From the NCBI GenBank assembly GCA_016205145.1, contig JACQJH010000001.1, forward strand, positions 60,001-92,000: a stretch of 32,000 bases of DNA, read 5' to 3'. The stretch comes from Candidatus Iainarchaeum sp. (GTDB lineage Archaea > Iainarchaeota > Iainarchaeia > Iainarchaeales > JACQJH01). Below are positions 1-32,000 of the stretch, piece after piece. Both the position numbers and the translations under genes were made by a program. How positions within the stretch are numbered: position 1 is the stretch's first letter; every line of letters starts with the position of its first letter. The notes beneath the pieces were generated by a model. It was not told where the DNA came from. It ran no database searches and saw only the letters and a program-made list of their open reading frames with translations.

Positions 1-776
1 GCAATCGGCACGGATGATTTCGGTTCAAAGCCGTTTGCCGTGAAGGATGCGAGCAAAGTGCCGCAGTCCCTTTCCGATTTTACCGAAAAGCTTCCACCGC
101 TGAAAACAACCCTGTCATAGCCGGGGTTTCCTGAAATCTCGAATTTTTTCTTTCCGGTCGAGCACCTGAGTTCGGCCATCACTGAGCGGTCGTCGATAAT
201 TTTTTTGGTTTCCGAGTTAACAACAACAACGGTTTTTTCGCCTGCCTGAAGTTCGGCTTCCGGGCCGCCTCCAATGTACGACAACACCACCCTGGATGCT
301 TCGCCGCTTTTGAGTTCAAGTTTGCCGGAAAATGCGGCAAAGCCTTCAGCCGAAACCGTGACATCGGCTTCAACGCTTTCCCTGGGCAGGCCAAACGCGG
401 CTTCGCCCCAGGCGTCCGTCGCTTTCTCGCTTTCCAGGCCTTCGCCTGAAACCTTCACGTCCGCGTTTTCGACAAAGTTTCCGAGAGCGTCGGCAACAAG
501 GATTTTTGCGGAAAACGCGTGCGGGAAAAAAGATTCAAGCAGTTTGAAAAAGCCCGGGCCGAACGAGGAAAAAGCGAAGGCCGCAAGAACAAGCAGAATG
601 GCAAACAGCAGTATTGCCAGCGGAAACGACGGCACTATCCTGTCAATGGGGTCGACGACCGCGTAGACCGGCACTCCTTTTCCGTGCAGCCAGTCCAGGA
701 GACTGTAGTATTTGTCCTCAAGCGAATAATACGCTTCCTTAAACGAATCAATGATGCCCAATGCCCGCACCGCCAA
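1..776 (-). CDS. Hypothetical membrane-anchored protein, N-terminal part only (ORF leaves the window at position 1)
   Basis: Stop-free minus-strand frame from 776 to 1, absent from the ORF track because it has no in-window stop. No ATG; candidate starts are TTG 776 or GTG 770. The translation starts ...DWLHGKGVPVYAVVDPIDRIVPSFPLAILLFAILLVLAAFAF (one TM helix), followed by a beta-rich segment (VKVSGEGLESEKATDAWGEAAF...TVSAEGFAAFSGKLELKSGE...). TATA-like TTAAATAT lies about 35 nt upstream. Confidence 0.5.
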   Translation of the reverse strand, partial: MAVRALGIIDSFKEAYYSLEDKYYSLLDWLHGKGVPVYAVVDPIDRIVPSFPLAILLFAILLVLAAFAFSSFGPGFFKLLESFFPHAFSAKILVADALGNFVENADVKVSGEGLESEKATDAWGEAAFGLPRESVEADVTVSAEGFAAFSGKLELKSGEASRVVLSYIGGGPEAELQAGEKTVVVVNSETKKIIDDRSVMAELRCSTGKKKFEISGNPGYDRVVFSGGSFSVKSERDCGTLLASFTANGFEPKSSVPI

Positions 777-876
777 AACCGGCTCTTTGATGTAAGAAAG
801 AGTTTATCATATTTAATAGTTTTTGGGGTTCTGGAAAAAAGCTTTTATTCGGCTGGCCTCGACTTCCTATGATAGC

Positions 877-1140
877 ATGCCTAAAATCAGGATAGAATAC
901 GACCGAGAAAACTGCATCGGGGCTTTCGCCTGCCTGGCAGTGCATCCCGATCTCTGGAAAAAAAACGATTCCGACAACAAGGCAGACCTTGAAGGCGGAA
1001 AGGAAAGCTCTGGAAAGTGGGTCAGGGAAATAGAATGCAGCGAGGATGAAAAGGAAAAAATCGTGTCAAGCGCCGAAGTCTGCCCCGTGCGCGTGATAAA
1101 AATCATTGACACGGAAACAGGTGCAGTCTTGGTCCAATAA
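877..1140 (+). CDS. Small single-cluster ferredoxin-like protein
   Basis: ORF 823..1140 trimmed to ATG 877 (MPKIRIEYDRENCIGAFAC...ECSEDE...AEVCPVRVIKI). It has four Cys, including a terminal CP motif, as in mono-cluster ferredoxins. TATA-like CTTTTATT (842-849) lies about 30 nt upstream of ATG 877. Confidence 0.6.
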   Translation: MPKIRIEYDRENCIGAFACLAVHPDLWKKNDSDNKADLEGGKESSGKWVREIECSEDEKEKIVSSAEVCPVRVIKIIDTETGAVLVQ

Positions 1141-1195
1141 CAGCACAGGCCCAAACAGTTCCTGCTGGTGCGAAGGCGGTTTCCAAAGTTTTGCT

Positions 1196-3319
1196 TCACG
1201 CCTGCCCCAGCTGCTTTTTGACCGCCAGCGCGGTCTTTTCCCCGATTATGCGCGACAAATCTTTCACGTCGATGTTTTTCATGTCCGCAATGCCTTTCAC
1301 ATTGGCGCGGAACAGCTTTCTTGCGCGAATCCTGCCTATGCCCCTGAATTCCGTCAAAACAATCAGCTCTTCCTTCACGCCGTGCACTATCCTCTTTCTA
1401 AGCTTTGCCAGTGGCATGTAGTGCGGCCTTGCCTCCAGCAGCATTGCAAGCTCCAGCATTGAATAGCAGAGCCAGTCGCAGATTTTGGTTTTCGAGTAAA
1501 GCGAGCCCGGATACATGGCATATTTTTTTAACAGCTCTTCCTCGGAAGTTTCCGAAATCCAGTCGTTGAGCAATTGCGCGGAAAGGAATTTTCCAAGCAA
1601 CTGGTTGTCCTCGAACATTTCAACGTCGACATTGACCGGAAGCAGGGCTTTTTCAGCCTGCAGCTGTTCCCATAATTCAGCCTCGTTCCTTTTTCCCACG
1701 CGCGGCAAAGGCATCATTTCAGAACAGCTTGAAACAGTGAAAAGATAGCCTAGTTCTACGGCCTTTCCCGCCTTCAGCGCCTTAATCATGCCGAACGCCG
1801 ACAAGGGGTCCAAGTAAAGTTCCGACACGCGTCTTCCTATGGGCGTGGCGACAAATTTTTTCGCGTCACTTTCCACAAAACCCATTTCCTGCAATTCGAG
1901 GACGATTGACTGGAGTTTTGAGAAAAACACGCGGTTGTTTGAGAACTGCCTGAAATAAAGCGTTTTTGAAAAAAACTCTTCCATCGAAGCCAGATCGAAA
2001 ACGAAGCCTCCGGCGATCAGCGCCAAAAAATGTGCGCGCAGAATCTGTTGAATGCCGAGTTGCGAGTGAACCGGCTCCACGTCGCCTTTCACGAAATTTT
2101 CCAAAAAGTCGTCCGCTTCAATCTCGCTTTTCGCCAGAATCATGGACCTGCCCTCGGAATCGAATTTCGGCCTGCCGGCGCGGCCCGCCATTTGGCGGTA
2201 TTCTCTGACCGGAATCCTTTCCATGGAAAAAGCGCCGTAACGGTAAACCGATGTTATGGCAACCGTGTGCGCCGGCAAATTTAATCCCGCGCTTAAAGTG
2301 GGCGTCGCGCACACGACTTTGACCTCGTTTTTCCTGAACGAATCCTCGACCACTTCGCGCTGTTTCTGCATCAGGCCGGCGTGGTGGAATGCAGCGCCTT
2401 TTCCTATCTGGCCGGCAATCTTCCTGCACTGGTCCGTGGGATTTTCAAGCGCATTCAAGGCGCTTTCGGACCGCTTCTGCAGCACCGCCTTTTCGTTTTC
2501 GCCAAGCATTTTTGCGGAAATCGCGGACAGCTTTTCCGCCAGGCTTTCCGCCCTTTTGCGGGTGTTCGCGAAAACCAGCAGCTGCTTGCCCTTCTTGTGC
2601 AAAGTGTCGAAAGCGATTGTTTCAATCGCGTCATCCGAGCCGGCGACAGGTATTTCCTCAGTGTGTTTTTCCGCCTCGAACCTGCCGTCAACAAAGACGC
2701 CTTCAACCAGCTTTACGGGCCTGAAATCGCTTTCAACGAGCTTTGCTTCAAGCCAGCCCGCCAGCTCCTTCGCATTCGGAATCGTTGCCGACAAGGCCAG
2801 AACCTGCATTTTCGGGTTCACGAACTTGAATTTTGTCATGACGATTTCAAGGGTCGGGCCGCGGTCGGAATCGATTGAATGCACTTCGTCGACGACTAGC
2901 AGGCCCACGGAGTTCAGCCAGCCGGCCTTGTGGCGGAGAAGGGAATCCAATTTTTCATAAGTCGTGAAAACGATGTCATAGTTTTCCAGCCGTTTGCCGC
3001 TCGCATCGAGGTCGCCTGTGGACAAAGCAGCCTTCACTGACAACTGTTTCGAGTATTTTTTCTTGAAATCGTTGTAGTGTTCCGCGGCAAGCGCGCGCAA
3101 AGGACAGGTGTAAACGGCTTTTTTGCGGTTGTTCAGAATCGAGTTGAGGCCAGCCAGCTCGGCTATAATCGTCTTGCCTGAAGCAGTGGGCGAGCTGATG
3201 ACAGTGCTTTCGCTGATCGCGCCTTTTGCGATTGCCTGCGCCTGCATTTCATTGAAGGCTTGAAAGCCGTTCGCTTCGAGGACGATTTTTTGGATGTCGG
3301 ATTCCGGCACTGTGCTCAC
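1196..3319 (-). CDS. hel308: Hel308/Ski2-like DNA helicase
   Basis: 707 aa. Walker A SSPTASGKT, motif II DEVH, motif III SAT, motif VI QMAGRAGRP, and a C-terminal helix-hairpin-helix domain (GIGRIRARKLF). Start codon is GTG at 3319; the exact start is uncertain. Confidence 0.93.
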   Translation of the reverse strand: MSTVPESDIQKIVLEANGFQAFNEMQAQAIAKGAISESTVISSPTASGKTIIAELAGLNSILNNRKKAVYTCPLRALAAEHYNDFKKKYSKQLSVKAALSTGDLDASGKRLENYDIVFTTYEKLDSLLRHKAGWLNSVGLLVVDEVHSIDSDRGPTLEIVMTKFKFVNPKMQVLALSATIPNAKELAGWLEAKLVESDFRPVKLVEGVFVDGRFEAEKHTEEIPVAGSDDAIETIAFDTLHKKGKQLLVFANTRKRAESLAEKLSAISAKMLGENEKAVLQKRSESALNALENPTDQCRKIAGQIGKGAAFHHAGLMQKQREVVEDSFRKNEVKVVCATPTLSAGLNLPAHTVAITSVYRYGAFSMERIPVREYRQMAGRAGRPKFDSEGRSMILAKSEIEADDFLENFVKGDVEPVHSQLGIQQILRAHFLALIAGGFVFDLASMEEFFSKTLYFRQFSNNRVFFSKLQSIVLELQEMGFVESDAKKFVATPIGRRVSELYLDPLSAFGMIKALKAGKAVELGYLFTVSSCSEMMPLPRVGKRNEAELWEQLQAEKALLPVNVDVEMFEDNQLLGKFLSAQLLNDWISETSEEELLKKYAMYPGSLYSKTKICDWLCYSMLELAMLLEARPHYMPLAKLRKRIVHGVKEELIVLTEFRGIGRIRARKLFRANVKGIADMKNIDVKDLSRIIGEKTALAVKKQLGQA

Positions 3320-3329
3320 TCAAAAGATT

Positions 3330-3552
3330 GGCTGGAAAAGTTGAAAAAGCTGCAGGCGGGCTCCACCCATCGGAACCTTAAATATCAAATGCGGGGCGCA
3401 GATGGGTATCGAGCAACGCGAGATGCTCCGGAATCCAAAGATTCCGGGCACGCCGCAAAATCCAGGATTTTGCAAAGTACCCGTCGTCGAACCAGCCGGG
3501 CGAAACCGGCTTTGGGGTGGTGTGGGAGGAAGGCATTGCCTTCCCCCCGAAA
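3330..3552. ncRNA. Candidate structured non-coding RNA, family and strand unresolved
   Basis: No credible ORF; the only frames are R/G/P-rich. A 9-bp helix (3401-3409/3477-3485) encloses three hairpins (3411-3428, 3428-3447, 3456-3472). Further hairpins lie at 3495-3510 and 3524-3547. Weak resemblance to RNase P CR-I (GGGCTCCA 3358-3365) and CR-V (GAAACCGGCTTT 3502-3513). Confidence 0.35.
3486..3511 (+). repeat. Copy 1 of a dispersed 26-nt hairpin motif, GTCGAACCAGCCGGGCGAAACCGGCT
   Basis: Matches the minus-strand sequence at 14156-14181 in 25 of 26 positions. The single difference lies in the loop of the GCCGG/CCGGC hairpin. Confidence 0.9.
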
Positions 3553-3795
3553 TCACGCGTCCTGGTTTTGTGGTGTTTCTTTTATGGTTAGGTAGTTGAA
3601 GGCGCTTTGCATGGCAGCAATTGCCTTTGGCAGGTCTGAAACCTTGAAATAACTGGTTTTCTGCCACCTGTCATCCTTGTCCTTGTAGGACTTGTCAAGC
3701 GAAACCGTCGTGAAGGTTTTGCCTTCTTTTGTTTCGTTTTCCCAGATTGCGACTTGCACGCCTCCCGCCGAAAACTTTTTTACCGGTGCGGACAT
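3553..3795 (-). CDS. Small PC4/YdbC-like putative ssDNA-binding protein
   Basis: 80 aa (MSAPVKKFSAGGVQVAIWENETKEGKTFTTVSLDKSYKDKDDRWQKTSYFKVSDLPKAIAAMQSAFNYL). The pattern resembles prokaryotic PC4-like proteins. A strong Shine-Dalgarno AAGGAGG lies 7 nt upstream of the ATG. The CDS call is solid; the product call is tentative. Confidence 0.6.
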   Translation of the reverse strand: MSAPVKKFSAGGVQVAIWENETKEGKTFTTVSLDKSYKDKDDRWQKTSYFKVSDLPKAIAAMQSAFNYLTIKETPQNQDA

Positions 3796-3820
3796 TTTTT
3801 TGCCTCCTTTGCCTCAATTG

Positions 3821-3850
3821 AACAGTCCCCTGAGGGACTGTTTTTTTTCT
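3821..3850 (+). terminator. Perfect 9-bp hairpin (AACAGTCCC-CTGA-GGGACTGTT) followed by a T-run on the + strand
   Basis: Read directly from the sequence. The intrinsic-terminator-like orientation is +, yet no + strand gene lies upstream. It may instead be a 5'-UTR hairpin of the minus-strand gene that starts at 3795. Confidence 0.35.
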
Positions 3851-4099
3851 TTGTAAGTGGGAACGAACCTGATGATCCTGTCTTCAAACATTTGCCTCAC
3901 CTTCCATGAATTCAGCGCCGTAGCCGGCGTAAATGCTTTTCTGCCTTTTTTCCCCGAAAATGATTCCAAGCATTTTTCCATCACCTGCAATAGCTTTGTT
4001 TGAGGCGGTTAAAATGCAGGGGCAAGGGGAGTGGATTTCCCGTGAATTGGTTTTCCAATCTCTCCGCTTTTTATGCTCCCAAGCCATAATATGGTAATG

Positions 4100-4320
4100 A
4101 GGTTTTTGCGGAGGCGACCCCGCGGGCGGCCGCAAGAGCAGGGAGGGCAGGGCAGTCCGGAATCTCCTGGTCCGGATGGCGGGCCAAAACTGGTTGAGTT
4201 GCTTCAGTCCAGCGGCAGTCTGGCGGACAGCCGGGATGTTTTGGAGAATCCGCATGGCTTTAAGGCCAAATTTAGGCGATGGTTAGCGCGGTTAAGGCGC
4301 AGGAATGGCGGTTGATTTTT
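4100..4320. ncRNA. Candidate structured non-coding RNA in a GC-rich, ORF-poor spacer, family unresolved
   Basis: A visibly GC-rich stretch whose only ORFs translate to R/G/P-rich nonsense. TATA-like ATAATAT at 4086-4092. Palindromes GCGGCCGC (4126-4133) and TCCGGA x2 (4156-4161, 4171-4176). CAGTCCGG (4153-4160) is complementary to CCGGGATG (4231-4238). Hairpin GCGC/GCGC at 4286-4300, then T5 at 4316-4320. Confidence 0.3.
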
Positions 4321-4324
4321 CCGT

Positions 4325-4972
4325 TCAGCTTTTCGCCCATTTCATTATTTCCGCGCCTGCTTCGAGGTTGGCGTCGATTTCCTGGATTTTTTCTTCAAGT
4401 TCCTTTATTTTTTTCCCGGCTTCTTCCATGCGGAAGGTTTTCAGGTCCTCCGCGAACTTTCCCACTTTCTGGTCCTTTTTGTAGACTATGCTGCTTTTCA
4501 CGGTTTCAGTCAGCTGCTTCCTGTATTCAAGGTCCTTGACGAACATCTTCACCATCGGCTTCCAGCGCGGGTCCGCTACAAGATGGGCGGGCAGTTTGAC
4601 TGTTTCGGTGTCCTGCCTGTAGTCCTTGTCGGTTGCAAGCCTGTAAACGTGCTGCCAGTAAAGCTTTTCCTTGAATTTTTTGATGTTCTGCGTCAAATCG
4701 TAATGCTGGGCCTCGGAAAACTTTTTCTTCCAGTCCGAGTGCTTTGACAGCAGGTATTTTTTGGTTTCGTTCAGTTCGGACATGTCCTGCTCTATTTTTG
4801 CAGGCGTGGGATAGATGAGCATTGGCCAGTCCCTGTCTTTTCCGGAAACCCTTATGACCGTGCCGTTTGAAAGGTATTGTTTGAGCGCAGTGCCGCGCTT
4901 GGATTCCTTTTCCGCTTCAAGATGGGAAAACTTTTCAAGGAATTTGTCAAAGCGCGAAAAAATCTCCGGCAT
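4325..4972 (-). CDS. Hypothetical Lys/Glu-rich protein
   Basis: ORF 4325..4981 (TTG) trimmed to ATG 4972 (MPEIFSRFDKFLEKF...). Protein-like composition with a predicted helical C-terminus. TATA-like TTATTAAC lies about 31 nt upstream. No family recognised. Confidence 0.65.
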   Translation of the reverse strand: MPEIFSRFDKFLEKFSHLEAEKESKRGTALKQYLSNGTVIRVSGKDRDWPMLIYPTPAKIEQDMSELNETKKYLLSKHSDWKKKFSEAQHYDLTQNIKKFKEKLYWQHVYRLATDKDYRQDTETVKLPAHLVADPRWKPMVKMFVKDLEYRKQLTETVKSSIVYKKDQKVGKFAEDLKTFRMEEAGKKIKELEEKIQEIDANLEAGAEIMKWAKS

Positions 4973-5067
4973 GCAGAACAAGTTTTAACGCAAAGCGGTT
5001 AATAAGCCTTCAGTTTTTTTTGGCAAATGATTAAAAAAACAAGCAAGGAAAATTTCACTGTGATTGA

Positions 5068-5415
5068 ATGTTTCCAGGCATGAGGGGCGGCATTGATCCG
5101 AAGCAGATGCAGAGGATGCTGAAGCAGTTCGGCATAAAATCGGAAGAGCTTGACGCAAAACGCGTTGTGTTCGAGCTGCCCGGCGGCAAAAACCTTGTCG
5201 TCAACAACCCTTCCGTCACGGTTGTCGACATGCAGGGCAAGAAAACTTTCACTGTCATGGGCGAAACCAGCGAAGCCAGCCAGGAACTTCCGAAAGCTGA
5301 CATTGAAATGGTTGCCAAGCAGGCGAACGTTGACTTGAAAAAAGCCGAAGCCGCCTTGAAGAAAAACGAAGGCGACATTGCCTCGGCCATATTGGAGCTG
5401 AAAGGCGAGCAATAA
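5068..5415 (+). CDS. nac: Nascent polypeptide-associated complex protein (archaeal NAC)
   Basis: 115 aa. NAC domain (KRVVFELPGGKNLVVNNPSVTVVDMQGKKTFTVMGE) plus a C-terminal UBA-like tail (KKNEGDIASAILELK). Confidence 0.9.
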   Translation: MFPGMRGGIDPKQMQRMLKQFGIKSEELDAKRVVFELPGGKNLVVNNPSVTVVDMQGKKTFTVMGETSEASQELPKADIEMVAKQANVDLKKAEAALKKNEGDIASAILELKGEQ

Positions 5416-5966
5416 AAAAGATAAAATATTAAATTTTAAGAAAAAGTTTCTTTCCTTTGCTGTCTTCGAATATTCCCATATACATAATCGCCGCTTCTTC
5501 TCCCTTGCCTTTGCCCGATTGCCCGCCAGTCCGGCGAATCGTTCTGCCCGCGCATACATAACAAATAAGCTTTTTTTAGGCTTTTTTTCGCCAAAAACGC
5601 GTCAAAAAACCCCAGTTTACTAAACAGAGTTAAAAGAGAGGTTTTTTTACCGAAAAGCTTTTTAATGACTTTAAACATCTTTTTGCCGGGGAAGAAAAGT
5701 GGAAAATTTTTCTTTAAGCGAGCAAGGTTGTCTTTCTCTCCAAAAAGCCATCGAGCTCGGAAACCTTCTGAGTAAAGGCGGAACATCCCTTCCCGACTCT
5801 GAAACAGCCTTCCGGAAAAAATTCCGGTAACGCTTTTCTTCCCGCCCCTTTTTTGTGCCGCGTTACCATCGGGCGCATTTTTGTTCGATTGCACCGAAAC
5901 CAAGGCTTATCGCTGTTGCAATACGCTGAGTGTGCTGTTCCATTTTTTCGCTTCGCCAAACGCGGA

Positions 5967-5975
5967 TTTTATTAA
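5967..5975 (+). promoter_or_regulatory. TATA-like box (TTTTATTAA) for the leaderless gene starting at 5999
   Basis: The box centre lies about 28 nt upstream of ATG 5999, and there is no Shine-Dalgarno sequence between them. Confidence 0.4.
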
Positions 5976-5998
5976 CGTGAACGCCAATTTAATTTGTC

Positions 5999-6613
5999 AT
6001 GGCGGTCAGGGGCAACAAGCCGGTTTTGTTTTCGATTGACCATGAACCTGCCCCGATTGAGGCCAGGTTGGCTGAATTTAAAGAAGCAATTAATGGAAAG
6101 AGTGTTCTTTTCATAGAACTGCCTGTTCAATTTGTCCGGCAACTGATTGAATTGCAGGAGTCTAATAGAATTTATATGCTGGGCCCGTCTTACCAGCTTC
6201 TTGTATTGGTTGCGCATAAGGCCGGTCTTATGATTGTCGGTTTGGATAATAATAAGTATCATGGCAGGTTTTGGCGCACAGTAGAAGATAACGCAAAGCC
6301 GGGGGGAACGGCAAACCTTGACAAAAAAAGTGACCTTTTTTATTTGAACCTTAACAAGCGCGAAAAGGATTGGTGCAGACAGCTTGCCGGAGTTGGCTCT
6401 AAAGCCATAGTTGTAATGAATCCGGTTCACGCGGCAGAGATTGCAAGGCGTCTGCAAATCCCGCAGGAAAACATATTGGGAACGTTGCGGGAAGAACCAC
6501 AAAGCAGGGCGTTGGCAGAAAAGCGGGCAGAGGGAATTGAAACCGAACGGTTGGACAGAAGACGCAGAAGAGCCGAACAGCGGAAACGCAGAGGGCCTAA
6601 CAGGGAACCGTGA
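5999..6613 (+). CDS. Hypothetical protein with an Arg-rich C-terminal tail
   Basis: 204 aa. The globular N-terminal ~165 aa is followed by EKRAEGIETERLDRRRRRAEQRKRRGPNREP. The stop lies 5 nt before the next gene's ATG. No family recognised. Confidence 0.6.
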   Translation: MAVRGNKPVLFSIDHEPAPIEARLAEFKEAINGKSVLFIELPVQFVRQLIELQESNRIYMLGPSYQLLVLVAHKAGLMIVGLDNNKYHGRFWRTVEDNAKPGGTANLDKKSDLFYLNLNKREKDWCRQLAGVGSKAIVVMNPVHAAEIARRLQIPQENILGTLREEPQSRALAEKRAEGIETERLDRRRRRAEQRKRRGPNREP

Positions 6614-6618
6614 TTTTT

Positions 6619-7125
6619 ATGGCGCTGAAAATCGTTTTGACCGGCTCGCCCGGCACCGGCAAGTCTTCAGTTGCAAAAATTCTCGCAAAAAAGCTTAACG
6701 CGCAGGTCGTCAACGACCTTGATTTCTGCAAAAAGAACCGCATCGGCGCGTTCGACCGCAAGGCAAAGGAACGGGTTGTGCCGGTCGAGCGGCTTGAACG
6801 CGCCCTGAAAAAATTCCTCGCCAAAACGCCGGCAAAAAATGCGAAAAGCGTTATTCTTGAAGGCCATTTGCTGTGTGAAATCAGCATTCCCTGCGACGCC
6901 GTTGTTGTGTTGCGCCTTGCCCCGGAAAAGCTTGAAAAGCGGCTTGCGAAACGCGGCTATCCTGAAGTGAAAGTTTTGGACAACGTTTTTTGCGAGGAAA
7001 CCGGCTACTGCAAGACGCGGGTTTTAAGAAACTATCCGGCAAATAAATTAGTTGAAATTGTTTCTTCGGATCCGGCGGAAAAAACCGCCAAAAAAATTTT
7101 GGATTGTCCTGCTTTGAGGGGTTGA
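6619..7125 (+). CDS. Fap7/AK6-type nucleoside-triphosphatase (putative adenylate kinase)
   Basis: ORF 6610 (GTG) trimmed to ATG 6619. P-loop GSPGTGKSS, and the EGH and LAKRGY motifs arranged as in archaeal Fap7 homologues. 168 aa. Confidence 0.8.
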   Translation: MALKIVLTGSPGTGKSSVAKILAKKLNAQVVNDLDFCKKNRIGAFDRKAKERVVPVERLERALKKFLAKTPAKNAKSVILEGHLLCEISIPCDAVVVLRLAPEKLEKRLAKRGYPEVKVLDNVFCEETGYCKTRVLRNYPANKLVEIVSSDPAEKTAKKILDCPALRG

Positions 7126-7131
7126 CTTTCT

Positions 7132-8355
7132 TTGAACGGGCGGCTCGCTTTTCTGGCTTTCGCGCTTGCCATGCTTTTTGCTTCAGTTTCAGCGGAAACG
7201 CTTTTCCAGAGGACCTTTGCAGAAATGGGCTATGACTCTGCGGTTGTCGACGGTCCGCAGACCGCGAAGTGCGTTGACTTTTCGGTTGTCTTCCCGCAGG
7301 AACTGCTTTCGGACAAAGAGGTTTTTGCGGTCGCGTCAATCAATGCCGAGTTTTTGCCGGTGCTGTCCGATGACGCCAATCTCAGCATTTCATTGAACGG
7401 CGAACAGGTCGCCGGCAACCAGTCCACAAAGCTTTATTGTAAAGGGGAGTGCTGGCTGAGGGTTGACCTGGACAAGGCAAAAATCCTTCCGGAGAACACC
7501 CTAAGTGTTTGCGTGCAAACCTCGGATTCGACGCCGAAAATAATAGTTTCAAACGATTCCATGGTCGGATTGTACAAGGCGCCGCGTTTTCTGGAATCGG
7601 ATTTTGTCAAGTCCACAAACAAGGCTTCCTATCTTCTTGGCGAAACCGCGACGGTTTCGATTTCATTGAAAAATTCCGGCAGCGAGCCAGCATTTGTCCA
7701 GATCCTGCACATCAAGCCGGCGGCGAAGCTTGCAAGGGAATACCGCACTTTCAACGTTCTTGAAGGTGAAAGCGAGTGGAAGGGCTTCATCAATCCGGGC
7801 GAACAGAAAACGGTTTCTTACACAATCAAGCCGGCTGACGCGCTGACAATGACTCTGCCGCCGGCAATAGCCTATTTCAAGAACGAGTTCGGAGACGAAC
7901 TTTCAATAGTGTCGAACCCGCCGACTTTCACTGTGCGCGAACCGGAAAAGAAACTGAGCGCTATAATAGTGCTGTCAAACCCGCGCGTTCAGCTCGGCGA
8001 AAACGCCAAGGCTGACGTCCTGGTCAAGAACAGCGGCAAGGACGCATTGTACGGCCTTTCATTTGAGCTTGTCCTGCCCGAAGGCGTTGAAGCGGTTTCC
8101 GGCGAAACGCAGTCTGAAATCGGTTTCCTGGCATCCGGCGAATCCGAAAAGCTTTCATTCAGGCTGGCTGCAAAAAAAAGCGGAACCTTCTCGCTGGGCT
8201 GTGCAATAACTTTTTCCGGCTCTCCGGAAAAAACCGAATGCGAGCCGAACTCGGTTGAGTTCTCGGAAGCCGGCCTGAATCCTGCAATCATTGTCGGCGC
8301 AGTCCTGCTTGCAATCGGCGCGGGCGTGTACTTTTACCTGAAACGCGAAGGCTAA
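7132..8355 (+). CDS. Cell-surface protein with CARDB/COG1361-like beta-sandwich repeats, an N-terminal signal peptide and a C-terminal TM anchor
   Basis: TTG start. Signal-like N-terminus MNGRLAFLAFALAMLFASVSAE. Repeats of the type SISLKNSGSEPAFVQI and VLVKNSGKDALYGLSFELVLPEGVE. C-terminus PAIIVGAVLLAIGAGVYFYLKREG. Confidence 0.7.
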   Translation: MNGRLAFLAFALAMLFASVSAETLFQRTFAEMGYDSAVVDGPQTAKCVDFSVVFPQELLSDKEVFAVASINAEFLPVLSDDANLSISLNGEQVAGNQSTKLYCKGECWLRVDLDKAKILPENTLSVCVQTSDSTPKIIVSNDSMVGLYKAPRFLESDFVKSTNKASYLLGETATVSISLKNSGSEPAFVQILHIKPAAKLAREYRTFNVLEGESEWKGFINPGEQKTVSYTIKPADALTMTLPPAIAYFKNEFGDELSIVSNPPTFTVREPEKKLSAIIVLSNPRVQLGENAKADVLVKNSGKDALYGLSFELVLPEGVEAVSGETQSEIGFLASGESEKLSFRLAAKKSGTFSLGCAITFSGSPEKTECEPNSVEFSEAGLNPAIIVGAVLLAIGAGVYFYLKREG

Positions 8356-8365
8356 ACCGGCATGC

Positions 8366-8394
8366 GTGGTGCTCCGCAATAGCGCGAGCACCAC
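8366..8394. terminator. 9-bp GC hairpin (GTGGTGCTC...GAGCACCAC) between convergent genes
   Basis: Read directly from the sequence. It lies in the 66-nt spacer between the stops at 8355 (+) and 8422 (-). No adjacent T-run, so its function is uncertain. Confidence 0.35.
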
Positions 8395-8421
8395 AAACCG
8401 CACCAGCCGGGCGTTCGGCTC

Positions 8422-11400
8422 TTACCAGTTCTTTAGTATCCTGTTTTCGGTTTCCTTTTTTTCCGCTTCGCCTTTTTCCCTTTTTTTTCTCACAGCAAAC
8501 AGCAGGGCCGCGGCAATTGCTATTGGTGCCAGGATTGCCGGAACGGGGAGGTTTTGCATTCCAGCAAAGCCGGTCGCATTCTGCCCGGAACCGGAATTCA
8601 GCAGGACAATCGCCTTGAGGTAGTGGCCTTTTTCGAATTCCTTTTTTGCAAGGACTATTGCTTCGGGGTTTTGCCTGCCGGAGTTCGCGTTTTCCGCGGC
8701 TGAATTGAACTGCACTGTCGCGTCTTCTTTCATCAATGCGAGCGCCTTGCCGGTTTCCTTTTCAATGGCGTCAAGCCTGTCAACGGAGCGGAGGAATTTC
8801 GCTTTCTGCTTTTCAAATAGTTCAACCGCGTCCCTGAAATCGCGTTTGCGGTTTTCATTGAAAATTCCTTCAAGCCCCGCTTTCAACACCTCGGAGTCCA
8901 AAGCTTCTAGTTCCAGTTCAAGCTGGCCAAGCCTTTCGGATGTCATCGGCGGAACGTATGCGATTGCAGCCAGCTCTTCCATTGTGACGCCGGACAAGGC
9001 GTTTGCGACCAAGGCGAATTTTTCGGGAACGGTTTTTTCAATTTTCTCCAGGAATTCCTTTGCCCTGGTTTCGTTTTCAAGCGACTTTTTTTCAACCGCC
9101 TTTTCCAGTGCAATGTTCAGGTCGAACAGGTTTTCCGCGAGGCTGTCCGTCAGTTTCTTCGCCCCCGCCAGGTTGCCTTTGAACGTTTCCCTTTCCGCGT
9201 CCGAGGCAATGGCAAGCGCGTTCTCCGCGTTCGCGTCAAGGGCATTCGCGCGCAGTTCCGGAAGCATTTTTTCAAGGCTTTCCTTGAGCAGCAATTGCTT
9301 TTCATGCAGCGCCTGGTTTAAGCCGTTGGGCGTTTCCGCCAGCCTTGCCTTTGCCGCATACAATGAACTGATGCCTTTTTCCGGCCCGGATTTTTTGGAT
9401 TCGCTTTCTGCAGCAAGCAAGAGTTGTTCCGCCCCGGAAATGCTTTGCCGTGCCTGGCCGGCTTCTTCCGCAAACCCGTTTTCTTCAAGTTCAGCGGCCG
9501 CCGCCTTTTTTTGGTCAATTTCTTTCTGCACGGCTTTTTTCATTTCGGCGAAAAGCATTGCGCTTTCGCTTTCCGCGTTTTCCTTTTGCTGCAATTCCGA
9601 GGCTTCTTTTGAAATGTCCGAAATTTTCTGGATGCGTTCCTTTGAGGAAAAGCCGGCCGCGGCGGCTTCCATTTCCTGCACTTCCGCAAGCAGTTCTTCC
9701 GCCTTGGCCGCAACAGCCGGGTTCTGTGACACAACAAGCTTTTCAAGCCGGTTTTCGGTTTCCGCCAGCAATGAACTCCAGTACGTCTGCTCGTCGAAGA
9801 CCGCGAACTCCGCATTGAAGGATTTTTCGCGCAAGGCCGGAAGCAACGGAATCCTGAATGAAATCATTGCGCCGGACTGGCTTGTTTCGATTTTTTTCCC
9901 TGTTTCGTCGGTAACGGCCAGGCCCGACACGTTTCCTGCCGCTGGAAACGGCGATTGCACAAAAACGTCTTCGACTTCGATCGGCAGGACGTTGGAAACT
10001 TTTATGAGCGCCTTGAGCCTTGACGAGTTCGCCTCAAACGCGGTTTTTTCCAGAACGCTTGTCTGCACGCTGACTGCGTCGCGCACAGTGAAATAAACCA
10101 TGACGTTTTCCTTTCCGGCAAGGTTTTCCATGTCAAAAGAAATTTTGTTGCCCTCCAGCCAGTGCTTAAGCTCCGCGTTGTTCCTTATGGCGAAAACGTT
10201 TGCGGCAGGCTTTGAAAAGTTTTCGCCGAGAAGATAAGTCTGCAACCTGAATTTCGGCGTTCCCGCGTCAGCCGACAAGGCTATTTTTTTCTCGACAAAC
10301 GCCTGTCCGTTGCCCGCAAAAAACGCCTGTGTTTCCTCTTCGGCCCTGACCGAGAGCACGGCAAAAAATTCTATTCTGGTTGTTCCCTGTGGAATGCTTT
10401 TGAACTCTGCCGCAAGGCTTTTGCCTTCCTGGCTTAATCCGGAAACGTTTGCGGGCAGGCTTTCAAAGCGCGCAAAGTTGGATGAAAAAGGGAAATCAAT
10501 TTCAACCGGCCGGTCAAAGCCGCCGAACGGGTTTGTGATTGCAAGCACAAACCTTGCCTCGGCCGGCTTTCCGGCTTCAACCGGCTGTTCCGCAAAAGCC
10601 TCAAGCGAAAACCTTTCGGCAAAAAATGCCCTGATGGCGTCTGCAAGGCTTTCCTCGGCATCAGACTTCAAGTCAGCGGCTTCATTTTCCAGTTCGTCCA
10701 GTTCAAGGGCGCCTTTTTCCGTCAGCTTCCCGTTTGAAATCTTTTGCCCGAGCCTTTGCAGTTCTTCCTCAAATGCCTGCGCGTTTTCCGGTGCTAACGC
10801 CTTTGGCGAGACCGAGGAAATGGCGAGCAGCGACGCAACCGTTTCTCTCGCCCCAGACAGGTTTGCGGCCGCGTTTCTTGCCTCATCCGAATCAGAAAGA
10901 GCCCGCAGCGCATCCTCTCTGAGGCTTTCGCACGCGTTCCTAACCATCAGCATCTGCTGTTCAGAGAATTCAACGCTTTCCAGAATTTCAAGCCTTGGCA
11001 GGAATCCTGACAGTTTTTCCCTGAGGCTTTTTTCCGAGAACGCCTTTTTCAGGAAGCCATGGCAATCCGAAAGCAGTTCCTCCTGCCCGGCCCGGAAAGC
11101 CGCAAAGTTTTTTTTCGCCGCCTCAAAGTCCTTGAAAGAACTGAACGCTTTCCCGCAAAACCTTATTTTTTCCGCACCGCTTTTTTCGGCCGCAAATTTT
11201 TTGGAATAGAACAATGCCCTTTCCTTGAGGCCGGCAATGCCTTCCGGCAAATTCTTTTCCTTTTCGAGGCTGTCAGAAATTTCCTCGGTTTTTCTTTCGC
11301 ACAGGAATTCCGCCTGCCTGCCGAAACTGTCTTCAAAAAACGCGATTTCGGTTTCAATCGACTTCAGGCTGTTGAGGGTTTCCTTGAGTTTGCCTGCGGT

Positions 11401-12606
11401 TCCGCCGAGCGAAAGCCTTTTCAGGCCTGATTTGAGTTCAAGCATTTCCTGTTTTGCGGCAATGATTTTGGGCAGGGCTTTTTCCGCGAGTTCCTTTGCC
11501 GAGGTTATTTCAAGGCTTCCGGAGGAAATGCCGTGCGTCTGCCTTGTCATGCCAAGTTCGGCCAGAAAACCGTTGTCTTCCGGCAGGCTGTCTGAAATGT
11601 TTTGCGACCTCTCCAAAAGTTTGTCCGCCATGCCGAGGTTTTCTTCCAGTATTTCGGAATTGCGCTGCACGAGTTCGGCTTTGTGGCTTTGCTCGGCTTT
11701 CAGGATCTGCGAGAATTTTTCCGCCGCCGAGTTCCGTTCGCCGAGAAAATCGTTGTAGGATTCGAAGAAACCGAACGCGGGAAAATTTTTCATGGTCTCG
11801 ATTGCCGACCTGAACTTCGCCTGCCTTGAAAGCGCGTCGATGACGTTGCCCACAAAATCCGAGATGATTGGCAGGTAAAGCCCGTTTCCGACGGCTTTTT
11901 TTTCGAGCGCGGAATCGTGCCTTCCGAGAAAATCGAGCAGGGAAAACTCGCGCTGTGCCACGGGCGAAAAGCCGTTTTGTTCCGCCAACGCGCTGAACTT
12001 TTGCGCCTGCAACGCAACAAATCCTGAAAATGACGAGTTGTTCGCTTTTCCTTCCTGCAGGTCGTTGGCGTTCTGGGCCAGCAAAACATGGTCCGCGAAA
12101 AGCGGCTCTTCCTTGGCAAGGCCGATGCCTTCGCCTTCAAGGAAAGATTTTTCCAGCAGGAGCACGGCTTCCGCTTTCTGCAACGCGTTTTGCGCCTCGT
12201 CAAAAGCCCTTTCAAGGTTGTGCGAAAAGCTGTTGATCTGGAATGAAAGGTCAGCCGGGTTGGAGGCATTGCGGCACGCCTCGTTCATTGCCTTCAGGTT
12301 TTTCTGGGCAAAGTTCAGGTAAAGCCAGCTCAAGGCGGCATGGTTTTTGTAGTAATAGAGTTCCTGGCTGATTTCCGGCGCAAAGTCCTGTTCGAAGCCG
12401 AAAAAGCTTTTTTCAACGCTTTCAAAGCACTTTTCCTGCGTCGAACATTCCGGCACCAGGGCAAAGCTTTTCGAAGTCAAATCGACGCACAGCTGCCTTT
12501 CCCCGATTGAAACCCTGTCATTGACGCAGCCGGCAAGGAAAAGCAATGCCGCAATGAAAAGTGCCGAAAAGCCTTTTCGCACCAAAACCACGAAAAATTT
12601 CGGCAA
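8422..12606 (-). CDS. Giant (1394 aa) coiled-coil surface protein with an N-terminal lipobox-type signal and a C-terminal TM anchor
   Basis: One uninterrupted ORF. N-terminus MPKFFVVLVRKGFSALFIAALLFLAGC (LAGC lipobox). Long A/E/K/L-rich helical stretches span aa ~115-685 and ~945-1345, flanking a beta-rich segment at aa ~685-945 (nt ~9772-10554). C-terminus LPVPAILAPIAIAAALLFAVRKKREKGE. The start codon is ambiguous (TTG 12606, GTG 12591 or GTG 12582). Confidence 0.85.
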   Translation of the reverse strand: MPKFFVVLVRKGFSALFIAALLFLAGCVNDRVSIGERQLCVDLTSKSFALVPECSTQEKCFESVEKSFFGFEQDFAPEISQELYYYKNHAALSWLYLNFAQKNLKAMNEACRNASNPADLSFQINSFSHNLERAFDEAQNALQKAEAVLLLEKSFLEGEGIGLAKEEPLFADHVLLAQNANDLQEGKANNSSFSGFVALQAQKFSALAEQNGFSPVAQREFSLLDFLGRHDSALEKKAVGNGLYLPIISDFVGNVIDALSRQAKFRSAIETMKNFPAFGFFESYNDFLGERNSAAEKFSQILKAEQSHKAELVQRNSEILEENLGMADKLLERSQNISDSLPEDNGFLAELGMTRQTHGISSGSLEITSAKELAEKALPKIIAAKQEMLELKSGLKRLSLGGTAGKLKETLNSLKSIETEIAFFEDSFGRQAEFLCERKTEEISDSLEKEKNLPEGIAGLKERALFYSKKFAAEKSGAEKIRFCGKAFSSFKDFEAAKKNFAAFRAGQEELLSDCHGFLKKAFSEKSLREKLSGFLPRLEILESVEFSEQQMLMVRNACESLREDALRALSDSDEARNAAANLSGARETVASLLAISSVSPKALAPENAQAFEEELQRLGQKISNGKLTEKGALELDELENEAADLKSDAEESLADAIRAFFAERFSLEAFAEQPVEAGKPAEARFVLAITNPFGGFDRPVEIDFPFSSNFARFESLPANVSGLSQEGKSLAAEFKSIPQGTTRIEFFAVLSVRAEEETQAFFAGNGQAFVEKKIALSADAGTPKFRLQTYLLGENFSKPAANVFAIRNNAELKHWLEGNKISFDMENLAGKENVMVYFTVRDAVSVQTSVLEKTAFEANSSRLKALIKVSNVLPIEVEDVFVQSPFPAAGNVSGLAVTDETGKKIETSQSGAMISFRIPLLPALREKSFNAEFAVFDEQTYWSSLLAETENRLEKLVVSQNPAVAAKAEELLAEVQEMEAAAAGFSSKERIQKISDISKEASELQQKENAESESAMLFAEMKKAVQKEIDQKKAAAAELEENGFAEEAGQARQSISGAEQLLLAAESESKKSGPEKGISSLYAAKARLAETPNGLNQALHEKQLLLKESLEKMLPELRANALDANAENALAIASDAERETFKGNLAGAKKLTDSLAENLFDLNIALEKAVEKKSLENETRAKEFLEKIEKTVPEKFALVANALSGVTMEELAAIAYVPPMTSERLGQLELELEALDSEVLKAGLEGIFNENRKRDFRDAVELFEKQKAKFLRSVDRLDAIEKETGKALALMKEDATVQFNSAAENANSGRQNPEAIVLAKKEFEKGHYLKAIVLLNSGSGQNATGFAGMQNLPVPAILAPIAIAAALLFAVRKKREKGEAEKKETENRILKNW

Positions 12607-12651
12607 GGCGAAGGAATAAATGGCTTTGCGATTTTTCGGCGGAAGACGAAG

Positions 12652-12915
12652 TTAATATCTGGGCTGTTTGTAAACGTTTTTTCTGTGCCCTATTTTATGG
12701 ATTGACAATATGTTATTTGTTGGGAATTTTTCCAGAATCAGCCGGTAATGGCCTATTCTTATCTTGTAAAATCTGGTGCCCTTTACCTTTTCAAGGGCCA
12801 TGCCATCACTGCCCTCCATTTCGGAAATTTTTTTCAACGCTCTTTCGATAACCGGTTTTTCCAGTTTTAGAAGCTCTTTCTTGGCATCTTCATTCCAAAT
12901 TATTTTTGACGGCAT
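12652..12915 (-). CDS. relE: RelE/ParE-family type II toxin
   Basis: 87 aa. The motif ...FYKIRIGHYRLILEK...IHKIGHRKNVY is typical of RelE/ParE toxins. The ATG directly abuts the stop of the upstream small gene. Confidence 0.8.
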   Translation of the reverse strand: MPSKIIWNEDAKKELLKLEKPVIERALKKISEMEGSDGMALEKVKGTRFYKIRIGHYRLILEKFPTNNILSIHKIGHRKNVYKQPRY

Positions 12916-13170
12916 TCAAAGACCAAGCTCTTTTTTTATCTGTTCAGTGGTATAAAACCTGCCTTTCCGGATGTTTTTCCTGGACTTTTTTATATCCCTG
13001 ATTGTTTCTTCGCTGAGTTCGAGTTCAGCTTCCCCGTCCTCTTTTGCAATGATGACCAGCCTGCCCAGGACTTCCTCATAAGTTTCCCTCGGATGGTCTT
13101 TAAATGAATCAAGTTCCATTTTCATTTTCTTTGAAATCTGGATGGTTGTCGAATCACTCACTATAATCAC
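12916..13170 (-). CDS. Putative cognate antitoxin
   Basis: 84 aa. N-terminus TTIQISKKMKMELDSFKDHPRETYEEVLGRL resembles archaeal antitoxins. GTG start (13170 or 13161). A TATA-rich palindromic region lies upstream (13171-13200). Confidence 0.65.
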   Translation of the reverse strand: MIIVSDSTTIQISKKMKMELDSFKDHPRETYEEVLGRLVIIAKEDGEAELELSEETIRDIKKSRKNIRKGRFYTTEQIKKELGL

Positions 13171-13436
13171 CTATATTATATTATAGCACACTATATTTTA
13201 AATTACTGGATAACGTCGATTTCTTCGGCGCAGTTGGTTTTCGGTCCCCTGAAAGTGGCCTTTTCGAGTTTGTCCCAGGCATTCCCGTCTTTTTTCATTT
13301 AGCCGTCAAGTATTTCCTTTAGGCCTTGGAATTTAATCCTTTCTTTGTCTGCGGCAAACGCCGAATTCCGGCACAATTAATCTATTTATATAACTTTGAT
13401 CACATTCCTTGCAATCAGCTTGTTTTTGGTGTCATC

Positions 13437-13781
13437 ATGTCGTTCGGCTTTGGCAGGAAAGGAGTCATTTTTTCGACTGACGCTTTGTTCGGAGTCTTCT
13501 TTGTCGCGCTCATCGCGTCTGTAATGCTTTTGAACAACCAGTCCAATGCCTTCGAGAACAGGGTGTTTGAAAACCTGGGCAGGAAAACCTCTGACGCGGC
13601 AATGGTTGGCTTCCAGACCGGCCAAAACGTGTCTGCTCCGGCCTTCACGGCCTTGGGCTTGTCTGATTCCATGCCGGCGTTGAAGGGCTTCGGAAAATGC
13701 TCTTACTCTTATTCTTACGCACCGGCCGCAGACACTATCCAGTCAAATGTCGTAATCCAAAAGTTTTGCGCAAGCGAATGA
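13437..13781 (+). CDS. Archaeal type IV pilin-like protein (class III signal peptide)
   Basis: ORF 13326 trimmed to ATG 13437. N-terminus MSFGFGRKG/VIFSTDALFGVFFVALIASVMLL: a short basic leader ending in KG, then an FSxDA motif and a hydrophobic helix. Confidence 0.5.
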   Translation: MSFGFGRKGVIFSTDALFGVFFVALIASVMLLNNQSNAFENRVFENLGRKTSDAAMVGFQTGQNVSAPAFTALGLSDSMPALKGFGKCSYSYSYAPAADTIQSNVVIQKFCASE

Positions 13782-13782
13782 C

Positions 13783-14079
13783 TCATTGCCCGGATTGGCT
13801 GAAGCATTCCTGTGCAGTGCTTCCGGTTTTTGTGAGGCAGGAAATGCACCGGCTTACCTGCTGTTCGGACAAATCATAGCGCTTTTCGCAGTCGGCAAGC
13901 TTTTTGTTGCCCGCGTTGAGCATTGGCTGTACAACCTGGCTGTCAAGGGCAATGCCGATTATCATGCCGGCAACGAACAGCACGACCATTATCGTGGCGG
14001 TTGACGACCAGAAGCCCTTCTTTTCGGCAGGCTTTCTCGGATTGTGGTCATCGCGTTCTTCGCGCTTTTTGAATGCCAT
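13783..14079 (-). CDS. Small single-pass membrane protein with a 4-Cys ectodomain
   Basis: 98 aa. Basic N-terminus, TM helix TATIMVVLFVAGMIIGIAL, then C-x12-C-x2-C-x10-C. TATA-like box about 28 nt upstream of ATG 14079. Confidence 0.45.
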   Translation of the reverse strand: MAFKKREERDDHNPRKPAEKKGFWSSTATIMVVLFVAGMIIGIALDSQVVQPMLNAGNKKLADCEKRYDLSEQQVSRCISCLTKTGSTAQECFSQSGQ

Positions 14080-14131
14080 GGAAGAGAATTAGCTTAACTT
14101 GTTTTTATTTATTGCTTTGCGCTTCTTTTGG

Positions 14132-14246
14132 CATGAGTTTTGCATTCATTTCATGAGCCGGTTTCGTCCGGCTGGTTCGACGTTGAGGGTTCTCACTGCT
14201 GTTCGAACCCTCTGCCTGCCTTCATTAGTTTTGCATTCATTTCATG
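14132..14246. repeat. 20-bp perfect direct repeat (AGTTTTGCATTCATTTCATG at 14136-14155 and 14227-14246; 24 bp with 1 mismatch) flanking a ~70-bp hairpin-containing insert
   Basis: Read directly from the sequence. The repeat period is 91 bp. The inner copy encodes the last conserved residues of taw1 (HEMNAKLM), and the outer copy preserves an alternative in-frame tail. Confidence 0.9.
14156..14181 (-). repeat. Copy 2 of the dispersed 26-nt hairpin motif (GTCGAACCAGCCGGACGAAACCGGCT on the minus strand)
   Basis: 25/26 identity to 3486-3511. It lies inside the insert bounded by the 20-bp direct repeats. Confidence 0.9.
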
Positions 14247-15389
14247 CGACGGGTCAATTCGGGTTTCAAATTCTCTGTGCTGTTCCGTTTTCACGCCCTT
14301 TGTTTTGTGCGCTTTCGCCCAGGCCTTGAAGTCGATCCAGCGCGGGGTTTTCCCGTCCCAGAGCAATGCAACCCTGCTTGGCAGATGCTCGTCCGCGTAA
14401 ACGAATCCAAGCTCTTCGTTGAATTCGCGCGCAAACTCCCTGACTTCTTCCATTTCAAGCATTCCTTTCAGGCCCACACGCTTGCGCGAAAAGCCGACAG
14501 CAACATAACTTTTGAGTTCCACGAAATTCGGCTTCGCGGTTTCCTTGACAATCTGCGCGAATTTTTTCGCGTCCTTCGCATTCACGCCTTTTGTCAGGGT
14601 CAGCCTTATCACGCTGCGGTTGAAGTGCCTGAGCAGGGAAAGCGTTTCCATAATTCTCTGCCACGCGTCCTTTTCAAGCGGGTGGCAGGCGCGTTTGAAT
14701 GTTTCCTCATCCGGTGCCGGCATCGTTACATAAATCTGCGTGGGCTGGTGCTTTATCAGTTTACGTACCATTTCCGGCTGCGTGCCGTTCGAAACCAAAA
14801 AAGTCGAGCAGCCATGAGCGTTGATTTCGTCTATGAGTTCCGGCAAGTGCTTGAACAGTGTAGGCTCGCCTGTCAGGGAAATTGCGAAGTGCATCGGCAC
14901 GTCCATTTCCGAAACGCGTTGTTCCACTGCCGTCCTGTTGCCCTTGAAGCCGACAAGCAGTTTCTTGTGCGCTTCAACCGAGTTGCCGAAAATCGTGTCG
15001 ACCGGGTCCTCTTCTATGCTCAACTTCGTTTCGCGCTTGCTTATGTCTCTCCAACACCACTCGCATGCCAAATTGCAGGTGTCCAAAACCGGGGACATTT
15101 GCACGCAGCGCCAGCTTTCAATGCCGTAAAACCTGTGCTTGTAACATGTGCCATCGCCGCGCAAAGCCTTTTTCGTCCACTCGCAGACCTTCACGGCAGT
15201 GTGGTTGCCTGCCAGGCGGTAGCCTTGGCCTAAAAGCTTTTCCAGTCTTGCCGGGGACATCCAAGCATTTTCAGCATCGTCTTCGGGGTTTGCGCCTGCA
15301 CCTGCTTTTGCGTCCGCCGATTGCCCGGCTTCTTTGTACATCGGCAGTTCGTCAGGTGAATCCTGCAGTACTGTAAGTTCTTCGCTCAT
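14193..15389 (-). CDS. taw1: tRNA 4-demethylwyosine synthase (radical SAM, TYW1/Taw1)
   Basis: ORF 15473 trimmed to ATG 15389 (MSEELTVLQ), with a TATA-like box about 25 nt upstream. Radical-SAM motif CNLACEWCW and the TYW1-type CYKHRFYGIESWRCVQMSP. The C-terminal 9 aa derive from the insert described in the findings. Confidence 0.85.
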   Translation of the reverse strand: MSEELTVLQDSPDELPMYKEAGQSADAKAGAGANPEDDAENAWMSPARLEKLLGQGYRLAGNHTAVKVCEWTKKALRGDGTCYKHRFYGIESWRCVQMSPVLDTCNLACEWCWRDISKRETKLSIEEDPVDTIFGNSVEAHKKLLVGFKGNRTAVEQRVSEMDVPMHFAISLTGEPTLFKHLPELIDEINAHGCSTFLVSNGTQPEMVRKLIKHQPTQIYVTMPAPDEETFKRACHPLEKDAWQRIMETLSLLRHFNRSVIRLTLTKGVNAKDAKKFAQIVKETAKPNFVELKSYVAVGFSRKRVGLKGMLEMEEVREFAREFNEELGFVYADEHLPSRVALLWDGKTPRWIDFKAWAKAHKTKGVKTEQHREFETRIDPSHEMNAKLMKAGRGFEQQ

Positions 15390-15570
15390 GCAGAATTTTA
15401 GGGGCGCAAAATTTAAAAATTCAAGGCGCCTTTGTTTAAAATGGCGCCATTGAAGCGCGGCGGAATTCGGCAAAAAGGCGTTTTATGTATTAAGAAGTAA
15501 GTTTTATAAATTGCAAAGCCATTTATACAATAAATCATTTCATAATCTTCAATGATTAGTTGGTGAAAGC

Positions 15571-15894
15571 ATGTATAAGTACACTATTGCGAGACAGTTG
15601 GCCACTAAAAGGGTCATCACCAATAGGGGCGAAGAGGTCGGCAAGCTGATTGACCTGCTTATCGACGAGCGCAGCGGAGACATAGAGCATTTGCTCATAG
15701 AGGTTGACAGGGGCAGCAAATTCGTCAAGAAAATCGGGAAAGAAGACAGGATAATAGAAATCCCGTATTCGGCTGTCACGGCTGTGAGCGATGTTTTCAT
15801 TGTCGACGAGCGCGAAGTCACAGGCCAGGGCGAGCATGCTCCGGTGCATCCGCACGCGCACCCGTTGGCGCAGCAGACAAGACGCAGGATTTAA
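15571..15894 (+). CDS. PRC-barrel domain protein
   Basis: 107 aa. The GEEVGKLIDLLIDERSGDIEHLLIEV...IPYSAV pattern is typical of PRC barrels. His/Pro-rich tail. Confidence 0.7.
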   Translation: MYKYTIARQLATKRVITNRGEEVGKLIDLLIDERSGDIEHLLIEVDRGSKFVKKIGKEDRIIEIPYSAVTAVSDVFIVDEREVTGQGEHAPVHPHAHPLAQQTRRRI

Positions 15895-15948
15895 GCAAAT
15901 CCAATTCGACATAATTTTTTTGCCTGCTGGGACGTTTAGCTAACGCAA

Positions 15949-17115
15949 TTAGATTTCGATCTCGACAGTCTTTTCCTTCAGGCTGATGTCCTTCACAGCC
16001 AGCGGCAATGATTTGGCACTATACATAATTTCCTCTTTTGTTTTGCCGCCTTCAACAAGCCTTTTCAATAACTCAACTTCTTCACTCAATTTCGTGAAAT
16101 TTTCGTAGATGGCTTCGCCTTTCTTCCGGTTCTCTTCAGCCTCTTCTTCCAGCCTTTTTTTCGCTTCCCCCTGCTCGCCGAGAGAGTGTTTCAGGGCAAG
16201 TATTTCGCGCTCCAGCTTTACTTTTTCCCCGGAAATCCTGCCTTTTTCCTGTCCTGCAAAGGCCGCGATTATTTCGGCTTTTTTCGCCGGCACCTTGAGC
16301 GTATGCCTGCCGGTTGTGAGGCCTTCGGAAACAAGCGCCTTGTCCAGGAAACCGCTTATTGACTCGATTTTTTCGCATTCTTCTTCCGGTATGCCCGAAA
16401 TTTTGAACGGCAGAAGCACAATTTCTTCGCCTTTTTTCCTTGCAACCGGCGCGGCCTTTTTTGCGTCGACTGCAAAAATTTCCCTCGCCTTTTCAAGCAG
16501 GCCCTGTGCTTCCACGCCTTTTTGTGCCTCGTTTTTGCCTCCAAGCAGGGCTTCCGCCACGATCGGGGGAATGGCTGTCTGTTTCACCATTTCCGAAACA
16601 GGTTTTTCCGAGGAAACGATTTTCTGCATCTGTTCAAGGCTTATGTCTGCCGGGCCGGGCTTGGAAGCAGGATACTTGTAATCATAGCCTTTCCTGAGCG
16701 TCCTGTCCTTCCATTTTTCCGTGCGCTTTACGGCAATGATCTTGCCGTCCCCGTCCACAAGCAAAGCGTTGCCTTTTGCGAAAAACTCCAATACAAGCCT
16801 GCCGCCTTCAAAGCAGATTTCGGCAATCCTTTCAGTGCCATGCTGCCTCACTTCCGCTATTCTTTTGTTGTACAAGTGCTTTTTGAGCACAGCTGAAAAG
16901 CCTGAAGCATTGTGGATTGCCGGCAGGGAATAGTCTGTGAAAAACATGCAGCTGTCCGCTATGATGAGGCTTTTGCCGCCTTCTTTCGTGTGCACCCTGA
17001 TTTTGAGCCAGCCGTTCTGCAATTGCTGGACCTTGTTGACAAAGCTTCCTTCCAGGCCGGGCTTCAGCTCAAGCACGAGGTAAGCCATGGTAATGTTTGA
17101 CAGTTCAACGTTCAT
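15949..17115 (-). CDS. NFACT-N (RqcH/NEMF/FbpA-like) ribosome quality control protein, short form
   Basis: 388 aa. NFACT-N signature at the N-terminus (AYLVLELKPGLEGSFVNKVQQ...WLKIRVH...), then a coiled coil. No NFACT-R-type C-terminal domain is visible. Confidence 0.8.
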   Translation of the reverse strand: MNVELSNITMAYLVLELKPGLEGSFVNKVQQLQNGWLKIRVHTKEGGKSLIIADSCMFFTDYSLPAIHNASGFSAVLKKHLYNKRIAEVRQHGTERIAEICFEGGRLVLEFFAKGNALLVDGDGKIIAVKRTEKWKDRTLRKGYDYKYPASKPGPADISLEQMQKIVSSEKPVSEMVKQTAIPPIVAEALLGGKNEAQKGVEAQGLLEKAREIFAVDAKKAAPVARKKGEEIVLLPFKISGIPEEECEKIESISGFLDKALVSEGLTTGRHTLKVPAKKAEIIAAFAGQEKGRISGEKVKLEREILALKHSLGEQGEAKKRLEEEAEENRKKGEAIYENFTKLSEEVELLKRLVEGGKTKEEIMYSAKSLPLAVKDISLKEKTVEIEI

Positions 17116-17179
17116 GCAGATTTTTTTGTCAAAACAGTAATTAAAGGTTGGTAGTCAGTGTTGCTAAAGGTTGGTTTTG

Positions 17180-17761
17180 TCAGCGTTGCGGCACTGGCCT
17201 GGTTTGCGGCTGTTTTAGCTTGTACTGTTCCTTTGCAACAAGCATTCTTTCATTGACAATGATTGCAATCTGCTGCAACTGCTGCCAGTTTGTTTGCGGG
17301 TCATGCACTGCCTGCCAGATTTTCCCGATTTCCTCTTCCTCGAACAGGCCGTGTTCCGCCAAAAAGAGCAGGTCCTTGAAAAGGCCTCTCCGCACCCTCT
17401 CAGTGCGTTGAACAACCTTATAACGTTCTTCGATGAATTTCTGCACTTCTTGGAATTGCGCCGGCGTTGCGTCTTCGCCACGCGTTTTCAGCATCTGTTC
17501 AAGATGTTCTTTTTCCTGCCTTGTGACCAGGCCCAAGCTTTCAAGCCTGCGGATTTCCTCAAACGCCCTTTGCGGCCCGTGCCTGCTGCCCGCCATTGGG
17601 CCATGCAAAGCCCAGTCGAGCCCGCGCTCTAAAAAGCCCTTTGCAAATGCTCCGGCCCGGCTGACGGCATTGCCGGTGTTTTCATCCCGTTCGGCTTCGT
17701 GGGCCTGCCTTTGAGAATAAGCTTCCGCCCGCGGGTTTCCCCGGATTCTTTGTTCCGGCAT
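17180..17761 (-). CDS. Hypothetical helical protein
   Basis: ORF 17770 (TTG) trimmed to ATG 17761. 193 aa with protein-like composition in the C-terminal two thirds. No family recognised. Confidence 0.5.
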   Translation of the reverse strand: MPEQRIRGNPRAEAYSQRQAHEAERDENTGNAVSRAGAFAKGFLERGLDWALHGPMAGSRHGPQRAFEEIRRLESLGLVTRQEKEHLEQMLKTRGEDATPAQFQEVQKFIEERYKVVQRTERVRRGLFKDLLFLAEHGLFEEEEIGKIWQAVHDPQTNWQQLQQIAIIVNERMLVAKEQYKLKQPQTRPVPQR

Positions 17762-17909
17762 ATGTGACAAATGTTATGGTTAAGGCTGTTAAAAAACCTT
17801 TATTGGCAGCCGCGGCAGAAAAACCTACAAAACTACAAAGTCTTAATAAAAGAAAAAGTTTCTTTCTAAATAGTAAATTTTCTTGATTTTCCTTAATTTT
17901 TCTGTCTTT

Positions 17910-18671
17910 TTATCTTTTGTAGTTCCAATCTTTTCCCGAAAACTTTTCCTTTGCGATTTTTTCCGCCAAAGCCATTTCGTTTTCAAGCAGTCCGCCTTCT
18001 TCCAGTTCAACGCCGAAGTTTTCTGCAAAGCCTTTTTGCATTGCCTTTTGGCATTCCGCAAAGCTGACGTTTTTGCCAAGCTCTTTTTCCACTGACGTTA
18101 CCCTCTGCTTCACGTCTTCTATGAGCTTGCCTTTCAGCTTTTCGTTCGGCACTTTCAGCAGGGAAAACATTTTTTCCACGTCAACTTTCAGCAAAACCGT
18201 TCCGTGCTGTAAAATGACCCCGTTCCTGCGCGTCTGCGCATTCCCGGAAATCTTTTTCCCATTAACCGCGATGTCGTTCAATGGCACGAACCGGCAGTTC
18301 AGGCCCAGTCCAGCCAGGCCCAGGACAACGGCATTGCAGATTTTCGCGTAAGATTCAAGTATGTTCTGCGGCACAACGCCTTTTTCGGGCAGGGCAATGC
18401 TGTAAGTCAGTTCGTGCTCGTGGAATACCGCGCCCCCTCCCGTTACGCGCCTGACAACGCCAACGCCCTGTTTTTCGCACTGCGAAACGTCAACTTCTTC
18501 CGGCAGGCTCTGGAAATAGCCTATGCTTACTGCAGCCGGCTTCCAGGCATACAATCGCACGGTCGGAATTTTGTTTTCGGGCAGCAGGCGCATGATTGCT
18601 TCATCGGTGGCCATGTTGTGGAAAGCGGTGTTTTCATTGTCGAGGATAACTCTCCATTTTTTTCCGGACAT
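17910..18671 (-). CDS. lplA: Lipoate-protein ligase A, catalytic domain only
   Basis: ORF 18680 (GTG) trimmed to ATG 18671, one nt after the upstream stop and preceded by GGTGA. Motifs RRVTGGGAVFHEHELTYS and KISGNAQ. Confidence 0.88.
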   Translation of the reverse strand: MSGKKWRVILDNENTAFHNMATDEAIMRLLPENKIPTVRLYAWKPAAVSIGYFQSLPEEVDVSQCEKQGVGVVRRVTGGGAVFHEHELTYSIALPEKGVVPQNILESYAKICNAVVLGLAGLGLNCRFVPLNDIAVNGKKISGNAQTRRNGVILQHGTVLLKVDVEKMFSLLKVPNEKLKGKLIEDVKQRVTSVEKELGKNVSFAECQKAMQKGFAENFGVELEEGGLLENEMALAEKIAKEKFSGKDWNYKR

Positions 18672-18672
18672 T

Positions 18673-18969
18673 TTATTCACCGCCTTTCGCGTTTTCCGAA
18701 GCCATTTTTATGGCAAGCGCGATGCTTGCGGGGTCCGCGCCGAAAAACTGCAAATCGTTTTCTTTTACTGCCAGCGCGATAACGCTTTCCGCTTCCTCAA
18801 TGCTTTTGCCTTTCAGGTTTTTTTCAACCAGTTCAATCCCGTTTTCCGGGTGCAAAAAAAAGTCGCCCGTGATTTTCACGGAAATTATCCTGTTCGCAGC
18901 AGGCTCAAAATCCAGGAAGACTTTCAGCAGTTTGCCCTGCGGAACCTTGAAAACGGATTTGCCCTGCAC
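18673..18969 (-). CDS. lplB: Stand-alone LplA C-terminal accessory domain (LplB-like)
   Basis: 98 aa (KVPQGKLLKVFLDFE...ISVKITGDFFLHPE). It matches the C-terminal domain of single-chain LplA and sits immediately upstream of the catalytic-domain gene. Confidence 0.7.
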   Translation of the reverse strand: MQGKSVFKVPQGKLLKVFLDFEPAANRIISVKITGDFFLHPENGIELVEKNLKGKSIEEAESVIALAVKENDLQFFGADPASIALAIKMASENAKGGE

Positions 18970-18973
18970 AGCA

Positions 18974-20425
18974 TCACGCCTGTTTCCGCCATCTCAGCAC
19001 CGGCTCTTTTGCCGCCCTGACCGCGTCAAGCTTTTTCACCGGCAGGTTGTGGGGCGCGCTTTTAACGAAATCGGGTTTTTCCTGCGCGTCTCTTTTGATT
19101 TGCAGCATTGCCTCGACGAATTCGTCAAGGGTTTCCCTGCTTTCGGTTTCAGTCGGCTCGATCATGATTGCGCCGTGCACTATGAGGGGAAAGTAAATAG
19201 TGGGCGCGTGATAGCCCATGTCAAGAAGCATTTTCGCGACATCGCTTGTGGTTACGCCGTTCGGGAGTTTTTCGTCATTCAAAACGAATTCGTGCATGCA
19301 AATCCTGTCGTGTGGCAGGTTATACTCGTGTTTCAGTTTTTCCTTCAGATAGTTTGCGTTCAGCACGGCTGTTTCGCCTGCCCTGCGCATTCCTTTTGCG
19401 CCCAATGCGCGTATGTAGGTGTAGGCGCGCACCATCATCCCGAAGTTCCCGTAAAACGATTTCACCTTGCCAATGGATTTGGGCAGGTTGTGGTTCAAAT
19501 GGTGAACGCCGTTTTTTTCCTCGACCATCGGAGTGGGCAAAAATTCGACCAAATGCTTTTTCACTCCCACCGGCCCGCAGCCCGGCCCTCCTCCACCATG
19601 CGGAGTCGAAAAAGATTTGTGCAGGTTAAGGTGCATGACATCGAATCCGAGTTCGCCCGGCCTGCAGATTCCAAGCAATGCGTTCATGTTCGCGCCGTCC
19701 ATGTAGACGAGGCCGCCTTTTTCGTGCACGATTTCGCAAATCTTAACAATGTCTTTTTCGAACAGGCCGAGGGTGTTCGGGTTTGTAATCATTATGCCTG
19801 CAACTTCTTCGGACATTTTTTCTTTCAGCACGGAGAGGTCAATCATTCCTTCCGCATTCGATTTGATTTCTTCGGCAATGAAGCCGCATTGCGTCACTGA
19901 AGCCGGGTTTGTGCCGTGGCTTGAATCCGGAATCAGGATTTTCCTTCTCTTTGCGCCTTCGCCCCTGCTTTCATGGTATGCCCTTACAATGCGAATGCCC
20001 GTGAATTCGCCGCATGCCCCTGCAGGCGGCTGAAGTGAAAACCTTTCGAAACCGCAGATTTCGCACAGCATTTTTTCAAGTTCAAACATGAGTTTGAGCG
20101 CGCCCTGCGTCGTGATTTCCGGCTGCAATGGATGAAGTTGCGCGAAGCCCGGAAGCTTTGCCATTTCCTCGTTGACTTTCGGATTGTATTTCATTGTGCA
20201 GCTTCCCAACGGATAGAATCCGTTGTCGACCCCGTAATTGCGCCTGCTCAAACCCGTGTAATGCCTTACAACCTCGATTTCGCTCAGTTCCGGCAGTTCC
20301 GCAGGTTTTTCGCGCAGGAATTCTTTCGGAACAAGGCCTTCAACGCCAATGCTTTCATCCGCGGCTGGCTTGGGCAGTTCAACGCCTCTCTTGCCTTCCA
20401 CGCTTTTTTCAAAAACCGTTTTCAT
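18974..20425 (-). CDS. gcvPB: Glycine dehydrogenase (decarboxylating), subunit 2
   Basis: 483 aa. PLP-lysine region HLNLHKSFSTPHGGGGPG. 4-nt overlap with gcvPA. Confidence 0.95.
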   Translation of the reverse strand: MKTVFEKSVEGKRGVELPKPAADESIGVEGLVPKEFLREKPAELPELSEIEVVRHYTGLSRRNYGVDNGFYPLGSCTMKYNPKVNEEMAKLPGFAQLHPLQPEITTQGALKLMFELEKMLCEICGFERFSLQPPAGACGEFTGIRIVRAYHESRGEGAKRRKILIPDSSHGTNPASVTQCGFIAEEIKSNAEGMIDLSVLKEKMSEEVAGIMITNPNTLGLFEKDIVKICEIVHEKGGLVYMDGANMNALLGICRPGELGFDVMHLNLHKSFSTPHGGGGPGCGPVGVKKHLVEFLPTPMVEEKNGVHHLNHNLPKSIGKVKSFYGNFGMMVRAYTYIRALGAKGMRRAGETAVLNANYLKEKLKHEYNLPHDRICMHEFVLNDEKLPNGVTTSDVAKMLLDMGYHAPTIYFPLIVHGAIMIEPTETESRETLDEFVEAMLQIKRDAQEKPDFVKSAPHNLPVKKLDAVRAAKEPVLRWRKQA

Positions 20426-21768
20426 GCGAATTTCACTTCCGCCAGGGCCTTTGCCAGCGCGTCAATCTCCGCTTTGGAATTCATTTCGGTTGCGCACACA
20501 AGCAAATGGTTTTTGAATTCGGGATAATATTTTCCAAGGTTAATGCCCGCAAGAATGCCTTTCTTTTCCAGTTCAAACAATGACTTTTCCGCGTCCGGGC
20601 ATTTTACGACAAACTCGTTGAAGAACGGCGCCCTAAACGCCAATTCAAACCCGCGCACTCCGCCAATCTTCTTTGCCGCGTAATGCGCGTTTTTCAGATT
20701 CAGTTCTGCCAGTTCCTGCAGTCCTTTTTTGCCCAGCAATGACAGGTGAATCGTTGCCGCGAGAGCGCATAATGCCTGGTTCGTGCAGATGTTTGAAGTT
20801 GCCTTCTCCCTGCGGATGTGCTGTTCGCGGGCCTGCAAAGTGAGAATGAATCCCTCTTTTCCTTCGGTGTCAATGGTTTTCCCGCAGATCCTGCCGGGAA
20901 GCCTCCTGACAAATTCCATTTTGGTTGCAATCATGCCGACGTATGGCCCGCCGAAGCTCATCGGAATGCCGAAGCTCTGGCCTTCCCCGCAGACGATGTC
21001 AGCGTTGCATTCTCCCGGCGCCTTCAGCATGCCCAGTGAAACCGGTTCGGAAACGCTTACAGCGAACAACGCGCCTTTCGCGTGCACGATTTTTTCAATC
21101 GCCTTCAAATCCTCAACACAGCCGAAAAAATTCGGGTTCTGCACCAGGACAGTGGCAGTGTTTTCATTCACTTTTTTTTCAAGTTCAGAAATGCCTGTCG
21201 TTCCGCCTTCAAAGTCCGCTTCAACCAGTTTTATGTTGTGCGCGCCCGCATAGGTTTTCGCGATTGCAAGATGGTCGGGGTTGATTGCCTTGGAATAAAC
21301 AACTTCTTTGCGCCCGGTCTGGTAGACGCCCATCATCATCGCCTCTGCAAGTGCGGAACCCCCGTCGTAAAGCGATGCGTTCGCAACATCCATTCCGAAC
21401 AGTTCGCAGACCATTGTCTGGTATTCGAAGATTGCCTGCAGCATGCCCTGGCTTATTTCGGGCTGGTATGGCGTGTAAGCGGTGTAAAATTCGGCCCTTC
21501 CCGCAAGGTGCCAGACAGCGCTTGGAATGAAATGGTTGTAGCAACCCGCACCCAAAAAGCCTGAAACCTTTCCGATGTGATGGTTTTGTTCGGCCAACGA
21601 CCGGACATGCGAGACAAGGTCCTGTTCGGGCATGCCATCGGGCAGTTTGAGTTTTTCTTTGAGCAGTTTGTCTTGCGGAATGTCTTTGAACAGGCCTTCA
21701 ACAGAGGAAACGCCTGCAACGCGCAGCATTTCCTTTGCCTGCTTTTCCGTGTGCGGAACGAAGTCCAA
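20422..21768 (-). CDS. gcvPA: Glycine dehydrogenase (decarboxylating), subunit 1
   Basis: 448 aa. Typical P-protein N-terminal subunit sequence (YTPYQPEISQGMLQAIFEYQTMV). Confidence 0.95.
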   Translation of the reverse strand: MDFVPHTEKQAKEMLRVAGVSSVEGLFKDIPQDKLLKEKLKLPDGMPEQDLVSHVRSLAEQNHHIGKVSGFLGAGCYNHFIPSAVWHLAGRAEFYTAYTPYQPEISQGMLQAIFEYQTMVCELFGMDVANASLYDGGSALAEAMMMGVYQTGRKEVVYSKAINPDHLAIAKTYAGAHNIKLVEADFEGGTTGISELEKKVNENTATVLVQNPNFFGCVEDLKAIEKIVHAKGALFAVSVSEPVSLGMLKAPGECNADIVCGEGQSFGIPMSFGGPYVGMIATKMEFVRRLPGRICGKTIDTEGKEGFILTLQAREQHIRREKATSNICTNQALCALAATIHLSLLGKKGLQELAELNLKNAHYAAKKIGGVRGFELAFRAPFFNEFVVKCPDAEKSLFELEKKGILAGINLGKYYPEFKNHLLVCATEMNSKAEIDALAKALAEVKFA

Positions 21769-21830
21769 TGCAACCCCACCAAAAATAATTTAAAAAAATA
21801 AAATTGCCTTGGCAAAATTCTCTTCGCTGT

Positions 21831-22229
21831 TCAGTGCGCCTGCTCTGCCAAATATTTTTTGTACGCCTGCGCATCCATGAGCTTGCCCAATTCGCTTGCA
21901 TCCCTGACCTTGATTTTGAACAGCCAGCCTTCGCCGTAAGGGTCCCTGTTGATGATGCCGGAATCCTTTCCGGCTTTTTCGTTCACTTCGACGATTTCGC
22001 CTGAAACCGGCGCGAAAACGTCTGAAACGCTTTTCACGGATTCGACGACCATCGCTGTCTTGCCCTGCTCGACCTGCCTGCCTTTCTGCGGCAGTTCCGC
22101 GAAAACTATGTCTGTGAGGGAATGCTGCGCGAAATCGGTTATTCCGATAATGCCGAGGCTTCCCTCGACCTTAACCCACTCGTGGTCCTTGGTGTATTTC
22201 AATCCGTCCAAAACCTTGCTGTCCGACAC
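21831..22229 (-). CDS. gcvH: Glycine cleavage system H protein
   Basis: 132 aa. Lipoyl-lysine motif VESVKSVSD. GTG start preceded by GGTGAGG. Confidence 0.93.
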   Translation of the reverse strand: MSDSKVLDGLKYTKDHEWVKVEGSLGIIGITDFAQHSLTDIVFAELPQKGRQVEQGKTAMVVESVKSVSDVFAPVSGEIVEVNEKAGKDSGIINRDPYGEGWLFKIKVRDASELGKLMDAQAYKKYLAEQAH

Positions 22230-22248
22230 AACCTCACCTTTTTTTCGT

Positions 22249-23352
22249 TCAACTTTTCTTGTAAAAAGGTATTTTAACGGTTTTCGCAGGCAAAAACCTG
22301 TCCCTCACCTTGATCTTGAACTCCGAGCCTTCCGCAGCGAACTCTTCCGGCACGTAAGCCAGGCCGATGTTTTTCTTCAGTGTCGGTGAAAGCGTGCCGG
22401 ATGTGACAACGCCGATTTTTTCTTTTTCATCCTTGCCGTAGACTTCGTAGCCGTGCCTTGCGATTCCGCCGGAAACCTCAAAGCCTACAAGAACTTCGGC
22501 AAGGCCGTTTTCCTTCTGCGCAAGAAGCGCTTCCTTTCCGACAAAGCCCTTGTTGAATGAAACGAACTTTGAATAGACGTTCTGCAGGGGCGTATGCGCT
22601 TCGTCGATGTCGTTGCCGTAAAGCATGAAAGCGCATTCCAGCCGCAGGGTATCCCGGCAGCCGAGGCCGCATGGCTTCAGGCTGAATTCTTTTCCCGCCT
22701 GCCAGGCCGCGTTCCACATTTCTTGCGCCCTGTTCCAGGGAAAATAAACTTCAAATCCGTCTTCGCCCGTGTAGCCGGAGCGTGAAATGATTGAATCGAG
22801 GCCAGCAACCTTGCCTTCCGTGCCGTGGTAAAACTTTATTGCGTCGAGGTCAATGTCCGTGAGCTTTTTTGTCAATGCATTCGCGTTCGGCCCCTGCACG
22901 TCAAGCTTTGCCGTCTGCATTGAAATGTTTTCCAGTTTAACCTTTGCGTTCATTTCTTTTTTCTGCTTTTCAAACCAGGCGAAGTCTTTCGGCATTGTTC
23001 CCGCATTCACGACGAAAAAGTATTTCTGCTCGCCAAGCCTGTAAACCGTGAGGTCGTCGATGATGCCGCCCTGCTCGTTGCACATGACGGTTATTTTCAT
23101 CTGCCCAAGCTTTTGGCCGGCAATGTCCCTCGTCACAATGCGCTGGATGAGGGCTTCCGCGTCAGGGCCTTCCATCATGAATTCGCCCATGTGCGAAACA
23201 TCGAACAGGCCGACGTTGTTGCGCACGGCATTGTGCTCGTCCATCAGGGTTGAATAGTATACGGGCAGTTCCCACCCGCCGAATTCGACCATCACGCCGT
23301 TCAAGGCTTTGTGCTGTTCGAAAAAAGGAGTCTTCAAACCCATTAGTGTCAT
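22249..23352 (-). CDS. gcvT: Aminomethyltransferase (glycine cleavage T protein)
   Basis: 367 aa. N-terminus KTPFFEQHKALNGVMVEFGGWELPVYY and overall T-protein similarity. Confidence 0.95.
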   Translation of the reverse strand: MTLMGLKTPFFEQHKALNGVMVEFGGWELPVYYSTLMDEHNAVRNNVGLFDVSHMGEFMMEGPDAEALIQRIVTRDIAGQKLGQMKITVMCNEQGGIIDDLTVYRLGEQKYFFVVNAGTMPKDFAWFEKQKKEMNAKVKLENISMQTAKLDVQGPNANALTKKLTDIDLDAIKFYHGTEGKVAGLDSIISRSGYTGEDGFEVYFPWNRAQEMWNAAWQAGKEFSLKPCGLGCRDTLRLECAFMLYGNDIDEAHTPLQNVYSKFVSFNKGFVGKEALLAQKENGLAEVLVGFEVSGGIARHGYEVYGKDEKEKIGVVTSGTLSPTLKKNIGLAYVPEEFAAEGSEFKIKVRDRFLPAKTVKIPFYKKS

Positions 23353-23371
23353 AGCATACTGTCCGCAAAAT

Positions 23372-23382
23372 CATTAAAAATT
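23372..23382. promoter_or_regulatory. Single AT-rich TATA-like element (CATTAAAAATT) shared by the divergent gcvT and lipA operons
   Basis: The box centre lies about 25 nt from ATG 23352 (-) and about 27 nt from ATG 23404 (+). The whole spacer is only 51 nt. Confidence 0.4.
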
Positions 23383-23403
23383 GCTTTTCTCCCAAATAGC
23401 TGC

Positions 23404-24318
23404 ATGGAATTGCCGGTATTGCAGCAGAGGAAACCGGATTGGCTGAAGGTGAAACTGCCAAAGGGAACTGATTTGCACAAGTTTGCGCGTGTGCGGCAGA
23501 CTCTTGAACAAAACGGCTTGCACACGATCTGCGAGGAAGGCAGATGCCCGAACATCCACGAATGCTGGTCCGGCGGAACAGCAACTTTTCTTGCGATGGG
23601 TGACGTGTGCACGCGCGGCTGCAGGTTCTGCAGCGTGAAAACTGCTGCAAGGGGCATTGCATTGGACGAACGAGAGCCTGACAAAATCGCGCTCGCCGTA
23701 AAGGACTGGGGCCTGAAATGCGTTGTCATAACCTCTGTTGACAGGGACGATTTGCCGGACCAGGGCAGTGCGCACTTCGCAAAAATCATCCGCGCAGTGA
23801 AACAGGAATCGCCTGAAACCATTGTCGAAGTGCTCATTCCGGATTTCCGCGCGGACATCGATTGCCTGACACGAATCGTTGACGCAAAGCCCGATGTAAT
23901 TTCGCACAACATTGAAGTCGTGGAACGCCTGCAGTTCAAGGCGCGCGACGCAAGGGCAAACTACAGGAATTCGCTTGCGGTCCTGGAAAACGTGAAAAAG
24001 CTTGATTCGAAAATTTTCACAAAATCCTCGCTTATGGTTGGGCTGGGCGAAACGTTCGAGGAAATGCTCGGGGCAATGGATGATTTGCGGAATGCGCAGG
24101 TCGATTTTCTGACAATCGGCCAGTACTTGCAGCCGACGCGAAAGCAATTGGCGGTTGAGGAGTTCGTTCCGCCTGAACGGTTTGAACAATGGAAGCGCGT
24201 GGGCGAGCAAAAAGGCTTTTTGTACGTTGCGTCCGGTCCTTTCGTGCGCAGTTCCTACAAGGCAGGCGAACTTTTCATTGAAAGCGTCGTAAAAGCTGGG
24301 CGTGATGCGTTTGGCTGA
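23404..24318 (+). CDS. lipA: Lipoyl synthase
   Basis: 304 aa. Both cluster motifs are present: CEEGRCPNIHEC (Cx4Cx5C) and CTRGCRFC (Cx3Cx2C). Confidence 0.95.
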   Translation: MELPVLQQRKPDWLKVKLPKGTDLHKFARVRQTLEQNGLHTICEEGRCPNIHECWSGGTATFLAMGDVCTRGCRFCSVKTAARGIALDEREPDKIALAVKDWGLKCVVITSVDRDDLPDQGSAHFAKIIRAVKQESPETIVEVLIPDFRADIDCLTRIVDAKPDVISHNIEVVERLQFKARDARANYRNSLAVLENVKKLDSKIFTKSSLMVGLGETFEEMLGAMDDLRNAQVDFLTIGQYLQPTRKQLAVEEFVPPERFEQWKRVGEQKGFLYVASGPFVRSSYKAGELFIESVVKAGRDAFG

Positions 24319-25726
24319 AAACGAATTGAAAACCGATGTCCTTGTCATAGGCGCCGGCCCGGGAGGGTATGTCTGCGCAATCCGTTTGGCGCAGCTTGGC
24401 AAAAAGGTCGTCGTTGTGGAAAAGGCGGGCATCGGCGGTGTCTGCCTGAATGAGGGCTGCATTCCCTCCAAAGCGTTGATTCACGCTTCGGAATTTTTTT
24501 TCGAGGCGAAGAAGGCGGAGCGCTTCGGCTTCAAGTGCGAAAACGTTTCCATTGACGCAAAAAAGCTGCAGGACTGGAAGAACGGCATTGTCAGCCGGCT
24601 GACGCGCGGCATAGGGTTTTTGTTCAAAAAATACGGCATTGTCATGGTGAAAGGCTCTGCTTCGTTTGATTCGAAGCAAAGCGTTGCAGTGCAAACCGAA
24701 ATCGGAACGCAGCGCATCACCTTCAAGAATGCGGTGATTGCAACCGGCTCTTATCCGATTGAAATTCCCGGCTTTGAGTTTTCTAAGGAAATTGTCTTTT
24801 CCGCGAAAGAAACTTTGGACCTGGATTTTATACCAAAAAACCTTGTCGTTGTCGGCGGCGGCTACATTGGAATAGAGCTTGGCACGGTTTTCGCGAACTA
24901 CGGCGGCAAAGTCAGCATAATCGAGTCCTGCCAGCACATACTGCCAAGCGTTGACGCGGATGTCGTTGAGGTTGTCTTGAAGCGCCTGAAAGAGTTGAAT
25001 GTCGATGTTTTTGCCGGCGCCAAGGCAAAGCGGCTCATTGAAGAAAAAGGAAAGGCGCGCGTCCTGGTTGAGGGAAGCGACGGCAAAACCTTCGAGGTTG
25101 ACGCGGACAGGGTTCTTGTTTCGGTTGGCAGAAAGCCTTTGACGCAGAGTCTTGCATTGGAAAATGCGGGGGTCGAGCTGAATGAAAAGGGCTTTGTTGT
25201 GGTTGATGAAACGCTTTGCACTTCAAACAAAAGCGTTTTCGCCATCGGCGACGTCATCGGCGGGTTGATGCTGGCGCACAAGGCTTCCGCAGAAGGGAAA
25301 GTGGTTGCTGAAATAATCTGCGGCGAAAAGGCCCGGGTTCCGAAAATAATTCCTGCAGTGATTTACGGCAACCCCGAAATTGCAATGGCCGGCCTTACCG
25401 GGCGCGAGGCGCAGGAAAAGAAAATCGATTGCCTGATTGGAAAGTTTCCGATGATTGCCAGCGGAAGGGCGCTCACGGCAAACAGCTATTCCGGCTTTGT
25501 CAAGGTTTTGGCTGACAAAAAATCGCACAAGCTTTTGGGAGTGCAAATAGTCTGCTCGCAGGCGTCTGAGATAATCGGCGAGGCGTGCCTTGCATTGGAG
25601 AAAGGCCTGAAACTCGAAGACGTCGCGGAAACAGTGCATCCCCATCCCTCGCTTTCGGAAGCCTTGATGGAAGCGTGCGAGAACGCCATGGGAAAAGCGG
25701 TTCATGTGCCGAATGAAAATAAATAG
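24305..25726 (+). CDS. lpdA: Dihydrolipoyl dehydrogenase (glycine cleavage L protein / E3)
   Basis: FAD motif GAGPGGY, redox disulfide CLNEGCIPSK, and C-terminal HPHPSLSE. The start is ATG 24305 (or GTG 24302) and overlaps the lipA 3' end. Confidence 0.93.
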   Translation: MRLAENELKTDVLVIGAGPGGYVCAIRLAQLGKKVVVVEKAGIGGVCLNEGCIPSKALIHASEFFFEAKKAERFGFKCENVSIDAKKLQDWKNGIVSRLTRGIGFLFKKYGIVMVKGSASFDSKQSVAVQTEIGTQRITFKNAVIATGSYPIEIPGFEFSKEIVFSAKETLDLDFIPKNLVVVGGGYIGIELGTVFANYGGKVSIIESCQHILPSVDADVVEVVLKRLKELNVDVFAGAKAKRLIEEKGKARVLVEGSDGKTFEVDADRVLVSVGRKPLTQSLALENAGVELNEKGFVVVDETLCTSNKSVFAIGDVIGGLMLAHKASAEGKVVAEIICGEKARVPKIIPAVIYGNPEIAMAGLTGREAQEKKIDCLIGKFPMIASGRALTANSYSGFVKVLADKKSHKLLGVQIVCSQASEIIGEACLALEKGLKLEDVAETVHPHPSLSEALMEACENAMGKAVHVPNENK

Positions 25727-25749
25727 GCTCGGCGGCAATCCTTTAATTC

Positions 25750-25759
25750 TTTTTTTTTT
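25750..25759 (+). terminator. T10 tract 24 nt after the lpdA stop (archaeal oligo-T terminator)
   Basis: Read directly from the sequence. It overlaps the stop codon of the convergent pgk-like gene. Confidence 0.5.
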
Positions 25760-27206
25760 AGGAAATTTTTTCCAGCTTTCCTGTTGAATGCATCCAGATT
25801 GCCTTGATTGCGGGCAATGGCGTGTTTGACATTCCCAGAACGGATGTTCCGCCGCCGATGAGCACAGTCGCCTTTGGCGCAATCTGCCTGCCCTCGCCTC
25901 CACCCACTACGATGTGGAAGCCGGCTTCTTCAAGGCATTTCAGTTCTTTCGCCCAAGCCTCGGTTCCCTGCGCGAATTCTTTTCTTTCAAACACCCCGAA
26001 CACGCCGTTGTGGAAAACAGTCGGCTTGTCATTGCCATGGGCGGAAGAATATTTTCGCATGAATTCCTGCACGGCATTTGCATTGAGTGCGATGCTTTTC
26101 GGGCCGATGTCAAACACGTACCTGTCCTTTGGAATGATTGTGCCTTCAACGAATGTTTCATCGTCAAGCTTGAAGTCGACGGGCAAAACAAGTTTTATGT
26201 TCCGCTTTTTAGCTTCGAGCACAACGCCTTTCGCCTGCTCCAGGATTTTCGCGTCAACAAAACTTTCCCTGTCGATTTTTTCCTGCGCCGCTGTTTCAAC
26301 CATTCCTATGCAGCATTCCTTTCCGTCAATTTCGGCCTGCGCTTTGATTAAAGCCATTGCAACGAGGCCGCCGCACACCACTGTTTCAACATGGCCCCTT
26401 TCAAGCACTGCCCTGAGTTGTTTGACCTTGTCGAGTTTAGAACCGGAAAACGAGATGAGTTTTGCCTTTCGCGCCTCGCGGATTTTGTGCAATTCGCTTT
26501 CAAGCTGCTCGCCCATGACAACGTTTTCCATGAACGGGACAATGCCGACCGTCGAGAAGTTCACGTTTTTTGCATCCGAGACAGCGTTGTTTATGAGCGT
26601 TGCCGAAAGGTTTTGGCGGATGTTTTTTCCAAGCGTGAAGAATTTTTGGGCCAAAGGCCTGAGCTTTTCCTCGTCGGCTTCCCACAGATTTATCCACAAG
26701 TCGTCCCAAAAGCGCTTGTTTTCAAGGACAAGAACGCCGCCGTTCGGCATTTCCTGCACGAAATCGATTGTTTCCCGGGTCAGCGCTGTCGCGTCCCTGT
26801 TAAGCCAGTTGCGGATGTAATGCACTTCAATGCCGAGGAGTTTTGAAAGATGGTCCGTAACCTGCGGGTAAAAATAGAGCGTCTGGTCGGCTTCCCTGCT
26901 CTGCTCCCAGAAATGCTTTTGGTCTATGGCTGTCGGCCTGTTCCTGTGGCCAATCACAACAGCCTTCCAGCCTTTTTTGATGCAGTATTCCAGTGTTGCC
27001 TTCTGGCTGTCAAGCTTTTCAGCGTCGAGCTTTTTTTTGCTGTCGATGTCGCCGCGCACAATGACAACGCTGCCTTCGGGCAGGTCGAGGTCTGAAAGTT
27101 TTTTCGATTCCGCTATGAGGGTTTCCAGCGGGACGTCCGCGAATTCTTTTGAGAATCCCTTTATTTCGTGGAGGAACCTGTAAACCCTTTCAGGCAAGCC
27201 ATTCAC
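25758..27206 (-). CDS. pgk: Divergent, elongated phosphoglycerate kinase homologue
   Basis: 482 aa, GTG start. PGK landmarks are recognisable but altered: VVIGHRNRP (SHLGRP), LENKRF, INNAVSDAKNVNFSTVG (NDAFGTAHRAHAST.G), FHNGVFGVFE (WNGPMGVFE) and GGGTSV (GGGAS). It sits directly downstream of gap. Confidence 0.7.
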   Translation of the reverse strand: MNGLPERVYRFLHEIKGFSKEFADVPLETLIAESKKLSDLDLPEGSVVIVRGDIDSKKKLDAEKLDSQKATLEYCIKKGWKAVVIGHRNRPTAIDQKHFWEQSREADQTLYFYPQVTDHLSKLLGIEVHYIRNWLNRDATALTRETIDFVQEMPNGGVLVLENKRFWDDLWINLWEADEEKLRPLAQKFFTLGKNIRQNLSATLINNAVSDAKNVNFSTVGIVPFMENVVMGEQLESELHKIREARKAKLISFSGSKLDKVKQLRAVLERGHVETVVCGGLVAMALIKAQAEIDGKECCIGMVETAAQEKIDRESFVDAKILEQAKGVVLEAKKRNIKLVLPVDFKLDDETFVEGTIIPKDRYVFDIGPKSIALNANAVQEFMRKYSSAHGNDKPTVFHNGVFGVFERKEFAQGTEAWAKELKCLEEAGFHIVVGGGEGRQIAPKATVLIGGGTSVLGMSNTPLPAIKAIWMHSTGKLEKIS

Positions 27207-27236
27207 CTTCTTCCGGCATTCGTTTGGTTGTCTGGT

Positions 27237-28241
27237 TTATTTTTCGACAAACTTGAACAGATCTATGAGCCTGTTGCTGAATCCGTATTCGTTGTCGTAC
27301 CATGAAAGGACTTTTGCGAGCTTTCCGTGCGTGATTGTCTGCTTCGAGTCGAAAATGCTTGAATGTGCATTCCCTATGATGTCGGAGCTCACGATTTCGT
27401 CTTCCGTGTATTCGAGTATGCCCTTCATTTTGCCTTCCGCGGCCTTTTTCATTTCCGCGTTGATTTCGCCAGGACTTGCATCCCTGTTCAGGTAAACCAC
27501 GAGGTCGGTTACGCTTCCGACCGGAACCGGAACGCGCAACGCAAAACCATCCATCTTTCCCTGCAATGCGGGAATCACTGCACCAAGGGCCTTTGCCGCG
27601 CCGGTTGTTGTCGGCACGATGTTTATCGGCGCAGCCCTGCTTCTGCGCAGGTCCTTGTGCGGCAAATCGAGCAGGTGCTGGTCGTTGGTGTAAGCGTGCA
27701 CAGTGGTCATGAATCCTTTTTCTATGCCGAAGCTGTCGTTGAGGACCTTTGCGATCGGCGCAAGGCAGTTTGTAGTGCATGATGCCATGGAAATTATTTT
27801 GTCGTTGCCGTGGTCGAACTGGTCCTGGTTGACGCCTAAAACAATCTGCTTCATGTTGTCCTTCGGAGGCGCGCTGAGGATAACGCGTTTTGCGCCGGCA
27901 GTGAGGTGCTTTTGCGAGTCCTCGATGCTCCTGAACACGCCGGTGCTTTCAAGCACTATGTCGACGCCAAGCTTTCCCCACGGCAGGGCTTCCGGGTTCT
28001 TTTCGCTTAAAACCGCTATTTCCTTTCCGTTGACGTGAAGGGAATTTCCTGACAGCTTGACTTCGCCGGGGAACCTGCCGTAAACCGAATCGTATTTGAG
28101 CAGGTATTCCAGGGTGTTCGGCGGGGCAAGGTCGTTTATTGCCACGATTTCAACGTTTTTTTCGTGCCTTTCGTGCAATGCCCTTGCAACTACTCTCCCG
28201 ATCCTGCCGAAACCGTTGATTGCGATTCTCACCAAGAACAT
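27237..28241 (-). CDS. gap: Glyceraldehyde-3-phosphate dehydrogenase, class I (bacterial/eukaryotic type)
   Basis: ORF 28499 trimmed to ATG 28241 ([16 protein letters not shown]), preceded by GGGGGG. The upstream 86 codons are R/K-rich nonsense. Catalytic motif SCTTNC. 334 aa. Confidence 0.93.
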
Positions 28242-28369
28242 CCCCCCGGAAAACGATATTATTTTTTGGAATGGCAACGGTTTAAAAACGATGGGCTTAA
28301 CCGTGTATGAAAAAGTATGATGTGGTGTGATATTTTGTTTTCGTCTCTTTTCCGCCGGATGTTTGCGGC

Positions 28370-29719
28370 CTAAGCCTTGCCATTGGCGATGGCGGATGCG
28401 AGTTCCGCGAGCTTTTCGTCCAGCAGGCTTTTGGATTCGGCTTCGACGTTCAGGCGCAGGAACGGCTCCGTGTTCGAGGGCCTCGCATTGAACCACCATG
28501 ACCCGAAATCGATTGTCATGCCGTCAACGTTATCCTCCTTTCCGCCGGAAAACCTTTCTCGGAGCATTGCAAGCACCTTTTCCTTGTCGTTGACGTGGAA
28601 ATTCTTTTCCCCGGAATCAAAGTATTTTCCGAATTTTTTCAGGCACTCCGAGAGCGGCCTGTTCTGCAGTGAAACCGCTTCCATCGCCAGCAAGGCGGTT
28701 ATCATTCCGGAGTCCGCGAAAAAATTGTCCTTGTAATAGTAGTGGCCCGAGTGCTCGCATCCGAACACGGCGTTTTCCTCGCGCATTTTCGCCTTGATGA
28801 ATGCGTGGCCGGTCACGGTCCTTATGGCGGAGCCGCCGTTCGCCTCAATGGTTTCCGGCACGGCCTTCGACATGGGCGTGTTGTAAAGGATTTTCGACTT
28901 GGGGTGCTTTTTGAGGATTGCCTCGCACAGCAACGCCGAAATGCCCGATGAGGGAACGGCGTTTCCCTTTTCGTCCACGAAGAAAACCCTGTCGGCGTCG
29001 CCGTCGAACGCCATGCCCAAATCAGCCTTGTAGTCGACCACGTTTTTCTGCAATTCCATTATGTTCTGCGGCTCAATCGGCGAGGGCGCGTGGTTGGGAA
29101 AACTGCCGTCCGGCTCGAAGTAAAGCGGAATCAGCTTTATGGGCAGCCTTTTCGCGATTTCCGCGAAGATTTTTCCGCCCATGCCGTTGCCGGCGTCCAC
29201 AACAACCGTGAGCGGCTTCATTTTCGGCGTTTCAATGAATGAAAATATTTTTGTGAGATAATCCGGGAGAACGTTTTTTTCCACGCGCTCGCCTTTTTCA
29301 ATCGGGTCCTGGTAGTCTTCTTCAAGGCAGATGCGCCTTATTTCGCAGAGGCCTGTGTCGGAACTCAACGGAATGGCCTTTTCCCTGCAGATCTTGAAGC
29401 CGTTGAATTCCTTCGGGTTGTGCGATGCAGTTACCATCACGCCCGCGTCATATCCGTAATGGCCGACGGCGAAGTAGAGGACATCCGTGCTTACAAGGCC
29501 TATGTCCGAAACATTGGCGCCCTGCTCGAGGATGCCTTTTATGAGCGCCCTTGAAAGGCTTTCGGAGCCGAGGCGTGCGTCCCTGGCAATGGCAACGTTG
29601 ACCGGCCTGAGGTGTGAAACTATTGCCCTGCCAATTGTTCTCGCGGCCTTTTCATCCAGTTCCCTGGGATAAACGCCTCTTATGTCGTATGCCTTGAATA
29701 TTTTCTGGTCTAATGGCAT
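28370..29719 (-). CDS. Phosphoglucomutase/phosphomannomutase family protein
   Basis: 449 aa. Phosphoserine loop TASHNP and Mg site FDGDADR. Confidence 0.9.
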
Positions 29720-29770
29720 GAAAATCGGTGAGCCTTGATTTAAGAATTACGATTTTTGCCGAAAAAAAGG

Positions 29771-30196
29771 TTAAATACCTAATTGTTTCAGGCTGGCGGC
29801 GGCCTTTTCGAGCACGCGCTTCGAATTTGCGAAGGAAATCCTGGCAAGGCAGTCCTTGAACGCAAGCCATTCAAAGCCCTTGTGCTCGTGTGACAATTTG
29901 ACTTCAACGCTTTTTGTTTCAGCCAAATCGAAGGAAACTTCCTTGAAATACGTGGCGCCTGCCTGCGTATGGTAATAGGAAATGTTTTCCCTGAAGCCGG
30001 GCACGAATTCAATGTCCGAAATGCCGGTTTCTTCCATGACTTCGCGCCGGATGGTCTGCTCCTCGGTTTCGTTTGCCTCGACATGGCCTTTTGGGAAATC
30101 CCAGTGGCCCTTGATGTAATGCAGGAGCAGGAACAGTGTTTCGCCTTTCGCGCCTTTCCTGAAAACCACGGCGCCGGCAGACTTTTCCTTGGGCAT
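29771..30196 (-). CDS. Nudix hydrolase (Ap4A-hydrolase-like)
   Basis: ORF 30232 (TTG) trimmed to ATG 30196. Nudix box GHVEANETEEQTIRREVMEETGI, preceded by HWDFPKGH. Confidence 0.85.
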   Translation of the reverse strand: MPKEKSAGAVVFRKGAKGETLFLLLHYIKGHWDFPKGHVEANETEEQTIRREVMEETGISDIEFVPGFRENISYYHTQAGATYFKEVSFDLAETKSVEVKLSHEHKGFEWLAFKDCLARISFANSKRVLEKAAASLKQLGI

Positions 30197-30658
30197 GACA
30201 GACAAAGAAAGCGAAATTGTTTTAAGCGACAACGCCCTTCGATTTTTTTTTTGGATTTATCTGATGAGGGAATGCCGCGCAAGGTCCGGATGGGCGCGTT
30301 TATTAACTTCAGCGCGGTTATTTTTTTATGCGAAAGAGGCCTTCCAGGAATGCGCCAAGGCCGGTGAGGCGCCCCAAGGGTGTTGGGGCTGTCGGTTTTG
30401 GAAGGCGCCGCATACTGGCAGACGCGGCTCAGGAAAACAGGCCGCTCCTGCAGGGTTATGACCTGCGGGAACCGCCAGTGGAATTGATATCAGCTTTTAG
30501 AACGCTTTATGACCTGCATCGCAAGGAATATGACGGTCTTATGGCCGACCCTTCGCTGCACCAGCTCTTTGACTTTTATCTCGGCCAGGGCTTGAATCCG
30601 GGGCAGGCTGCAAGAAAGGCGCTCGGATGGAAGCGGAAAACTTCCGGGGCGGCGGCCG

Positions 30659-31345
30659 TCAAATGAACTGCTCATAATTCTTGCTGTTGAACTTGTACAG
30701 GAAGCCCTTTATTTTGGCCCCGTTGCACGAGTATTCCGCCAAAACCTTTTCCTTTTCGCCGGAAAATTTTTCGAATTCGTGTTTCTGGCTCGGGTCGAAC
30801 AAAAAGAATTTTCCGCTGATTTCGGTTATGGCGAACGCATGCGTTTCAAGGTTGTCCAGTTCCGCGATTACGACTTCGGCTTTTTCGTCGCCCAGGCCTG
30901 CAAGCAGCGAACACAGGAACACTGCGAGGTCCTCGTCGTCGCCGAGCCTTTCAGACATTATTTCCGCGGGGGTCAGCCAGTAGTTGAGGCTCAGCTTTGG
31001 ACTGACAAATCTTATTTCGCTGCACACGAATGCGAACGCCTTTTTCGCGGCTTCGGCGTAATTTTTTTCGAATTCGAAGCCTTCGGGCTTTATCTGTTCG
31101 AGCGCGGACTGGATTGTCAGGTCATCGCCTGAAACCATGGACTTGATTTCGCCGATTGTGCGCTTTTCCCTTTCGTTGATGATGTCCGCGTATTTTTCAA
31201 GCAGCATGCGGAAAAGCCTCAGCTCGAGTTTTTCCATTGGGTCCGCGTTTTCCTGTCCGGTGTTTGGCGGGGCAGTTTCCGCTTTTTTCGCGGTTTCCGC
31301 ATCCGCGGCGCTTTCCGATAGCTTTGTCTGCTTTTCAACGGGCAT
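30659..31345 (-). CDS. Transglutaminase-core-like protein with the catalytic Cys position occupied by Asp
   Basis: 228 aa. GDDEDLAVFLCSLLAGLG ... THAF ... FLFDP aligns with the transglutaminase core G-x-C-x-D-[FL]-A...LLRALG ... HAW ... FDP. Acidic low-complexity N-terminus. Confidence 0.6.
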   Translation of the reverse strand: MPVEKQTKLSESAADAETAKKAETAPPNTGQENADPMEKLELRLFRMLLEKYADIINEREKRTIGEIKSMVSGDDLTIQSALEQIKPEGFEFEKNYAEAAKKAFAFVCSEIRFVSPKLSLNYWLTPAEIMSERLGDDEDLAVFLCSLLAGLGDEKAEVVIAELDNLETHAFAITEISGKFFLFDPSQKHEFEKFSGEKEKVLAEYSCNGAKIKGFLYKFNSKNYEQFI

Positions 31346-31430
31346 ACAAATGAAAGCCGTAGAAAATGCTTTTTAAGCAATGGAAATTGCAAGGCAGACG
31401 CTTTTTTCGTCAGTTGACGTGGCATGCAGT

Positions 31431-31910
31431 TCATGCCAGTTTTTTCTTGAGCCTTTTTTCAACGCCTTCCGGCACGAAGCCTGAAACGCTGCCCTTGAGT
31501 TTGGCGATTTCCTTGACGGTGCTTGAGCTCAGGTAAAAGTATTCCGCGCTTGTGACAATGAAAACCGTTTCGGTCTGCGGCGACAGCTGCCTGTTCACTG
31601 TCGCCTGCTGGAATTCGAATTCGAAATCCGAGAGTTCGCGCATTCCCCTCAGTATTACAGAGCATTTTTTTGCCCTCACATAGTCTACGAGCAGGCCTTT
31701 GAAGGAATCGACTTCTATGTCCAGGCCTTTCGCCGCGTTCTGAATCATTTCCTTTCTTTCCTGGACCGAAAAAAGCGGTTTCTTGTTCGGGTTGTCGGTC
31801 ACTGCAACGATTATTTTGTCGAAAATCTTGAGGCCGCGTTTTATGACATCAAGGTGCCCGAGTGTTATCGGATCAAAGGTTCCGGGATAGACCGCGGTTT
31901 TTTCAGACAT
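31431..31910 (-). CDS. coaD: Phosphopantetheine adenylyltransferase, bacterial CoaD type
   Basis: 159 aa. PGTFDPITLGH nucleotidyltransferase motif and a full-length CoaD-like sequence. Confidence 0.92.
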   Translation of the reverse strand: MSEKTAVYPGTFDPITLGHLDVIKRGLKIFDKIIVAVTDNPNKKPLFSVQERKEMIQNAAKGLDIEVDSFKGLLVDYVRAKKCSVILRGMRELSDFEFEFQQATVNRQLSPQTETVFIVTSAEYFYLSSSTVKEIAKLKGSVSGFVPEGVEKRLKKKLA

Positions 31911-32000
31911 TTTTTATTCCCGCCTTTTCAAGGAATCTGCGCACCCCGGCTTCCAGGCTTTTTTCCGCGCCCGCATTATTTATGCTGAAATCCGCCTTTT
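31903..32000 (-). CDS. 3' end of an unidentified gene that overlaps the coaD start (ATGTCTGA)
   Basis: Stop-free frame from the window edge to TGA 31903-31905, translating ...KADFSINNAGAEKSLEAGVRRFLEKAGIKNV. Only 31 codons are visible. Confidence 0.4.
   Translation of the reverse strand, partial: KADFSINNAGAEKSLEAGVRRFLEKAGIKNV

Follow-up and report, generated by a model that had tools for sequence, protein, structure and literature searches.

A modular hairpin repeat, REP-like and probably mobile or recombining, in the spacer upstream of hel308 in an Iainarchaeales genome

The spacer between the 80-aa gene and hel308

The window analysed here, by which we mean the whole stretch of 32,000 nucleotides, corresponds to C1:60001-92000 of a two-contig DPANN archaeal genome of 1.25 Mb that is 97.8% complete. 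Its spacer 3320-3552 separates two minus-strand genes, an ORF of 80 amino acids on the upstream side and the hel308 helicase gene on the downstream side (Table 1). All gene calls used for the genomic context are crude longest-ORF calls. Homologues of the 80-aa gene are present across the Iainarchaeia, and its close linkage to hel308 is kept in many of them (loci L030-L076).

The 80-aa protein has no Pfam match, and a profile run among PDB sequences gave nothing meaningful. Its AlphaFold model is confident (pLDDT 87.5) and consists of four strands followed by a long helix. In a Foldseek search the best matches of this model were weak, with Pur-alpha at E 0.086 (probability 0.87) and PC4 homologues lower in the ranking. 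On these grounds the name PC4-like, given to this gene in the initial annotation, is plausible.

Both ends of the spacer carry features that belong to the neighbour genes. Near the hel308 GTG an A/T-rich box, CTTTTTCAACTTTTC, is judged by its position the probable hel308 promoter. At the other end, a GC hairpin that had been described before as lying at 3524-3547 immediately follows the 80-aa gene stop codon. It exists, with its end at 3548. One position in its stem is mismatched (A.C) when read on the plus strand but paired (G.U) when read on the minus strand, and therefore the hairpin fits the minus strand and the 3′ end of the 80-aa gene mRNA. BLAST of the spacer against its own genome found no further copy of this hairpin.

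Mechanical ORFs of 115 aa (minus strand) and 111 aa (plus strand) can be drawn through the spacer. Because neither has a Pfam match we rejected a coding reading, in line with the earlier view that the spacer has no credible ORF. The neighbouring gene-free stretch 3880-4324, which had been listed as a second RNA candidate, contains no Rfam match at gathering score and no match to the covariance model R1 described below; a 123-aa ORF in this stretch (3884-4255, minus strand) has no Pfam match.

Table 1. Features of the hel308 spacer, its neighbour genes and a second repeat copy of the window
Feature	Position	Strand	Description
hel308 helicase gene	1196-3319	-	Pfam: DEAD, Helicase_C, archaeal helicase domain 4; downstream neighbour of the spacer
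A/T-rich box CTTTTTCAACTTTTC	3335-3349	-	about 16-30 nt upstream of the hel308 GTG; block conserved in L025
Possible degenerate upstream module	3352-3397	+	imperfect GC hairpin, CGGAAC, TATA-like TTAAATAT (3378-3385)
Long-form class I copy of the modular hairpin repeat	3398-3511	+	5′ GCA, hairpin 1 (four-way junction), linker GUCGAACC, hairpin 2
Hairpin 1	3401-3485	+	outer 9-bp helix 3401-3409/3477-3485 closes three branches; sequence and MFE fold
Mini-hairpin A	3410-3422	+	branch of hairpin 1
Optional two-hairpin insert B+C	3423-3476	+	about 53 nt; present in long forms, absent from short forms
Hairpin B	3424-3450	+	branch of hairpin 1
Hairpin C	3455-3473	+	branch of hairpin 1
Linker GUCGAACC	3486-3493	+	contains the invariant UCG
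Hairpin 2	3494-3511	+	6-bp stem AGCCGG 3494-3499/CCGGCT 3506-3511; loop GCGAAA
Conserved flank TTGGGGTGGTGT	3512-3523	+	adjoins the 3′ end of the element; same flank after a different module in L025
GC hairpin	3524-3548	-	immediately follows the 80-aa gene stop codon; 11 bp including one G.U; minus-strand fold
80-aa gene	3553-3795	-	ORF list; upstream neighbour of the spacer
Short-form class I copy	14152-14218	-	R1 61.2 bits, E 7.5e-10

Fold of the element in the spacer

The plus strand of the spacer folds with -92.8 kcal/mol (z -3.17), a value reached by none of 200 dinucleotide shuffles; for the minus strand the z value against dinucleotide shuffles is -3.67. The initial annotation had described the spacer as a candidate structured RNA gene, in which a 9-bp helix closes a junction of three hairpins. 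Three of these helices can be read exactly where they had been placed, namely the outer 9-bp helix, which includes two U.G pairs on the plus strand, the 8-bp hairpin (3428-3435 with 3440-3447) and the third hairpin (3456-3462 with 3466-3472), the last one being lengthened by the pair G3455-C3473. The GCCGG/CCGGC hairpin assigned to 3495-3510 is borne out as well and corresponds to hairpin 2 in Table 1, with a stem of 6 bp. A GAGCA/TGCTC pairing (3411-3428) is also readable in the sequence but is unsupported by the paralogous copies introduced below. Instead, these copies support a mini-hairpin at 3410-3422 (C-G, tandem G.A/A.G, G-C, C-G and a triloop) and an extension of the 8-bp hairpin by UGC/GCA (3424-3426 with 3448-3450). 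When the 13 long-form copies of the genome were folded separately, the outer helix closing three hairpins recurred in 10-11 of them, despite differing stem sequences.

Upstream of the element, the segment 3352-3397 aligns weakly to the consensus of a block that precedes other copies, and we tentatively regard it as a degenerate upstream module.

Comparison with catalogued RNA families

At gathering score no Rfam family matches anywhere in the window. A permissive scan of 3200-3700 gave Yfr1 as best match, with 19.6 bits against a threshold of 38 bits (E 0.16), which is chance level; Yfr1, mir-8927, ftsZ-DE and sR28 (E 0.16-2.2) were all taken as chance matches.

Resemblances to RNase P RNA (CR-I, CR-V and a P4-like helix) and to SRP RNA had been seen in the spacer by eye, and apart from these short motifs nothing speaks for reading the spacer as a reduced form of RNase P RNA, as an RNA of the SRP kind or as a member of some other catalogued family. 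The RNase P model (RF00373, gathering score 84 bits) has no match in the window, and none at E<=10 in 3200-3700; the archaeal SRP model (RF01857, gathering score 96.5 bits) has no match in the spacer. The genuine, full-length genes sit elsewhere in the genome, RNase P RNA at C1:598632-598912 (121.7 bits) and SRP RNA at C2:625795-626070 (124.5 bits). Moreover, the supposed CR-V/P4 segment is the 3′ strand of hairpin 2, and the P4-like pairing of 3346-3352 with 3507-3513, although possible on paper, competes with this family-supported hairpin. The spacer thus has in common with the two RNAs only short motif resemblances and a multi-hairpin junction, and their covariance models do not recognise it. 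Both leads are refuted, and we give practically no credit to any catalogued family here. A false lead is removed from the hel308 spacer, as there is no second RNase P-like or SRP-like RNA in it.

A family of modular hairpin repeats

BLAST of the spacer against its own genome revealed about 50 partial or whole matches to its core (~3398-3514), arranged in a mosaic pattern. The copies follow one plan which, on the plus strand of the window, consists of a short 5′ motif, hairpin 1, a UCG linker and hairpin 2. The stem of hairpin 1 has 7-12 bp and is very different among copies, yet it is always paired. Hairpin 2 is common to two classes of copies and has a variable 6-bp stem and an NCGAAA loop. 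Class I copies start with GCA followed by G, often have the hairpin 1 loop GAGC-NNN-GCGA and contain the linker GUCGrACC, while class II copies start with UUACUC and have a 10-bp stem with a random tetraloop and the linker UUGGUUUCGGACC. The repeat is defined by its fold rather than by its sequence.

An alignment of 28 short class I copies was used to build the covariance model R1, which has 68 model positions. R1 recognises the window copy with 61.6 bits (E 6e-10) over all 68 positions (3395-3515), reading B+C as a 56-nt insertion. Scanning the genome with R1 gave 65 matches at E<=0.01, and 53 class II copies were identified by conserved flanking anchors. In total the copy number is on the order of 100, and the repeat makes up roughly half a percent of the genome.

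In the 28-copy alignment 86.7% of the cells are paired, compared to 68.7% in shuffles, none of 500 of which reached the observed value; in a partner-sliding control at most 48% of the cells are paired. Hairpin 2 is paired in 100% of the cells, with changes on both sides in five of its six pairs, and U41, C42 and G43, which form the UCG of the linker, are invariant columns among the 28 copies. These compensatory changes are seen among paralogous copies of a dispersed repeat and not among orthologues. A small pseudoknot between the linker UCG and the hairpin 2 loop is conceivable, and a co-change in class II (UUUCG/CGAAA to UUCCG/CGGAA), found in one subfamily only, supports such a pairing.

The B+C insert occurs in 13 copies, on class I as well as class II backbones, and its place within the fold, in the 3′ strand of hairpin 1, does not change. 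In the short forms position 3422 is joined directly to ~3477. The insert is near-identical in sequence across backbones whose outer stems are unrelated, which argues for shuffling or insertion of modules rather than for slow divergence. Tandem and nested modules are also seen among the copies.

An order-wide survey with R1 detected elements of the same architecture in 20 of 150 other genomes, belonging to 8 families, with up to 8-10 elements per genome in one genus. Those inspected in these genomes combine variable stems with the UCG linker and the CGAAA loop; some of them adjoin tRNAs.

The same locus in relatives

The order of the 80-aa gene followed by hel308 is widespread in Iainarchaeia. 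In the relatives the spacer between the two genes has 0-115 nt, is unstructured in most of them and is without the element. It measures 0 nt in L037, where the genes overlap, 6 nt in L040, 16 nt in L049, 43 nt in L051, 47 nt in L056, 68 nt in L076 and 73 nt in L054. R1 has no match in 15 loci with this gene order.

The closest relative examined is the metagenome contig L025, a single contig whose Hel308 is 88% identical. It keeps the hel308-proximal A/T box, the flank TTTGGGGTGGTG and the GC hairpin after the stop codon; the stem of this hairpin is wholly different yet perfectly paired, and its flanks are the same. In its spacer (L025:215-420) other modules stand between the conserved flanks, among them a degenerate hairpin of class II type with reversed orientation. 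The flank next to the element thus comes after another module in L025, and the 3′ boundary of the variable cassette therefore coincides precisely with the end of hairpin 2. Together with the relatives that lack the element, this indicates an exchangeable cassette, specific to the lineage, instead of a conserved RNA gene. What stands of the structured RNA gene proposed initially is a real structured element with helices kept by compensatory changes; what falls is a discrete, locus-specific RNA gene, for which the absence of the element from the syntenic spacers of relatives is adverse evidence.

Promoter-like sequences upstream of the copies

Many copies are preceded by a GC hairpin and the block CCCCyGAAAcaUUUAAU, after which 5-12 nt follow. 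This raises the question whether each copy could be an independent small RNA gene under its own promoter, whose short RNA would join a variable 5′ portion to a constant 3′ handle folded as a pseudoknot and would act in trans. In favour of this, the block GAAAcaUUUAAU that lies 5-12 nt upstream of many copies is BRE/TATA-like, the window copy has TTAAATAT at 3378-3385, and in the stems of class II G.U modestly exceeds A.C, by 11 to 5, on the strand taken as sense. However, only ~13-17 nt separate the centre of the TATA-like box from hairpin 1. The usual archaeal spacing between TATA box and start is ~26 nt, and the tRNA promoters of this genome show the same ~26 nt, so that transcription would start inside hairpin 1. 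Many copies also lack the box (a strict pattern matched only 7), copies are not conserved at syntenic sites, and about 100 paralogous genes with different stems would be without known precedent or target. Mainly because the box is too close to hairpin 1, we regard a family of small RNA genes as very improbable.

Insertion signature, mobilising enzymes and orientation

The second copy of the window listed in Table 1 is bracketed (window 14132-14246) by a perfect 20-nt direct repeat, CATGAAATGAATGCAAAACT. This direct repeat lies where a 426-aa ORF meets a 98-aa ORF, and the insert together with one copy of the 20-nt repeat looks like a clean insertion sparing both gene ends. In the other 66 of 67 curated copies no flank duplication beyond that of control pairs was found, the longest shared word having a median of 5 nt as in the controls. 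Terminal inverted repeats were not found either: the 3′ end, ...CCGGCU, does not repeat the 5′ end, GCAG..., in inverted form, and all pairing is internal to the modules.

We also looked for enzymes that could mobilise the repeat in the 97.8%-complete genome. Y1/HUH transposases (PF01797; RAYT/TnpA) have no match there, while control genomes were matched, and TnpB (PF07282), reverse transcriptase (PF00078) and Cas1 (PF01867), the latter sought because of the 20-nt duplication, are absent as well. Accordingly, a RAYT-mobilised REP and an IS200/IS605-derived or omega RNA element were rejected for want of PF01797 and PF07282, a retro-inserted SINE-like element for want of PF00078, and a casposon-like or Cas1-integrated element for want of PF01867. 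The genome holds two tyrosine recombinases, and nothing ties them to the repeat. At C1:503000-505500 three tRNA genes are interleaved with repeat copies beside a 404-aa tyrosine recombinase ORF (PF00589, 28.8 bits); this cluster may be an integrated element.

On contig 2 the orientation of the class I copies changes from 9 minus and 2 plus to 13 plus and 2 minus at the minimum of the cumulative GC skew at 404 kb (Fisher p 0.0009). Genome-wide the association between orientation and skew is weak (p 0.023), contig 1 does not follow it, and the two cdc6 genes (C1:48 kb and C2:523 kb) are away from the skew minima. A replication-strand bias of the copies is thus no more than suggestive.

Polarity toward tRNA genes and other RNA ends

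The copies are strongly polar with respect to tRNA genes. In 20 of the 67 curated copies the hairpin-2 end has a tRNA gene nearby, at a distance of up to 20 nt and mostly of 0-3 nt; in none of the 67 does one lie this close to the other end. Fifteen of the 20 are arranged tail-to-tail with the 3′ end of the tRNA and five are found directly upstream of a tRNA 5′ end; eight more curated copies adjoin the stop codon of a convergent ORF. Seen from the tRNA genes, a GC hairpin no more than 4 nt away is found at the 3′ end of 27 of 47 and at the 5′ end of 11 of 47, compared to 7.6% of random positions. Three predicted tRNA introns (the long-intron tRNAs are aragorn predictions) hold a copy with the hairpin-2 end toward the exon junction, and in two predicted introns a reverse-complement hairpin 2 begins 0-2 nt after the predicted 5′ splice site. 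With respect to the protein genes neighbouring the hairpin-2 side, 36 copies are opposed and 31 co-oriented.

In nine tRNA genes a sense copy, and no TATA-like sequence, is found between the tRNA and any possible promoter, so that these copies must be transcribed as leaders; likewise, the reverse-complement copies at tRNAs must be transcribed as trailers.

These data make it necessary to consider that the copies are selected cis-acting RNA elements which mark or protect RNA ends like a punctuation; in the spacer the copy would separate the 80-aa gene from hel308 as terminator or insulator. The helix would then serve RNase P, tRNase Z or the splicing endonuclease, or it would block exonucleases or read-through. 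In favour of such a role, the hairpin-2 end adjoins tRNA 5′ ends, 3′ ends and both kinds of intron junction. In archaeal bulge-helix-bulge (BHB) introns the intron-internal helix is expected just past the 5′ splice site, and there the two introns mentioned above have the reverse-complement hairpin 2. The constant nucleotides of loop and linker persist across 8 families, and the window copy, just downstream of the 3′ end of a gene, has the majority orientation. On the other hand, the element is missing from the spacer in most relatives that keep the gene pair, 20 of 47 tRNA genes are without such a 3′ hairpin, both orientations occur toward neighbouring protein genes, and in the closest relative, L025, the modules are swapped. 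We judge a selected role of this kind unlikely as the main explanation, but it is a serious rival, given that unpaired bases are conserved and that the copies adjoin processing sites exactly.

Because the hairpin-2 end faces sites at which RNA ends are made, a link of the repeat with RNA processing, in place of DNA transposition, has to be considered as well, though we think it improbable. Two versions are conceivable. In the first one, a mobile element would spread through RNA cleavage and ligation sites, by the splicing endonuclease and an RtcB-type ligase, and would later be fixed in DNA. In the second one, the host would have recruited the helix as a punctuation used by archaeal end-processing enzymes. 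If a link to RNA processing is true, it would connect tRNA processing and genome-wide repeat dynamics in DPANN archaea in a new way.

A mobile or recombining repeat as the favoured explanation

The explanation we favour, with fair though far from full confidence, is that 3398-3511 represents one copy of a lineage-restricted, modular, REP/BIME-like repeat of Iainarchaeales, which is probably mobile or recombining and may have roles at RNA ends. At the hel308 locus the element would have been inserted, or swapped in as a cassette, between the terminator-like hairpin that follows the 80-aa gene and the promoter of hel308.

The data directly show that the window copy belongs to the family, that the stems covary, that the copies are polar toward tRNA ends, that the syntenic spacers of relatives lack the element and that a 20-nt duplication marks one insertion in the window. 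We infer that the repeat is mobile, that a factor moves it and that it has an effect on RNA ends. Most likely, a trans-acting factor reads the constant unpaired nucleotides, i.e. the linker UCG and the hairpin 2 loop CGAAA, together with the shape of the hairpins on one strand, which could be single-stranded DNA or RNA. This factor would place or keep the hairpin-2 end against structured ends that already exist, such as tRNA termini, tRNA intron junctions and the 3′ ends of genes. As in bacterial REP/BIME or BOX elements and in mitochondrial GC clusters, short hairpin modules appear, disappear, nest and shuffle while the stems stay paired. In the hel308 spacer the copy may protect a 3′ end or insulate the transcript of the 80-aa gene from hel308.

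Several observations stand against a mobile repeat. No mobilising enzyme was found in the nearly complete genome, and neither terminal inverted repeats nor, in all copies but one, flank duplications are present. The copies are far more diverse than those of a recently active MITE family. The constant unpaired bases and the strict pairing across families would fit selection for a cellular function equally well, and the sense copies at nine tRNA genes are necessarily transcribed as leaders.

Comparison with known repeats

REP, BIME and REPIN sequences are mobilised by RAYT, a Y1 HUH transposase. Like the archaeal repeat they are imperfect palindromes of small size that lie outside genes in high copy number, carry a short conserved motif at the 5′ end and are strand-specific; they show mosaic assembly, often lie at the 3′ ends of genes and can act as stabilisers or terminators of RNA 3′ ends. 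The 5′ motifs of the archaeal copies, which are likewise numerous and intergenic, are GCAG in class I and UUACUC in class II, compared to the REP tetranucleotide GTAG. However, REP stems are conserved, whereas the stems of the archaeal repeat are highly variable among copies. The archaeal repeat further differs by the lack of a RAYT/Y1 gene, by a hairpin followed by a pseudoknot-like hairpin, by the strong polar association with tRNA ends and by its archaeal host.

The pneumococcal BOX and the enterobacterial ERIC/IRU elements share with it modular units in varied combinations, stable stem-loops and a location between genes. BOX modules are conserved in sequence, while the archaeal repeat conserves the fold and a few unpaired bases, and we know of no reported preference of BOX for tRNA ends.

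MITEs, including palindrome-associated elements derived from IS200/IS605, are also small, non-coding, structured and dispersed, and their insertions are visible against empty sites. Unlike them the archaeal repeat has no terminal inverted repeats and no regular target-site duplication, and its genome has no TnpA/TnpB.

Units that merge and shuffle are known from the GC42-family clusters of yeast mitochondria (PMC4478555) and from the repetitive hairpin-forming elements (RHEs) of sponge mitochondria (PMC2800124). Both share with the archaeal repeat the GC-rich hairpin units in a compact genome, the rapid substitution, merger and shuffling, the presence/absence differences among close relatives and the lack of an identified dedicated transposase (PMC4478555, PMC2800124). 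The yeast GC clusters have short putative target duplications (AG), while most archaeal copies have none and one has 20 nt. Furthermore, GC clusters and RHEs reside in organelles and the archaeal repeat on a free archaeal chromosome.

For Iainarchaeia no REP-like repeats were reported in the literature searched. To our knowledge, few have been described for archaea at all, and for DPANN archaea in particular. The repeat deserves attention since it sits exactly at the ends of over half of the tRNA genes, enters tRNA introns and persists across several families of the order without a recognisable transposase. It bears on the spread of small structured DNA in reduced genomes, on the growth of archaeal tRNA introns and flanks, and on the recruitment of such sequences as RNA-end signals. 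For genome annotation it is a warning, because each copy read alone resembles a novel structured RNA gene.

A second repeat family in tRNA introns

Apart from the GC-rich repeat, the predicted tRNA introns contain a second, distinct repeat family. In at least 11 of 19 predicted intron-bearing tRNAs the intron opens with a long, A/T-rich perfect hairpin of the type CCCTTTTTCTTTCTT...AAGAAAGAAAAAG, located 3-7 nt past the 5′ splice site (for example at C1:216965-217125, C1:503031-503236, C2:86516-86744 and C2:336244-336568). The predicted intron of tRNA-His contains four tandem repeats of ~37 nt.
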